Source of the DNA: a virus | Lineage: Duplodnaviria > Heunggongvirae > Uroviricota > Caudoviricetes | Virus record (IMG/VR): IMGVR_UViG_2703718784_000009 | Location: 1 to 4,406 of that record | Reading direction: 5' to 3' (one strand) | DNA length: 4,406 bases | Part shown: positions 1 through 4,406 of the stretch, piece by piece | Numbering within the stretch: position 1 is the stretch's first letter | Layout of the letters: every line of letters begins with the position of its first letter | Notes under the pieces: generated by a model | Seen by the model: the letters and a program-made list of their open reading frames with translations, nothing else | Told to the model about the DNA's origin: nothing | Databases searched by the model: none | Translations under genes and position numbers: made by a program

Positions 1-174
1 TGAGGATGAAATAATCCCGTTCAGCGGCGTCTGCCAGTCTGGGGCCGGTTGCATTATCCACGCCGGAGGTGGTGGGGGCTTCACGCACGGAGCCTGGACA
101 GGTGGCGTTGATCCGCAGGCGCTTACGACCAGCGGCAACGTCAGCGCGAAGAGTTTCATTTTCAGCTCTCGCAT
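1..174 (-). CDS. Rz1: Rz1 o-spanin (outer-membrane lipoprotein) embedded in the +1 frame of Rz; 3' end truncated by the window edge
   Basis: ATG at 174..172 (second in-frame ATG at 159..157), entirely inside Rz in a different frame. Translation [58 protein letters not shown]: signal peptide with lipobox (VSAC) followed by a proline-rich mature region, the hallmark of Rz1. Confidence 0.85.
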
Positions 175-394
175 CAGCTAATTCCCTCGAGTATTTTGCA
201 TCGAGCGCAGCAACATCGCGCTGGCGCACCTGCATATCAGTAATGGTTGCGTTTGCCAGCTCCAGCTCTCTGGCTTTTTTATCTCGCTGCGCTTTGTAGG
301 TGATGGCGTTATCGCGGTAATGATTCAGCCCCAGACTAAGCGCACCACAGGCCACCAGCAGGACAATAATCACCACACACAGAACACGGTTCAT
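1..394 (-). CDS. Rz: Rz i-spanin (inner-membrane spanin subunit); 3' end truncated by the window edge
   Basis: ATG at 394..392 preceded by a GAGGGGG Shine-Dalgarno; frame open to position 1 (131 codons in window). Translation [99 protein letters not shown]...[13 protein letters not shown]: N-terminal TM helix then coiled-coil region, near-colinear with phage lambda Rz as I recall it. Not listed in the ORF track because no stop lies in the window. Confidence 0.9.
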
Positions 395-401
395 ATCCCC
401 C

Positions 402-533
402 TCACCCCAGCATCCCCGACGAAGACAACATCATCCAGCCCAGGGAAAGAAAAATAGCAACCAGCATTAGTGAAAATGAAATGCCGACGATTACACAGAG
501 GATCTTCGCCAGCGTTATGAGCTTGTCTGACAT
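402..533 (-). CDS. hypothetical 43-aa hydrophobic peptide ([43 protein letters not shown])
   Basis: ATG at 533..531 with AGAGGA Shine-Dalgarno 6 nt upstream; stop TGA at 404..402, 7 nt before the Rz start. Almost entirely hydrophobic (one TM helix). Below the 60-aa cutoff of the ORF track. Same frame as the upstream ORF 546..728, separated only by a TGA. Confidence 0.3.
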
Positions 534-545
534 GCTTAATCCTCT

Positions 546-728
546 TCACGATTTCAACGCAATGACCAGTTTTGCCAGTCCATACAGCATCGGAGACACA
601 GCAATACCGACCGCCACCCACTTAATAGCAAAAGCCAGCGCTCTGCTGATGTCATCAGTTACAGGCGCTTTCAGTTCAAGGCCGTTTTTCATAGTCAACC
701 TCAACAGAATTCGTTTATACTTTTCCAT
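546..728 (-). CDS. hypothetical 60-aa small membrane protein, C-terminal TM helix (MEKYKRILLRLTMKNGLELKAPVTDDISRALAFAIKWVAVGIAVSPMLYGLAKLVIALKS)
   Basis: First ATG at 728..726 preceded by AAGGGAGAAC (purine-rich SD). The ORF-track start at 761 is a GTG lying inside the terminator hairpin, so the ATG is preferred. Stop TGA 548..546. Basic N-terminus, hydrophobic C-terminal segment. Confidence 0.45.
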   Translation of the reverse strand: MEKYKRILLRLTMKNGLELKAPVTDDISRALAFAIKWVAVGIAVSPMLYGLAKLVIALKS

Positions 729-761
729 GTTCTCCCTTGCCTTATCCAAGGTCAGAAACAC

Positions 762-800
762 AAAACCCCGCTTGCAGCCAACAAACGGGGTTTTTACTTT
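762..800. terminator. intrinsic (Rho-independent) terminator hairpin, bidirectional, stronger in the plus direction
   Basis: AAAACCCCG (762..770) pairs with CGGGGTTTT (786..794); loop has further internal pairing; followed on the plus strand by TTTTTACTTTTATT. On the minus strand the same hairpin is followed by UUUUGUGUUU. Lies between the endolysin stop (885) and the small ORF start (728). Confidence 0.6.
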
Positions 801-884
801 TATTCACTTAGTTTTTGTCAGTTCGCAGGATTTCGTGTTATCCGTCCGTGTGAGCAAACCGCATTTTTCAGCAAAATATTCTGC

Positions 885-1418
885 TTATCTGTCAATTCCC
901 CAGCACGCCAGCGCACTCTCCTGGTCGCGACGGGATACCTGACCGTAACAGTTGTTTGAGCGAATACGGCAGTCTCTGCCACCGTCCTTAATCCACCAGC
1001 GAATCGCTTCGCATGCTCCCCTGCGATCACCTGCATTAATTCGTCTGTAAAACGTCGACGGGAAACACTTACCGGGACCAATGTTGTACGGACAGAATGA
1101 CGCGATCCCCGCTTTCTGGGGTTCGGTCAGCGGCACTCTGATGTTTTTCTCCACCCACGCCAGCGCCTTATCACGCTCAATGGCGTTAACCTGGTCGCAT
1201 TTTTCCTTCGACAACTTCATGCCCGGAACGACAGGTTTGCCATCCACCATGATGGCACCACGGCAGATGGTCCAGATACCTGCACCATCACGGTATGCCG
1301 TGGTGTGGTTACCTTCCTTTTCATCCAGAAACTGGTCGAGAATTTCAGGCGCAGAAGCCCCTGCGGCAATCAGCGCCAGAACGGCAGCCGACAGGCCGTA
1401 TTTGATTTTTGCGTTCAT
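885..1418 (-). CDS. R: endolysin, T4-lysozyme-like muramidase (GH24) with N-terminal signal-arrest-release (SAR) domain
   Basis: 177-aa ORF, ATG 1418..1416, stop TAA 887..885. N-terminal weakly hydrophobic Gly/Ala-rich segment (YGLSAAVLALIAAGASA) typical of SAR endolysins. Catalytic E-x8-D-x5-T spacing present (E..GNHTTAYR D GAGIW T), as in T4 lysozyme and phage 21 R. No strong SD upstream of the ATG. Confidence 0.92.
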   Translation of the reverse strand: MNAKIKYGLSAAVLALIAAGASAPEILDQFLDEKEGNHTTAYRDGAGIWTICRGAIMVDGKPVVPGMKLSKEKCDQVNAIERDKALAWVEKNIRVPLTEPQKAGIASFCPYNIGPGKCFPSTFYRRINAGDRRGACEAIRWWIKDGGRDCRIRSNNCYGQVSRRDQESALACWGIDR

Positions 1419-1529
1419 GGATATTTATCAGGATTTATCGGTTCCGAATCCCTGGATATGTTAAGCCTTCACCCCGCCAGTGGTGGGCACTGGCCAGGGT
1501 ATGTCAATCTGATAAACACAGAGGTGACT

Positions 1530-1790
1530 ATGGATTATCCAAATCTACCAAAACAAACTTTTGCTGATTTAATCGCACTCAGGCAAGCAGTCGTAGCTCT
1601 AATCAACGTGTTGCCGGATGAGGAAAAGGAATTAGTTAAAGCAATTCTTAACAGAACTGCCGCCGATTTTTCATCATTCCCACTGACAGATGACCTTGCG
1701 GACCTTCCTGAATTAATTGCAGCGTCCGCCATTAAGCTTACTGAAGAGATTTACTCTCCTCAAAAGCCTTCACAAAATTCCTGCGAGTAA
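1530..1790 (+). CDS. hypothetical 86-aa acidic protein, convergent to the late operon (MDYPNLPKQTFADLIALRQAVVALINVLPDEEKELVKAILNRTAADFSSFPLTDDLADLPELIAASAIKLTEEIYSPQKPSQNSCE)
   Basis: ATG 1530..1532 preceded by GAGGTG (1521..1526); stop TAA 1788..1790; a strong intrinsic terminator follows about 20 nt downstream (1809..1845). Helix-like amphipathic composition; AT-rich codons (about 42% GC by hand count). The longer track ORF 1305..1790 starts at a GTG with no SD. The 3' end overlaps gene 1738..2373 by 53 nt on the opposite strand. Confidence 0.55.
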   Translation: MDYPNLPKQTFADLIALRQAVVALINVLPDEEKELVKAILNRTAADFSSFPLTDDLADLPELIAASAIKLTEEIYSPQKPSQNSCE

Positions 1791-2373
1791 CTTCAATGCA
1801 ATAATCGTAAAACGCCGCGAACTGCTCATCGCGGCGTTTTTCTTCAGGCCGCTGAAGATGCTCTTTCAACCGTGAAGCGCAGCTTAGATGCGCCGCGCGA
1901 TCAAGAATAGTTTCTTTCATTTCATCTGCTGCAAGCACCTCATTTTTTGTTGGGGTGCTTTTTTTCAATTCAGCGATATAGCACTCCAGTTTTTCAATGC
2001 GTGATTCAATATCATCGTTTTCTGACCGCAATGCCGTCGGTGGCGTCTTCAGAGAACCAGTAATTATTCCCGGTAGTTTTCCTCTGTAGGTTATCAACAC
2101 ATCCTGCGCCTCTAAAATTATGGGGCGCTTTTCCGGCGACTGCTCATCCCCTTCACATAAAGCGGCAGCAATATCCATGAAAAACTGCTTCGCCTGTTTT
2201 TTCGCCTCAGCTTCGTAAAATTCCAGCGTGGCACCTTCAGTACGGTCAAGACTAATCGCCACATTTGGCAACAACAGTGACGGATACCCACCAATTTCCA
2301 GTGCCACAGTAACAGTAATCTTATCCGGGTAATTATTTATCCCTTTAACAACCAGTTCGTATTTTTTCTTCAT
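1738..2373 (-). CDS. hypothetical 211-aa soluble protein inserted between holin and endolysin; function unknown
   Basis: ATG 2373..2371 lies 4 nt after the holin stop (TAA 2380..2378) with GGGGAGAG SD inside the holin 3' end, i.e. tight translational coupling. Stop TAA 1740..1738. No TM segment; the C-terminal half looks helical/coiled-coil (DDIESRIEKLECYIAELKK...). I do not recognise the family. Confidence 0.8.
   Translation of the reverse strand: MKKKYELVVKGINNYPDKITVTVALEIGGYPSLLLPNVAISLDRTEGATLEFYEAEAKKQAKQFFMDIAAALCEGDEQSPEKRPIILEAQDVLITYRGKLPGIITGSLKTPPTALRSENDDIESRIEKLECYIAELKKSTPTKNEVLAADEMKETILDRAAHLSCASRLKEHLQRPEEKRRDEQFAAFYDYCIEVTRRNFVKAFEESKSLQ
1809..1845 (+). terminator. intrinsic terminator for the plus-strand ORF 1530..1790, embedded in the coding sequence of the minus-strand gene 1738..2373
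   Basis: AAAACGCCGCGA (1809..1820) pairs perfectly with TCGCGGCGTTTT (1829..1840), 8-nt loop, then TTTTTCTTC. Weaker in the minus direction (followed there by UUUUACG). Confidence 0.6.
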
Positions 2374-2377
2374 CGCT

Positions 2378-2593
2378 TTACTCTCCCCGCGCCGCCTTAC
2401 GCCGGTCCTCTCTGATTTTGAAATACAGGTTAGTCAGATATGTCAGCAGCCCAAACAGCAGACTCCCCAGCACGCCTATTGCCGCCCACTGAGACGGGGA
2501 AACCCTGTCCAGCAACTGCAGGAACCAGTAGCCCGTTCCCACCGCTGACGTGGTGTATGACACACCTGTTGTGATTTTTTCCATCTGGTACAT
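2378..2593 (-). CDS. S: class II holin (pinholin), phage 21 S-like, with dual-start motif
   Basis: 71-aa [74 protein letters not shown]: two TM segments plus charged C-terminal tail; closely resembles S21 / E. coli EssD as I recall them. Two in-frame ATGs (2593 and 2584). GGGAG SD upstream. Confidence 0.9.
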
Positions 2594-2668
2594 ACCCCGT
2601 CTCCCGTACTCGGAAGCTCACAACAACAAAAGGGCCACCAGCTCTTTACTGATGACCCTGACTCACCG

Positions 2669-2959
2669 TTACAGCATTGTGCCCGATTCTGGCTGTGTGT
2701 CTGTCATATCCGTCACCGGTGGCTCCGGCTGAATATCACCATTTTCCGTGGTGACATCTTCCGCCTGTGGTTCCGGAAGCAGTTCCGGGGATGGTTCCGG
2801 CTGTGCACCAAGCAATTCATCCAGAATGGCATCCACTTCTGCATCAAGACGCGCCTCAAGGTTCTGCCGAAGTTGCTGTTTCAGTGCGCTCCGGACTTCT
2901 TCAGAGCGCAGGACTTCCTTCACTGCCTCAGCAGTGACCAGCGATTTTATTTCTGACAT
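2669..2959 (-). CDS. hypothetical 96-aa acidic protein with helical N-terminal half and Pro/Glu-rich C-terminal tail
   Basis: First ATG at 2959..2957 (the track ORF extends to a GTG at 3133 but overlaps the neighbouring ORF). Stop TAA 2671..2669. Protein-like sequence MSEIKSLVTAEAVKEVLRSEEVRSALKQQLRQNLEARLDAEVDAILDELLGAQPEPSPELLPEPQ..., whereas the opposite-strand ORF 2748..2975 is serine-rich low complexity. Weak SD (GAGAAAA). Confidence 0.55.
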   Translation of the reverse strand: MSEIKSLVTAEAVKEVLRSEEVRSALKQQLRQNLEARLDAEVDAILDELLGAQPEPSPELLPEPQAEDVTTENGDIQPEPPVTDMTDTQPESGTML

Positions 2960-2996
2960 AGGATTTTCTCGTTGAAAGGTGTTGTCAAGAAAGTGA

Positions 2997-3179
2997 CTAC
3001 GGAATGAGCGGATCTTCGGGTTTGCTTCCGGCTGACTGACTGGCGCTGATTTTCTCTGCGGCCCTTTTATCAATCTGCCTGCGCCAGAAATCGCGCACTG
3101 CCCTGTACCCACCCGAAAGAAGATACATAACACAGACTGCCGTACAGAAGTACAGCATCACCTGATGAACAAATGTCAT
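2997..3179 (-). CDS. hypothetical 60-aa small membrane protein, N-terminal TM helix and basic tail (MTFVHQVMLYFCTAVCVMYLLSGGYRAVRDFWRRQIDKRAAEKISASQSAGSKPEDPLIP)
   Basis: ATG 3179..3177, stop TAG 2999..2997. No SD of its own, but its ATG overlaps the TGA stop of an upstream 14-codon leader ORF (ATGA overlap), which follows another 14-codon ORF that has a perfect GGAGGT SD (see findings). N-terminal hydrophobic helix with positive residues after it. Confidence 0.45.
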   Translation of the reverse strand: MTFVHQVMLYFCTAVCVMYLLSGGYRAVRDFWRRQIDKRAAEKISASQSAGSKPEDPLIP

Positions 3180-3276
3180 AGTTTCTTACCGTTATGGTTG
3201 ACAATGAGAACTGTTTTCATTTAAAAAACCGATATACGAAAGCATCTTTTCTTTACATTCTCCATTGGGATTACCT

Positions 3277-3313
3277 CCGCCAGCTTCCGTTCCTGCCGCT
3301 GGCGGCTTTTTTT
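3277..3313 (+). terminator. intrinsic terminator oriented for plus-strand transcription (antisense to the late operon)
   Basis: CCGCCAGC (3277..3284) pairs with GCTGGCGG (3298..3305), 13-nt loop, followed by C plus TTTTTTT (3307..3313). No U-tract in the minus direction, so it is unidirectional. Confidence 0.55.
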
Positions 3314-3318
3314 GCCGG

Positions 3319-4406
3319 TTATGATGATGCCCGGCTTTCGTTAACTTTGACTGTGACCGTATCAAGCAGTACCGGATACGTCGCTTTTGCCCCCGTGATA
3401 TCTGTCAGCGTCAGCGTATCTGCTGTAAAGTCATCATTTGTCCACATCACAAGGTCAAACGCCGTCTGCTCTGTACCATCAATCACCGGAACGACTCTTT
3501 CGCTGTTATTTCCCGCAAAGCGGAAAACAACCGTATGCCAGTTATGGTCAAACGCACCAAATGTACCCAGTTGTGCATTCGACGTGCCCTTGTGGTGCAT
3601 AAGATTCAGATTTGATGCATCCGTCTGAAGGAAGAATGATGCCAGCATACTGTTTGCTGCCGCGCCTGACGCCCACTGCGACACCGGCCAGTAGAGACCA
3701 AAGACAAACTGTCCGTTCACCAGTTCGCTTCCATCCGGAATTTTGAACCGTACGGCAATTTCACCCCCCTTGCTGAGAAGATTTTTTGCCTCCTCCACTG
3801 CAACAGTACGGAACATTTTCCAGGACATCAGTTTACCGGGCTGTTTTTCCAGTCGCAGCGCTTTCCGTCCACCGTCATCAGTCACAGTGCCTTTGCCGCC
3901 GGAAGCACCCCACTGCTGCTCTGTCAATGCACCATTTCCACTGTTCGCATCATATTCAGCCACCGTCCTGGTACTGCTCACGGCCTCATCATGATCAGTA
4001 CCAGCAACACCGCCATCCTGCGGTTTCTCAACATCCGGTGTCCCCGGACTGACAGGAGTTGTACCACCCGACTGCGGTGCGCTCTGCCCGGTAAGGAACG
4101 ATAATGTCCGCCCGGCGTACTGCAAAATGGCACCTGCCAGGCGGTCTGAAACAAGGCCTCTTCGCGCCCATGAACTGAAGTGCGTTTTACGATCGGCTGA
4201 CGTCCAGTTACTGGCAGTGCGTGACGCAGCGCCATAGTATCCCGCCGGGATAATGTCCCGATCTTCTGACGGCTCGTTTGTCGGCACATTCACACCATGC
4301 TCATCCGTCATCAACGGCACAAAGTGAATATTCTGCGCAGCTTTGCCTTTATACCCACCGTAAACCGCCTCATACGGCGCTGCATACCTTTCCTTCCAGT
4401 AGTACG
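3319..4406 (-). CDS. large accessory ORF of unknown function, C-terminal 362 codons only (5' end beyond the right window edge)
   Basis: Stop TAA 3321..3319; frame stays open to position 4406 (the track start at 4320 is a GTG, and the upstream codons ...YYWKERYAAPYEAVYGGYKGKAAQNIHFVPL are stop-free and protein-like). Contains a Gly/Ser/Thr/Pro-rich linker followed by a beta-rich C-terminal domain (FGLYWPVSQW...WHTVVFRFAGNNSERVVPVIDG...), possibly jelly-roll/lectin-like. It sits upstream of the holin in the operon; the antiterminator Q is not in the window. Confidence 0.85.
   Translation of the reverse strand, partial: YYWKERYAAPYEAVYGGYKGKAAQNIHFVPLMTDEHGVNVPTNEPSEDRDIIPAGYYGAASRTASNWTSADRKTHFSSWARRGLVSDRLAGAILQYAGRTLSFLTGQSAPQSGGTTPVSPGTPDVEKPQDGGVAGTDHDEAVSSTRTVAEYDANSGNGALTEQQWGASGGKGTVTDDGGRKALRLEKQPGKLMSWKMFRTVAVEEAKNLLSKGGEIAVRFKIPDGSELVNGQFVFGLYWPVSQWASGAAANSMLASFFLQTDASNLNLMHHKGTSNAQLGTFGAFDHNWHTVVFRFAGNNSERVVPVIDGTEQTAFDLVMWTNDDFTADTLTLTDITGAKATYPVLLDTVTVKVNESRASS

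Follow-up and report, generated by a model that had tools for sequence, protein, structure and literature searches.

Two short open reading frames between the endolysin gene R and the spanin gene Rz, here called A and B, are conserved, uncharacterised prophage genes, and comparison of homologous sequences marks the reading frame they share as an accident of this lineage. The reading that best fits these comparisons, to which we assign a probability of roughly 0.7, is that A and B are two separate genes of the late lysis operon, each encoding a single-pass inner-membrane micro-protein.

All genes described here lie on the minus strand of the window (the whole stretch of DNA analysed, 4,406 nt). 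Endolysin R (885..1418; 177 aa; Pfam Phage_lysozyme, E = 3e-24) begins with a hydrophobic stretch, MNAKIKYGLSAAVLALIAAGAS, that reads from the sequence as SAR (signal-anchor-release)-like, and an S21-type holin (Pfam PF04971) is also present in the cassette. The 5' part of Rz, the i-spanin (1..394; Pfam Phage_lysis PF03245, E = 1e-37), and Rz1, the o-spanin lipoprotein encoded in the +1 frame within Rz (1..174; lipobox in the translation), are both truncated at the window edge. The gap from the endolysin end (885) to the Rz start (394) is 490 nt. Within it, ORF A in its long form (60 aa, MEKYKRILLRLTMKNGLELKAPVTDDISRALAFAIKWVAVGIAVSPMLYGLAKLVIALKS) occupies 546..728, from ATG 728 to a TGA at 548..546, and is served at this first ATG by the Shine-Dalgarno (SD) sequence AAGGGAGAAC (729..738). 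ORF B (43 aa) occupies 402..533, from ATG 533 to a TGA at 404..402. The A-B junction (534..548) consists of A's TGA and 12 nt, AGAGGATTAAGC (545..534), which hold B's SD, AGAGGA, 6 nt ahead of its ATG. From B's stop to the Rz start (392..404) the sequence reads TGAGGGGGATATG; the Rz SD comes immediately after B's stop, and the Rz ATG is 7 nt away. The original prediction had described two small ORFs in one frame, separated by a single TGA and 12 nt and each provided with an SD, and all of these elements are present as described. A second start in A was absent from that description: Met13 (ATG 692..690; SD GAGG 702..699) would give a 48-aa short form (546..692), and it is the better exposed of the two. 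The window contains 54 ORFs of at least 25 aa, so the size of A and B is ordinary by chance; what lifts them above chance is the conservation of homologues and selection at codon level, not the mere existence of the frames.

ORF A matches phrog_1115 (E = 1.4e-42), and the PHROG families to which it relates (phrog_1115, phrog_4493 and phrog_3246) carry no functional annotation. Its own protein cluster has more than 400 member sequences. The ratio pN/pS is 0.21 in A's own frame versus 0.89 and 4.3 in the others, and variable sites are distributed 19/4/38 over the three codon positions. Between codons 13 and 60 the ratio is 0.19, and 19 positions of A are invariant across Escherichia and Salmonella. 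The predicted topology is one C-terminal TM helix, N-in, with the C-terminal flank ALKS, and a version reduced to the TM segment (38 aa) occurs at one locus (L094). The long form adds a basic N-terminal extension of 12 residues, MEKYKRILLRLT, the pattern of which is kept in distant family members. Every lineage keeps Met13 together with its SD, which in L091 reads GGAGG; 48 aa is a common call among A homologues, and the short form corresponds to the conserved core of the family. The 5' untranslated region is predicted to fold (-12.7 kcal/mol) across the upstream SD and the first AUG, and since these elements would be held in a hairpin, A is probably made mostly as the 48-aa form from Met13, with the 60-aa form optional. 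In Salmonella, an 8-codon leader ORF overlaps the GTG start of A via GTGA. An exhaustive profile search for distant relatives of A returned only 19 clusters, none tied to a characterised family, and a scan of genome contigs with the A profile gave no confirmed match.

ORF B matches phrog_4906 (E = 3.5e-22), again a family without functional annotation; where A and B are annotated at all, it is as hypothetical proteins. Its homologues form 239 protein clusters, which include Citrobacter, Cronobacter and E. albertii, and B is found in 276 phage records, often unannotated. A single TM helix with an uncharged C-terminal tail of 14 aa is predicted. The pN/pS ratio is 0.42 in B's frame versus 0.81 and 1.50 elsewhere, and the substitutions are conservative. 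A value of 0.42 fits selection for little beyond hydrophobicity. The original prediction had set coding conservation against change at equal synonymous and nonsynonymous rates, and for both genes the own-frame ratio, lower than in the other frames, speaks for coding. B is frameshifted in about 10 of 80 loci, which implies that it is dispensable in at least some prophages. Two candidates around B were rejected. A 76-aa ORF in an alternative frame overlapping it (621..391) has the higher ratios just given for non-B frames, and in rearranged loci ORFs like P0096 combine that frame with the C-terminus of A; the representative P0274 (542 aa) of a B cluster is unrelated in sequence and a clustering artefact. 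Descent of B from the N-terminal TMD of Rz (z = 2.9, p = 0.0125) is not significant after 36 tests and so far unsupported.

Does the shared frame then carry any meaning? The comparison set comprised about 190 related loci, with 26 distinct haplotypes of the A-B junction. B is out of frame with A in 20 of these 26, through spacers of 14, 17 or 22 nt, and every one of the 20 has an extra in-frame stop within the spacer. A's own stop is present in all 83 loci, with a spacer of 14 nt in 53 and 12 nt in 23; L098 has a junction of 17 nt and Citrobacter one of 22 nt, the latter also out of frame. The identity of the stop varies with lineage (TGA, TAA or TAG), and B's SD and ATG are retained everywhere. 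The shared frame seen here arises from a 2-nt length difference in the SD region of B, which reads AGAGGA in this window and AGGGAGGA elsewhere. The prior expectation for two ORFs to fall in the same frame is 1 in 3, and the relation is not conserved. Three possibilities had been offered originally: two independent membrane peptides, a two-TM protein split by a nonsense mutation, or a product of stop-codon readthrough. The first is borne out by the conserved SD and start that each gene has of its own, by purifying selection in each frame, and by the occurrence of each gene alone. A single protein in two halves, joined by programmed TGA readthrough or recently parted by a nonsense mutation, can point to the common frame in this window with one TGA between, and to one contig in which a fused ORF of 108 aa exists (TGA to GGA). 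That contig is a solitary case of 979 bp against more than 400 sequences in A's cluster, and a split gene accords poorly with the out-of-frame haplotypes, with A and B found separate or reversed, and with the universal retention of B's initiation signals. Readthrough is likewise contradicted by a stop that changes among TGA, TAA and TAG and by the further spacer stops. The check proposed for homologous loci, a continuous ORF or a conserved TGA, yielded a continuous ORF in that one contig only and no conserved TGA, and we give the one-protein explanation almost no credence.

The comparison of gene orders also departs from the premise that R is followed directly by Rz. In a census of 80 loci carrying the closest relatives of this Rz, the R-Rz gap was measurable in 74 and was at least 296 nt in 74/74, so the premise fails for this Rz lineage. 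Every gap class contains a matched micro-ORF or, in inspected examples, an E ORF. The TM micro-ORFs shuffled in this gap belong to at least three families (A/C, B and D/E), C being homologous to A (z = 5.8), and arrays reach up to four members. The order in Salmonella is R-A-Rz, an arrangement combined there with holins of three families and endolysins of two types; Stx phages have S-R-ant-B-Rz, and R-B-Rz and R-D-B-A'-C-Rz are further orders. A and B occur singly, reversed or beside other partners, A accompanies endolysins of other families too (GH19 and GH108), and the combinatorial turnover is rapid among nearly identical Rz genes. IS elements, ant genes and Rha genes are also found in the gap. 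Whichever micro-ORF comes last, its stop falls 1-11 nt ahead of the Rz start, and tight stop-start junctions are seen with C (TGATATG), E (TGAAATG) and also Salmonella A. Of 5426 complete E. coli genomes, 1037 carry at least 80% of the module. A-family ORFs are not confined to lysis cassettes: some follow tail-fibre genes and others lie between the terminase and portal genes, a distribution that does not require a lysis-specific role.

How might these genes be expressed, and what could they do? A symmetric hairpin with A-run/T-run flanks (756..795), identified by terminator scan, folding and conservation, lies upstream of A and is terminator-like on both strands (-21.6 kcal/mol sense, -14.2 kcal/mol antisense). 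Across 12 variants the outer stem does not vary, and compensatory substitutions occur at two inner pairs; the hairpin precedes A-family ORFs in all contexts examined, whether behind R, ant, tail fibre, capsid or terminase. No conserved promoter-like site was found on the sense strand within 250 nt either side of A; a candidate upstream of A, TTGTCA-16-AAAAAT, was discarded as it is confined to Salmonella and missing in E. coli. With a strong terminator upstream and no sense promoter, A and B are probably transcribed only by Q-modified RNA polymerase, which, being terminator-resistant, would read them together with S, R and Rz. The position of the Rz SD directly after B's stop points to translational coupling, in which ribosomes ending B would be handed on to Rz. 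Both peptides probably insert N-in with almost no periplasmic exposure. A and B showed no homology to any holin, antiholin, releasin or toxin that has been characterised, so functional assignment comes from context only; searches of Pfam and NCBIfam with A and B, and of Pfam with 16 family members, gave no match. We infer that A and B are most likely non-essential accessory factors that work within the inner membrane when the cell lyses. Possible targets are membrane energisation, the triggering of the holin, or the steps by which membrane-anchored lysis proteins insert or are released, and rapid swapping of modules would adjust lysis timing. Neither the peptide sequences nor ORFs described as lying "between R and Rz" were found in the literature, and no match by sequence was found in the published EHEC Ribo-seq and TSS supplements.

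The nearest positional and conceptual analogue is LysA of phage P2. The P2 gene order is Y-K-lysA-lysB-lysC, and LysA, in the work of Ziermann et al. in 1994, is reportedly non-essential and affects lysis timing. Like A and B, LysA is a membrane protein whose gene lies between endolysin and spanin genes and is co-transcribed with them. It is larger, with several TM segments, whereas A and B are single-helix peptides of the 28-60-aa class found in shuffled arrays; on a comparison that takes LysA by description, nothing points to a relationship in sequence, A and B belonging to PHROGs of unknown function and lacking a Pfam or NCBIfam match. The releasin gp25 of phage Mu is a small single-TMD protein of the inner membrane that aids a lysis step and is not a holin; its gene lies a few genes away from those for a SAR endolysin and the spanins (PMC9239132). 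It has 99 aa, an N-out/C-in topology and an acidic cytoplasmic domain of 73 aa, and defines DUF2730 (PMC9239132). A and B resemble it in being small, in their single TMD and in being encoded near endolysin and spanins, but have no DUF2730 match, the opposite predicted topology (N-in) and practically no soluble domain. As spanins they are poor candidates: neither has a periplasmic domain or a lipobox, and PF03245 matches only the downstream gene (394..1).

Dual-start holin/antiholin pairs are exemplified by lambda S107/S105 and S71/S68 of phage 21, and A shares with them a pair of conserved starts in one frame, separated by a few codons, of which the upstream one adds basic N-terminal residues to a small membrane protein of the lysis cassette. 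Unlike these pairs, A has one TMD without a charged C-terminal tail, and the tail of B is uncharged too. No holin family profile in Pfam or NCBIfam matches A or B. A relationship of A to pinholin TMD2, for which the pairwise z was 3.2 (p = 0.01, uncorrected), was rejected: hhalign of the A family with class II holins gave a profile-profile probability of 0.3%.

A further layer of control is suggested on the opposite strand. A predicted promoter-like element, TAGTCA-18 nt-TATACT (692..721, plus strand), lies antisense to codons 3-12 of A and points at the hairpin. In 7/7 lineages tested it takes first or second rank among 928 positions, compared with 2% of 93 control ORF starts, and also scores at the same position in Salmonella, GH108-cassette and tail-region homologues, although its hexamers differ among divergent members. 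Synonymous divergence is low over the site (pS 0.08 versus 0.29). The site overlaps the conserved codons for Tyr4 and Ser/Thr12-Met13, which biases the sequence towards promoter-like hexamers. Transcription from it would produce a putative cis-antisense RNA of about 75 nt (728..805, plus strand), predicted from this site and the hairpin with its T-run, at which it would end; its fold (-20.2 kcal/mol, z = -2.4) is predicted, and it would be complementary to the upstream SD of A and to its first codons. A conserved promoter-like site facing the hairpin suggests that a short cis-antisense RNA may additionally restrain A. No comparable antisense site was found at B. The Rfam scan of the window gave sub-threshold matches only, the one at the coordinates of this RNA being a weak match to the rimP leader (E = 0.19). 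The sequences of AgvB, AsxR and EcOnc03 are absent from the window, and the loci for Pas, AgvB and AsxR are located between esterase and holin, not in the R-Rz gap. The sar RNA of P22 is a short phage antisense RNA that covers the RBS of ant, a gene whose untimely expression is harmful; it is a mechanistic analogue of the predicted RNA, though target and genomic context differ.

These features invite a more far-reaching description, in which the A-type unit would be an undescribed mobile late-operon cassette (bidirectional terminator hairpin, dual-start gene for a single-TM peptide, antisense sRNA promoter) working as an antisense-gated, type I toxin-like, interchangeable device for lysis timing or membrane depolarisation and forming, with B and D/E, an overlooked and near-universal class of micro-proteins in Stx-/P21-type lysis cassettes. 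We regard this description as speculative and, as a whole, unlikely. Type I toxin-antitoxin systems such as hok/mok/sok, ibs/sib, ldr/rdl and zor/orz do offer parallels: A (48 or 60 aa) and B (43 aa) are likewise hydrophobic single-TM peptides of at most 60 aa, the putative cis-antisense RNA of A would cover the place where translation starts at an upstream start codon or leader ORF, and the distribution of A is cassette-like. A rather improbable alternative to the two-gene reading takes the parallel literally, so that A, hairpin and antisense promoter would be a mobile toxin-antitoxin-like module with B an unrelated neighbour. A would damage membranes, and its translation would be blocked, or its mRNA destabilised, by an antisense RNA of about 75 nt made constitutively in cis, with toxicity arising once late transcription swamps the antisense RNA, or with the module acting as an addiction or abortive-infection element. 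In its favour is the sigma70-like antisense site, top-ranked in 7/7 lineages from differing hexamers and with synonymous change suppressed exactly across it. Each A-family ORF, moreover, has its own symmetric hairpin upstream whatever gene precedes, the peptide is toxin-sized, and the cassette sits at several unrelated late-operon sites, as a mobile unit would. Against this, what appears to be a Q-dependent late operon yielded no promoter from which a toxin mRNA could start, and neither an Rfam family nor a Pfam toxin family such as Hok, Ldr or Ibs was matched. The promoter signal may partly be a by-product of protein conservation where hexamers overlap conserved codons, and low synonymous change is expected anyway near a start codon and internal RBS.

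Two other explanations dispense with a role for the peptides in lysis. A and B could be lysogenic-conversion cargo (morons), for instance superinfection-exclusion factors or modulators of host membrane proteins, with the lysis cassette as a tolerated insertion site. The gap accepts obvious cargo in the form of ant/Rha genes and IS elements, A-family ORFs occur after tail-fibre genes, where the downstream position is a classic moron site, and fast combinatorial turnover among near-identical Rz genes resembles that of arms-race loci. Morons are, however, typically laid out as promoter-gene-terminator and expressed on their own from a repressed prophage, and the arrangement here is the reverse, with no sense promoter and a strong terminator upstream instead of downstream. 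The ORFs are also tightly coupled to Rz in translation, and at least one micro-ORF accompanies every one of the 74 relatives of this Rz whose gap could be measured, unlike optional cargo; we give this explanation a low chance. A lower chance still falls to the idea that the micro-ORFs act mainly in cis, loading ribosomes and opening the Rz start, with the peptides as by-products whose hydrophobicity would serve only to make them harmless or short-lived through rapid degradation. In lambda, R and Rz are translationally coupled; a terminator hairpin after R would break that coupling, so a short upstream ORF would be needed. The constant distance of 1-11 nt from the last micro-ORF to the Rz ATG fits this idea, as do last codons that supply the Rz SD (...IRWW-TGA-ATG; GGGGTGAGGGGGATATG), the ability of any of three unrelated families to fill the position before Rz, and the tolerance of B for a frameshifted C-terminus ending on the Rz ATGA. 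It does not explain why A is so strongly residue-specific, with its invariant positions and low ratio over codons 13-60, why A is also found with no Rz following, or why arrays of up to four micro-ORFs exceed the needs of coupling. The reading of A and B as two separate membrane micro-protein genes of the late lysis operon is the preferred one.

Lysis timing in Stx-converting and related prophages governs both phage yield and the release of Shiga toxin, which exits the cell when it lyses. Should these micro-proteins prove to tune lysis, an unstudied lysis gene would be present in most Stx1 and Stx2 phages. The PhiR12 phages and other relatives able to form plaques make the module genetically tractable. 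The locus would also be a natural case of TM micro-protein shuffling and possibly of antisense-RNA control within a late operon. Even if the peptides prove to be without phenotype, annotation gains two independent small genes, with no recoding between them.

Every gene of the window lies on the minus strand, in the order DUF6645/esterase-like ORF, DUF1378, DUF826, S21-type class II holin (S; 2593..2378), DUF1327/YdfR-like ORF, endolysin R (1418..885), the A-B region and the spanin gene Rz (394..1, with Rz1 embedded and starting at 174). The 490-nt gap between R and Rz holds ORF A (728..546, 60 aa) and ORF B (533..402, 43 aa), separated by a TGA followed by AGAGGATTAAGC, and the sequence bears out the original prediction that both share one reading frame across this single stop codon. 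That prediction mentioned neither a second start in A (Met13, ATG 692..690, with GAGG just upstream) nor a strong symmetric hairpin between R and A (795..756). A prophage of E. coli STEC2018-607 carries the module with 100% identity, and its RefSeq annotation lists both ORFs as hypothetical proteins.

Several neighboring features deserve mention. Another small hairpin, conserved and common to cassettes with different endolysins, lies in the ~90 nt from the R stop to the terminator (796-884, minus strand); it reads CGGACGGATAACACGAAATCC in E. coli and GGCGGATAACACAAAATCCGCC in Salmonella. The 211-aa DUF1327/YdfR-family ORF (1738-2373, minus strand), whose equivalent in the identical strain RefSeq describes as an incomplete pseudogene, is inserted between holin and endolysin, and its 3' end is partly overlapped by a conserved 86-aa ORF on the opposite strand (1530-1790, plus strand; phrog_2572); the cassette therefore has insertions on either side of R. 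The plus strand at 3225-3320 has a hairpin, GCCGCCAGC...GCTGGCGGC with TTTTTTT after it, that is convergent with the end of the esterase-like ORF at 3319 (minus strand). This is the sialate esterase-holin interval, the published position of the prophage sRNAs AgvB, AsxR and PasA/C/D. The window has neither a match to the AgvB/AsxR/EcOnc03 consensus nor an Rfam hit, and the fold of the hairpin is unexceptional (z=-1.5).

Given their PHROG matches, own-frame pN/pS and wide distribution, A and B are real, conserved, uncharacterised genes, the case being very strong for A and adequate for B. A matches phrog_1115 (E=1e-42) and B phrog_4906 (E=4e-22), families with no function assigned in PHROG; neither has a match in Pfam or NCBIfam or is named for a function in any source examined. 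Of 5426 complete E. coli genomes, 1037 contain at least 80% of the module, and homologs extend to Salmonella, E. marmotae and Citrobacter for A and to Citrobacter, Cronobacter, E. albertii and Shigella for B. Equal synonymous and nonsynonymous rates had been named as the outcome that would speak against coding; instead, each ORF is under purifying selection in its own frame. Across 26 distinct nucleotide haplotypes, A has a pN/pS of 0.21 in the annotated frame vs 0.89 and 4.3 in the alternative frames, with variable sites distributed 19/4/38 over the codon positions. For B (26 haplotypes, 102 loci) the value is 0.42 vs 0.81 and 1.50, and substitutions are conservative (I/L/V, K/R, S/T). B is frameshifted in ~10 of 80 loci. 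A recurrent 1-nt frameshift variant in L005, L006 and six further loci (B region, about 2696-2827) keeps the TM helix, swaps the C-terminus for 16 other residues and terminates on the ATGA of the Rz start; it may be a copy in decay or else a working variant of B.

What, then, does the shared frame signify? Two independent membrane peptides, a split two-TM protein and stop-codon readthrough had all been put forward. The A stop codon is present in 83/83 loci, the spacer to the B ATG measuring most often 14 nt (53 loci), less often 12 nt (23) or 13 nt (2); it is 17 nt (after TAA) in the cassette with a GH108-type endolysin and 22 nt in Citrobacter. Among 26 distinct A-B junction haplotypes, B is in A's frame in six and out of it in 20, all 20 of which carry a further in-frame stop inside the spacer. 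The window is in frame because of a 2-nt difference within the Shine-Dalgarno (SD) sequence of B, AGAGGA here and AGGGAGGA elsewhere. When homologs were compared for a continuous ORF as opposed to a conserved TGA, a fused ORF (TGA to GGA) appeared once, on a single 979-bp contig. The two genes also occur separately: Salmonella prophages carry R-A-Rz without B, and do so with upstream holins of three families and endolysins of two types; the classical Stx phages VT1-Sakai, VT2phi_272 and Stx1_132418 carry S-R-ant-B-Rz (ant being a cargo gene), the B ATG overlapping the ant stop (TGATG) and B often unannotated; and other E. coli prophages carry either R-B-Rz or R-D-B-A'-C-Rz, B in the latter preceding A', a 38-aa remnant of A reduced to its TM segment. 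A readthrough or fusion product is thereby effectively excluded and the reading as two independent peptides upheld; the common frame is a coincidence without biological meaning. Most Stx1- and Stx2-converting phages have a B homolog between ant and Rz, beginning MGWLMISDKLI... or MEWWLMISDKLI...; that of VT1-Sakai (locus L104, 2186-2340) is unannotated, as in many other phage records.

In this lineage, single-helix micro-ORFs have their slot between R and Rz. Besides A (48 or 60 aa) and B (43 aa), it accommodates C (28 aa, MSAELIRAMAFAIRIVAIAVLVWAIRWW), a truncated A paralog (phrog_4493, E=4e-6, shuffle z=5.8), D (31 aa, phrog_6632) and E (~32 aa, MAEKLSTWKYILIWLVFVIMASGYFIGQIRWW, ending ...IRWW), the last two resembling each other by eye in leader and N-terminal sequence. 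A census was taken of the 80 IMG/VR loci with the closest relatives of the window Rz (92-98% identical). The gap is at least 296 nt in all 74 loci where both genes could be placed, and every gap class holds a matched micro-ORF, or an E ORF in the examples inspected. Counting four loci with short upstream sequence, the architectures are R-[E]-Rz (35 loci; no match to A-D, E seen in inspected examples), R-A-B-Rz (16), R-D/E-Rz (13), R-D-B-A'-C-Rz (8), R-A-C-Rz (4) and R-ant-B-Rz (2), two more having too little upstream sequence to classify. The last micro-ORF stops 1-11 nt ahead of the Rz ATG and provides the Rz SD, so that ribosomes finishing it would be handed over to Rz.

Late transcription in lambdoid phages depends on Q-modified, terminator-resistant polymerase from pR'. 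Within window positions 1..1600 the coding strand has no sigma70-like promoter and one strong terminator-like hairpin (-21.6 kcal/mol), that at 795..756 directly upstream of A; its outer stem does not vary, nor do the A and T runs flanking it, and two inner pairs show compensatory change. From these features we infer late-only transcription, in which only the Q-modified polymerase would reach A, B and Rz. In the fold predicted for the sense RNA (-12.7 kcal/mol), the terminator U-tail and the next bases close over A's first AUG and the SD ahead of it, and leave Met13 and GAGG free. Met13 and its SD are kept in all A lineages, including the distant homolog L091, which uses different nucleotides (GGAGG), and a basic N-terminal extension persists in distant members (MKLYRKFFRMRLSM, MTVYRKTFRLRISM). 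The main product of A is therefore probably the 48-aa form, with the more basic 60-aa form as an option. Salmonella has a 24-nt insertion by which the first ATG becomes that of an 8-codon mini-ORF, MCREVCSL, whose TGA overlaps a GTG (GTGA) restoring A's frame, an arrangement that looks like a leader-peptide coupling device; in loci L084-L090 the insertion lies ~60-40 nt upstream of Met13 and contains a small hairpin, AGGGA...TCCCT.

A promoter-like site, TAGTCA-18-TATACT (692..721), lies antisense to A over codons 3-12, facing the symmetric hairpin. The equivalent position also scores in Salmonella, the GH108 cassette (TATAAT) and the distant homologs L091 (TTGGCC-16-TATACT) and L187 (TGGTCA-18-TATACT). 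By a sigma70 weight matrix over 928 positions (250 nt each side, both strands) it ranks 1st or 2nd in 7/7 lineages tested, including L186 and L188, where both hexamers are made of different bases; among 93 control ORF starts just 2% rank as high, and the ranks of the B starts run from 8th to 145th. The codons for conserved Tyr4 and Ser/Thr12-Met13 do, however, bias the site towards promoter-like hexamers. Synonymous divergence in A is 0.08 in codons 1-12 vs 0.29 in the rest, although such lowering is frequent at gene starts. The odds are roughly even that the predicted antisense RNA (~728..805, plus strand) exists; it would be complementary to A over the upstream SD and the initial codons.

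Both families reach beyond this Rz lineage. The A-B pair is conserved in Escherichia and Citrobacter cassettes that have two holins and an endolysin of the GH108 type, where a 60-aa lipoprotein replaces Rz/Rz1 downstream. This conserved protein (MKRKHWTHRMPRTAAKWALVAILVPFFLVGC..., phrog_7528; L096 2376-2558, L098 2804-2986, L190 and L192 2640-2822), in cassettes with no evident i-spanin, could be an outer-membrane disruption factor of another type. In the Cronobacter prophages L189-L191 (1-860), Enterotoxin_a/LT-IIB-like AB5 toxin genes lie directly upstream of the holin genes, where stx sits in Stx phages. Distant A-family members, often in tandem, follow tail-fibre genes (L091, L187), lie between terminase and portal (L186), or follow a capsid gene, with a holin-like gene and a SAR endolysin just downstream (L188). 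In L188, a metagenomic phage contig (2400-3700), a hairpin comes after the capsid gene, then five small ORFs, of which four are single-helix: two resembling A, a holin-like one of 59 aa, one of 51 aa, and a 32-aa D/E-like ORF ending ...VRWW and stopping 3 nt ahead of the endolysin. Micro-ORFs can therefore precede an endolysin instead of Rz. The A family is narrow: among 1.84 billion proteins, an exhaustive profile search yielded just 19 representative clusters.

At the level of sequence, A and B are shown to be two independent, conserved, translationally coupled single-helix peptide genes of a shuffled set in the slot upstream of Rz. Their charge distribution predicts N-in topology with nearly nothing exposed to the periplasm, and they would insert in the membrane accordingly oriented. 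Three rivals concern their role. A might be a type I-toxin-like, antisense-gated module, a reading to which the candidate antisense promoter is relevant; A and B might be cargo expressed from the prophage, as the presence of ant in the same gap might suggest, set against a coding strand that offers a terminator and no promoter; or the micro-ORFs might act purely in cis as coupling ORFs, which would suit the Rz SD they provide, set against the strong residue conservation of A. Genomic context favors A and B most likely being non-essential accessory factors in the inner membrane at lysis, and swapping of the micro-ORF modules would then adjust lysis behavior. P2 LysA (endolysin-LysA-spanins) is a positional analog and Mu releasin a looser one, neither being a relative; A and B match neither DUF2730, the releasin domain, nor holins.

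Databases already list A and B, as hypothetical proteins. In the literature searched, two things seem undescribed: that the region ahead of Rz in Stx/P21-type cassettes constantly contains TM micro-ORFs, combinatorially shuffled, and that a promoter-like site antisense to A is conserved. We rate A and B as belonging with the accessory small membrane proteins encoded in late and lysis operons of phages.

Follow-up and report, generated by a model that had tools for sequence, protein, structure and literature searches.

Gene content of the late lysis region

The window analyzed here, the whole 4,406-base stretch of DNA, comes from an E. coli lambdoid prophage (Shiga toxin [Stx] phage-like, P21 type) and represents its late lysis region. 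Over most of its length it is matched by E. coli lambdoid phages at 95 to 97% identity, and the late region of many Stx phages is approximately 89% identical to it. All genes in the window are carried by the minus strand, referred to below as the late strand. Late-operon genes on this strand encode a SASA/DUF6645 esterase (3319 to beyond 4320), a DUF1378 protein (2997-3179), a DUF826 protein (2669-2959), the P21-type holin S (2378-2593), and a DUF1327/YdfR protein (1738-2373). They are followed by the gene for the endolysin R (885..1418; 177 aa; Phage_lysozyme, Pfam PF00959, E 3.3e-24), which has a hydrophobic N terminus of the P21 SAR type; near-identical phages and genomes annotate it as "lysozyme R" or rrrQ.

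Two small membrane-type open reading frames (ORFs) lie between R and the Rz spanin gene (2..394, late strand; Pfam PF03245, E 1.1e-37), the latter being truncated by the window edge. The first, a cargo gene at 546..728 on the late strand, encodes 60 aa from the ATG at 728-726 and belongs over its full length to phrog_1115 (E 1.4e-42). It is recurrent in phages, contains a single hydrophobic stretch, and corresponds to the hypothetical protein WP_052834940.1 (RefSeq) in a locus that is 97.8% identical. Its Shine-Dalgarno sequence (SD), AAGGGAG, is located at 738-732, 3 nt from the ATG, and a second in-frame ATG at 692 has its own SD (GAGG). Diverged relatives of this ORF keep the N-terminal motif xKYKxxxLRLxxMKxG at the protein level. 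The second ORF (402..533, late strand; 43 aa; phrog_4906, E 3.5e-22) is directly upstream of Rz and is annotated in RefSeq; in Stx phages that carry the antirepressor gene ant, a 48-aa homologue of it precedes Rz. The promoter scan identified no minus-strand promoter-like sites anywhere in the window, and the cargo ORFs must therefore be expressed by read-through.

The spacer between R and ORF 546..728 is 156 nt long and holds a hairpin. An earlier interpretation made from the DNA letters alone (here, the sequence-only reading) had placed a hairpin between the endolysin gene and the small ORF on the late strand, as the gene positions confirm.

Structure and strand asymmetry of the hairpin

The GC-rich stem-loop in this spacer (AAAACCCCGCTTGCAGCCAACAAACGGGGTTTT; 762..794) is of the intrinsic-terminator type and is referred to as the type A allele. 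It was the top terminator-like site of the window in the terminator scan (14 pairs, 6 GC, loop of 5) and was called as a terminator on the minus strand only. Late-strand RNA of the hairpin forms an uninterrupted 14-bp helix including two G.U pairs, with a folding energy of -21.6 kcal/mol (z -4.8) that was not reached by any of 200 shuffles. In the plus-strand RNA, both G.U pairs become C.A mismatches and 9 bp plus 3 bp are left; the fold of -14.2 kcal/mol (z -3.5) was likewise not equaled in 200 shuffles. The two mismatches create a 15-nt "loop" on the plus strand, hence the lack of a plus-strand call in the scan.

Runs of T follow the stem in both directions. On the late strand, the U-rich tail (752..761; GGGG-UUUU-GUGUUUCUGA) starts with UUUU in the stem base and continues with GUGUUUCUGA, which satisfies the scan rule of 5 T in 8; the minus-strand letters 761-752 after the stem read GTGTTTCTGA. 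On the plus strand, the 9-bp GC-rich stem base is followed by U5ACU4, with the T-rich tail (TTTT-T-ACTTTTATT) at 795..804 lying within a conserved, R-linked block and giving an RNA tail of U-ACUUUUAUU. The late strand has both structural features of an intrinsic terminator, namely, a GC-rich stem with a short loop and a U-rich tract after the stem. Since T-runs are present on both sides of the hairpin, termination is possible in both directions. Overall, the hairpin is more than a chance structure and could be bidirectional, with an asymmetry in favor of the late strand. The sequence-only reading had described a bidirectional terminator; the reality of the hairpin and the flanking T-runs support that description as one of potential, but the strands are unequal in folding energy and only the minus strand is called.

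Bidirectional intrinsic terminators are typically found between convergent genes. The hairpin resembles them in that AAAA and TTTT(T) flank the stem and both strands fold better than shuffles, but it differs from them in its codirectional flanking genes and its unequal strands (14 bp versus 9 + 3 bp).

Among 14 distinct variants of the type A hairpin, 93.4% of alignment cells were paired on the late strand, compared to 81.1% on the plus strand. No pair was altered on both sides in these 14 variants, which have diverged too little for covariation to serve as proof of an RNA structure.

Linkage of the hairpin to R at the edge of a mosaic cargo slot

With the hairpin sequence itself as the query, 123 loci were recovered from IMG/VR, and in 122 of them a homologue of R was encoded on the late strand with its stop codon 95 to 96 nt from the hairpin. 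This distance past the R stop codon is the usual spot for a gene's own terminator. Part of the region 395-890 was matched in approximately 2,100 of 5,426 complete E. coli genomes and in more than 300 phage records, while the entire region was matched in only 990 genomes and a few phages. The segment 730-890 was found at 93 to 96% identity in phages with different downstream genes, such as H-19B, TL-2011c, and CP-1639. In alignments, the 3' untranslated block of R (approximately 800-884) and the hairpin were shared, and homology stopped 10 to 30 nt past the hairpin.

The content of the slot between R and Rz is highly variable. The distance between the two genes spans 300 to approximately 1,960 bp, with over 20 size classes, and the genes between them are always on the late strand. 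TL-2011c and CP-1639 carry one 45-aa membrane ORF at this location, BP-4795 and the Sakai prophages Sp5, Sp9, Sp12, and Sp15 carry ant and a 48-aa ORF, and PhiR5_1 carries a 231-aa ORF; other cargo consists of assorted small membrane ORFs, including the two-ORF arrangement of the window. On the cargo side, about five unrelated contexts adjoin this one hairpin. Recombination joints occur on both of its sides, and left contexts, loop variants, and right contexts are found in all combinations. These results make the hairpin a 3' element of R that borders a cargo hotspot on the R-proximal side and is inherited with R, not with ORF 546..728. Its distribution is narrow: among GTDB species representatives, the exact hairpin was present in a single contig of one Escherichia sp., and the search yielded no other genomic context for it.

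The conserved 3' untranslated block of R (795..884, late strand) can be aligned over all hairpin alleles. Within it, a variable patch (846-862) is bordered by ACTTTTATTCACTTA, GCAGGATTTCGTGTTATCCG, and CATTTTTCAGCAAAATATTCTGCTTATCTGTC. The mean majority frequency in the block was 0.927, with 20 of 85 columns fixed by the search pattern, versus 0.862 at the third codon positions of R. An 8-codon mini-ORF over the variable patch was considered as a coding sequence and rejected, as its ATG is lost in many variants and it has no SD.

Alternative hairpins at the same position

In the type A hairpin, the loop varies freely (GCAGCC, GCTGCC, GGTGCC, and GCGGCC), and the stems are intact across many recombinants. 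Other alleles occupy the same position. The type A' hairpin has the sequence CCCCGACTGTTGGTGCAATCGGGG. The type B hairpin, (A)GGCACCATTACGGTGCC(T), accompanies ant cargo and has a T-rich tail on the late strand only, homologous to the late-strand tail of type A. The type C hairpin (CCCCGG...CCGGGG) has a T-run on the plus strand only. As unrelated GC-rich hairpins (A', B, and C) swap in at one position, the hairpin as such appears to be maintained by selection.

The alleles disagree on strand direction, with type C and Sakai-type B departing from type A. Within type B, good folds are obtained from either strand for the PhiR5_1 subtype. In the Sakai/BP-4795 subtype, the plus-strand RNA pairs better than the late-strand RNA (-12.8 versus -6.6 kcal/mol), whereas the T-rich tail is confined to the late strand. 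Type B was therefore not retained as proof of a late-strand function and is at most partial evidence for it.

A second hairpin upstream of holin S

The terminator scan identified a second terminator-type hairpin (2631..2659, late strand; 12 pairs) between the DUF826 gene and holin S, with the tail UUUGUUGUUG. This hairpin is clearly late-strand specific (-26.7 kcal/mol, versus -12.8 kcal/mol on the other strand), and its position is conserved with allelic variants in TL-2011c, BP-4795, Sakai Sp5, and E2348/69 PP2. Together, the hairpins at 762-794 and 2631-2659 bracket the S-YdfR-R block with late-strand terminator-type structures. The presence of the second hairpin before S indicates that late-strand terminators at module borders are a recurring design.

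A proposed late-strand terminator at a module boundary

From the structure, stability, and strand asymmetry of the hairpin, its linkage to R, the mosaic junction, and the second hairpin, we infer that 762-794 may be the late-strand intrinsic terminator of R, acting as a module-boundary insulator that is read through by Q-modified polymerase. This is the explanation that we favor, at a little short of an even chance. Because the promoter-like match on the opposite strand (see below) does not rise above what chance would give, an ordinary module-boundary terminator is the most likely identity of this feature.

The late operon of Stx phages is Q antiterminated, and only Q-modified polymerase gets as far as the late genes (PMC7547250). 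Q-independent promoters with the same orientation, Pstx1 and a promoter between tR' and stx2, are located upstream (PMC7547250). The earlier suggestion that antitermination would be needed to pass the hairpin follows from this established biology of lambdoid and Stx phages. In a lysogen, polymerase that is not modified by Q, supplied by read-through from the upstream Q-independent promoters or by spurious starts, would halt at 762-794, and the cargo genes (ant in many phages), Rz, and the packaging genes would remain silent. During lytic growth, Q-modified polymerase would pass the hairpin, and the small ORFs would be translated from the polycistronic late mRNA, with the SD at 738-732 presumably used for ORF 546..728. 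Against this reading, a terminator located 3' of S and R cannot shield the cell from the products of those genes, so the benefit must concern the cargo or downstream genes. Because an A-run and a T-run flank the stem, the hairpin can also stop stray antisense transcripts, and antisense transcription leaving the cargo would be halted before it reaches R and S.

Several further observations speak against a terminator at this position. The alleles differ in direction, with the T-run of type C and the better stem of Sakai-type B on the plus strand. Furthermore, double-sided pair changes are absent, and the late-strand U-tract of the type A hairpin is interrupted (UUUUGUGUUUCU).

Among known systems, the hairpin is most similar to tR' and the downstream terminators of lambdoid late operons and to moron or module-boundary terminators (the moron concept is cited in PMC4104026), with which it shares a GC-rich stem, a late-strand U-tail, and a position at a junction of conserved and variable DNA. 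It differs from moron and module-boundary terminators in being upstream of the variable cargo and in belonging to R instead of being the cargo's own. A full-text literature search with the hairpin sequences returned no paper, and no published description of this specific hairpin was found. The hairpin most likely behaves as a known type, either a terminator within a late operon under Q antitermination or a module-boundary terminator.

If this explanation is correct, the hairpin would be one of at least two late-strand terminators around the holin-endolysin block of a very common E. coli prophage family that includes Shiga toxin phages, and it would help to explain why ant or small membrane proteins encoded in the R-Rz slot are silent in lysogens. 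The hairpin also marks a precise conserved joint for the exchange of cargo between phages, which is of use for the annotation of the prophage lysis cassette and cargo slot and for lysis-cassette engineering. The biology itself is unsurprising, and wider interest would arise only if the minority reading of a new antisense or prophage small RNA (sRNA), discussed below, were true.

Possible mRNA stabilization by the stem-loop

The same structural facts would also be explained by a mainly posttranscriptional role. In Q-antiterminated mRNA, the stem-loop could block 3'-to-5' exonucleases after downstream cleavage, thereby stabilizing the S-R segment and setting its level relative to those of the cargo, Rz, and structural genes. 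R is needed only when polymerase is expected to read through, which would make the posttranscriptional role the selected one, and a similar hairpin closes the preceding module before S. Such a role would be compatible with alleles that have a poor U-tail on the late strand (type C), which would still function, but the conserved late-strand U-tail of types A and B would be superfluous for it. Stabilization and termination are inseparable by sequence alone. We regard stabilization as the main role of the stem-loop as unlikely.

The plus-strand promoter-like match and a proposed antisense RNA

On the plus strand, a sigma-70 promoter-like match (692..721; 9/12) was found by the promoter scan exactly as the sequence-only reading had described it, with TAGTCA at 692-697, an 18-bp spacer, and TATACT at 716-721. 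Transcription starting near 728/729, a slight correction of the proposed geometry, would indeed cover the SD and the leader of ORF 546..728. This leader (732..751, late strand; defined from the sequence and the fold of the complementary strand) is conserved in three cargo classes and contains a hairpin, CCUUG (751-747)/CAAGG (739-735), that overlaps the SD; the gap between the terminator-type hairpin and the ATG is 33 nt. The model derived from these elements proposes that an RNA of approximately 70 nt (729 to approximately 800), terminated by the hairpin, would base-pair to the SD and leader and repress ORF 546..728, as a cis-antisense RNA like that of P22 sar/ant or type I toxin-antitoxin systems. 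The hexamers, the spacer, and the distance all match this description, and the predicted 84-nt RNA resembles an sRNA, with a hairpin at the 5' end, then a linker rich in A, and finally a terminator ending in U5 (-20 kcal/mol, z -3.1).

Nevertheless, the match TAGTCA-18-TATACT is indistinguishable from chance. Three sites at the 9/12 level were present in the window, compared to 3.9 +/- 2.0 in dinucleotide shuffles, and such matches are at chance level genome-wide. In dinucleotide shuffles of the 220 nt preceding the hairpin, one or more plus-strand sites arose with a frequency of 0.095. The match is situated within codons of ORF 546..728 (K-Y-K...L-T-M), and its variants are those expected of coding variation, with a single synonymous site in the -10 hexamer being informative. 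As TATACT is dictated by the K-Y-K codons, persistence of the match does not require a promoter.

Of the 5 cargo classes, 4 had plus-strand promoter-like matches no more than 220 nt from the hairpin, while 0.10 to 0.18 would be expected per class, and a diverged relative of the ORF has a better match (10/12; TGGACA-18-TATACT) at the homologous codons. However, the matches in the other classes are located 42, 67, 131, and 148 nt from the hairpin, and these scattered distances imply that there is no common RNA. In addition, homology links two of the classes, and in one class the match has been lost (CATAAC). Across the five cargo classes compared, no promoter was conserved together with the terminator, as would be expected of a cis-antisense RNA. 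The hairpin is linked to R and not to ORF 546..728, and the plus-strand stem is the weaker one. Rfam gave no significant match; the rimP leader, the one candidate in a permissive search of the whole window, was below the threshold (E 0.19), driven by the hairpin alone, and was discarded. The claim of a dedicated promoter producing a regulatory antisense RNA is therefore unsupported, and we consider the antisense model improbable.

Two known systems are invoked by this model. In P22, the sar promoter is inside the 5' end of its target, and the RNA of approximately 70 nt runs over the ant ribosome-binding site and ends in the upstream intercistronic spacer. The geometry proposed in the sequence-only reading is similar, and many Stx phages carry ant as cargo in this slot. 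The locus differs from sar in that its promoter-like match is at chance level and the ant-carrying type B allele lacks any plus-strand T-run. In P22, sar inhibits antirepression (PMC5415839). With type I toxin-antitoxin systems (hok/sok-like), the locus shares a small ORF, here with one hydrophobic stretch, and a possible antisense RNA over the translation start. However, type I toxin mRNAs have their own promoter and none was found for ORF 546..728 in the window scan; the ORF is inside a phage operon and belongs to a phrog family without assigned function, and the antisense promoter is putative.

Known sRNAs of this kind of prophage are a point in favor of a plus-strand transcript. PasA/PasC (EcOnc51/52), HnrS (EcOnc10-12), and AsxR/AgvB are validated anti-late-operon sRNA genes at neighboring junctions in the same kind of prophage, located in intergenic junctions of the late region with U-tailed terminators opposite late genes: AsxR/AgvB after stx, PasA/PasC between the esterase and holin genes, and HnrS (EcOnc10-12) after Rz. 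PasB is located between tail genes. A broader proposal is that the plus-strand face of the hairpin could be the terminator of an undescribed prophage sRNA made in lysogens, in which the late strand is silent. In the window, this RNA would act in cis on the small membrane ORF as a sar-like antisense repressor; in general terms, it would represent a fourth anti-late-operon sRNA slot beside AsxR/AgvB, PasA/C, and HnrS, with a 5' part that varies according to the cargo. We consider this proposal quite doubtful. When the sRNA positions given by Tree 2014 (EcOnc tables), by Pearl Mizrahi 2021 (Pas tables), and by the HnrS paper were mapped onto Sakai and E2348/69, none of PasA/PasC, PasB, HnrS, and AsxR/AgvB was located at the R-cargo junction. 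The Rfam AgvB and AsxR families had no match in the window, and the hairpin falls outside the PasA/PasC, HnrS, and AsxR/AgvB families. The Hfq-CRAC catalogue of Sakai lists no sRNA at the R-cargo spacer, although peaks near genes were filtered out of it. As Sp5, Sp9, Sp12, and Sp15 of Sakai are all type B, the Sakai sRNA data cannot address type A and constitute weak negative evidence. In the K-12 prophage Qin, rrrQ overlaps rzpQ without a spacer, as is also the case in E2348/69 PP2; the well-mapped K-12 transcriptome is therefore uninformative on the hairpin.

A possible relic terminator or 3' untranslated region RNA

A hairpin without any present function has a slim chance of being the explanation. 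It could be a relic terminator of an ancestral S-R cassette, harmless under Q antitermination, with the conserved stretch serving as a homology patch for cargo swaps. The recombination joints flanking the hairpin, the occurrence of all context combinations, and the lack of compensatory double changes are in line with such an origin. On the other hand, a relic would not account for stems that are intact across many recombinants beside a freely varying loop, for the substitution of unrelated hairpins at the same spot, or for the same design before S.

Very unlikely is a late-strand RNA of approximately 125 nt, comprising the conserved 85-nt 3' untranslated region of R and the hairpin, which would be freed by termination or processing and act in trans: the conserved blocks exceed the third codon positions of R in conservation and the layout is fitting (conserved body first, A-rich stretch next, and U-tailed terminator last), but there is no late-strand promoter in or before the block, the conserved structure predicted by RNAalifold is limited to the terminator and a hairpin of 4 bp, lysogens have a silent late strand, and Hfq-CRAC in Sakai lists no sRNA at the R-ant spacer (Sakai being type B, and sense peaks within 100 bp of genes having been removed by the filter).

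Two further candidates in this region were rejected. A structured RNA in the 3' untranslated region of R was not retained, given that same RNAalifold result. A late-strand promoter at the 3' end of R was suggested by a perfect TTGACA (882-877), but no usable -10 element was present at 16 to 18 nt.

A PasA-related locus elsewhere in the window

According to the sequence-only reading, the hairpin at 762-794 was the second locus in the window at which a small membrane ORF is combined with an antisense-oriented terminator. The comparison mainly brings out a difference: the other locus (3198-3313, plus strand) is related to validated sRNAs, and no comparable conserved promoter accompanies the hairpin at 762-794. 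In the PasA family, the -35 box is at a fixed distance from the terminator, and no equivalent is conserved at this hairpin. The locus 3198-3313 aligns with the PasA, PasC, and EcOnc51 loci and is a positional and partial sequence relative of them. It keeps the invariant TTGACA box and the GCCAGC...GCTGGC-T7 terminator at the same spacing as in the PasA family.

Organization of the R-Rz cargo slot

The interval between the endolysin gene R and Rz is a cargo hotspot: across the window (395-760) and the related loci compared (L001-L129), it ranges from 300 to ~1,960 bp and falls into more than 20 size classes. A small membrane ORF is always last in the interval, either directly preceding or overlapping the start of Rz. 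These ORFs are mutually mosaic, combining a common "...AFAIK/R..." core with an end that reads either "...LAKLVIALKS" or "...IRWW".

In the window, the small membrane-type cargo ORF (546..728, minus strand) carries dual in-frame starts at 690-728, each with its own SD: ATG 728 is served by AAGGGAG and ATG 692 by GAGG. The longer form adds 12 residues and is strongly basic in this extension (K, K, R, R). Diverged relatives retain the motif along with both starts. By analogy, the paired starts may recall the dual-start motifs of holins.

Cargo-side elements of the other hairpin alleles

In loci with the type B allele of the terminator-type hairpin downstream of R, which accompanies ant cargo, the ant leader (hairpin to ant) contains the tandem direct repeat GCGCATCTCAC GCGCATCTCAC. 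It lies at ~2700-2760 in the BP-4795 locus (L002) and is also found in Sakai Sp5, Sp9, Sp12, and Sp15. In L065 and L076, which have the type C allele, the hairpin is followed on the late strand, ~60 nt toward the cargo, by the element TTGACA-13 nt-TATAAT, in which each hexamer is a perfect match but the spacer is shorter than a standard sigma-70 promoter allows; the promoter scan did not call this element. It may be a cargo promoter with an atypical layout.

On the R side, the otherwise conserved R 3'UTR includes a variable patch (846-862). Many relatives have a perfect DNA palindrome here, either GTTGGCCAAC or CGTGGCCACG; the window's version is GTGTGAGCAAAC. An 8-codon mini-ORF (ATG...TAA) coincides with the patch; it has no SD, and its ATG is missing in many variants.

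Other hairpins and plus-strand elements

A second terminator-type hairpin with a U-tail (2631-2659, minus strand; 12 pairs) lies between DUF826 and holin S. It is specific to the late strand (-26.7 versus -12.8 kcal/mol on the other strand), and together with the hairpin at 762-794 it brackets the S-YdfR-R block. TL-2011c, BP-4795, Sakai Sp5, and E2348/69 PP2 keep a hairpin at this position, with different alleles.

The sequence-only reading had mentioned another site pairing a small membrane ORF with an antisense-oriented terminator. This is probably the sRNA-like locus at 3198-3313 (plus strand), which opposes the late operon and is flanked by DUF1378 (2997-3179) and the esterase gene (3319-). 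Its position and part of its sequence relate it to PasA/PasC (E2348/69) and EcOnc51 (Sakai Sp12), which are validated prophage sRNAs. The TTGACA box invariant in that family is present at 3198-3203. At 3293-3313, a T7 tail follows a GCCAGC...GCTGGC stem. The RNA body is different, as has been described for variants of PasA.

The only family-supported gene on the plus strand is that of phrog_2572 (1530-1790; E 3.6e-50); in PhiR5_1 it carries the annotation DUF1823. The gene is convergent with the DUF1327/YdfR gene (1738-2373, minus strand), overlapping the YdfR 3' end by 53 nt. YdfR has a long form of 211 aa; BP-4795 has a 114-aa form instead, and STEC2018-607 a pseudogene.

Follow-up and report, generated by a model that had tools for sequence, protein, structure and literature searches.

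Five predicted intrinsic terminators of mixed orientation in a prophage lysis cassette, one of them ending a putative PasA/C-like sRNA gene

The stretch of DNA analysed here (4,406 nucleotides, hereafter the window) represents the lysis cassette of an E. coli prophage of the lambdoid, Stx-phage-like kind, whose Q-dependent late genes lie on the minus strand. Five predicted intrinsic terminators of mixed orientation appear to punctuate this cassette, each at a mosaic module junction (Table 1). With moderate confidence, we favour a combined reading in which hairpin hp3 ends a PasA/C-like sRNA, hairpin hp2 together with a second hairpin at 1935..1958 ends the convergent ORF p86, and hairpin hp1 and a hairpin at 2658..2632 are late-sense. 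The pattern is ordinary for Stx-type phages and its components are of known kinds: morons, convergent prophage sRNAs, and sense terminators that are read through by Q. On the minus strand, the late genes follow each other in the order sialate esterase, DUF1378, DUF826, holin S, truncated YdfR-like gene, lysozyme R, two small ORFs and Rz.

Table 1. Genes, predicted terminators and other candidate elements of the window (d, terminator score; signs in brackets give the strand)
Feature	Positions	Strand	Sequence or evidence
Rz (spanin), 5' part	1..394	-	annotation
Small membrane-type ORF, 43 aa	402..533	- (late-sense)	ORF; annotated in NCTC9112
Small membrane-type ORF, 60 aa	546..728	- (late-sense)	ORF; annotated in NCTC9112
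hp1	762..800	- strong, + weak	minus: CCCCGUUUGU-loop-GCAAGCGGGG, then UUUUGUGUUUC; plus: A4-CCCCG...CGGGG-T5ACTTT; d=18.9 (-), 0.2 (+)
Lysozyme R	885..1418	-	Pfam Phage_lysozyme; annotation
p86, 86-aa ORF convergent with late genes	1530..1790	+	ORF; PHROG 2572
YdfR-like ORF, 211 aa	1738..2373	-	Pfam DUF1327 over residues 1-112; alignment with 296-385-aa forms
hp2, strong predicted terminator	1809..1845	+ (bidirectional form)	A4-CGCCGCGA-N8-TCGCGGCG-T5; d=19.4 (+), 5.2 (-)
Second plus-strand predicted terminator	1933..1965 (stem 1935..1958, T7 1959..1965)	+	d=21.5, z -4.15
Holin S, class II, P21-type	2378..2593	-	Pfam Phage_holin_2_1; annotation
Late-sense predicted terminator 5' of holin	2620..2658 (hairpin 2658..2632)	-	d=20.2, -17.1 kcal/mol, z -4.15
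DUF826 gene	2669..2959	- (late-sense)	Pfam
DUF1378 gene	2997..3179	- (late-sense)	Pfam
Promoter-like region of proposed sRNA	3198..3227	+	TTGACA 3198..3203; A-rich -10 region TTAAAA/TAAAAA 3221..3227
sRNA3, predicted antisense sRNA, ~80 nt	3233..3313	+	length predicted from -35 position via PasC offset
hp3, predicted intrinsic terminator	3277..3313	+ only	CCGCCAGC-N13-GCTGGCGG, then C-T7; d=6.6 (+), nothing (-)
Sialate O-acetylesterase, NanS-p-like (SASA family / DUF6645), 3' part	3319..4406	-	NCTC9112 annotation; Pfam DUF6645

Terminator-like signals in the cassette

Terminators were scored by d, a d'Aubenton-Carafa-type measure that combines hairpin energy per length with a U-tract score. 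The whole window held seven strand-specific terminator-like matches (d of at least 0) at five sites, versus 0.28 expected from 150 dinucleotide shuffles. At d of at least 15, four matches were observed against a shuffle mean of 0.01. Since the shuffle means lie so far below the observed counts, the terminator-like signals are far above chance. Transcription is predicted to end at these hairpins.

The preliminary description had listed only hp1, hp2 and hp3, each with its U-tract on the plus strand. Their coordinates and sequences proved correct and all three do have a plus-strand T-tract, but the signals are not only or mainly plus-strand: hp1 scores better in the late sense and hp2 is bidirectional, both being A-tract/hairpin/T-tract palindromes. 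The list was also incomplete, as it missed the minus-strand hairpin at 2658..2632 and the plus-strand hairpin at 1935..1958, which has the highest d in the window.

The 2658..2632 hairpin separates the stop of DUF826 (2669) from the start of the holin (2593), and most related cassettes carry a sense terminator at this position (d up to 55.7). It would be a late-sense terminator guarding the holin. In the lysogen, both sense terminators (hp1 and 2658..2632) would halt unmodified RNA polymerase. After induction, by analogy with the Q biology of lambda, 82 and 21, Q-modified polymerase would pass through them, and purely antisense terminators would be invisible to late transcription.

A candidate antisense sRNA gene ending at hp3

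hp3 most likely terminates an unannotated, putative PasA/C-like sRNA gene of ~80 nt. It ends 5 nt short of the esterase stop codon (3319..3321). By energy alone the fold, with its 13-nt loop, is unexceptional (z -0.9); other alleles reach a d of 33.9. The stem and T7 are kept across 34 distinct variants, among which the flank beyond the T-tract alternates between four unrelated sequences. Its eighth pair is C-G, T.G or T-A, and the wobble intermediate pairs in plus-strand RNA only; covariation support comes from this single pair, terminator stems being nearly invariant. A plus-strand terminator 5' of DUF1378, antisense to the late genes, was present in nearly all of 70 distinct cassettes.

TTGACA occurs 115 nt upstream of hp3 and is kept in 33 of the 34 variants (TTGACT in locus L066). 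A consensus promoter scan of the window called none at 3198..3227, where the -10 match is poor. The start of the predicted sRNA3 was placed by the PasC offset, that is, 30 nt from the end of the -35 to the mapped 5' end. The resulting RNA is complementary over its whole length to the late transcript between the esterase and DUF1378 genes, and its predicted fold comprises a U-rich unstructured body with CUCCAU, the terminator and a U7 tail. We infer expression of sRNA3 from its sequence: the hp3 unit would be a tiny, independently transcribed antisense gene. Its RNA, about 3233..3313, would be made in the lysogen and could work in trans with Hfq, in cis at the junction of esterase and DUF1378 in the late mRNA, or in both ways. 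The 63 Hfq-bound orphan sites of Tree et al. 2014 (PMC4104026) do not include the Sakai Sp5 copy of the proposed sRNA, nor was this copy found in the RNase E CLASH supplements that were searchable.

PasA and PasC of EPEC E2348/69 are Hfq-dependent sRNAs whose coordinates, strand and '> < >' context are given in table S6 of Pearl Mizrahi et al. 2021 (PMC8550237). EcOnc35, EcOnc51 and EcOnc52 are their EHEC counterparts (PMC8550237; PMC4104026; bioRxiv 10.64898/2026.05.13.724894), and esterase-PasA-holin synteny has been reported by Zhu, Shabalina & Storz 2026 (bioRxiv 10.64898/2026.05.13.724894). The EcOnc35 and EcOnc52 Hfq-CRAC peaks fall on PasA/PasC-like sequences in Sakai Sp4. The hp3 unit occupies the identical slot, from esterase stop to holin module, in the identical antisense '> < >' orientation, and belongs to the same size class (79-85 nt for the PasA/PasC type, about 80 nt predicted for sRNA3). 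TTGACA is equally far from the terminator in the PasA, PasC, EcOnc35 and EcOnc52 loci and in the hp3 unit, the terminator core GCCAGC...GCTGGC followed by U7 is common to PasA/PasC-type loci and hp3, and the PasC terminator likewise abuts the esterase stop codon. Alignment with the PasA/PasC-type loci accordingly has TTGACA, the A-rich -10 region and GCCAGC/GCTGGC+T7 in common.

A covariance model of PasA, PasC, EcOnc35 and EcOnc52 found its best window match, at full length, at 3198..3313 (14.8 bits, E=0.17); the BP-4795 allele reached 21.5 bits (E 0.008), hp2 only 6.8 bits. This similarity is weak, and the body (seed) sequence of the predicted sRNA3 is unrelated to PasA/PasC. Neither blastn nor nhmmer connected the hp3 unit with PasA/PasC, and an Rfam search of the window, AsxR and AgvB models included, gave no match. 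The hp3 element was always linked to the variable DUF826/DUF1378 module (2669..3179) in the loci sampled, whereas PasA/PasC loci are without it; the module is missing from E2348/69 PP2/PP5 and Sakai Sp4/Sp9. Moreover, PasA and PasC are validated sRNAs, while sRNA3 is a predicted one, its Sakai Sp5 copy standing outside the EcOnc list. Of the earlier proposal for hp3, the plus-strand stop of a lysogen-type unit stands, but that unit is most likely an sRNA gene and not the minus-strand DUF1378 'TM-ORF'.

hp3 could instead serve the late mRNA, stabilising the 3' end of the esterase message or occluding the strong GGAGG Shine-Dalgarno of a short leader ORF. In the minus-strand sequence, GGAGG overlaps the 3' arm GCUGGCGG and stands 7 nt before the ATG of a 14-codon ORF, and the motif CTCCAT (= ATGGAG) does not change among the 34 variants. 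We nevertheless regard this explanation as improbable. The mini-ORF is 14 codons long in the window, 4 codons in BP-4795 and 24 codons in other alleles, and because its length varies with frame-changing indels, it is not conserved as a peptide. Furthermore, the invariant T7 has no use on the minus strand: there it reads as A7 and precedes the hairpin. The T.G intermediate of pair 8 turns into an A.C mismatch on that strand, and the conserved TTGACA at a PasC-like distance is left without explanation. The leader ORF in question would lie at 3264..3220 on the minus strand and couple translation to DUF1378.

Predicted terminators flanking lysozyme R

hp2 (-25.7 kcal/mol, z -5.1) lies 19 nt past the p86 stop and would be the stop of this inserted convergent accessory unit, as originally proposed. 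In K-12 Qin, where ydfR overlaps rrrQ, the p86 ORF and the hp2 hairpin are absent together; both are present in Qin of strain A3 and in several viral contigs. The conserved p86 module stops exactly at the hp2 T-tract (loci L008 and L011), and the GC content of the p86 ORF is 0.42 versus 0.545 for R and S. Homologues of p86 were found in E. coli only, all at least 81% identical, and p86 matched no Pfam family. Since the few allele substitutions are mostly non-synonymous (a hand count from the alignment with no statistical test), p86 may be an unconstrained protein. We found no convincing p86 promoter; expression of p86 is predicted.

The YdfR-like ORF comprises the DUF1327 N-domain and a coiled-coil remnant of the long form, and PGAP called its homologue a pseudogene lacking the C-terminus. 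Judged by alignment, the C-terminal domain of the long form is replaced by p86. hp2 falls within codons EEKRRDEQFAAF of the long-form YdfR gene. Compared with the intact allele (L014), it carries two synonymous changes, both of which perfect the stem; it is made of resident coding sequence and would act bidirectionally. Among related cassettes, the S-R gap has antisense terminators only in those with long YdfR forms or antisense ORFs. The 1935..1958 hairpin is also found in loci without p86 (L082 and L012), directly 3' of a different antisense ORF, and could be a back-up stop for plus-strand transcription heading to the holin. Together, the two hairpins would stop plus-strand p86 transcription and keep antisense RNA out of the holin.

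hp1, 95 nt downstream of the R stop, is probably a mainly late-sense terminator that closes the R module and has weak plus-strand activity, making it effectively bidirectional. It folds with -21.6 kcal/mol (z -4.7) on the minus strand versus -14.2 (z -3.0) on the plus strand, where two minus-strand G.U pairs become A.C mismatches. By score it is a sense terminator in most related cassettes, and ant-type cassettes have an unrelated hairpin in its place with the late-sense U-rich tail retained. The plus-strand U-tract is good, and some plus-strand termination may occur.

The two small ORFs (43 and 60 aa, matching PHROG 1115 and 4906) sit between hp1 and Rz. The start codon of the 60-aa ORF is a mere 37 nt from hp1, and therefore there is no room for a promoter past the terminator. 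The suggestion that hp1 is the small ORFs' own stop fails: because both ORFs lie on the minus strand, downstream of hp1 in the late direction, a plus-strand hp1 cannot end their transcripts. In cassettes without these ORFs, the hp1 segment 730..885 goes with the 3' flank of R.

We consider it highly improbable that hp1 ends a plus-strand antisense RNA which covers the ribosome-binding site of the 60-aa ORF, much as in type I toxin-antitoxin systems. The small ORFs are hydrophobic, and from a promoter-like TAGTCA-18-TATACT (692..721) inside the 60-aa ORF an RNA of ~70 nt would end at the hp1 U-tract. However, the window has no more promoter-like matches than chance would give (3 found versus 3.9 expected), the plus-strand hairpin is weak (d=0.2), and an identical hp1 is present in cassettes without the small ORFs, where sequence left of ~757 is replaced.

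In the preliminary description as a whole, all three hairpins are plus-strand stops of adjacent accessory insertions expressed in the lysogen. Their plus-strand T-tracts agree with this, hp2 fits well, and the DUF1378/DUF826 and small-ORF modules are variable among related prophages. We think it unlikely that one scheme covers all three: the genes of these two modules are on the minus strand and their transcripts cannot be ended by a plus-strand terminator, hp1 segregates with R rather than with the small ORFs (d 18.9 sense versus 0.2 antisense), and two further terminators, one of them late-sense, fall outside the scheme.

Homology breakpoints lie right after the hp3 T7, after the hp2 T5 (a 48-bp hp2 segment is common to two otherwise different modules) and immediately beside hp1. 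The hairpins might thus be conserved palindromes at which lambdoid modules recombine, without significant terminator function, yet we doubt this. All have a canonical GC-rich stem and immediate U-tract, about 25-fold or more over shuffles, and the wobble-mediated compensatory change in hp3 on the plus strand points to selection on RNA pairing. In the hp3 slot, homologous or analogous hairpins form the mapped 3' ends of sRNAs verified by Northern blot (PMC8550237). Terminators at boundaries are, moreover, expected if transcription units are exchanged, so that both views are compatible.

Comparison with known systems

Accessory units with their own transcription inside a late operon antiterminated by Q correspond to the established 'moron' concept, which has already been widened to convergent sRNAs (Tree et al. 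2014, PMC4104026). Morons of lambdoid phages include HK97 gene 15 and lambda bor/lom (Juhala et al. 2000, Hendrix; review PMC3594210). p86 with hp2 is moron-like as extra DNA of lower GC that is missing in close relatives and has a factor-independent terminator inside the late operon. It is unlike morons in having no convincing promoter, a terminator that lies in the resident YdfR-like remnant and was not imported with the gene, and a protein that is an E. coli-only orphan.

The AsxR and AgvB anti-sRNAs and HnrS (EcOnc10-12) are convergent Hfq sRNAs of EHEC lambdoid prophage late regions, AsxR lying downstream of stx2B and HnrS downstream of Rz (PMC4104026; PMC13502914). Like the hp3 unit, they are small genes in antisense orientation, each ending in an intrinsic terminator of its own, at module junctions of Q-dependent late operons, and our terminator scan of Sakai recovers these terminators. 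Their positions differ from those of the window units and the sequences are unrelated. The HnrS position would be just outside the window, past its left end at position 1.

Lambda OOP is an antisense RNA of 77 nt that has a promoter and an intrinsic (Rho-independent) terminator of its own. It can pair with the cII 3' end, belongs to the early right operon and acts via RNase III on cII mRNA. [quoted passage not shown] They have no sequence relationship, and cis action of sRNA3 is putative.

Bidirectional intrinsic terminators between convergent genes are a general feature of E. coli. hp2 (A4-stem-T5) resembles them in its place between two convergent ORFs, p86 and ydfR', and in scoring on either strand. 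hp1 shares their A-tract/T-tract symmetry, but both of its neighbours are late-sense and not convergent.

Gene order and terminators of the lysis cassette

By megablast, a lambdoid prophage of E. coli NCTC9112 matched the full window with 97% identity. The phages PhiR5_1 and PhiR12 matched as well, and hundreds of Stx1- and Stx2-converting phages matched parts of it. Gene order was taken from the annotation of the best matches and from Pfam scans. In NCTC9112, a Q-region (RusA, DUF1133, tRNAs, TerB) precedes the cassette and terminase follows it. Thus, the premise of the preliminary description, a Q-dependent late operon on the minus strand, was correct.

Features of the window, with terminator scores (d) for both strands where a site was scored
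Feature	Position	Strand	d, plus	d, minus
Sialate O-acetylesterase, NanS-p-like, 3' part	4406..3319	minus		
hp3	3277..3313 (inner stem 3295..3306)		6.6	none
Mini-ORF, 14 codons	3264..3220	minus		
TTGACA	3198..3203			
DUF1378	3179..2997	minus		
DUF826	2959..2669	minus		
Late-sense terminator	2658..2620 (scored 2658..2632)	minus	none	20.2
Holin S	2593..2378	minus		
DUF1327/YdfR-like ORF, 211 aa	2373..1738	minus		
Second plus-strand terminator	1933..1965 (scored 1935..1958)	plus	21.5	none
hp2	1809..1845 (scored 1813..1836)		19.4	5.2
86-aa ORF (p86)	1530..1790	plus		
Palindrome upstream of p86	1476..1494	plus		
Lysozyme R	1418..885	minus		
hp1	762..800 (scored 766..790)		0.2	18.9
Two small hydrophobic ORFs	728..546 and 533..402	minus		
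Rz, start	394..1	minus		

Terminators were scored with our own d'Aubenton-Carafa-type scorer, which combines hairpin energy per length with a weighted U-tract and was written because long stems that take up the T-tract escape the built-in scan. By this score, five terminator sites were found in the window. At d≥15 we observed 4 signals versus a mean of 0.01 in 150 dinucleotide-preserving shuffles, and at d≥0 the numbers were 7 versus 0.28; the built-in scan found 9, with 4.5 ± 2.3 expected. The terminator signals are therefore genuine and exceed chance by a wide margin. The form of an intrinsic terminator, a GC-rich stem-loop followed by a U-rich tract, was found at the three hairpins hp1, hp2 and hp3 and at two more sites. 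A permissive Rfam scan of the whole window gave two sub-threshold chance matches only (a rimP leader over hp1, and ar15).

The preliminary description had read hp1, hp2 and hp3 as plus-strand stops of accessory insertions that are expressed in the lysogen, each with its U-tract on the plus strand. The window does contain the three hairpins with the positions and sequences described, but their uniform orientation did not hold. Only hp3 has its U-tract cleanly on the plus strand, while hp1 and hp2 are palindromes of A-tract, stem and T-tract. Two strong terminators had also been overlooked, one on the plus strand (1935..1958) and one late-sense, that is, on the minus strand (2658..2632). As for the interpretation, it stood for hp2 and fell for hp1. 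hp2 folds with -25.7 kcal/mol (z -5.1) and hp1 with -14.2 on the plus strand (z -3.0) versus -21.6 on the minus strand (z -4.7); the folding z of hp3 is only -0.9.

The second plus-strand terminator (GCACCTCA-N8-TTGGGGTGC followed by T7) has the best d in the window and lies inside the YdfR-like ORF, about 90 nt downstream of hp2. In two related cassettes (L082 and L012) its equivalent is found directly 3' of a different antisense ORF. The strong late-sense terminator lies in the gap that separates the end of DUF826 from the start of the holin gene, and most related cassettes have a sense terminator just upstream of S, with d up to 55.7 (E2348/69, Sakai Sp4).

The R-Rz slot and the YdfR-R junction

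By its sequence and linkage, hp1 appears to belong to R, as a late-sense terminator of bidirectional form. On the minus strand it lies 95 nt past the R stop, and on the plus strand no unit lies upstream of it. Two pairs that are G.U wobbles in the minus strand read as A.C mismatches in the plus strand, and hp1 is predicted to be a much better terminator in the late sense. The segment 730..885, which includes hp1, is kept downstream of R in cassettes without the 60- and 43-aa ORFs (Sakai Sp4, SCU-125), with a breakpoint beside hp1 at about 730-757, and it is missing only from cassettes in which R and Rz directly adjoin (Qin, E2348/69). The hairpin after R, scored in 70 distinct related cassettes, reached d 16-28 in sense and was weak at most in antisense. 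Cassettes of the ant type (PhiR5_1, BP-4795) carry an unrelated hairpin, GGCACC-N5-GGTGCC, in place of hp1; there the late-sense U-rich tail TTTGTNNTTTCTG is kept and the plus-strand T-run is lost.

The small ORFs, too, are oriented in the late sense, and their start is 37 nt past hp1, too close for a promoter to fit in between. They are late genes, which read-through would reach, and not units with a plus-strand stop. The proposal that hp1 terminates them on the plus strand thus fails on their orientation, on the linkage of hp1 to R and on its scores; nor is the hairpin missing from relatives that lack these ORFs.

A plus-strand sRNA running from a promoter-like sequence at 692..721 to hp1 was considered and rejected, as the context is not conserved and promoter-like matches are not above chance. 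The 43-aa ORF belongs to PHROG 4906 and the 60-aa ORF to PHROG 1115. Of the complete E. coli genomes, 990 match the region with both (395..890) at ≥80% coverage. The antirepressor ant takes this slot between R and Rz in BP-4795 and Sp5.

For hp2, the reading as the stop of an inserted, convergent accessory gene was supported. The stop codon of p86 lies 19 nt upstream on the same strand, so that hp2 would mark the 3' end of this unit, and the conserved p86 module begins at the R start codon and stops precisely at the T5 of hp2. GC makes up 0.44 of the module (0.42 of its coding sequence), versus 0.545 for R and 0.546 for S. Both p86 and hp2 are present in the window, NCTC9112, PhiR5_1, Qin of strain A3 and two further cassettes (L011, L088), and both are absent from most cassettes and from K-12 Qin, where the order is essQ-ydfR-rrrQ with ydfR overlapping rrrQ. 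The absence of the hairpin from relatives without the insertion, which the preliminary description had proposed to check, was thus found for hp2. Extra DNA relative to related prophages, an own terminator and a deviant base composition are marks of a moron, as are an own promoter and expression from the repressed prophage, and p86 with hp2 shows the first three.

The p86 protein belongs to PHROG 2572, a group of unknown function, has no Pfam family and has near-identical homologues in E. coli only. A consensus scan of 1419..1530 gave no promoter match for p86; a weak TTATCG-16-TATGTT was seen by eye. Substitutions among p86 alleles, counted by hand from the alignment, are few and mostly non-synonymous, so p86 may not encode a constrained protein. 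Upstream of p86 lies a perfect palindrome, GCCAGTG-N5-CACTGGC. In L049 a T-tract follows this hairpin, with an antisense terminator score of d 8.5, and its left arm, CCGCCAG, equals that of hp3.

The YdfR-like protein is modular and occurs in forms of 103 to 385 aa; the 211-aa ORF corresponds to its N-terminal part. The modules are an N-domain, a coiled coil that varies, and a C-domain of about 110 aa that is conserved and ends in GLTYLKVRI (window, L014, L049, L050, L066). The copy in the window is a long form minus the C-domain, and PGAP calls its homologue a pseudogene. hp2 lies within conserved YdfR-like codons, EEKRRDEQFAAF; compared with the intact 329-aa allele of L014, the window has two synonymous changes (TTT GCT to TTC GCG), by which the stem becomes perfect. 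This argues that hp2 was recruited from resident sequence, or was already resident there, and was not imported.

We compared the junction between YdfR and R in the window (1419..2035) and in ten related cassettes (L007, L029, L032, L035, L049, L066, L073, L074, L082, L012). At least four unrelated families of antisense ORFs occupy it in different prophages. Among the occupants are p86, a family of 104-115 aa with an 'EPYG' motif that includes ECs_1097 of Sakai Sp4, a family of 70-91 aa, a 90-aa ORF and a 210-aa ORF. A loose motif, LP-E--E-VKAI, is common to p86 and the 104-aa family. The junction is a hot spot for unrelated antisense ORFs.

The hp3 element and PasA/PasC-type small RNAs

hp3 would stand at the 3' end of a plus-strand unit if a predicted small RNA exists, and it is most likely the terminator of a PasA/PasC-like sRNA. 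In EPEC E2348/69, PasA maps to NC_011601.1 743499 to 743415 (minus strand, with a minor 3' end at 743264) and PasC to 1290909 to 1290832 (minus strand; table S6 of Pearl Mizrahi et al. 2021, PMC8550237). Each is flanked by a sialate esterase gene and the holin, with directionality '> < >'; both were verified by Northern blot and are destabilised without Hfq (PMC8550237). The esterase genes of E2348/69 end at 743265 and 1290830, which puts their stop codons right next to the minor PasA end and the PasC terminator, respectively. hp3 has the same placement: it ends at 3313, 5 nt short of the stop codon at 3319, on the strand opposite the late genes. In prophage Sp4 of EHEC Sakai, the Hfq-CRAC peaks EcOnc52 and EcOnc35 (Tree et al. 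2014, PMC4104026) fall on PasC-like and PasA-like sequence, respectively. A conserved 'esterase-PasA-holin-lysozyme' order has been described (Zhu, Shabalina and Storz 2026, bioRxiv 10.64898/2026.05.13.724894).

The context of hp3 is the same as that of PasA/PasC and EcOnc35/52, namely the slot between esterase and holin, antisense to the late genes. The window shares with these loci a TTGACA, an A-rich -10 region, a variable body and, in the alignment, a terminator core GCCAGC...GCTGGC followed by T7. The -10 element of the proposed sRNA is poor; the -35 TTGACA, at a PasC-like distance, and the U7 terminator are present and conserved. The mapped 5' end of PasC lies 30 nt past the end of its TTGACA. 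Applied to the window, this offset predicts an RNA of about 80 nt, from about 3233 to 3313 (PasC 79 nt, PasA 85 nt).

A covariance model (R1) built solely from five PasA/PasC-type loci was used to search 38 kb. Its best match in the window was exactly 3198..3313 over the full model, at a weak 14.8 bits (E 0.17), versus 21.5 bits (E 0.008) for the BP-4795 allele and only 6.8 bits for hp2. An nhmmer profile of five such loci gave no match in the window, and Rfam holds no family for PasA/PasC-type sRNAs. Homology to the PasA/PasC family is therefore plausible but weak. In position, orientation and architecture, the hp3 unit appears to belong to it. The Sakai Sp5 copy of the proposed sRNA is absent from the Hfq-CRAC orphan list (Tree 2014, Table S2), which is weak negative evidence, and had no match in the searchable RNase E CLASH supplements (Waters 2017). 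NC_002695.1-based coordinates are shifted by +142 versus NC_002695.2 at Sp5 and by 0 at Sp4 (L092), which matters for the mapping of EcOnc, TSS and Term-seq data.

The multicopy sRNA HnrS (EcOnc10-12) was considered for hp1 and hp3 and rejected, as it maps downstream of Rz, beyond the window. In related prophages it has been published as antisense and directly downstream of Rz; the equivalent spot would lie just left of position 1. The d scan recovered its terminator in Sakai Sp9 (L091 5656..5678, d 21.4).

With DUF1378 as bait we gathered 80 viral contigs, and 77 loci contained the intergenic hp3 element in 34 distinct variants. Across these variants, TTGACA (TTGACT in L066), CTCCAT, the CCGCCAG/CTGGCGG stem and the T-run hardly vary. 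The sequence right after the T-run is one of four unrelated esterase 3' ends, so the U-tract of hp3 marks a module boundary. At the eighth position of the stem, the window pairs C-G, L077 and L073 pair T.G, and L074, L075 and L078 pair T-A. This series reads as a compensatory path, a single event, whose T.G intermediate would pair only in plus-strand RNA. It was found only by direct reading of the sequences; RNAalifold on an automatic alignment of 13 diverse alleles returned the invariant 7-bp stem alone and no covariation.

Conservation of CTCCAT could also come from the minus-strand mini-ORF, which overlaps the proposed sRNA and has a strong Shine-Dalgarno sequence, GGAGG. However, the mini-ORF has 4, 14 or 24 codons among the alleles, so the peptide is not conserved, and with neither length nor frame conserved we rejected it as a coding gene.

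The hp3 element has matches of ≥90% identity in 305 of 5,426 complete E. coli genomes; it is also present in 233 phage records, mostly Stx-converting, Sakai Sp5 included, and none of the matching records annotates it. Our fullest reading of the hp3 unit is a tentative one, and somewhat doubtful. It might represent a so far unrecognised, DUF1378-linked branch of the PasA/PasC superfamily, an unannotated antisense sRNA of about 80 nt with a distinct CUCCAU (anti-Shine-Dalgarno/AUG) seed, carried by most Stx1- and Stx2-converting phages (Sakai Sp5 and BP-4795 among them) and about 6% of complete E. coli genomes. Made in the lysogen, it might act on host mRNAs via Hfq or, in the manner of OOP, at the junction of esterase and lysis cassette in leaky late transcripts.

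Proposed workings of a segmented late operon

From the comparison of cassettes, the Q-dependent late operon appears to be segmented by terminators of both orientations at nearly every module junction. The Q biology of lambda, 82 and 21 is the basis for Q-modified RNA polymerase ignoring sense terminators. After induction, such polymerase would pass both the terminator upstream of the holin (2658..2632) and hp1. In the lysogen, the same sites would stop unmodified polymerase coming from upstream accessory promoters and spare the cell the expression of holin and endolysin. These two sense terminators probably keep the lysis genes silent in the lysogen. With PasA/PasC, AsxR/AgvB and HnrS as precedents, the plus-strand units would be transcribed in the lysogen. 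Their terminators would define short RNAs, provide the sRNA with its Hfq-binding U-tail, and keep antisense transcription out of the esterase gene or the holin. In this way, antisense terminators may insulate the lysis genes from convergent accessory units. Terminators that act in antisense only are no obstacle to late transcription, and therefore do not conflict with a single late transcript.

The comparative map corrects a simple picture of the late operon and adds nothing conceptually new. Its main use lies in annotation and in the reading of existing Term-seq data, such as the Term-seq and dRNA-seq of EHEC Sakai deposited under GEO GSE143631 (PMC7547250). Independent units with their own terminator in the late operons of lambdoid phages are classically known as morons (reviewed in PMC3594210), and convergent sRNAs at late-operon junctions have been known since 2014 (Tree et al., PMC4104026). 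The literature on DUF1378 and DUF826 yielded a descriptive note on Stx2a phages only, in which RNA elements are not mentioned. The only item that is possibly new is the DUF1378-linked antisense element, widespread in Stx phages, unnamed and unannotated. Should the hp3 unit be expressed as an sRNA, the Stx2a and Stx1a phages, which are clinically the most important, would gain one more regulator expressed in the lysogen. This regulator would sit between the toxin/esterase block and the lysis genes, and would join AsxR, AgvB, StxS, HnrS and PasA-D.

Follow-up and report, generated by a model that had tools for sequence, protein, structure and literature searches.

A small antisense gene with a terminator-like hairpin inside the opposing coding sequence in the lysis region of lambdoid prophages

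The 4,406-nucleotide stretch analysed here (referred to as the window) is the lysis region of an Escherichia coli prophage of the lambda-like (P21/Qin/Stx) type. Its lysis cassette is organised as in P21 and Qin, with a holin followed by a YdfR/DUF1327 fusion, by the small gene that is the main subject of this report (ORF86), by lysozyme R and by Rz (Table 1). All of the phage genes in the window reside on the minus strand, and ORF86 is the sole gene on the plus strand. On the minus strand beyond lysozyme R there are two small ORFs and then the start of Rz.

Table 1. Features of the window, with positions counted from its first nucleotide.
Feature	Position	Strand	Remarks
DUF6645 protein	4320..3319	-	context
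DUF1378	3179..2997	-	context
DUF826	2959..2669	-	context
Holin S, class II (P21-type)	2378..2593	-	Pfam Phage_holin_2_1
YdfR/DUF1327-family protein, 211 aa	1738..2373	-	Pfam
Second terminator-like hairpin, AAGCACCTCA/TGGGGTGCTT plus TTTTTCAATT	1933..1967	+	inside the 211-aa coding sequence
Allele-specific segment, 112 bp	1847..1958		about 28 bp in most related loci
Perfect 12-bp hairpin plus U-tract	1809..1845		arms 1809-1820/1829-1840, loop 8 nt; within the opposing coding sequence
3′ overlap of ORF86 and the 211-aa gene, 53 bp	1738..1790		convergent
ORF86, 86 aa, phrog_2572	1530..1790	+	ATG at 1530, stop ends at 1790
Shine-Dalgarno GAGGTG of ORF86	1521..1526	+	GAGG core 5 nt before the ATG
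Leader stem-loop GCCAGTG-GTGGG-CACTGGC with outer CCCC/GGG stem	1472..1499		between the candidate promoter and ORF86
Candidate weak sigma-70 promoter, TTTATC (1434-1439), 17 nt, TATGTT (1457-1462)	1434..1462	+	PWM 6.82
Lysozyme R	885..1418	-	divergent from ORF86; Pfam Phage_lysozyme and annotation

A preliminary description of this DNA had proposed a plus-strand ORF at 1530..1790 preceded by a GAGGTG Shine-Dalgarno (SD) sequence. These coordinates hold, and both the frame and the SD are conserved across alleles. The protein is annotated by PGAP as a "hypothetical protein" (WP_001625288.1) and aligns over its whole length (residues 1-86 on positions 1-86 of 86) with the profile of phrog_2572, a family of unknown function (E = 3.6e-50). 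Searches of Pfam, NCBIfam, PADLOC and PDB sequences returned no match, and the literature on DUF1327, ydfR, the protein accessions and the PhiR phages yielded nothing about ORF86. Close relatives, with at least 81% identity, are confined to Escherichia and Shigella, and a scan of one genome per species recovered ORF86 in E. coli only. A profile search of 1.8 billion representatives identified relatives of 89-93 aa (P0070 and P0071), and a scan of metagenomes added one diverged allele (L140). The diverged alleles used below, which are 41-52% identical, come from the loci of P0070 and P0071, from L140 and from Salmonella enterica genomes. Two large repeat proteins returned by the profile search (P0072 and P0075) look like spurious repeat hits and were set aside.

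The ORF86 frame on the plus strand is the only frame that is open throughout all alleles. When this frame was compared with the other five by BLOSUM62 scoring between the 41-52% identical alleles, it scored 166 vs 60, 174 vs 120 and 209 vs 147 against the best of the others, and the codon position that changes least between diverged alleles is position 2. An SD precedes the start in all alleles, as GAGGTG or as TAAGGA, the latter before an ATG or GTG start in L140 and the Salmonella alleles. Within E. coli, the indels that give rise to length variants are in frame, and polymorphism amounts to 13 synonymous changes at 49 sites and 19 non-synonymous changes at 158 sites (pN/pS ~0.46). On these grounds (open frame, BLOSUM scores, codon pattern, SD, in-frame indels and polymorphism) ORF86 is, as judged from its sequence, a genuine gene for an uncharacterised protein. 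It is intact in 105 of 114 loci, with seven loci having lost the start codon (ATG to ACG), and the two main E. coli alleles differ at 6 first, 1 second and 5 third codon positions, a nearly neutral pattern. The protein is acidic, and two AF2 models predict, at low confidence (pLDDT 66-68), three helices followed by a disordered tail. A Foldseek search of these models against PDB and BFVD gave no match; with pLDDT at this level, fold matches would not be meaningful.

The 211-aa gene that converges on ORF86 is composed of two parts. Its N-terminal domain (about 2038-2373) matches Pfam DUF1327 (E = 4.6e-43, residues 1-112), and its C-terminal portion (1738-2037) is a coiled-coil module for which relatives were found only within these prophages. 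The module (residues ~113-211) also exists alone, as a gene of 66-73 aa in E. coli (L011 and P0078, the latter of 67 aa) and Salmonella (P0076/P0077). Exchange of the allele-specific segment within it preserves the late-strand frame, resulting in proteins of 211 vs 183 aa. The 53-bp overlap between the 3′ ends of the two genes, noted in the preliminary description, is confirmed, and the corresponding overlap is 59 bp in the Salmonella and L140 alleles. Within the overlap, the tail of ORF86 is better conserved than that of the late-strand protein, which suggests that, of the two readings, the one giving the final ~20 residues of the late protein is under less constraint.

The C-terminal module carries the hairpin, which starts 19 nt after the ORF86 stop codon and is followed, up to position 1845, by TTTTTCTTC. 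A near-perfect 12-bp-stem terminator had been proposed here; the hairpin and the U-tract are indeed present, but the stem is perfect rather than near-perfect. As also proposed, it lies inside the minus-strand ORF 1738..2373, where it encodes ...EEKRRDEQFAAFYD... Simple arithmetic shows that chance should produce such a perfect 12-bp, short-loop repeat ~0.002 times in 4.4 kb. When a small adjacent hairpin is included, the fold on the plus strand reaches -28.3 kcal/mol (z = -5.0; 0 of 200 shuffles matched this stability), and the same region of the minus strand gives z = -4.35. A consensus terminator scan of the window did not list the hairpin at 1809-1840 because its A/U pairs were counted as stem, leaving too few T. 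If the GC core (CGCCGCGA/TCGCGGCG) is taken as the stem, the tail reads TTTTTCTTC, or TTTTTTTTC in the commonest allele. In silico, the element thus consists of a GC-rich stem-loop with a U-run directly behind it, positioned 3′ of the ORF86 stop codon. Rfam contains no family for the hairpin or for the ORF86 leader.

The arms, AAA CGC CGC GA and TC GCG GCG TTT, are read as K-R-R-D and F-A-A-F by the late-strand gene, whose frame continues across the hairpin in all alleles. The preliminary description had suggested looking for conservation of the hairpin through synonymous changes in homologues of the 211-aa gene. Such changes are found: single hairpin changes in E. coli are synonymous for the late-strand protein and produce wobbles or one mismatch, and the 8-bp GC-rich core pairs in 10/10 distinct variants from E. 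coli, Salmonella and metagenomes. The metagenomic allele L140 displays two compensatory pair changes (G-C to A-U and G-C to C-G) that convert CGC CGC/GCG GCG (RR/AA) to CGC CAC/GTG GCG (RH/VA), with R to H and A to V replacements in the opposing protein. In this allele, the aligned sequences indicate that pairing has been preserved at the expense of the amino-acid sequence of that protein. No statistical covariation is claimed, because column shuffles of the 10 variants reach the observed value in 65 of 500 cases, which is not significant, and the compensatory changes occur in a single lineage.

From its structure and conservation, the hairpin is probably a bidirectional intrinsic terminator located in the opposing coding sequence. 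The preliminary description had suggested that it was selected to terminate the ORF86 transcript. The structure is conserved and terminator-like on that strand, but termination of ORF86 is only one of two possible directions, since the hairpin on the late strand is at least as stable and has a usable U-tail. U-tail scores on the ORF86 strand are 4.3-5.4 in E. coli alleles and 3.3 in Salmonella, and on the late strand 3.3 in E. coli and L140, the latter having its better U-tail on the late strand. Owing to G.U pairs, the late-strand RNA is the more stable in all four alleles compared (late strand/ORF86 strand, -20.8/-19.6, -18.7/-14.6, -24.3/-19.7 and -14.5/-12.4 kcal/mol). Most simply, it would be a bidirectional terminator such as those that separate convergent genes, except that one ORF has overrun it.

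Given these stabilities, it could be that the hairpin is selected mainly for its role in late-strand RNA, either as a terminator or attenuator of non-antiterminated polymerase before R/Rz or as a stabiliser or processing site at the 3′ end of the holin-YdfR message, and that the end of the ORF86 transcript is incidental. We consider this unlikely. Two of three hairpin substitutions among E. coli haplotypes retain a G.U pair on the late strand only, but two other single substitutions (in L011 and L148) retain a wobble on the ORF86 strand only. Similarly, the hairpin is retained in ~128 genomes that match the hairpin region only and lack ORF86, but in L148-type loci, where the coiled-coil gene is preserved up to the hairpin, the hairpin once more follows a convergent gene, this one different and of at least 142 aa. 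Moreover, the longer U-run in E. coli and Salmonella is that of the ORF86 strand (as many as eight U, in the commonest E. coli allele, vs UUUUACGAUUAUU), and termination on the late strand at this site would leave the mRNA of the hairpin-containing gene without a stop codon.

The distribution of the cassette resembles that of accessory phage DNA. GC content over 1400-1800 is 40-43%, compared with 55-56% in R, 53-55% in the holin region and 53-56% in the flanking lysis genes overall. In phage Stx2a_WGPS2, a 114-aa YdfR is followed by 50 nt and then by R, with no cargo between them, so that by comparison positions ~1471-2037 of the window constitute extra DNA. An imperfect direct repeat, with copies GCCAGTGGTGG (1476-1486) and GCCGTCGGTGG (2023-2033), borders the extra DNA; an insertion, or a deletion in the cargo-less phages, would account for the difference equally well. 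In Stx2 phage 86 the position of ORF86 is taken by an unrelated plus-strand ORF of 104 aa, and YdfR has a different C-terminus. Salmonella prophages encode the coiled-coil module as a gene of its own (73 aa), which is coupled to the spanin gene. The ORF86 counterpart (ORF93) is convergent with this gene and lies immediately ahead of the terminase genes; the two overlap by 59 bp and retain the same hairpin. A query with ORF86 alone located the gene in 294 of 5426 complete E. coli genomes (~5%), including REL606 and CFT073, in both of which the locus belongs to the Qin prophage and the gene is intact in spite of this prophage being defective. In REL606 it occupies 1612365-1612625 on the plus strand of record NC_012967.1, and phages PhiR5_1 and 2H10 also carry it.

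In the preliminary description, ORF86 was thought to be a moron. Its low GC content, its presence/absence pattern and its position in a slot for antisense cargo bear this out, but no promoter of at least 9/12 was found. The cassette is extra DNA among close relatives, it deviates in GC content and it has, in silico, a terminator of its own; what it offers as a promoter is a weak candidate, TTTATC-17-TATGTT, which is positionally conserved and lies in a leader shared with phages that lack ORF86. Because the cassette is GC-poor, absent from related Stx phages and replaced elsewhere by other antisense cargo, it is best described as moron-like, and would represent a new, uncharacterised member of the prophage moron class.

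The region upstream of ORF86 was inspected more closely for transcription signals. No sigma-70 site matching at 9/12 or better was found there in E. coli or Salmonella. The weak candidate is not significant alone, as 17 sites on the two strands of the window score at least 6.8 (~1 per 500 nt). Its hexamers and their spacing recur in L140 and in Salmonella (as TATTGT) despite a diverged spacer, and among E. coli haplotypes the hexamers are invariant and the spacer is variable. The R leader that holds the candidate is present in 2710 of 5426 complete E. coli genomes, a count of the leader and not of ORF86, and thousands of these genomes are without ORF86; the same leader lies upstream of R in Stx phages that lack it. 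Since the leader is also present where ORF86 is missing, its conservation may serve R or the late mRNA. The stem-loop in the leader, which is more stable on the late strand, has a counterpart before Salmonella ORF93 (loop GTGGGAC). Inspection of the leader by eye for a sigma-54 site and for IHF, Fur or DnaA boxes gave candidates that were dropped as not conserved.

With a weak promoter candidate in a leader common to genomes without ORF86, expression of ORF86 in lysogens is a conjecture, as is the antisense lysogeny/lytic switch that had been suggested for this locus, which is plausible but unsupported. Conceivably, ORF86 is a real gene but not a moron expressed in lysogens: lacking a promoter of its own, it could be silent, or transcribed by read-through or in lytic growth only, and be retained by linkage to the lysis genes. 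In its favour are the lack of a consensus promoter, the sharing of the leader with thousands of genomes without ORF86, the seven start-codon losses and the near-neutral divergence of the two main E. coli alleles. Against this stand the hexamers and 17-nt spacing kept across alleles with diverged spacers, the conservation of SD, ORF and terminator from E. coli to Salmonella, and the intact ORF86 in the defective Qin prophage of REL606 and CFT073. On balance, we find this explanation improbable.

The explanation that we favour, and hold to be reasonably probable, is that ORF86 is a real gene in a moron-type antisense cassette and that the hairpin is its (probably bidirectional) Rho-independent terminator. 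On this view the cassette, situated between lysozyme R and the YdfR-family gene, is oriented against the late (lysis) operon of lambdoid prophages, and the hairpin with its U-tract would prevent plus-strand transcripts from extending in antisense through the genes for YdfR and the holin and further. Translation of the late-strand gene passes straight through the hairpin, with the arms specifying KRR(D)...(F)AAF, and ends ~23 codons further on, inside the 3′ end of ORF86. With A's before and U's after the hairpin, unmodified RNA polymerase on the late strand would probably also be stopped, whereas Q-antiterminated polymerase would be expected to ignore the hairpin during lytic growth.

Several known systems are similar to the one proposed. 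Morons, as defined in HK97 and HK022 ("The moron comes of age", PMC3594210), are, like the ORF86 cassette, extra DNA of lower GC content within the late operon, made up of one small ORF equipped with an SD and a factor-independent terminator. The ORF86 cassette departs from them in having no more than a weak promoter candidate, in placing its terminator inside the opposing late coding sequence rather than between genes, and in travelling with the 3′ part of the opposing gene. The bor gene of lambda, like ORF86, is antisense to the late operon in the lysis region. It lies between Rz and cos, and the Salmonella copy of the ORF86-type gene pair is between the spanin and terminase genes, which we take to be the interval where lambda carries bor. 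The likeness to bor, which the preliminary description had invoked, does not extend to the protein: ORF86 has no sequence or family similarity to Bor and no match in Pfam, NCBIfam or PDB, and direct reading of its N-terminus, MDYPNLPKQTFADL, reveals neither signal peptide nor lipobox. Bor is an outer-membrane lipoprotein (PMC3594210) whose expression in lysogens has been shown, whereas ORF86 is acidic and predicted to be helical, and its expression in lysogens is conjectural.

Parallels also exist for the convergent arrangement. In lambda, oop RNA and cII are convergent transcripts with a 3′ overlap of ~50-60 nt and the potential for antisense control; the overlap of the ORF86 pair is similar, but each of its two partners encodes a protein. 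Bidirectional intrinsic terminators between convergent bacterial genes, as mapped by SEnd-seq and Term-seq, consist of a GC-rich hairpin with an A-tract and a U-tract, which is the architecture of the ORF86 hairpin, except that in this case one ORF runs through the hairpin and 70 nt beyond. The Qin YdfR of K-12 (103 aa) belongs to the same family as the N-terminal 112 aa of the 211-aa gene; K-12 ydfR presumably adjoins rrrQ directly, without ORF86 or the coiled-coil extension.

It is also conceivable that ORF86 and the coiled-coil module form a cognate two-protein system whose mutually exclusive, convergent expression is hard-wired through the shared bidirectional terminator, although we regard this as a rather doubtful proposition. 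In one candidate arrangement, the module would be a late effector, often fused to the RNase E-binding YdfR domain, and ORF86 its constitutively expressed antagonist, with the diverged allele pairs in E. coli, L140 and Salmonella reflecting co-evolution of the partners. YdfR has been reported to bind the N-terminal domain of RNase E, and perhaps RNA (PMC13232886). Assignment of the pair as a toxin-antitoxin or effector-immunity system was rejected on the ground that pairing is not obligate, the module of L148 up to the hairpin having a different convergent partner. PADLOC and Pfam returned no match for the pair.

It is highly improbable that the hairpin arose by chance from the encoded protein sequence, or that it marks a conserved recombination junction without RNA function. 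Owing to the reverse-complement symmetry of KRR...AAF, synonymously recoded sequences still fold, at -7 to -13 kcal/mol, but this peptide symmetry itself requires explanation, and the natural hairpin is more stable than 99.8% of recodings for the window, 97-99% for the majority allele and L140 and 90-93% for the Salmonella type, placing three alleles in the top 0.2-3%. Although a mosaic breakpoint lies just past the hairpin and the covariation shuffle gave no significance, the U-tract after the stem and the compensatory, non-synonymous changes by which L140 preserves pairing argue for function at the RNA level.

Finally, the proposal that the minus-strand 65-aa ORF at 1535..1732 is the translated frame and ORF86 its shadow was rejected as scarcely credible: it shares its third codon positions with ORF86, so that E. 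coli polymorphism cannot separate the two (14 synonymous and 18 non-synonymous changes vs 13 and 19), and its frame is largely open in several alleles, but its start is not conserved (ATG in E. coli alleles only, TTG in some haplotypes, no start in L140 or Salmonella), one Salmonella allele (L143) has an internal stop, its BLOSUM scores between alleles are below those of ORF86, it has no SD and no family match in Pfam, NCBIfam or PHROGs, and its Ser/Ala-rich composition is typical of an antisense frame.

If the reading of ORF86 as a moron-type gene with its own terminator is confirmed, an uncharacterised small-protein family will be added to the known prophage accessory genes, with carriers that include the well-studied E. 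coli B/REL606, CFT073 and several STEC as well as Salmonella prophages. The cassette is an ordinary kind of element and opens no long-standing question; its twist is a terminator that is embedded in the opposing coding sequence and visibly shapes it. The arms read as KRR...AAF and the coupled R to H and A to V replacements would make this a clear case of an RNA hairpin constraining a protein sequence.

Some existing annotations at these loci look wrong. PGAP calls the intact 211-aa YdfR fusion a pseudogene, and in the record of phage PhiR5_1 (PV340545) ORF86 is labelled DUF1823, a label set aside here as no Pfam family matches at E <= 0.01. The 211-aa coding sequence also contains a second terminator-like hairpin on the plus strand, ~90 nt beyond the first and within the allele-specific segment, which folds at -15.5 kcal/mol (z = -3.6) and whose U-tail is absent on the late strand.

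The site occupied by ORF86, the 86-aa antisense gene between the YdfR-family gene and the lysozyme gene R, is a hotspot where paired cargo is swapped. At the same position, unrelated antisense ORFs are found in Stx2 phage 86 (L141, 1629-1943; 104 aa) and in a second related locus (L148, 1179-1604; at least 142 aa), and neither ORF matches a Pfam family. In Stx2 phage 86, the C-terminus of the YdfR-family protein, which is 268 aa long, differs as well. Relative to Stx2a_WGPS2, a Stx phage without cargo at this position, the extra DNA of the window is bounded by an imperfect direct repeat, whereas the Stx2a_WGPS2 junction has only one copy, GGCCAGCGGTGG. Comparison of these sequences suggests short-homology recombination, as either an insertion or a deletion.

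Sequence features of the lysis region surrounding ORF86
Feature	Window position	Strand	Context
Two small ORFs	402-761	- (late strand)	Between R and Rz
GC-rich hairpin, 13-14 bp, AAAACCCCGCTTG / CAAACGGGGTTTT	762-794		T-runs on either side
Leader, ~80 nt	1419-1500		Between R and ORF86
Imperfect direct repeat	1476-1486 (GCCAGTGGTGG) and 2023-2033 (GCCGTCGGTGG)		
Terminator-like hairpin	2631-2659	- (late strand)	Between DUF826 gene and holin S
Promoter-like site and terminator-like hairpin	3198-3313	+	Gap between DUF6645 and DUF1378 genes

Within the leader, two TTTATC repeats are spaced 10 nt apart, and a stem-loop (GCCAGTG-GTGGG-CACTGGC) has its more favourable fold on the late strand. About half of complete E. 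coli genomes, as well as Stx phages that lack ORF86, have this leader conserved upstream of R; it is also present upstream of ORF93, the Salmonella counterpart of ORF86, where no lysozyme gene adjoins. Rather than being the promoter region of ORF86, the leader may act in the late mRNA as an element for R.

The GC-rich hairpin closely follows R and abuts the small ORF that comes next. It coincides with a weak Rfam match to the rimP leader (E = 0.19) and looks like another bidirectional-type terminator within the late operon. The hairpin upstream of holin S is also among several terminator-like sites in this operon, through which read-through by Q-modified polymerase would be needed. On the opposite strand, the gap that separates the DUF6645 gene from the DUF1378 gene holds a good promoter-like site (TTGACA-18-TAAAAA; PWM 8.9), with a terminator-like hairpin, CTGCCGCTGGCGG plus CTTTTTTT, ~65 nt downstream of it. 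Judged from these motifs, the segment, for which Rfam returned no match, could encode a candidate antisense-strand small RNA of ~80 nt.

Two database annotations of this region appear to be mistaken. PGAP designates the YdfR-family gene a pseudogene with a "missing C-terminus" in STEC2018-607, REL606 and CFT073 (L001, L152 and L153), but the ORF is unbroken in these loci, with a length of 211 or 183 aa, and the C-terminal module that it encodes is conserved; the call is probably an artefact of comparison with the short YdfR. Similarly, the phage PhiR5_1 record (L002, PV340545.1) names ORF86 a "DUF1823 containing protein", a label with no supporting Pfam match.

The two small ORFs between R and Rz, of 71 aa (phrog_1115) and 43 aa (phrog_4906), both encode hydrophobic, uncharacterised products; in other relatives, this position holds an antirepressor gene (ant). 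In the Salmonella prophages with the ORF93 pair (L146 and L147, 497-1225), a gene downstream of the antiterminator gene encodes a pertussis-like ADP-ribosyltransferase subunit (Pfam Pertussis_S1).

What the first reader, a model, noticed from the sequence alone, without database searches (positions are those of the whole stretch)
1419..2377. AT-rich two-gene insertion splitting the pinholin / SAR-endolysin pair: candidate accessory module
Pinholins and SAR endolysins are a functionally matched pair that is normally adjacent. Between them sits about 960 bp holding the convergent gene pair (211 aa minus, 86 aa plus), visibly AT-richer than the flanking lysis genes (plus-strand ORF about 42% GC by hand count, with rare codons such as CTA, TTA, AGA, AGG), consistent with horizontal acquisition. 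A large soluble protein expressed late paired with a small acidic protein expressed from the opposite strand is reminiscent of effector/inhibitor or toxin/antitoxin pairs, but this is inference only.
Basis: inference. Interest (0 to 1): 0.75.

Follow-up and report, generated by a model that had tools for sequence, protein, structure and literature searches.

The report
YdfR late gene plus reverse-strand moron
Between the holin and endolysin genes of this E. coli prophage lie a common late gene of unknown role (YdfR family) and, on the opposite strand, a small swappable accessory gene with promoter-like and terminator-like signals of its own; this is ordinary phage mosaicism, not a demonstrated toxin-antidote pair.

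Summary
Window 1419-2377 carries a 211-aa minus-strand ORF and an 86-aa plus-strand ORF that converge and overlap by 53 nt. It is the most AT-rich 959 nt of the window (44.8% GC; GC3 0.35-0.44 against 0.60-0.69 for S and R).

- The 211-aa protein is a YdfR/DUF1327 protein. This is the usual occupant of the S21-holin/SAR-lysozyme junction in Escherichia prophages, as in K-12 Qin essQ-ydfR-rrrQ, and its DNA is found in 53% of complete E. coli genomes. S and R are adjacent in only 11 of 71 holin-anchored loci.
- The variable part is a cassette of about 430 nt (1419-1846). It has a promoter-like element abutting the R start codon, an SD, orf86 (an acidic three-helix protein, PHROG 2572, Escherichia-restricted) and a hairpin with T-run. 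The cassette DNA also encodes the last 36 codons of YdfR.
- At least four unrelated reverse-ORF cassettes use this slot.
- orf86 relatives at about 45% identity keep the same convergent overlap, once free-standing after Rz without DUF1327.
- The DUF1327 domain and orf86 occur independently, and neither matches any toxin-antitoxin or defence family.

Best reading: a regular late gene plus a moron. The function of orf86 is unknown. Interest is modest.

The parts
2378..2593 (-). S, 71-aa class II (phage 21-type) holin; left flank of the finding
   Evidence: PF04971, 112.5 bits. Annotated 'class II holin family protein' in RefSeq.
1738..2373 (-). ydfR-family late gene, 211 aa. It starts 4 nt after the S stop, with an SD (GGAGAG) inside the 3' end of S.
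   Evidence: PF07041 DUF1327, 145.8 bits against a cutoff of 25. Named 'YdfR family protein'. Start context.
2038..2373 (-). DUF1327 N-domain (aa 1-112). Predicted beta3-alpha fold for aa 1-73, followed by a disordered linker.
   Evidence: DNA segment x1-340 is shared at 96% with the commonest 'short' junction class. AF2 pLDDT is 66-88 for aa 1-73. 44% identical to K-12 YdfR over 77 aa.
1847..2037 (-). Helical/coiled-coil middle segment of YdfR (aa 113-175). This is a separate mosaic piece shared with the orf91-type junction.
   Evidence: x1-532 is 98.5-99% identical to L088/L089. Helices 122-173 are predicted at low confidence.
1738..1846 (-). Last 36 codons of YdfR (EEKRRDEQFAAFYDYCIEVTRRNFVKAFEESKSLQ), encoded by the orf86 cassette DNA
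   Evidence: This tail accompanies orf86 in every class, including the headless L011. Homologous tails occur in the remote lineages (BLASTP E = 7e-6).
1530..1790 (+). orf86: 86-aa acidic protein, predicted three-helix bundle, PHROG 2572, no known function
   Evidence: RefSeq WP_001625288.1 'hypothetical protein'. The exact sequence is found on at least 990 contigs.
1419..1494 (.). 76-nt element abutting the R start codon. Its first ~45 nt are shared by all junction classes and by the free-standing module that has no R next to it.
   Evidence: 64% identity to L232, the same as the CDS at 67%.
1435..1462 (+). Promoter-like TTATCG-16 nt-TATGTT reading towards orf86. This is a weak match (7 of 12), found by eye and below the scanner's threshold.
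   Evidence: Hexamers are 98% and 87% conserved against 77% for the spacer, across 31 distinct versions. The spacing is kept in L232 (TTATCT-16-TATTGT) and in the short class (TATATT). Not reported by the scan.
1521..1524 (+). Shine-Dalgarno GAGG, 5 nt before the orf86 ATG
   Evidence: Read from the sequence. All four cassette types have GAGG or AAGGA 6-9 nt before their start codons.
1811..1847 (+). Intrinsic-terminator-like hairpin (10-12 bp, GC-rich) plus TTTTTCTTC, 21 nt after the orf86 stop. On the other strand it is the reverse complement of YdfR codons KRRDEQFAAF.
   Evidence: dG -20.1 kcal/mol, z -3.7, 0 of 200 shuffles as stable. Found in L015, L232 and L174. The 8-bp core is kept in 6 of 6 distinct sequences with one compensatory pair, but the covariation is not significant.
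1933..1968 (+). Second terminator-like hairpin with T-run. It is the terminator of the alternative orf91 cassette, retained in this mosaic.
   Evidence: The same hairpin lies 23 nt after the orf91 stop in L088/L089.
885..1418 (-). R, 177-aa lysozyme with a hydrophobic N-terminus (SAR-type); right flank of the finding
   Evidence: PF00959. KD hydropathy 1.78 at residue 9.

Best explanation
The flagged stretch holds two things of different origin.

(1) ydfR. This is a DUF1327-family gene and the regular occupant of the holin/endolysin junction in phage-21-type lysis cassettes of Escherichia prophages. It is read from the Q-dependent late transcript directly after S. By homology with K-12 YdfR, its N-domain probably binds the catalytic half of RNase E and/or RNA late in infection. 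This functional step is inferred.

(2) A moron cassette of about 430 nt on the opposite strand (1419-1846). Its parts, in order, are:
- a conserved promoter-like element that abuts the R start codon;
- an SD;
- orf86, which encodes a small acidic helical protein;
- a hairpin with T-run.

The cassette was recombined into the 3' part of ydfR, so the late ORF now runs 36 codons into cassette DNA and ends inside orf86. That accounts for the 53-nt convergent overlap.

In a lysogen, orf86 would be made from its own promoter and stop at the hairpin. After induction, antiterminated late transcription runs through the cassette in the other direction to make S, YdfR and R. These expression steps are inferred.

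The slot takes at least four unrelated reverse-gene cassettes, so orf86 is one of several interchangeable accessory genes. What it does is unknown.
For: Identity and frequency of ydfR:
- PF07041 at 145.8 bits.
- K-12 Qin has essQ-ydfR-rrrQ.
- N-domain DNA is in 2879 of 5426 complete E. coli genomes.
- 60 of 71 holin-anchored loci have a YdfR-type insert.

Mosaic breakpoints:
- N-domain x1-340 is shared with the short class.
- Cassette x532-884 is shared by all orf86 classes, including the headless L011.
- x1-532 is 99% identical to the orf91 class.

Alternative cassettes at the same slot, sharing the same first ~45 nt next to R:
- orf86 (phrog_2572), orf90 (phrog_2411), orf91 (phrog_18136) and orf104 (phrog_1853).
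- They are mutually unrelated.
- Each has its own SD.

orf86 is coding. Its remote homologs P0139 and P0140 keep the same upstream element, the 59-nt overlap and the hairpin. One lineage carries these after Rz/Rz1 and before terS, with no DUF1327 and no R alongside.

Signals and composition:
- Hairpin dG -20.1, z -3.7.
- Hexamers are more conserved than the spacer.
- Cassette GC is 42.6% against about 54.5% for the flanking genes.

K-12 YdfR (PMC13232886): it binds Rne 1-597, co-purifies with Rne 1-598 and with RNA, residues 1-72 suffice, and it is not toxic when overexpressed.
Against: - No transcript data. The promoter-like match is weak (3 of 6 and 4 of 6) and falls below the scanner's threshold. 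Read on the other strand, the same hexamers give TTAACA-17-GATAAA.
- Conservation in the element falls off with distance from R, so it could reflect the translation initiation region of R or a recombination joint.
- The L228 lineage keeps the stem but lacks a T-run. The orf90 and orf104 cassettes show no terminator in a simple search.
- Hairpin covariation is not significant.
- The RNase E link rests on a protein only 44% identical over 77 aa, and its physiological meaning is unknown even in K-12.
- The long helical C-terminal part of YdfR211 is modelled with low confidence.
Confidence: 0.6

Rival explanations
1. Effector/inhibitor or toxin-antitoxin pair. The late protein would be harmful, and the small acidic protein made from the other strand would neutralise it.
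For: - orf86-like genes always lie next to, and overlap, a late-strand ORF with a homologous tail, in 145 of 149 loci, three lineages and two genomic positions.
- The tail and orf86 have diverged in parallel.
- Opposite strands would allow different timing of expression.
Against: - The DUF1327 domain and orf86 occur independently.
- The coiled-coil plus KRRDE segment also occurs in 296-329-aa YdfR forms that have no reverse gene.
- No match to PADLOC, Pfam or NCBIfam toxin, antitoxin or defence models.
- K-12 YdfR is not toxic (PMC13232886).
- The linkage is forced by the overlap. The shared tail is encoded by DNA that also specifies the hairpin and the 3' end of orf86, so its conservation needs no protein-level explanation.
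- The genes are convergent, not co-transcribed as in type II systems. Neither product is a small hydrophobic peptide as in type I systems.
Confidence: 0.1
2. The main product of the reverse promoter is an antisense RNA. Transcription from the element next to R runs antisense into ydfR and S and silences leaky lysis-gene expression in lysogens, and the small ORFs are secondary.
For: - The element, with an even better -10 (TATATT), is kept in the commonest 'short' class, which has no reverse ORF. There it would fire straight into antisense ydfR.
- The element is shared by all cassette types.
Against: - Four cassette types each carry a well-placed SD and an ORF of 86-104 aa.
- orf86 shows protein-level constraint.
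- Hairpins with T-runs 20 nt after the orf86 and orf91 stops would end transcripts before S.
- No Rfam family matches.
- Promoter activity is unproven.
Confidence: 0.08
3. orf86 is an antisense shadow. The real gene would be the late-strand 65-aa ORF (1535-1732 -), giving a simple co-directional S-ydfR-X-R operon.
For: - The late-strand ORF is open in all three lineages (65, 63 and 115 aa).
- It starts 5 nt after the ydfR stop, or overlaps the stop of the 73-aa ORF in L232.
- Close alleles cannot separate the frames, because the third codon positions coincide.
Against: - In 5 of 5 lineage pairs the substitutions fit the orf86 frame (pos2 < pos1 < pos3). The BLOSUM62 score per site is 1.9-2.4 for orf86 against 0.95-2.0 for the open antisense frame, which also contains stops.
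- The orf86 N-terminus and SD are conserved, whereas both ends of the antisense ORF vary.
- The antisense ORF has no SD (read from the sequence) and no PHROG.
- PGAP and metagenome gene callers all call orf86.
Confidence: 0.04
4. YdfR, alone or with orf86, is a regulator of lysis timing acting on the pinholin/SAR-endolysin pathway.
For: - Its position inside the lysis cassette is fixed and it is translationally linked to S.
- The free-standing partner ORF overlaps the Rz stop in L232.
- A genetic screen cited in PMC13232886 linked ydfR to envelope integrity.
Against: - Neither protein has a TM segment.
- S and R are adjacent and presumably functional in 15% of close relatives.
- There are no homologs among characterised lysis regulators.
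- A polar effect on rrrQ could explain the screen result (inference).
Confidence: 0.12

Closest known systems
E. coli K-12 Qin prophage essQ-ydfR-rrrQ (YdfR, P76160, DUF1327)
   Same: The gene order is the same: class II holin, DUF1327 gene, lysozyme, all on the late strand. The N-domain is homologous (44% over 77 aa, with the LEFYEA motif invariant). K-12 YdfR binds the RNase E N-terminal half and co-purifies RNA (PMC13232886).
   Different: K-12 YdfR is 103 aa, with no coiled-coil or tail extension and no reverse gene. Its S-R interval is 312 nt against 959 nt here.
Phage morons, e.g. lambda bor downstream of Rz (promoter-gene-terminator units in late operons; Juhala et al. 2000, Hendrix et al. 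2000, cited from my own knowledge)
   Same: - An extra gene present in some relatives and absent in others at one site.
- Opposite orientation to the late operon.
- Deviant base composition.
- Flanked by promoter-like and terminator-like signals.
- The remote orf86 homolog P0139 sits in the bor position, between Rz and terS.
   Different: - It sits inside the S-R junction and overlaps the 3' end of a late gene, supplying that gene's last 36 codons.
- The product is a soluble acidic protein, not a lipoprotein.
- Expression from the prophage has not been shown.
Stx2-converting phage 86 orf5/orf6 (Stx2-86_gp05 YdfR family, gp06 hypothetical)
   Same: S, then a long YdfR (268 aa), then a convergent small reverse gene (104 aa), then R. 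The DUF1327 N-domain is 92% identical at the protein level (94% at the DNA level), and the 76-nt element next to R is the same (92%).
   Different: The reverse gene (phrog_1853) and the YdfR C-terminal domain are unrelated to those here, and the two genes do not overlap.
Type I toxin-antitoxin loci with convergent 3'-overlapping transcripts (e.g. B. subtilis txpA/RatA, bsrG/SR4; cited from my own knowledge)
   Same: Convergent genes on a prophage that overlap at their 3' ends, so the two RNAs would be complementary.
   Different: Here both partners encode hydrophilic proteins, there is no small hydrophobic toxin, and the 'antisense' partner is protein-coding.

Membership tests
YdfR / DUF1327 (Pfam PF07041) | Sequence match to the family model above the curated threshold | tested here: met
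   145.8 bits against a cutoff of 25, covering residues 1-112.
YdfR / DUF1327 (Pfam PF07041) | Location between a class II holin and a lysozyme in a lambdoid late operon, as for K-12 ydfR | tested here: met
YdfR as RNase E N-terminal-half binder (PMC13232886) | Physical binding of residues 1-72 to Rne 1-597, and co-purification of RNA | not testable with these tools
   Only homology is shown (44% over 77 aa). Binding was measured for the K-12 protein, not for this one.
Phage moron | Gene present in some closely related phages and absent from others at the same site | tested here: met
   The orf86 cassette is in 294 of 5426 genomes against 2879 for the ydfR N-domain. Short, orf90, orf91 and orf104 classes occur at the same junction.
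Phage moron | Base composition differs from the flanking genes | tested here: met
   The cassette is 42.6% GC against 54.5% for S and R. orf86 GC3 is 0.35 against 0.60-0.69.
Phage moron | Its own promoter upstream and a factor-independent terminator downstream | tested here: inconclusive
   Terminator-like hairpin: dG -20.1, z -3.7, with a T-run, conserved in 2 of 3 lineages. The promoter is only a weak TTATCG-16-TATGTT with conserved hexamers and was not found by the scanner.
Phage moron | Expressed from the repressed prophage | not testable with these tools
   No transcript data are available.
Type II toxin-antitoxin system | Two adjacent co-directional, co-transcribed genes | tested here: not met
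   The genes are convergent and overlap at their 3' ends.
Type II toxin-antitoxin system | Homology of either protein to a known toxin or antitoxin family | tested here: not met
   No hit in Pfam, NCBIfam or PADLOC, none among PDB sequences, and none in the fold searches.
Type II toxin-antitoxin system | Toxicity of one partner that the other neutralises | not testable with these tools
   Only indirect evidence: overexpression of K-12 YdfR gives no growth defect (PMC13232886).
Type I toxin-antitoxin (3'-overlapping antisense RNA) | Small hydrophobic membrane toxin plus a non-coding antisense RNA | tested here: not met
   YdfR tail region GRAVY is -0.86 and the maximum KD hydropathy is 1.18. 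orf86 is protein-coding.
Known anti-phage defence systems (PADLOC-DB 2.0.0) | Match of any module protein to a defence-system model | tested here: not met
   The only hits are chance-level: Cmr5 at E = 0.018, and Aga_Nuclease at E = 0.0048 for orf91.
DUF1823 (label given to orf86 in GenBank PV340545) | Match above Pfam's gathering score | tested here: not met
   15.3 bits against a cutoff of 25, E = 0.023.

The most novel reading that the evidence does not exclude
The orf86-family protein and the C-terminal tail of its convergent late-strand partner could be a cognate interacting pair. In this reading a factor expressed in the lysogen captures or blocks a late-expressed YdfR-type protein, which itself targets RNase E or RNA. 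The pair would then work as a switch specific to lysogeny or lytic growth, or as an exclusion device against related superinfecting phages. The other three cassettes in the slot would be analogous, specificity-swapped partners. The evidence does not exclude this. The pair is kept, with parallel divergence, in three lineages and at two positions in the late operon.
Probability: 0.1. Interest if true: 0.65.

Novelty: new member of a known kind. Interest (0 to 1): 0.35.

Why it matters
It clarifies a very common but unstudied feature of E. coli prophages.
- The holin/endolysin junction of phage-21-type lysis cassettes usually carries a DUF1327 gene, which was recently linked to RNase E.
- The site just upstream of R is a slot for at least four interchangeable small reverse-strand genes that share one promoter-like element.
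- If these genes are expressed in lysogens they are candidate lysogenic-conversion or exclusion factors, and they are carried by Stx-converting phages among others.
- The locus also shows a hairpin and the end of one gene shaping the C-terminus of a protein encoded on the other strand.

None of this changes the present understanding of lysis, and no function has been shown.

Tried and rejected
- PDB sequence profiles gave nothing.
- Rfam gave nothing significant.
- PADLOC and NCBIfam gave nothing.
- dN/dS on close orf86 alleles was uninformative. Divergence is low and the antisense frame shares third codon positions. This was resolved with remote lineages.
- BLASTP among the reverse ORFs showed no relationship.
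- The 'terminase small subunit' names in the 90% cluster of YdfR211 are a clustering artefact; P0160 is unrelated.
- The two long proteins in the exhaustive search (P0141, P0144) are repeat-driven noise.
- Literature searches for DUF1327, the PhiR phages, the accession numbers and the PHROG ids found nothing on this locus except the RNase E paper.
- I first read 1419-1494 as merely the leader of R. I revised this when the same element turned up upstream of P0139, where no R is adjacent.
- I first read the hairpin at 1933-1960 as the orf86 terminator. I rejected this because it is absent from the commonest orf86 class and belongs to the orf91 cassette.
Full report
**What the window is.** All long ORFs lie on the minus strand and form the late/lysis region of a lambdoid prophage.
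- The C-terminal part of a SASA-family esterase (DUF6645, 3319-4320).
- DUF1378 (2997-3179) and DUF826 (2669-2959).
- A 71-aa phage-21-type class II holin S (2378-2593).
- A 211-aa ORF (1738-2373).
- A 177-aa lysozyme R with a hydrophobic N-terminus (885-1418).
- Two small ORFs, then Rz (1-394).

The only convincing plus-strand gene is an 86-aa ORF (1530-1790). RefSeq and GenBank records that are 99-99.8% identical annotate the same layout.

**Observation check.** They converge and overlap by 53 nt.
- The stretch 1419-2377 is 44.8% GC. This is the lowest 959-nt stretch in the window; only 1.2% of positions are as low. S is 54.6% and R is 54.5%.
- GC3 is 0.35 for orf86 and 0.44 for the 211-aa gene, against 0.69 for S and 0.60 for R.
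- orf86 is acidic (pI 4.3). The 211-aa protein has no TM-grade segment.

**What the 211-aa gene is.** It is a YdfR/DUF1327 protein: PF07041 at 145.8 bits over residues 1-112. It starts 4 nt after the S stop, behind an SD that lies inside S, so it is a late gene.
- This is the normal state of the junction. K-12 Qin has essQ-ydfR-rrrQ.
- DNA of the N-domain is found in 2879 of 5426 complete E. coli genomes, at 6142 places. The holin is found at 8935 places in 2450 genomes.
- In a locus set anchored only on the holin, S and R are adjacent in 11 of 71 loci, and 60 of 71 carry a YdfR-type insert.
- The family is confined to Escherichia, Shigella and a few Salmonella. It is strongly modular, with lengths of 103-333 aa, a constant N-domain, and variable coiled-coil segments and C-terminal domains.
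- The only functional data are for K-12 YdfR. It binds the N-terminal half of RNase E in two-hybrid assays and co-purifies with it. Residues 1-72 suffice. It brings down RNA, and it is not toxic when overproduced (PMC13232886). The window protein is 44% identical to it over 77 aa.

**Where the real insertion is.** Pairwise DNA comparison of junction classes gives clean breakpoints. Coordinates x run in the late direction, and window coordinate = 2378 - x.
- x1-340 is the N-domain. It is shared at 96% with the commonest class, a 399-nt junction holding a 114-aa YdfR and nothing else.
- x1-532 is 99% identical to a class that carries a different reverse gene (orf91).
- x532-884 (window 1494-1846) is the orf86 cassette. 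It is shared by every orf86 class, including L011, where the DUF1327 domain is missing and a 67-aa 'headless' ORF takes its place.
- x884-959 (window 1419-1494) is common to nearly all classes.

The cassette therefore supplies orf86 and also the last 36 codons of the 211-aa protein. It occurs in 294 of 5426 genomes at 80% coverage or more. The exact window-type combination occurs in 24.

**Is orf86 a gene?** A late-strand 65-aa ORF lies antisense to it and is open in all lineages, and close alleles cannot separate the two frames. An exhaustive profile search found remote relatives P0139 and P0140, 41-49% identical.
- On these, substitutions follow pos2 < pos1 < pos3 in 5 of 5 lineage pairs.
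- The orf86 frame has no stops and the best BLOSUM62 score per site of the six frames.
- The N-terminus and SD are conserved.
- The antisense ORF has variable ends and no PHROG.

orf86 is therefore coding. It belongs to PHROG 2572 (unknown function) and has no Pfam hit above threshold. The 'DUF1823' label in one GenBank record scores 15.3 bits against a cutoff of 25. It is predicted to be a three-helix bundle (pLDDT 66), with no structural neighbour.

**The module travels as a unit.** In 145 of 149 loci an orf86-like gene overlaps the 3' end of a late-strand ORF, by 53 nt in the orf86 lineage and 59 nt in both remote lineages.
- In L228 the arrangement is S, then a 243-aa YdfR with a diverged tail, then a P0140-like gene, then R.
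- In L232 and L174 the pair is free-standing: a 73-aa ORF whose start overlaps the Rz stop, plus P0139. It lies between Rz/Rz1 and the small terminase gene in an otherwise different lysis cassette, without DUF1327 and without R next to it.
- The partner tails are significantly similar (E = 7e-6).
- The ~75-nt region upstream of the orf86-like start is conserved too, at 64% between the window and L232. That equals the 67% of the CDS, although the two contexts are unrelated.

**Signals.**
- The first ~45 nt next to R are shared by all seven junction types examined. They contain TTATCG (1435-1440), 16 nt, then TATGTT (1457-1462). The sequences diverge just after the -10-like hexamer, and each cassette then brings its own SD and start codon.
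- Across 31 distinct versions the hexamers are 98% and 87% conserved, against 77% for the spacer.
- The match to the sigma-70 consensus is weak and the scanner does not report it. The same hexamers can be read on the other strand. This is therefore a candidate promoter, not a demonstrated one.
- Twenty-one nt after the orf86 stop there is a 10-12-bp GC-rich hairpin followed by TTTTTCTTC (1811-1847). Its dG is -20.1 kcal/mol, z is -3.7, and no shuffle is as stable.
- That hairpin is present in the other orf86 class and in the P0139 lineage. The P0140 lineage keeps the stem through one compensatory pair but has no T-run, and covariation is not significant with three lineages.
- The hairpin is the reverse complement of the YdfR codons KRRDEQFAAF. 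Part of the 'tail homology' may therefore be imposed by the hairpin and by the 3' end of orf86, rather than by selection on the tail peptide.
- A second hairpin (1933-1960) is the terminator of the orf91 cassette, where it lies 23 nt after the orf91 stop. It remains in this mosaic. This suggests the window type arose when the orf86 cassette replaced orf91.

**A slot, not a pair.** At least four unrelated reverse genes of 86-104 aa occupy the same place behind the same element: orf86, orf90 (phrog_2411), orf91 (phrog_18136) and orf104 (phrog_1853, in Stx2-converting phage 86).
- Three of them overlap the YdfR 3' end.
- The 130-aa C-terminal domain of long YdfR forms occurs both with and without orf104.
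- The coiled-coil plus KRRDE segment occurs in 296-329-aa forms with no reverse gene.

**Interpretation.** The best-supported reading is a regular late gene (ydfR) plus a moron cassette: promoter-like element, SD, small gene and terminator-like hairpin, with deviant composition and patchy distribution. The cassette was recombined into the 3' part of ydfR.
- Shown: the anatomy, the mosaic boundaries, coding status, distribution, and the presence and conservation of the signals.
- Inferred: expression of orf86 in the lysogen, termination at the hairpin, and an RNase E or RNA role for the N-domain.
- The toxin-antitoxin or effector-inhibitor idea is not supported. The DUF1327 domain and orf86 occur independently, nothing matches known families, the K-12 homolog is not toxic, and the invariable linkage of orf86 to a partner tail is enforced by the physical overlap.
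- It is not excluded that orf86 and the tail interact. This is the most novel reading left open.

**Novelty and score.** Both proteins are already catalogued as hypothetical families, and the kind of element (a moron in a lambdoid late operon) is well known. I found no description of this slot, of the shared element, or of the conserved convergent overlap. I rate it a new member of a known kind, of modest interest (0.35).

Noticed in passing
window 762-794 (-): A strong terminator-like hairpin (14 pairs, followed by a T-rich tail) on the late strand, just downstream of R and before the next small ORF. It sits inside what should be one antiterminated late transcript.
   Followed up: partly
window 402-533 (-) and 546-761 (-): Two small ORFs between R and Rz with TM-grade hydrophobic stretches: 43 aa with KD 2.93, and 71 aa with KD 1.90 at its C-terminus. 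They have no Pfam hit and RefSeq annotates them as hypothetical proteins. They may be membrane peptides of the lysis cassette.
   Followed up: no
window 2631-2659 (-): A terminator-like hairpin (12 pairs) between DUF826 and the holin gene, on the late strand.
   Followed up: no
L001 6614-6955 and L165 2960-3295 (RefSeq NZ_CM129862.1, NZ_CP074928.1): In genomes that carry orf86, PGAP marks ydfR as a pseudogene 'missing C-terminus'. In L001 the 211-aa ORF was checked and is intact, with the N- and C-parts contiguous at 99-100% identity; L165 carries the same annotation but its ORF was not checked. The pseudogene call seems to come from the overlap with orf86 or from partial model alignment.
   Followed up: partly
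L244 2800-3276 and similar loci (590-600-nt junction class, 10 of 71 loci): 'Headless' YdfR forms: a 158-aa ORF that begins at the KRRDE segment and continues into the 130-aa C-terminal domain, with the DUF1327 N-domain deleted. The C-terminal modules therefore persist without the family-defining domain.
   Followed up: partly
L017, S-R interval of 1654 nt: An IS1-like element (InsA/InsB-type ORFs) is inserted in ydfR between the N-domain and the coiled-coil segment.
   Followed up: no
P0026, P0029, P0116 (long YdfR proteins, 305-333 aa): Two unrelated C-terminal domains of unknown function follow the same KRRDEQFAAFYDYC junction: 'EWECNRPSF...LTYLKVRI' and 'SANSEILDNF...FFLKVER'. Neither has a Pfam match.
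   Followed up: no
L170, L172 (genome contigs): K-12-type ydfR loci turn up in MAGs labelled Veillonella parvula and Bacillota. These are most likely binning contamination by Escherichia prophage DNA.
   Followed up: no
protein cluster of YdfR211: The 90%-identity cluster that holds the 211-aa protein also contains unrelated proteins named 'terminase small subunit' (for example P0160). This is a clustering artefact of the database.
   Followed up: yes
L232 4965-5597 (-): In the phage that carries the free-standing module, a 210-aa ORF sits between the endolysin and Rz/Rz1, in the position where annotated Stx phages carry the Ant gene between R and Rz. From its sequence I take it to be antirepressor-like, but it was not scanned against any family library.
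   Followed up: no

What the first reader, a model, noticed from the sequence alone, without database searches (positions are those of the whole stretch)
1738..2380. Unidentified 211-aa gene occupies the endolysin slot, translationally coupled to the pinholin
In lambda and phage 21 the holin stop abuts the endolysin start. Here the holin TAA (2380..2378) is followed 4 nt later by the ATG of a 211-aa soluble ORF whose SD (GGGGAGAG) lies inside the holin 3' end, so it is co-expressed stoichiometrically with the holin at lysis. The endolysin is displaced about 1 kb downstream and has no obvious SD. A cytoplasmic protein made at holin levels at this point could be a lysis-timing regulator, an abortive-infection or anti-defence effector, or a superinfection factor. 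E. coli K-12 Qin carries a small ORF (ydfR) in the same slot, so the site is a known variable position, but this 211-aa sequence is not one I recognise.
Basis: partly seen in the sequence, partly recalled or inferred. Interest (0 to 1): 0.8.

Follow-up and report, generated by a model that had tools for sequence, protein, structure and literature searches.

The report
YdfR-family gene between holin and endolysin
The "unidentified" 211-residue gene is an ordinary, already annotated member of the YdfR (DUF1327) family, which sits between the holin and the endolysin in prophages of over half of complete E. coli genomes; here it is a shortened, patchwork version, and the family's function is still unproven.

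Summary
A 211-aa ORF (1738-2373, minus strand) starts 4 nt after the pinholin stop, and a GGGGAGAG Shine-Dalgarno sequence lies in the holin's 3' end. The SAR endolysin starts 959 nt after the holin stop and has no Shine-Dalgarno sequence.

The gene is not unidentified. Residues 1-112 match Pfam DUF1327 (E 4.6e-43), the family of K-12 YdfR. The exact protein is in NCBI as "YdfR family protein". DNA of the N-terminal domain occurs in 3156 of 5426 complete E. coli genomes.

Only the first ~76 residues (a beta-beta-beta-alpha domain) are conserved across the family. The rest is a mosaic of recombination modules.

About three quarters of phage records with this holin type show no YdfR match, so YdfR is probably not needed for lysis.

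The only functional lead is a 2026 paper reporting that K-12 YdfR residues 1-72 bind the catalytic half of RNase E and that the protein co-purifies with RNA. Fold and defence-system searches found nothing.

Verdict: a known family in an ordinary setting, of low interest.

The parts
2378..2593 (-). S21-type (class II) pinholin gene. Its last codons contain the Shine-Dalgarno sequence of the next gene.
   Evidence: PF04971 E 9e-33; phrog holin.
2381..2388 (-). GGGGAGAG Shine-Dalgarno-like sequence inside the holin's 3' end. It is followed by TAA (2380-2378), the spacer agcg (2377-2374) and ATG (2373-2371).
   Evidence: Read directly. The same junction precedes the endolysin in the ydfR-less Stx2a_F403 cassette. 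The 4-nt gap holds in 76 of 79 loci.
1738..2373 (-). 211-aa YdfR-family (DUF1327) ORF, the subject of the finding.
   Evidence: The exact protein is in NCBI as 'YdfR family protein'.
2146..2373 (-). Residues 1-76: the conserved DUF1327 core. Predicted strands at 5-14, 18-27 and 37-43, and a helix at 50-73. This is the only part shared by the whole family. It corresponds to K-12 YdfR residues 1-72, reported to bind the N-terminal half of RNase E.
   Evidence: Alignment A3; AF2 model of residues 1-85, pLDDT 83.8, pTM 0.68; BLASTP against K-12 YdfR; PMC13232886.
2026..2145 (-). Residues 77-116: a low-confidence linker module (RPIILEAQDVLITYRGKLPG...). Some relatives have a different module here.
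   Evidence: pLDDT 24-44; alignment A1.
1960..2025 (-). Residues 117-138: a conserved helix with a heptad pattern (I122, I126, L129, I133, L136), probably a short coiled coil.
   Evidence: Nearly invariant columns; helix 122-138; heptad positions. The recombination breakpoint against the 296-aa form falls at 1961.
1849..1959 (-). Residues 139-175: an optional helical insert module, absent from the 183-aa and 296-aa forms.
   Evidence: Alignment A1; breakpoints at 1961/1959 and 1846.
1798..1848 (-). Residues 176-192 (PEEKRRDEQFAAFYDYC): the last module shared with the long (329-aa) forms.
   Evidence: Homology to L006 ends at 1798; pN/pS 0.15.
1741..1797 (-). Residues 193-211 (IEVTRRNFVKAFEESKSLQ): a tail encoded by the inserted cassette, read antisense to the 3' end of the 86-aa gene.
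   Evidence: The breakpoint is at 1797/1798. The tail occurs in 39 of 39 loci with the cassette and in none without it. In the overlap, pN/pS is 7.2 in this frame and 0.5 in the opposite gene's frame, from few events.
1442..1797 (.). A 356-bp cassette that replaces the segment encoding the C-terminal ~135 residues of the long YdfR form.
   Evidence: blastn against L006: homology runs 2400-1798, breaks, and resumes at 1441. The cassette is present in 436 of 5426 E. coli genomes (294 with at least 80% of its length), including REL606.
1530..1790 (+). Convergent 86-aa acidic (pI 4.3) gene of unknown function. A GAGGTG Shine-Dalgarno sequence lies 5 nt before its ATG.
   Evidence: phrog_2572 E 3.6e-50. 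PGAP annotates it as a hypothetical protein. The exact protein is on at least 990 contigs. Only 18 clusters, all 81% identical or more, were found in the protein collection.
1809..1840 (+). Perfect 12-bp hairpin followed by a T-tract, 19 nt after the stop of the 86-aa gene. It is terminator-like for + strand transcription and lies inside ydfR codons 178-188.
   Evidence: Inverted repeat I1; RNA fold z -5.17.
885..1418 (-). R21-type SAR endolysin with the leader ATAAATATCCATG, which has no Shine-Dalgarno sequence.
   Evidence: PF00959 E 3.3e-24. The leader was compared across loci and K-12. No upstream mini-ORF with a start codon ends at the ATGA.

Best explanation
The ORF is a YdfR-family (DUF1327) late gene of a lambdoid E. 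coli prophage.

Shown:
- It sits directly after the S21-type pinholin and uses the holin-embedded Shine-Dalgarno sequence and 4-nt spacer. In the ydfR-less cassette examined (Stx2a_F403), that same junction drives the endolysin.
- Only its first ~76 residues (a beta-beta-beta-alpha domain) are conserved across the family.
- The remainder is a chain of exchangeable modules: a linker, a short heptad helix, an optional helical insert and a conserved 17-residue helix.
- The 211-aa form is a truncated derivative of a 329-aa form. A 356-bp cassette carrying a convergent 86-aa gene replaced the C-terminal domain and supplies the last 19 codons.
- Most phage records with this holin type show no YdfR match.

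Inferred:
- It is an accessory protein, not part of the lysis machinery.
- It is made from the Q-dependent late transcript at about the same time as the holin.
- It acts in the cytoplasm through the N-terminal domain. By homology to K-12 YdfR, that domain binds the catalytic N-terminal half of RNase E and/or RNA, and the heptad helix probably promotes oligomerisation. The effect would be on RNA processing or stability late in infection, not on membrane or wall breakdown.

My probabilities: about 0.9 for the identity and architecture, and about 0.3 for the RNase E/RNA mechanism.
For: Identity:
- PF07041 E 4.6e-43, 145.8 bits against a cut-off of 25.
- PGAP and NCBI name it 'YdfR family protein', and the exact sequence is in NCBI.
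- 45% identity to K-12 YdfR over residues 1-74.

Position:
- K-12 has essQ, 4 nt, ydfR, then an ATGA overlap with rrrQ.
- The 4-nt gap holds in 76 of 79 loci.
- The same junction serves the endolysin in Stx2a_F403.

Architecture:
- Alignments A1 and A3.
- Breakpoints at 1961, 1846, 1798 and 1441.
- The cassette and the tail are strictly linked: 39 of 39 loci with the cassette, none without.

Dispensability: 434 phage records have the holin type and 101 match YdfR.

Prevalence: N-domain DNA occurs in 3156 of 5426 E. coli genomes, up to 8 places per genome.

Structure:
- N-domain model pLDDT 83.8.
- The C-terminal half is helical at low confidence.
- No transmembrane segment.

Mechanistic lead: PMC13232886 reports that K-12 YdfR residues 1-72 interact with Rne 1-597 in a two-hybrid assay, that Rne 1-598 co-purifies with Strep-YdfR, and that DNase-resistant nucleic acid co-purifies too.

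Weak hints:
- Mild purifying selection on the N-domain, pN/pS about 0.49.
Against: Against the RNase E mechanism:
- The RNase E interaction was shown only for the 103-aa K-12 protein, which is 45% identical. With the short-linker fusion it was seen with only one Rne construct.
- Overexpressing K-12 ydfR changed few transcripts.
- The authors could not exclude a contaminant as the RNA binder.

Against this form being functional:
- Selection on the C-terminal modules is weak (pN/pS 0.5-0.9), and the tail looks unconstrained.
- PGAP treats the cassette-bearing alleles examined (SW070917, which is 99.8% identical to the window over positions 1400-2700, and REL606) as pseudogenes missing the C-terminus.
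- The tight linkage to S21-type holins leaves a holin-related role open.
Confidence: 0.7

Rival explanations
1. Lysis-timing regulator. The protein is made together with the pinholin and acts on the pinholin or on the SAR endolysin to tune when lysis fires. It could do this, for example, by binding the holin's cytoplasmic C-terminal tail or by lowering endolysin translation.
For: - Every YdfR locus examined lies directly after an S21-type holin, with a conserved 4-nt junction.
- Its presence removes the endolysin from the strong holin-embedded Shine-Dalgarno sequence and leaves it with a leader that has none. This must change the ratio of endolysin to holin.
- PMC13232886 cites a genetic screen that links K-12 ydfR to envelope integrity.
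Against: - There is no transmembrane or amphipathic membrane segment.
- There is no similarity to known antiholins or lysis regulators in Pfam, PHROGs or NCBIfam.
- About three quarters of phage records with this holin type show no YdfR match.
- The linkage to the holin may simply reflect inheritance as one recombination module.
Confidence: 0.15
2. Decaying passenger. The 211-aa form is a non-functional remnant of a longer gene that was truncated by the cassette insertion. It persists only because it lies in an expressed operon of a prophage.
For: - PGAP marks the cassette-bearing alleles examined as pseudogenes missing the C-terminus.
- The last 19 residues are antisense read-through of another gene and appear unconstrained.
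- Many relatives are truncated or frameshifted, at 148, 162, 182 and 194 aa.
- pN/pS is 0.5-0.9 outside the N-domain.
Against: - The N-domain, which is the whole conserved part of the family and the entire interacting part of K-12 YdfR, is intact.
- Naturally short forms of 103 and 116 aa are common.
- All 18 distinct DNA variants of the 183-aa cassette-bearing form keep the full reading frame.
- The start, the Shine-Dalgarno sequence and the 4-nt junction are conserved.
Confidence: 0.2
3. Anti-defence, abortive-infection or superinfection-exclusion effector carried as cargo in a variable slot.
For: - The C-terminal half and the adjacent cassette are highly variable and recombinogenic, as is typical of accessory hot spots.
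- The neighbouring 86-aa acidic orphan gene has the look of a moron, that is, an accessory gene inserted into a prophage.
Against: - PADLOC gave no significant hit; the best was E 0.018 to Cmr5, 13.6 bits.
- The gene is placed for late, Q-dependent expression, not for expression in the lysogen. That suits neither exclusion nor abortive infection.
- The conserved part is the N-domain, not the variable part.
Confidence: 0.07

Closest known systems
E. coli K-12 YdfR (b1555, P76160), Qin cryptic prophage, 103 aa
   Same: - Same Pfam family (DUF1327).
- Same position, 4 nt after an S21-type holin gene (essQ) and upstream of the R21-type lysozyme rrrQ.
- 45% identity over residues 1-74, the region reported to bind RNase E.
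   Different: - K-12 YdfR has only a 30-residue helical tail, and its stop overlaps the rrrQ start (ATGA).
- The window protein has a 135-residue modular helical extension.
- In the window, a 319-nt gap containing a convergent gene separates the ORF from the endolysin.
Long YdfR-family proteins of E. coli prophages (296-333 aa, e.g. P0011, P0120, P0098)
   Same: - The 329-aa form (L006) is about 96% identical in DNA through codon 192.
- The 296-aa form shares the N-terminal part only as far as window position 1961 and lacks the insert module of residues 139-175.
- All share the holin junction.
   Different: - The long forms continue into a further ~100-135-residue C-terminal domain that has no Pfam match.
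- They end 36-42 nt before the endolysin start and have no antisense gene.
- In the window that domain is replaced by the 356-bp cassette.
116-aa YdfR-family proteins of Stx1a/Stx2c-converting phages and phage YYZ-2008
   Same: 93% identity over residues 1-116, in the same slot.
   Different: They stop after the linker module and lack the helical modules.
Phage and host modulators of RNase E (T7 gp0.7, phiKZ Dip, RraA/RraB, RapZ), cited from my own knowledge and from the introduction of PMC13232886
   Same: If the K-12 result carries over, this would be another small protein that binds RNase E. This is a comparison of how it might work, not a claim of family membership.
   Different: - There is no sequence or fold similarity.
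- From my own knowledge, not tested here: Dip and T7 gp0.7 act on the C-terminal scaffold half of RNase E.
- K-12 YdfR was mapped to the catalytic N-terminal half, like RapZ.
- No effect on RNase E activity has been shown.

Membership tests
YdfR / DUF1327 (PF07041) | Match to the Pfam model above its gathering score | tested here: met
   145.8 bits against a cut-off of 25, E 4.6e-43, residues 1-112 on profile positions 1-92 of 93.
YdfR / DUF1327 (PF07041) | Conserved core residues of the N-terminal domain | tested here: met
   G11, N14, F52 and E54 are invariant. Y5, E6, L7, V9, K10, K18, D43, R44, E46, G47, L50, E51, Y53 and others are nearly invariant. All are present in the window protein.
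YdfR / DUF1327 (PF07041) | Genomic position: directly downstream of a class II (S21-type) holin in a lambdoid lysis cassette and upstream of the lysozyme | tested here: met
   K-12 Qin. 76 of 79 related loci have the 4-nt holin junction. The window has the same junction.
YdfR / DUF1327 (PF07041) | Binding of the N-terminal catalytic half of RNase E, reported for K-12 YdfR residues 1-72 | not testable with these tools
   Only homology is available: 45% identity over that region. The source is PMC13232886.
Antiholin or membrane-acting lysis regulator | A transmembrane or membrane-associating segment, or similarity to a known lysis-regulator family | tested here: not met
   Maximum 19-residue hydropathy is 1.18. 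No lysis-category hit in PHROGs, Pfam or NCBIfam.
Known anti-phage defence or abortive-infection proteins (PADLOC) | A significant match to a defence-system protein model | tested here: not met
   The best hit is Cmr5, E 0.018, 13.6 bits.
Double-stranded-RNA-binding domain (dsRBD) | An alpha-beta-beta-beta-alpha fold with a significant structural match | tested here: inconclusive

The most novel reading that the evidence does not exclude
The DUF1327 N-terminal domain is a phage-encoded ligand of the RNase E catalytic half, and possibly an RNA binder. S21-type lambdoid phages would deliver it together with the holin to reshape RNA decay in the last minutes of infection. Its C-terminal end, with the adjacent convergent 86-aa orphan gene, would be a recombination hot spot where prophages swap accessory cargo.
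Probability: 0.2. Interest if true: 0.5.

Novelty: already known. Interest (0 to 1): 0.2.

Why it matters
The direct value is small. The gene is a named family member found in most E. coli strains, so the finding does not reveal a new element.

Three points are still useful.
- They correct the reading that this is an unknown gene in a variable slot. It is ydfR itself, in a rearranged form.
- They show that automatic annotation calls the cassette-bearing alleles pseudogenes, although the conserved domain and the translational junction are intact.
- They show that this gene sits on the endolysin's usual translation start site. Any study of lysis timing in these prophages, including Stx1 and Stx2c phages, should take account of it.

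The family is very common, is expressed next to the holin, and has only one recent functional clue (RNase E binding). It therefore remains a reasonable but modest target for experiments.

Tried and rejected
- Foldseek of the full-length model (pLDDT 55) against PDB gave nothing at E <= 0.001.
- Foldseek against BFVD viral structures gave a best E of 0.03, all to uncharacterised proteins.
- The afdb50 library was unavailable.
- A profile search of PDB sequences gave no hit at E <= 1.
- NCBIfam gave no hit for the 211-aa ORF or the 86-aa gene, and PADLOC gave nothing significant.
- Rfam at E <= 1 gave only two sub-threshold chance hits, one inside the ORF on the opposite strand (ar15, 19.7 bits against a gathering score of 40).
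- The 'DUF1823' label given to the 86-aa gene in phage PhiR5_1 is not supported: E 0.023, 15 bits against a cut-off of 25.
- The sigma-70 promoter scan found nothing upstream of the 86-aa gene, and the counts for the window were not above the shuffled expectation.
- I looked for an upstream mini-ORF that could couple endolysin translation. The frame ending at the ATGA has no start codon.
- My pN/pS estimates are crude. They sum pairs of related sequences and rest on few independent events, so I use them only as weak support.
- The 'terminase small subunit' names inside the protein's 90% cluster are a clustering artefact. Those proteins share no similarity with it.
- An all-library HMMER search found only 61 representatives, so there are no distant relatives to inform function. 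The named hits of the two word-index searches are all Escherichia, Shigella or Salmonella.

Full report
**Observation**

The minus strand of the window carries a lambdoid late and lysis region:
- the C-terminal part of a nanS-p-like esterase (3319-4320);
- DUF1378 (2997-3179);
- DUF826 (2669-2959);
- an S21-type pinholin (2378-2593, PF04971 E 9e-33);
- the 211-aa ORF (1738-2373);
- an R21-type SAR endolysin (885-1418, PF00959);
- two small ORFs, and the start of Rz.

The holin TAA is at 2380-2378, the spacer agcg at 2377-2374 and the ATG at 2373-2371. GGGGAGAG occupies 2388-2381. The ORF product has no hydrophobic segment; the maximum 19-residue hydropathy is 1.18. The endolysin starts 959 nt after the holin stop, behind the leader ATAAATATCCATG, which has no Shine-Dalgarno sequence. 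It omits one feature: a convergent 86-aa gene on the plus strand (1530-1790) that overlaps the ORF's 3' end by 53 nt.

**Identity**

Residues 1-112 match Pfam DUF1327 at E 4.6e-43, 145.8 bits against a cut-off of 25. BLASTP against K-12 YdfR gives 45% identity over residues 1-74. The identical 211-aa sequence is in NCBI as 'YdfR family protein' on 35 contigs. The best E. coli genome hit is 99.8% identical over window positions 1400-2700.

DNA of the N-terminal domain is found in 3156 of 5426 complete E. coli genomes, with up to 8 places per genome. The family is narrow in taxonomy. An exhaustive HMMER search of 1.84 billion representatives gave only 61 hits. The named hits of the two word-index searches are all Escherichia, Shigella or Salmonella.

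**The slot**

In K-12 Qin the order is essQ, 4 nt, ydfR, then an ATGA overlap with rrrQ. In 76 of 79 related loci where it could be measured, the gap from holin stop to ydfR start is exactly 4 nt. In a ydfR-less S21-type cassette (Stx2a_F403) the same ...GGGGAGAG TAA nnnn ATG junction leads directly into the endolysin. YdfR therefore sits on the initiation site that otherwise serves the endolysin, and the phrase 'occupies the endolysin slot' is apt.

In ydfR-bearing cassettes the endolysin has a different leader without a Shine-Dalgarno sequence. The core of that leader, ATAAATATC(C/T)ATG, is shared with K-12 and with most variants. The absence of a Shine-Dalgarno sequence therefore goes with this endolysin allele and is not a result of the 1-kb displacement. 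No start-bearing mini-ORF ends at the endolysin ATG.

Among phage records, 434 carry this holin type and 101 match YdfR. The gene is thus a presence/absence polymorphism and is probably not needed for pinholin and SAR-endolysin lysis.

**Architecture**

Alignments show that only residues 1 to about 76 are shared by the whole family. Lengths range from 103 to 333 aa. In the window protein the modules are:
- 1-76: the conserved core;
- 77-116: a linker;
- 117-138: a nearly invariant heptad helix;
- 139-175: an optional helical insert;
- 176-192: a conserved helix;
- 193-211: a tail.

blastn breakpoints against related loci fall at these module borders: 1961, 1846 and 1798. Against a 329-aa form (L006), the window is about 96% identical from 2400 to 1798, unrelated from 1797 to 1442, and homologous again from 1441. 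The 356-bp replacement carries the convergent 86-aa gene and its upstream region. In the long form the corresponding segment encodes a further ~135-residue C-terminal region with no Pfam match.

The tail ...VTRRNFVK[AI]FEE[SG]KSLQ occurs in all 39 loci with the cassette and in none without it. The 211-aa protein is therefore a truncated long YdfR with 19 cassette-encoded residues added. This matches PGAP's label 'missing C-terminus' on such alleles. The cassette occurs in 436 E. coli genomes, including REL606.

**Selection and coding**

Crude pN/pS values are 0.49 for the N-domain, 0.73 for the linker and 0.54 for residues 117-192. Within residues 117-192, the value is 0.15 for residues 176-192. 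The value for the tail is above 1. In the overlap, the 86-aa gene's frame looks more constrained than the ydfR tail frame, at 0.5 against 7.2. These numbers rest on few, non-independent changes. All 18 distinct DNA variants of the 183-aa cassette-bearing form keep the full frame. Other loci show truncated forms of 148-194 aa.

**Structure**

The full-length AF2 model is poor (pLDDT 55). It shows a beta-beta-beta-alpha N-domain, a disordered stretch at 72-120 and three low-confidence helices. The N-domain (residues 1-85) modelled alone, with a 34-sequence alignment, reaches pLDDT 83.8 and pTM 0.68.

No structural search gave a convincing homologue:
- Foldseek against PDB and BFVD found nothing at E <= 0.001;
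- a profile search of PDB sequences found nothing.

**Function**

Pfam, PHROGs, NCBIfam and PADLOC give no functional label. The one experimental lead is PMC13232886 (RNA Biol 2026), read:
- K-12 YdfR residues 1-72 were recovered in a two-hybrid screen;
- the full-length protein interacts with Rne 1-597;
- Rne 1-598 co-purifies with Strep-YdfR, and DNase-resistant nucleic acid co-purifies too;
- overexpression changed few transcripts.

The interacting region is exactly the conserved core found here. My best explanation is therefore a cytoplasmic accessory protein made late from the Q-dependent transcript. Its N-domain would bind RNase E and/or RNA, and its heptad helix probably promotes oligomerisation. 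I put about 0.3 on this mechanism and about 0.9 on the identity and architecture.

The rivals are a lysis-timing role (0.15), a decaying remnant (0.2) and an anti-defence or exclusion effector (0.07).

**Verdict**

The sequence observation is confirmed. The gene is an already known, very common family member in a rearranged form. Interest is low.

Noticed in passing
window 1530-1790 (+): A convergent 86-aa acidic (pI 4.3) orphan gene lies between ydfR and the endolysin, with a strong Shine-Dalgarno sequence (GAGGTG, 5 nt from the ATG). It matches phrog_2572. It is restricted to E. coli prophages, with only 18 clusters, all 81% identical or more. Its function and promoter are unknown. The 'DUF1823' label given to it in phage PhiR5_1 is sub-threshold.
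   Followed up: partly
window 1809-1840 (+): A perfect 12-bp GC-rich hairpin flanked by an A-tract and a T-tract lies 19 nt after the stop of the 86-aa gene (RNA fold z -5.2). It looks like an intrinsic terminator for antisense transcription, and it sits inside ydfR codons 178-188.
   Followed up: partly
window 1419-1431 (-), and L003, L085: The R21-type endolysin here and K-12 rrrQ share an A/T-rich leader, ATAAATATC(C/T)ATG, with no Shine-Dalgarno sequence. In ydfR-less cassettes the endolysin instead uses the holin-embedded GGGGAGAG. How the endolysin is translated in ydfR-bearing cassettes without an overlap is unexplained.
   Followed up: partly
window 762-794 (-) and 2631-2659 (-): There are two strong terminator-like hairpins on the late-gene strand. 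One lies between the endolysin and the two small membrane ORFs (546-761, 402-533) that precede Rz. The other lies between DUF826 and the holin. Presumably Q-modified polymerase reads through both.
   Followed up: no
window 2582-2593 (-): The holin begins MYQMEK..., so it has the two-methionine dual-start arrangement of S21-type holins. Unlike S21 (recalled from memory), it has no basic residue between Met1 and Met4.
   Followed up: no
window 1476-1492: The short palindrome CCAGTG-N5-CACTGG lies upstream of the 86-aa gene, inside the cassette. It could be an operator or could be chance.
   Followed up: no
protein collection, cluster of the 211-aa protein: The 90%-identity cluster that holds the YdfR protein also contains partial proteins named 'terminase small subunit'. 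These share no similarity with it, so this is a clustering artefact.
   Followed up: yes
L001 6633-6974, L084 3010-3345: PGAP annotates the cassette-bearing ydfR alleles as pseudogenes ('missing C-terminus') and stops the feature at about codon 112-114, although an intact ORF of 176-211 codons is present.
   Followed up: yes

Follow-up and report, generated by a model that had tools for sequence, protein, structure and literature searches.

The interval between positions 3198 and 3313 of a 4,406-nucleotide stretch of caudoviricete DNA (the window, by which we mean the whole stretch analysed) raises the question of whether it encodes a short plus-strand RNA and, if so, what that RNA acts upon. 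The initial annotation had proposed an RNA with its own promoter and terminator that controls a minus-strand leader ORF in the way that Sok controls mok/hok. The first half of that proposal is supported by conservation of the signals and by homology to the known small RNAs Esr41 and EcOnc32, and the Sok-like role is not. Very probably, the promoter and terminator together delimit a genuine gene whose product is a regulatory RNA of about 80 nt. As judged from its sequence, we consider it likely that this gene is compact and self-contained and specifies a trans-acting sRNA of the Esr41/EcOnc32 family that depends on Hfq.

Read backwards, the window corresponds to the late/lysis region of a lambdoid prophage, with every substantial ORF on the minus strand. 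As identified by Pfam, and in the direction of late transcription, these are the 3' part of an esterase-type late gene (3319..4320; the DUF6645-domain C-terminus of a large late protein, annotated in relatives as a SASA family carbohydrate esterase or nanS-p type), then, beyond the cassette, DUF1378 (2997..3179), DUF826 (2669-2959), a phage-21-type (S21) class II holin (2378-2593), DUF1327 (1738-2373) and the phage lysozyme R (885-1418). The 60-aa DUF1378 protein (PF07125, E=1.8e-37; PHROG 494, function unknown) has a single N-terminal hydrophobic helix, and no second Pfam family was reported for it at E up to 0.01. BLAST locates the region in Escherichia phages PhiR12 and PhiR5 (99-100% identity) and also in an Stx1c phage, with the order Q, (stx), esterase, DUF1378, DUF826, S, R, Rz; the gene order in E. 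coli ATCC 25922 is identical to that of the window. The cassette occupies the 139-bp gap between the esterase and DUF1378 genes as a plus-strand unit convergent with phage late transcription, and its U-tract lies 5 nt from the esterase stop codon.

Both promoter elements are present as originally described. The -35 hexamer TTGACA, at 3198..3203 on the plus strand, is the sole plus-strand TTGACA of the window. Within the A/T-rich stretch TTTAAAAAA (3220..3228), TAAAAA (3222..3227, plus strand) is the best candidate for the -10; it follows an 18-bp spacer and matches the consensus at four of six positions. With A at position 2 and no T at position 6 this hexamer is weak, as had been noted, and a generic promoter scan did not list the TTGACA/TAAAAA pair because it requires T at the last -10 position. 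The plus-direction intrinsic terminator claimed at 3277..3313 is likewise there. Its 8-bp GC stem, formed by CCGCCAGC (3277..3284) and GCTGGCGG (3298..3305), encloses a 13-nt loop and is followed by C and seven T (U7, 3307-3313); this hairpin is the RNAfold centroid structure, at -15.1 kcal/mol. Under a strict definition (a perfect 8-bp stem with at least six G-C pairs, a loop of 3-15 nt and T6 within 2 nt) it is the one such site in the whole window, both strands counted, and none of 1000 dinucleotide-preserving shuffles contained a match. The 13-nt loop is large for an efficient terminator, and the U7 tail is also the expected Hfq-binding 3' end.

A transcript from these signals would run from 3234 to 3313 on the plus strand, with the 5' end placed at about 3234 (3233-3235) by the location of the -10 and by comparison with the Esr41 promoter, and the 3' end within the U-tract; at esr41 itself, the Rfam model starts 5 nt past the -10 hexamer. 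An ORF check agrees with the initial annotation that no plausible plus-strand ORF ends here. RNAfold predicts, for the window and for its variants, a weak 5' stem-loop (GAAAG/CAUC/UUUUC; 3238..3251, plus strand) at the position of Esr41 stem-loop 1. It comprises 5 bp, one G-U pair included, and in one variant (L073) two substitutions turn it into a perfect 6-bp stem. The second hairpin, taken from the cmscan alignment, has only 3 bp plus two non-canonical positions. The fold of the whole predicted RNA is not unusually stable (z = -1.7). With its U7 tail and U-rich body, the predicted RNA resembles a typical Hfq class I sRNA.

We evaluated the conservation of these elements across 82 related loci, namely 80 DUF1378-encoding viral contigs and the Sakai Sp5 and Sp3 copies. 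TTGACA is kept in 81 of them, and a TAnAAn hexamer stands 17-18 bp 3' of the -35 in all 82. Loss of the terminator where the small ORF is kept, which the initial annotation had named as grounds for doubt, is the reverse of what was seen: the terminator (scored as seven or more perfectly paired bp and then T6) is retained in 81/82 loci and the ORF is not. Terminator loops range from 12 to 36 nt and differ in sequence, and the RNA body exists as several alleles, of which the L051 type (seven loci) combines the common promoter, stem and U-tract with an unrelated body and a 36-nt terminator loop. In most E. coli matches the homology ends exactly at 3313, the final T of the U-tract, and at least four different esterase C-termini adjoin the cassette end. 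Given that homology stops at this point and the signals are kept, the conserved unit is a plus-strand cassette that extends from promoter to terminator. Covariation of the hairpin, for which the initial annotation had looked to homologous loci, did not emerge: from 22 variants RNAalifold retrieved the invariant 7-bp core of the terminator alone and no covarying pair, the invariance of the core leaving the stem without covariation evidence. MAFFT, moreover, mis-registers the longer stems of EcOnc32 and L054.

To place the cassette among known RNAs, an nhmmer profile built from DUF1378-linked cassettes only was searched against 0.94 Mb of mostly unrelated DNA. The background DNA, used for this search and for the Fur-box counts below, came from the loci of 120 chance matches, in unrelated taxa, to the pattern TTCTCCAN{9,16}CGCCAGN{10,40}CTGGC, which proved too loose on 596 Gb of genome contigs. 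The profile found the Sakai Esr41 gene (E=2.9e-7), in an alignment that takes in everything between the -35 and the U-tract (1513..1618 of locus L210 to HMM positions 3-118 of 121), and EcOnc32 at full length (E=2e-5 in the 0.94 Mb; E=1.2e-6 in 58 kb). These were the only new loci at E up to 1, the Sp5 copy having belonged to the profile. Pairwise comparison of the window gave z = 7.9 with EcOnc32 and 10.8 with the L054 allele, which is intermediate between the two. The Rfam Esr41 model (RF02676) aligned over positions 1-74 to 3239..3313 with 20.5 bits (E=0.066 in a 211-nt search), far below its gathering threshold of 102 bits; EcOnc32 (32.3 bits), L054 (31.8) and L070 (30.4) also align over the full length and below threshold. 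These scores indicate that the curated Esr41 model leaves out the window variant.

Esr41 (EcOnc14) is encoded on the O157 island SpLE1/OI-43, and its whole cassette is homologous to that of the window. At the esr41 locus TTGACA is followed by 18 bp, TATATA, 5 nt and then the RNA, GAUGCUCUAGGCAUCACAUUUUCUCCAUGGGGUAUUCCCUCCGCCGGC...GCUGGCGUUUUUUU; in the nhmmer alignment the two -35 hexamers coincide and the TAAAAA of the window aligns with TATATA. Both cassettes have TTGACA, an 18-bp spacer, a -10 hexamer and an RNA (predicted in the window) of ~70-80 nt with a largely unpaired (U)UUCUCCAU, a CGCC(A/G)GC...GCUGGCG terminator and U7; the 5' hairpin and the short second hairpin of Esr41 may have weak counterparts in the window. 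They differ in the -10 hexamer, in the 5' third of the RNA, which is unrelated (CGAAAGCAUCUUUUC in the window, GAUGCUCUAGGCAUC in Esr41), in the second hairpin, which is weaker in the window (GGG/CCU), and in the terminator loop. They also differ in location, the window's copy lying in a prophage late region beside DUF1378 and Esr41 in SpLE1 downstream of iha. The homology ends a few bases beyond the -35 and the U-tract, which indicates that Esr41 and the window share one cassette that sits in different genomic surroundings. Esr41 is a Hfq-dependent sRNA of ~70 nt that regulates ler/LEE, affects motility, and represses chuA, cirA and bfr by direct pairing, as proved by compensatory mutations.

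EcOnc32, from Sakai prophage Sp3, gave an Hfq-CRAC peak in five of five datasets and a Northern signal of ~112 nt (Tree et al. 2014), a length that exceeds the size predicted from the EcOnc32 promoter. Its probe matches the cassette strand save for one G missing in a G-run. As in the window, the cassette lies between esterase (here a remnant) and holin and is convergent with the late genes; it ends in a Rho-independent terminator, and a remnant of the DUF1378 start adjoins it. Unlike the window, EcOnc32 has a longer terminator, its loop being 25-30 nt, together with the 5' hairpin AUGUGUGUUACAU and the seed variant UUCUCCAC. Nothing useful on EcOnc32 came from the main texts of the literature, nor on the loci ECs1210, Z1467 or L0106. 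The Sp5 copy (NC_002695.2, 1272087-1272202, minus strand) is absent from the EcOnc list of Tree et al., which may be explained by their filter, since only peaks antisense to a CDS or >100 bp from one were kept.

A candidate seed, AUUCUCCAU, lies at 3257..3265 on the plus strand. Its UxCUCCA columns are invariant across the 22-variant alignment, and the motif is unpaired in most predicted folds of the window RNA and its variants. In CLASH hybrids from the literature, the part of Esr41 that is joined to complementary target sites is the invariant motif UUCUCCAU, and this CLASH seed motif is common to Esr41 and the window: the Esr41 seed is UUUUCUCCAUGG, single-stranded between stem-loops 1 and 2, and the window has ACAUUCUCCAUUGGG at the same position. 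In the RNase E-CLASH hybrids, Esr41 (A)UUUUCUCCAUGG stands beside CAUGGAGAA-containing targets (chuA, ECs1681), and the Esr41 segment beside an ECs2279 target with UGGAGAAAA; EcOnc32 ACAUAUCAUUUCUCCACGGGGAAU (cited too as AUCAUUUCUCCAC) stands beside the entC ribosome-binding site GUGGAGGAUGAUAUG. We computed duplex energies of the window RNA against five CLASH target fragments, and chuA gave the one clean result: AUUCUCCAU can pair without mismatch over 9 nt with the chuA site (-17.6 kcal/mol), and 1/300 shuffled RNAs did as well. Duplexes with the ECs1681 and ECs2279 fragments were no better than those of shuffles, and that with entC was average only. The bfr duplex beat the shuffles (2/300) and was set aside, as it covers nearly the whole RNA, terminator included.

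These data allow us to propose a mechanism for the window gene. The sigma-70 promoter (TTGACA, 18 bp, TAAAAA) would start transcription near 3234, and the terminator at 3277-3313 would stop the RNA about 80 nt on, against the esterase stop codon and convergent with late transcription. In a lysogen the late operon is silent, and the sRNA would then be made on its own. We infer that the window allele is expressed in this way and that Hfq binds its RNA through the U7 tail and U-rich body. The exposed AUUCUCCAU would pair with GGAGAA/AUGGAGAA-like sites in host mRNAs, at or near their ribosome-binding sites. To judge from Esr41 (chuA, cirA, bfr) and EcOnc32 (entC), it is likely that genes for iron uptake and iron storage are targeted and that their translation is repressed. 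The window gene is an unannotated relative of the known sRNAs Esr41 and EcOnc32, and the mechanism is not new.

Against this stands the cis-acting role first suggested, in which the RNA would pair with the late mRNA at the SD and start of a leader ORF and so gate DUF1378, a small membrane protein to which that ORF would be coupled through a second mini-ORF, in an arrangement resembling a type I toxin-antitoxin system. The sequence elements exist. Mini-ORF1 (MENVKKRCFRISVF; 3221..3265, minus strand), the earlier leader ORF, has its ATG at 3265..3263 and GGAGG at 3278..3274, and a transcript from ~3234 to 3313 would, as pointed out, be complementary to both; by construction it is perfectly complementary to ~80 nt of the late mRNA. 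Mini-ORF2 (MKTVLIVNHNGKKL; 3176..3220, minus strand), found in 72/82 loci, abuts mini-ORF1 in the window (TAA then ATG), and its stop overlaps the DUF1378 ATG (ATGA). As in Sok/mok/hok, an SD and start codon upstream of a short hydrophobic protein with one helix face a short antisense RNA that has a promoter of its own. However, mini-ORF1 is judged non-conserved: it has 3, 4, 5, 6, 14, 15, 23, 24 or 25 codons among the 82 loci and is absent from seven, all of which retain DUF1378, promoter and terminator. In Sakai Sp5 it has four codons and ends 37 nt before mini-ORF2, so that the coupling chain is broken. Mini-ORF2, which is probably fortuitous, has been lost in L051, L054 and L070, which retain DUF1378, promoter and terminator. 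Unlike the RNA of Sok/mok/hok, the cassette is also found without such a neighbour, since EcOnc32 retains it with the DUF1378 gene beside it deleted and Esr41 is the same cassette with no DUF1378-type neighbour. Further differences from that system are the lack of a Hok-family toxin (DUF1378 has no Hok/Gef match in Pfam), of a conserved mok-like frame, of a match to Rfam Sok (RF01794; searched at E up to 1 across the window and at E up to 10 across 3150-3360) and of a toxin-side promoter, a promoter scan having found no minus-strand promoter-like site in 3180-3320. The predicted RNA also stops short of the DUF1378 ribosome-binding site. The accessible text of the hokW-sokW paper on Sp5 does not give the position of that locus. 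The SD and ATG on the minus strand are a look-alike explained mainly as the reverse complement of the seed UUCUCCAU and the terminator base. With a variable or absent leader ORF, no Hok/Gef protein and no Sok match, Sok-like control of a mok-like leader is not borne out, and we regard it as improbable. A cis effect on the late transcript is conceivable because the complementarity is built in, and would be a secondary role.

Two other readings dispense with a regulatory RNA. If the interval were an element of the late mRNA, its hairpin, strong SD and mini-ORF would serve processing, stability or ribosome loading between the esterase and lysis genes; the hairpin, GG(A/T)GG and (A/G)TGGAGAA are indeed kept in 75/82 loci, and the ATG->GTG change in EcOnc32 still gives a start codon. 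The initial annotation had also proposed that the hairpin partly sequesters the SD, and its minus-strand 3' arm overlaps GGAGG by 2 nt; the fold of the late mRNA here is not unusual (z = -1.1). Polarity speaks for the plus strand, as the late strand has A7 before the hairpin and no U-tract after it. Moreover, the SD has A at its centre in some variants and T in others, the L051 allele is without any SD or ATG, and Esr41 has the same sequence outside late operons, where it is known as an sRNA. We therefore hold such an element to be very improbable. The interval could instead be a terminator or insulator only, which stops stray plus-strand transcription from entering the esterase gene, with TTGACA/TAAAAA inactive. 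The terminator is the strongest single signal here, and the weak -10 with its promoter not called by the generic scan fits this. Yet the -35 and the TAnAAn -10 at fixed spacing are conserved equally with the terminator, persist in loci with no overlapping mini-ORF, and align with the Esr41 promoter, whose RNA begins just past the -10; homologous cassettes, in addition, yield discrete RNAs of ~70 and ~112 nt. This makes a terminator on its own quite improbable, and a trans-acting sRNA of the Esr41/EcOnc32 family remains the preferred explanation.

That sRNA could also have a second, linked role upon induction of the prophage, a combination we think unlikely. In the lysogen the sRNA, possibly under Fur control, would trim the expression of host iron-uptake and iron-storage genes. 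On induction the abundant late transcript, which carries its perfect 80-nt complement, would act as a sponge and as an RNase III substrate that removes the sRNA, and the seed complement AUGGAGAA would also soak up Esr41-family sRNAs from other prophages in the same cell. Were this the case, the lytic switch of the phage would bring with it a change in the iron physiology of the host, and the up to seven copies per cell could form a cross-talking network.

Other prophage-encoded RNAs share the setting of the cassette to differing degrees. PasA and PasC (EcOnc51/52, EPEC E2348/69), which are Northern-verified and Hfq-dependent, have the slot and orientation of the window RNA, between a sialate esterase and holin/lysis genes, together with a TTGACA promoter, an RNA of 79-85 nt and a GCCAGC...GCTGGC terminator adjoining the esterase stop codon. 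Homology to them could not be demonstrated: nhmmer matched only the PasC terminator (E=0.25) and gave no match to PasA, and pairwise z scores of ~5 in shuffled global alignments are inflated by generic promoter and terminator features. They are without the UUCUCCAU motif, the reported PasA seed lying in the terminator stem, and are a positional analogue and at most a very distant relative. AsxR, AgvB, StxS, PasD/STnc100 and HnrS are likewise short, self-contained, Hfq-associated units in the Q-to-lysis region of Stx-type prophages that act on host mRNAs or sRNAs in lysogens, AsxR and AgvB as sponges of host sRNAs. Their sequences are unrelated to the window and their positions differ (3' of stx, upstream of the esterase, or after Rz). 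As identities for the window RNA, HnrS (EcOnc10-12) was rejected for its different locus after Rz, and AsxR and AgvB for theirs, 3' of stx and upstream of the esterase.

We then considered how widely the cassette occurs. The 121-nt sequence was found in 947 of 5426 complete E. coli genomes, at 1994 places (with a median of 2 and a maximum of 7 per genome), and its hosts include non-STEC strains, e.g. ATCC 25922 and ST131. The exact window allele is carried by PhiR12_1 and by O104:H4 2009EL-2050, whereas ATCC 25922 has a 97% allele, and Sakai prophage Sp15 also contains a copy. It is also present in eight plasmid records, all Escherichia, and in 305 phage records, mostly Stx1- and Stx2-converting phages (VT2-Sakai, VT1-Sakai) with some Shigella phages. 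Among the matches listed, those in E. coli genomes have no annotated feature under the cassette; most of those in phages have none either, and the rest carry only 'hypothetical protein' or 'region VI'. The literature treats Esr41 as an "EHEC-specific" single-locus sRNA of SpLE1. In a 2026 preprint, Rfam Esr41 matches are reported near PasD, which lies across the esterase gene, and these are probably cassettes of the present type. A promoter-seed-terminator cassette with several alleles thus resides in lambdoid prophage late regions, and as the Rfam Esr41 model finds near-identical copies only, a broader covariance model and annotation are called for. If the copies are expressed, the pool of UUCUCCAU-seed RNAs, with targets such as chuA, cirA, bfr and entC, would be much larger and more strain-variable than assumed, deletion of esr41 alone may leave activity, and Stx phages would carry a regulator of iron acquisition together with the toxin.

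The promoter itself holds a feature that touches on these iron-related targets. The near-palindrome GACAATGAGAACTGTTTTC at 3200..3218 on the plus strand, which overlaps the -35 and the spacer, matches the Fur consensus GATAATGATAATCATTATC at 13/19 positions and is the best such match in the window. As a consensus count only, and given the family's iron-related targets, this Fur-box-like palindrome hints at iron-responsive control. Tiles of unrelated DNA reach at least 13/19 at a rate of 0.2% and at least 15/19 at 0.007%, and EcOnc32 has 15/19 matches to the Fur consensus at the same place in its promoter.

Across most E. coli matches to the Esr41/EcOnc32-family cassette, the plus-strand unit predicted to encode an sRNA of approximately 80 nt, homology stops precisely at the final T of the terminator U-tract (window 3313/3314). 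Since the esterase C-terminal sequences adjoining the cassette are of at least four, mutually unrelated kinds, the cassette and DUF1378 together behave like a recombination module bounded by the terminator. Alignment of Esr41 with the prophage cassette showed similarity only from the -35 element to about 4 nt past the U-tract (L210 1513..1620, the Sakai esr41 locus). Given this confinement, Esr41 of SpLE1 looks like a late-region cassette that has been transplanted. In Sakai Sp5 (L089 4004..5313), the esterase gene is broken by IS629 just upstream of the cassette, and the cassette and DUF1378 are still intact beside the interrupted gene.

The sRNA promoter is overlapped by a Fur-box-like near-palindrome, GACAATGAGAACTGTTTTC (3200..3218, plus strand), which shares 13 of the 19 bases of the Fur consensus and is the top match to it within the window by consensus count. 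A closer counterpart, AATAATGATAATGTTTATA, is present at the EcOnc32 promoter of Sakai Sp3 (L085 about 2704..2686, minus strand; 15/19). Together with the known targets of the family, which are iron genes, these promoter matches suggest that the Esr41/EcOnc32 family may be under iron-responsive control.

PasA (EcOnc51) is followed in tandem by a PasC-type unit in EPEC E2348/69 (L003 2766..3035, minus strand) and in Sakai Sp12 (L088 1930..2190, plus strand), and in both this second promoter-terminator unit adjoins the esterase stop codon. The tandem arrangement fits the minor PasA species of 236 nt that has been reported. Relevant to placing published peaks on NC_002695.2, Tree et al. 2014 and Waters et al. 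2017 numbered the EcOnc loci on an earlier version of the Sakai sequence; the published positions are the same at 0.9 Mb, and those at 1.27-1.42 Mb (AsxR, Esr41) are lower by approximately 135-140 nt.

Opposite the late genes, a plus-strand ORF of 86 aa (1530..1790) runs across the 3' end of DUF1327 and is followed by terminator-like hairpins on the same strand (1841-1858 and 1933-1960). It had no Pfam match at E up to 0.01, although the phage PhiR12_1 annotation calls it a 'DUF1823 containing protein'; this ORF is possibly a moron. The lysozyme gene and a 71-aa ORF have between them a hairpin of 14 bp with runs of A and T on its flanks (762..794), which looks like a terminator acting on both strands. 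The weak Rfam rimP-leader match here, at 27.5 bits against a threshold of 47, reflects only the 14-bp hairpin. Within the late operon, a minus-strand terminator-like hairpin with a T-rich tail (2631..2659) separates DUF826 from the holin gene, and the Sakai prophages Sp3 and Sp10 have similar hairpins ahead of their holin genes.

What the first reader, a model, noticed from the sequence alone, without database searches (positions are those of the whole stretch)
3319..4406. Large accessory ORF with low-complexity linker and beta-rich, possibly lectin-like C-terminal domain upstream of the lysis genes
The region upstream of the holin in lambdoid phages is a classic site for lysogenic-conversion cargo (Shiga toxin genes and esterases in Stx phages). 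The partial ORF here ends with a Gly/Ser/Thr/Pro-rich linker followed by a roughly 200-aa beta-rich domain (…GQFVFGLYWPVSQW…FDHNWHTVVFRFAGNNSERVVPVIDG…), suggesting a secreted or surface-acting carbohydrate-binding or hydrolytic protein. Its identity cannot be settled from this fragment, and the N-terminal part is outside the window.
Basis: partly seen in the sequence, partly recalled or inferred. Interest (0 to 1): 0.4.

Follow-up and report, generated by a model that had tools for sequence, protein, structure and literature searches.

The report
Prophage sialic-acid esterase (NanS-p) tail end
The fragment is the back half of a well-known prophage enzyme (NanS-p) that strips acetyl groups from gut-mucus sialic acids and carries a sugar-binding "lectin" module at its end; it is a rare allele of an ordinary, already described gene.

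Summary
An ORF on the minus strand is open from 4404 to a TAA stop at 3321-3319 (361 codons) and runs off the right edge of the window.

It is the C-terminal 55% of a roughly 660-aa NanS-p-type sialate O-acetylesterase of lambdoid E. coli prophages. It has three parts:
- The last 96 residues of the NanS-like SGNH catalytic domain (PDB 3PT5, E 8e-23), including the catalytic-His block RKTHFS.
- A 50-aa Gly/Thr/Ser/Pro-rich linker.
- A roughly 210-aa jelly-roll domain, Pfam DUF6645. It matches PDB 6YP6, the C-terminal domain of phi24B vb_24B_21, at E 7e-50. An AlphaFold model matches 6YP6 at TM 0.87. The next-best folds are lectins, the first being the sialic-acid-binding domain of V. cholerae sialidase.

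Relatives 97-98% identical in DNA (phage PhiR5_1, E. coli NCTC9112) are intact 662-aa proteins with DUF1737, SASA and DUF6645 domains. RefSeq calls them "SASA family carbohydrate esterase". Gene order matches Stx phages: nanS-p, DUF1378, DUF826, holin, endolysin, Rz.

Two caveats apply. This C-terminal allele is rare (36 of 5426 complete genomes, about 45% identical to Stx-phage NanS-p) and untested. A 2026 preprint reports that the phi24B homologue decorates the capsid, so "pure cargo" is not certain.

Already known; low interest.

The parts
3319..4406 (-). Partial CDS: the C-terminal 361 codons plus stop of a NanS-p-type sialate O-acetylesterase. The 5' end, about 300 codons, lies beyond the window edge. 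The reading frame starts at 4404.
   Evidence: Open frame. PHROG 143 positions 294-632 of 634, E 3e-117. 98% DNA identity to the 662-aa gene of phage PhiR5_1 and 97% to a RefSeq 'SASA family carbohydrate esterase' in E. coli NCTC9112.
4117..4404 (-). Last 96 residues of the NanS-like SGNH (SASA) catalytic domain.
   Evidence: Aligns to 3PT5 (NanS/YjhS) chain residues 240-333, E 8e-23.
4180..4182 (-). Codon CAC for His75 of the fragment, in the motif R-K-T-H-F-S. This is the SGNH catalytic-base block, equivalent to NanS His301.
   Evidence: Alignment to 3PT5. The 3PT5 block is listed as 'R[1]SHFS 303' in PMC10792757. The RSSH/RASH block is described for NanS and NanS-p in PMC10462455. Codon checked.
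3967..4116 (-). Interdomain linker of about 50 aa, rich in Gly/Thr/Ser/Pro (…LTGQSAPQSGGTTPVSPGTPDVEKPQDGGVAGTDHDEAVSSTR).
   Evidence: Composition. It is the most divergent and indel-prone segment among homologues. In phi24B gp84 the equivalent linker is the reported autoproteolysis site.
3340..3966 (-). [quoted passage not shown] The Pfam DUF6645 core is at nt 3451-3777.
   Evidence: 6YP6 E 7e-50. Pfam PF20350 E 3e-33. AF2 model pLDDT 83.7. Foldseek 6YP6 TM 0.87, rmsd 2.1 A, 45% identity, followed by lectin folds.
3427..3708 (-). Span holding the four aromatic positions equivalent to the proposed sugar-binding site of vb_24B_21 (Y510, Y515, Y540, F611). In this fragment they are F233 (3706-3708), Y238 (3691-3693), F258 (3631-3633) and F326 (3427-3429).
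   Evidence: Alignment A2. Residue list from PMC10462455. Codons checked.
3319..3321 (-). TAA stop codon of the esterase gene.
2997..3179 (-). Context: DUF1378 small membrane protein gene, immediately downstream as in Stx phages.
   Evidence: Pfam PF07125 E 2e-37. Same order in phage TL-2011c.
2669..2959 (-). Context: DUF826 gene.
   Evidence: Pfam PF05696 E 7e-29. Same order in TL-2011c.
2378..2593 (-). Context: P21-type (class II) holin S.
   Evidence: Pfam PF04971 E 9e-33.
885..1418 (-). Context: endolysin R (phage lysozyme).
   Evidence: Pfam PF00959 E 3e-24.

Best explanation
The ORF is the 3' part of a nanS-p gene, the prophage-borne sialate O-acetylesterase of lambdoid E. coli phages. 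It sits in the late operon between the Q/moron region and the lysis cassette.

**Architecture.** The whole protein is about 660 aa. It has an N-terminal DUF1737 domain, an SGNH/SASA esterase domain homologous to chromosomal NanS, a flexible linker, and a C-terminal lectin-like jelly-roll module. The window holds the end of the esterase domain with the catalytic-His block, the linker, and the whole lectin-like module.

**Mechanism (inferred from characterised homologues).**
- The gene is transcribed with the late genes after prophage induction.
- The Ser/His SGNH site removes 9-O-acetyl groups from Neu5,9Ac2 on mucin glycans or free sialic acid.
- The protein reaches the outside of the cell through phage lysis. 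It may also travel attached to the capsid through DUF1737, as reported for phi24B.

**Shown versus inferred.** Shown here: homology, domain boundaries, retained catalytic His and aromatic site, fold, and gene context. Inferred: substrate, timing of expression, and localisation.
For: - **Sequence.** 3PT5 NanS E 8e-23 over residues 1-96, and 6YP6 'NanS-p' C-terminal domain E 7e-50 over residues 147-355. Pfam DUF6645 E 3e-33. PHROG 143 E 3e-117.
- **Full-length relatives.** At 97-98% DNA identity they are intact 662-aa proteins with DUF1737 (3-50), SASA (81-276) and DUF6645 (511-619). They hit 3PT5 at E 1.6e-114.
- **Catalytic block.** The His block is retained as RKTHFS.
- **Binding site.** All four aromatic positions of the proposed binding site are retained as aromatic: F, Y, F, F.
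- **Fold.** The AF2 model matches 6YP6 at TM 0.87. Next come the V. cholerae sialidase sialic-acid-binding lectin domain (TM 0.61-0.69), calreticulin, ERGIC-53, VIP36 and legume lectins.
- **Synteny.** Same order as the Stx phage TL-2011c: Q, stx, nanS-p, DUF1378, DUF826, holin, lysozyme, Rz.
- **Distribution.** 347 phage records carry a homologue, mostly Stx-converting phages.
[quoted passage not shown] The C-terminal domain is described as a lectin-like jelly-roll putative carbohydrate-binding module.
- **Selection.** dN/dS is about 0.14 against TL-2011c.
Against: - The N-terminal 300 residues, with the nucleophile Ser (GQSN) and DUF1737, are outside the window. Intactness of this copy is inferred from relatives.
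- This C-terminal allele is only about 45-50% identical to the crystallised and assayed NanS-p proteins. It has never been tested, so its glycan specificity could differ.
- According to the review read here, carbohydrate binding by the C-terminal domain has not been demonstrated experimentally for any NanS-p (PMC8065619).
- The nearest relatives are non-Stx prophages, so a virulence link is not implied.
Confidence: 0.9

Rival explanations
1. The protein is primarily a virion structural protein, not lysogen-benefit cargo. It would be a capsid decoration protein anchored by DUF1737 that displays the esterase and lectin module on the phage head. That would let the phage stick to, or move through, sialylated mucus, in the manner of Hoc-type mucus adherence. 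Later cleavage in the linker would release the C-terminal module.
For: - The phi24B cryo-EM and proteomics preprint reports gp84 (NanS-p family) as an abundant virion protein. A DUF1737 hexamer sits on the central hexons, and the protein is cleaved between the catalytic and C-terminal domains on storage.
- In 34 nanS-p loci with enough downstream sequence, the DUF1737 loop variant follows the head/packaging module. The C-terminal allele, which lies between them, is shuffled. Variant A goes with the P22-like-portal module in 5 of 6 loci, and variant C with the ClpP-MCP module in 12 of 12.
- The window-type C-terminal allele occurs with variant B plus a lambda head (L001, L002), and with variant A plus the terminase type that clusters with the P22-portal-module loci (L004).
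- A protein with DUF1737 fused directly to DUF6645, without an esterase, exists (P0012).
Against: - This is a single preprint on one podovirus with a T=9 capsid.
- The window's nearest relatives have lambda-type heads with their own gpD decoration protein.
- DUF1737 variant B is shared unchanged by at least two head types, lambda gpE-type and HK97-like with an S78 protease. That argues against tight co-adaptation.
- The loci are not phylogenetically independent.
- This reading is compatible with the best explanation rather than exclusive of it.
Confidence: 0.3
2. The enzyme acts on bacterial surface polysaccharide. It would remove O-acetyl groups from O-antigen, or from O-acetylated polysialic acid or other capsules, to help phage adsorption or release. 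The lectin module would target that polysaccharide, by analogy with phage tailspike esterases.
For: - This is raised as an open possibility in the review PMC8065619.
- The C-terminal module is highly variable between alleles, at 42-52% identity. Receptor- or glycan-recognition modules under diversifying pressure behave that way.
- If virion-borne, the enzyme would meet the host surface.
Against: - No experimental support was found in the papers read.
- The only activities reported there are on Neu5,9Ac2 and mucin glycans.
- The catalytic domain is closely related to the sialate-specific NanS (E 1.6e-114 for the full-length relative).
- The best non-family structural neighbour of the C-terminal module is a sialic-acid-binding lectin domain.
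- Location on the capsid rather than the tail is a poor position for receptor processing.
Confidence: 0.07
3. The copy in this window is a decaying remnant: a truncated or frameshifted pseudogene in a cryptic prophage, with no function.
For: - The 5' half is not visible.
- Truncated or frameshifted DUF6645-containing fragments are common in databases (P0002, P0003, P0005). IS-disrupted alleles are known (PMC10462455; phage Stx2 II).
- dN/dS against the nearest alleles is near or above 1, but it rests on very few substitutions.
Against: - The frame is open for all 361 visible codons.
- The catalytic His and the fold-defining residues are intact.
- The flanking lysis genes are intact.
- Relatives at 97-99% identity are full length, and one comes from an isolated, plaque-forming phage, PhiR5_1.
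Confidence: 0.05

Closest known systems
vb_24B_21 / gp84 of Stx phage phi24B and L0105 (z1466) NanS-p of phage 933W (C-terminal domain structure PDB 6YP6)
   Same: - Same three-domain architecture in full-length relatives: DUF1737, SASA esterase, lectin-like jelly roll.
- Same position upstream of DUF1378, DUF826 and holin.
- Same fold for the C-terminal domain: TM 0.87, rmsd 2.1 A.
- His block retained, and the binding-site positions are all still aromatic.
   Different: - Only about 45% identical over the 361 residues, and about 50% in the C-terminal domain.
- The linker is longer and unrelated in sequence. It lacks the 'SSP' motif proposed for autoproteolysis and has TTP/VSP instead.
- Two of the four site residues are Phe instead of Tyr.
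- The nearest relatives sit in non-Stx prophages with lambda-type heads.
E. coli chromosomal NanS (YjhS), 9-O-acetyl-N-acetylneuraminate esterase (PDB 3PT5)
   Same: The SGNH catalytic domain is homologous: E 1.6e-114 for the full-length relative and E 8e-23 for the part in the window. The GQSN and R-x-[ST]-H-F-S blocks are conserved.
   Different: NanS is a single-domain protein. It lacks the DUF1737 N-domain, the linker and the lectin-like C-terminal domain that make up most of this fragment.
Sialic-acid-binding lectin domain of Vibrio cholerae sialidase (PDB 2W68) and other concanavalin-A-like lectin jelly rolls (calreticulin, ERGIC-53, VIP36, legume lectins)
   Same: Same general beta-sandwich fold: Foldseek E 5e-8, TM 0.61-0.69. 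It is likewise an accessory glycan-binding module attached to a sialic-acid-processing enzyme.
   Different: Sequence identity is 14-15% and rmsd about 6 A. No sequence-level membership was shown and the binding-site residues were not compared. This is a resemblance of fold and role only.
Capsid decoration proteins that display glycan-binding domains (T4 Hoc is the comparison made in the phi24B preprint)
   Same: This is a possible working analogy. An outward-facing module on the head may bind mucin glycans.
   Different: The fold and anchor are unrelated, and it carries an enzyme. Virion association is untested for this allele and for lambda-type heads.

Membership tests
NanS-p (prophage-borne sialate O-acetylesterase) | SGNH/SASA catalytic domain homologous to E. 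coli NanS | tested here: met
   Fragment residues 1-96 align to 3PT5 residues 240-333, E 8e-23. Relatives 97-98% identical in DNA match 3PT5 over residues 74-394 at E 1.6e-114 and Pfam SASA at E 2e-10.
NanS-p (prophage-borne sialate O-acetylesterase) | Catalytic His block (R-x-[ST]-H-F-S; NanS His301) | tested here: met
   The fragment has RKTHFS with His75 (nt 4180-4182) aligned to the SHFS block of 3PT5. Known variants are RSSH, RASH and RPTH.
NanS-p (prophage-borne sialate O-acetylesterase) | Nucleophile Ser in block I (GQSN) | not testable with these tools
   It lies outside the window. It is present (AGQSNS) in PhiR5_1, NCTC9112 and KY177 relatives.
NanS-p (prophage-borne sialate O-acetylesterase) | C-terminal lectin-like jelly-roll domain (6YP6 / Pfam DUF6645) | tested here: met
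   6YP6 E 7e-50. PF20350 at 114.7 bits against a cutoff of 27. Model against 6YP6: TM 0.87.
NanS-p (prophage-borne sialate O-acetylesterase) | Aromatic residues of the proposed carbohydrate site (Y510, Y515, Y540, F611 in vb_24B_21) | tested here: met
   The aligned residues are F233, Y238, F258 and F326. All are aromatic; two are identical and two are Tyr to Phe. Loss of two hydroxyls could change specificity.
NanS-p (prophage-borne sialate O-acetylesterase) | N-terminal DUF1737 domain | not testable with these tools
   It lies outside the window. It is present in close relatives (Pfam PF08410 E 1e-15).
NanS-p (prophage-borne sialate O-acetylesterase) | Location in the late region of a lambdoid prophage, between Q/moron and holin S | tested here: met
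   The downstream side is in the window: DUF1378, DUF826, P21 holin, lysozyme, Rz. The order is the same in TL-2011c. The upstream side is seen only in relatives: Q in L001; tRNAs, TerB and DUF3927 in L002.
NanS-p (prophage-borne sialate O-acetylesterase) | Esterase activity on Neu5,9Ac2 or O-acetylated mucin glycans | not testable with these tools
   Reported for other alleles (PMC8065619). This allele has not been assayed.
DUF1737-anchored capsid decoration protein (phi24B gp84 type) | Presence in the virion, with the DUF1737 hexamer bound to capsid hexons | not testable with these tools
   Known only from the phi24B preprint. The N-domain is outside the window and there are no virion data for this allele.
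DUF1737-anchored capsid decoration protein (phi24B gp84 type) | N-domain variant co-varies with capsid/head module | tested here: inconclusive
   Variants A and C each track one head module (5 of 6 and 12 of 12). Variant B, the type in the window's nearest relatives, occurs with lambda-type, HK97-type and once ClpP-MCP modules. The loci are not independent.
Sialic-acid-binding lectin domain of the V. cholerae sialidase type | Fold and sequence membership, with conserved sialic-acid-binding residues | tested here: inconclusive
   Fold similarity only: 2W68 TM 0.61-0.69 at 14-15% identity. There was no Pfam hit other than DUF6645. Binding residues were not compared.

The most novel reading that the evidence does not exclude
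The NanS-p family may be a modular capsid-display system. DUF1737 would be the head anchor, matched to the capsid type. The C-terminal lectin module would be a freely exchanged targeting cassette, and the rare allele in this window would redirect lambda-type virions, or the released enzyme, to a different O-acetylated glycan than the Stx-phage alleles.

The evidence does not exclude this. The same C-terminal allele sits behind two different DUF1737 variants, each with a different packaging or head module. DUF1737-DUF6645 fusions without an esterase also exist. Two binding-site Tyr residues are Phe in this allele.
Probability: 0.2. Interest if true: 0.45.

Novelty: already known. Interest (0 to 1): 0.15.

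Why it matters
As found, it matters little. It adds one more nanS-p gene, in its usual place in a lambdoid prophage. Near-identical copies are already in RefSeq and in an isolated phage genome.

Its modest value is as a divergent, rare C-terminal allele. It occurs in 36 of 5426 complete E. coli genomes and in no Stx phage of the collection searched. It could be used to ask two questions. Do the lectin-like modules of NanS-p set glycan specificity? Does the capsid-decoration role reported for phi24B extend to lambda-type heads?

Tried and rejected
- **NCBIfam.** The scan gave only noise: LysJ at E 0.015, far below cutoff.
- **Indexed protein search.** Searching with the C-terminal domain returned only 7 proteins, all partial or only 130-354 aa. 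It was too shallow to describe the family. The exhaustive representative search was used instead and showed the domain family is small, 29 clusters.
- **dN/dS among close alleles.** It rests on too few substitutions to interpret, with ratios of 0.5-2.5. Only the distant comparison is informative, and there dS is saturated.
- **PADLOC.** A scan of the neighbouring small genes (DUF1327, the antisense 86-aa ORF, the two ORFs between R and Rz, DUF826, DUF1378) found nothing, so a defence-system reading of the neighbourhood was dropped.
- **Shiga-toxin link.** I considered one. The closest relatives carry no stx: L001 has small hypothetical genes and L002 has tRNAs, TerB and DUF3927 upstream. The window does not reach that region.
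- **Papers not held.** Rangarajan 2011, Saile 2016 and Feuerbaum 2018 could not be read. Franke 2020 was not found in the library. Their content is cited only through papers that quote them.
- **First Python attempt.** It failed on a file name and was rerun.
Full report
**1. The observation**

The window is a lambdoid late/lysis region whose main genes, apart from one small ORF (section 7), read on the minus strand. The frame 4404->3322 is open for 361 codons, ends at TAA (3321-3319) and runs off the right edge.

A low-complexity linker is present. It spans residues 97-146 and reaches 60% G/S/T/P in a 30-aa window, against 31% overall. A C-terminal domain of about 210 aa follows.

On the minus strand the downstream genes are DUF1378 (3179-2997), DUF826 (2959-2669), a P21-type holin (2593-2378), a DUF1327/YdfR-family gene (2373-1738), lysozyme (1418-885) and Rz (391-2, partial). 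The description and coordinates are therefore correct.

**2. What it is**

- **Family hits.** The fragment hits Pfam DUF6645 (PF20350, E 3e-33, residues 210-318) and PHROG 143 over positions 294-632 of 634 (E 3e-117).
- **Solved structures.** Residues 1-96 align to E. coli NanS/YjhS, the 9-O-acetyl-N-acetylneuraminate esterase (3PT5, E 8e-23). Residues 147-355 align to 6YP6, deposited as "NanS-p" (E 7e-50). [quoted passage not shown]
- **Close relatives.** The DNA is 98% identical to a 1989-nt gene of Escherichia phage PhiR5_1. The whole window is 97% identical to a prophage of E. coli NCTC9112, where RefSeq names the gene "SASA family carbohydrate esterase".
- **Full-length architecture.** The PhiR5_1 protein (662 aa) has DUF1737 (3-50), SASA (81-276) and DUF6645 (511-619). 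It matches 3PT5 over residues 74-394 at E 1.6e-114. [quoted passage not shown]
- **Synteny.** Stx2 phage TL-2011c has the order Q, stxA, stxB, SASA esterase, a small ORF, DUF1378, DUF826, holin, lysozyme, Rz. The window shows the same order from the esterase onward.
- **Distribution.** By tblastn, 347 phage records carry a homologue, most of them Stx-converting phages.

**3. Anatomy inside the window**

- **Catalytic tail (nt 4404-4117).** It contains R-K-T-H-F-S, with His75 (CAC, 4182-4180) aligned to the SHFS block of 3PT5. That block ends at residue 303, so the His is His301 (PMC10792757). Pascal et al. describe the same block as RSSH/RASH, with RPTH in phage 86. RKTH is another variant that keeps the His. 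[quoted passage not shown] The nucleophile Ser (GQSN) lies outside the window but is present in all close relatives.
- **Linker (4116-3967).** This is the most divergent segment. It differs by a 3-aa indel even from PhiR5_1, and it cannot be aligned reliably with TL-2011c.
- **C-terminal domain (3966-3340).** An AlphaFold2 model built from a 5-sequence alignment has pLDDT 83.7 and pTM 0.86, with 14 strands and one helix.
  - Foldseek against the PDB puts 6YP6 first: E 5e-23, TM 0.87, rmsd 2.1 A, 45% identity.
  - Next comes the sialic-acid-binding lectin domain of V. cholerae sialidase (2W68, TM 0.61-0.69).
  - After that come calreticulin lectin domains, botulinum toxin/NTNH jelly rolls, a phage Dit carbohydrate-binding module, ERGIC-53, VIP36 and legume lectins.
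- **Proposed sugar site.** The four aromatic residues proposed for vb_24B_21 (Y510, Y515, Y540, F611; PMC10462455) correspond here to F233, Y238, F258 and F326.

**4. How it most likely works**

All of this is inferred from characterised homologues.

- nanS-p is a late gene whose expression rises under inducing conditions (PMC10462455; PMC8065619).
- All tested NanS-p alleles of EDL933 and of O104:H4, including those in non-Stx prophages, are reported to be active Neu5,9Ac2 esterases. They also de-O-acetylate mucin O-glycans, and lysogens can then grow on Neu5,9Ac2.
[quoted passage not shown] The same review says there is no experimental evidence for this yet.

**5. A complication worth stating**

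A 2026 bioRxiv preprint on phi24B reports three things:
- gp84, a NanS-p family protein, is an abundant virion protein.
- Its DUF1737 domain forms hexamers on the central hexons of a T=9 capsid.
- The protein is cleaved between the catalytic and C-terminal domains on storage.

It does not change the esterase/lectin assignment.

I ran a rough test of this idea on 84 nanS-p loci: 80 IMG/VR loci plus L001-L004.

- **DUF1737 variants.** DUF1737 has three loop variants.
- **Variants A and C.** Among the 34 loci with at least 6 kb downstream:

| DUF1737 variant | Head/packaging module found downstream | Loci |
|---|---|---|
| A (phi24B type) | P22-like-portal module | 5 of 6 |
| C | gpA terminase, lambda portal, ClpP-MCP fusion | 12 of 12 |

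- **Variant B.** This is the type in the window's nearest relatives. It goes with lambda gpA/gpB/gpC/gpD/gpE modules in 9 loci, HK97-like modules in 4, and the ClpP-MCP module in 1.
- **C-terminal alleles are shuffled.**
  - The phi24B-type C-terminal cluster occurs with all three N-variants.
  - The window-type C-terminal allele occurs with variant B plus a lambda head (L001, L002).
  - It also occurs with variant A in L004, which holds only 5 kb downstream; its terminase clusters with those of the P22-like-portal-module loci.

This fits an anchor that follows the head type and a cassette-like C-terminus. It is only suggestive, because the loci are not independent and variant B is not head-specific.

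**6. How common, and how new**

- The DUF6645 domain family is small: 29 clusters at 50% identity among 1.84 billion representatives. Some members have other architectures, for example DUF1737 fused directly to DUF6645 without an esterase (P0012), or an extra C-terminal domain (P0013, P0017, P0019, P0028).
- This particular C-terminal allele is in 36 of 5426 complete E. coli genomes.
- By tblastn, one phage record (PhiR5_1) is at least 95% identical, five are 80-90% and one is 60-80%. The other 340, including every Stx-converting phage listed, are below 60% and mostly about 45%. By DNA search, PhiR5_1 and five PhiR12-series phages match at 92-98%.
- The allele is rare and has not been assayed, but the gene kind, its architecture, its fold and its position are all published and annotated.

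Verdict: already known, with low interest.

**7. Other things seen**

- A YdfR/DUF1327-family gene of 211 aa, together with a convergent 86-aa ORF, sits between holin and endolysin. These two genes are adjacent in TL-2011c and KY177.
- Two small hydrophobic ORFs and a strong hairpin lie between R and Rz.
- A plus-strand terminator-like hairpin abuts the esterase stop codon.
- None of these matched PADLOC defence models.

Noticed in passing
window 1738-2373 (-) and 1530-1790 (+): A 211-aa DUF1327/YdfR-family gene lies between holin S and endolysin R. Pfam covers only its first 112 residues, and the C-terminal ~100 aa have no family. A convergent 86-aa ORF on the plus strand overlaps its 3' end by about 50 nt. 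In TL-2011c and E. coli KY177 the holin and lysozyme genes are adjacent, and in NCTC9112 the YdfR gene is annotated as a pseudogene. Neither ORF has a PADLOC hit, and the 86-aa ORF has no Pfam hit.
   Followed up: partly
window 402-533 (-), 546-761 (-), hairpin 794-762 (-): Two small hydrophobic ORFs (43 and 71 aa) with no Pfam or PADLOC hit lie between endolysin R and Rz. RefSeq annotates them as hypothetical. A 14-bp-stem terminator-like hairpin precedes them, directly after R. PhiR5_1 has a different, larger insert at this position: a 231-aa hypothetical protein.
   Followed up: partly
window 3278-3315 (+): A GC-rich hairpin followed by CTTTTTTTG on the plus strand sits immediately 3' of the esterase stop codon. 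It is oriented to stop transcription running antisense to the late genes. On the coding (minus) strand the A-run precedes the hairpin, so it is not a classical terminator for the esterase transcript.
   Followed up: no
L001-L084 (nanS-p loci; N-terminal ~60 codons and 3-10 kb downstream): The DUF1737 N-domain has three loop variants (STAGYGAEF, ITPYTLMQ, SYTDDGAAL). They largely follow the downstream head/packaging module: P22-like portal; lambda-type or HK97-type; ClpP-MCP fusion. The C-terminal lectin allele, which lies between them, is shuffled. This fits DUF1737 as a capsid anchor, but the loci are not independent and one variant serves several head types.
   Followed up: partly
P0012, P0013, P0017, P0019, P0028: The DUF6645 lectin-like domain also occurs in other architectures. 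In P0012 it is fused directly to DUF1737 with no esterase. In P0019 it sits behind what look like two DUF1737-like repeats. In several proteins it is followed by an extra conserved domain of about 90 aa (…DVSSYVYFP…GGK…PD…). Their genomic contexts were not examined.
   Followed up: no
window 4054-4062 (-) and L001 N-linker: The phi24B preprint points to 'SSP' motifs in both interdomain linkers of gp84 as candidate autoproteolysis sites. The window-type protein has no SSP. It has 'TTP' in both linkers instead: GDVTTPVVV after DUF1737 in PhiR5_1, and GGTTPVSPG in the window. KY177 has VLTP in the first linker, so the pattern may simply reflect linker composition.
   Followed up: no
L002 12796-13808; L004 7582-10697: The moron slot upstream of nanS-p, where stx sits in Stx phages, holds different cargo in relatives of this window. 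NCTC9112 has tRNA-Ile/Arg/Arg plus a TerB-family protein and DUF3927. KY177 has a type I restriction-modification HsdM/HsdS pair.
   Followed up: no
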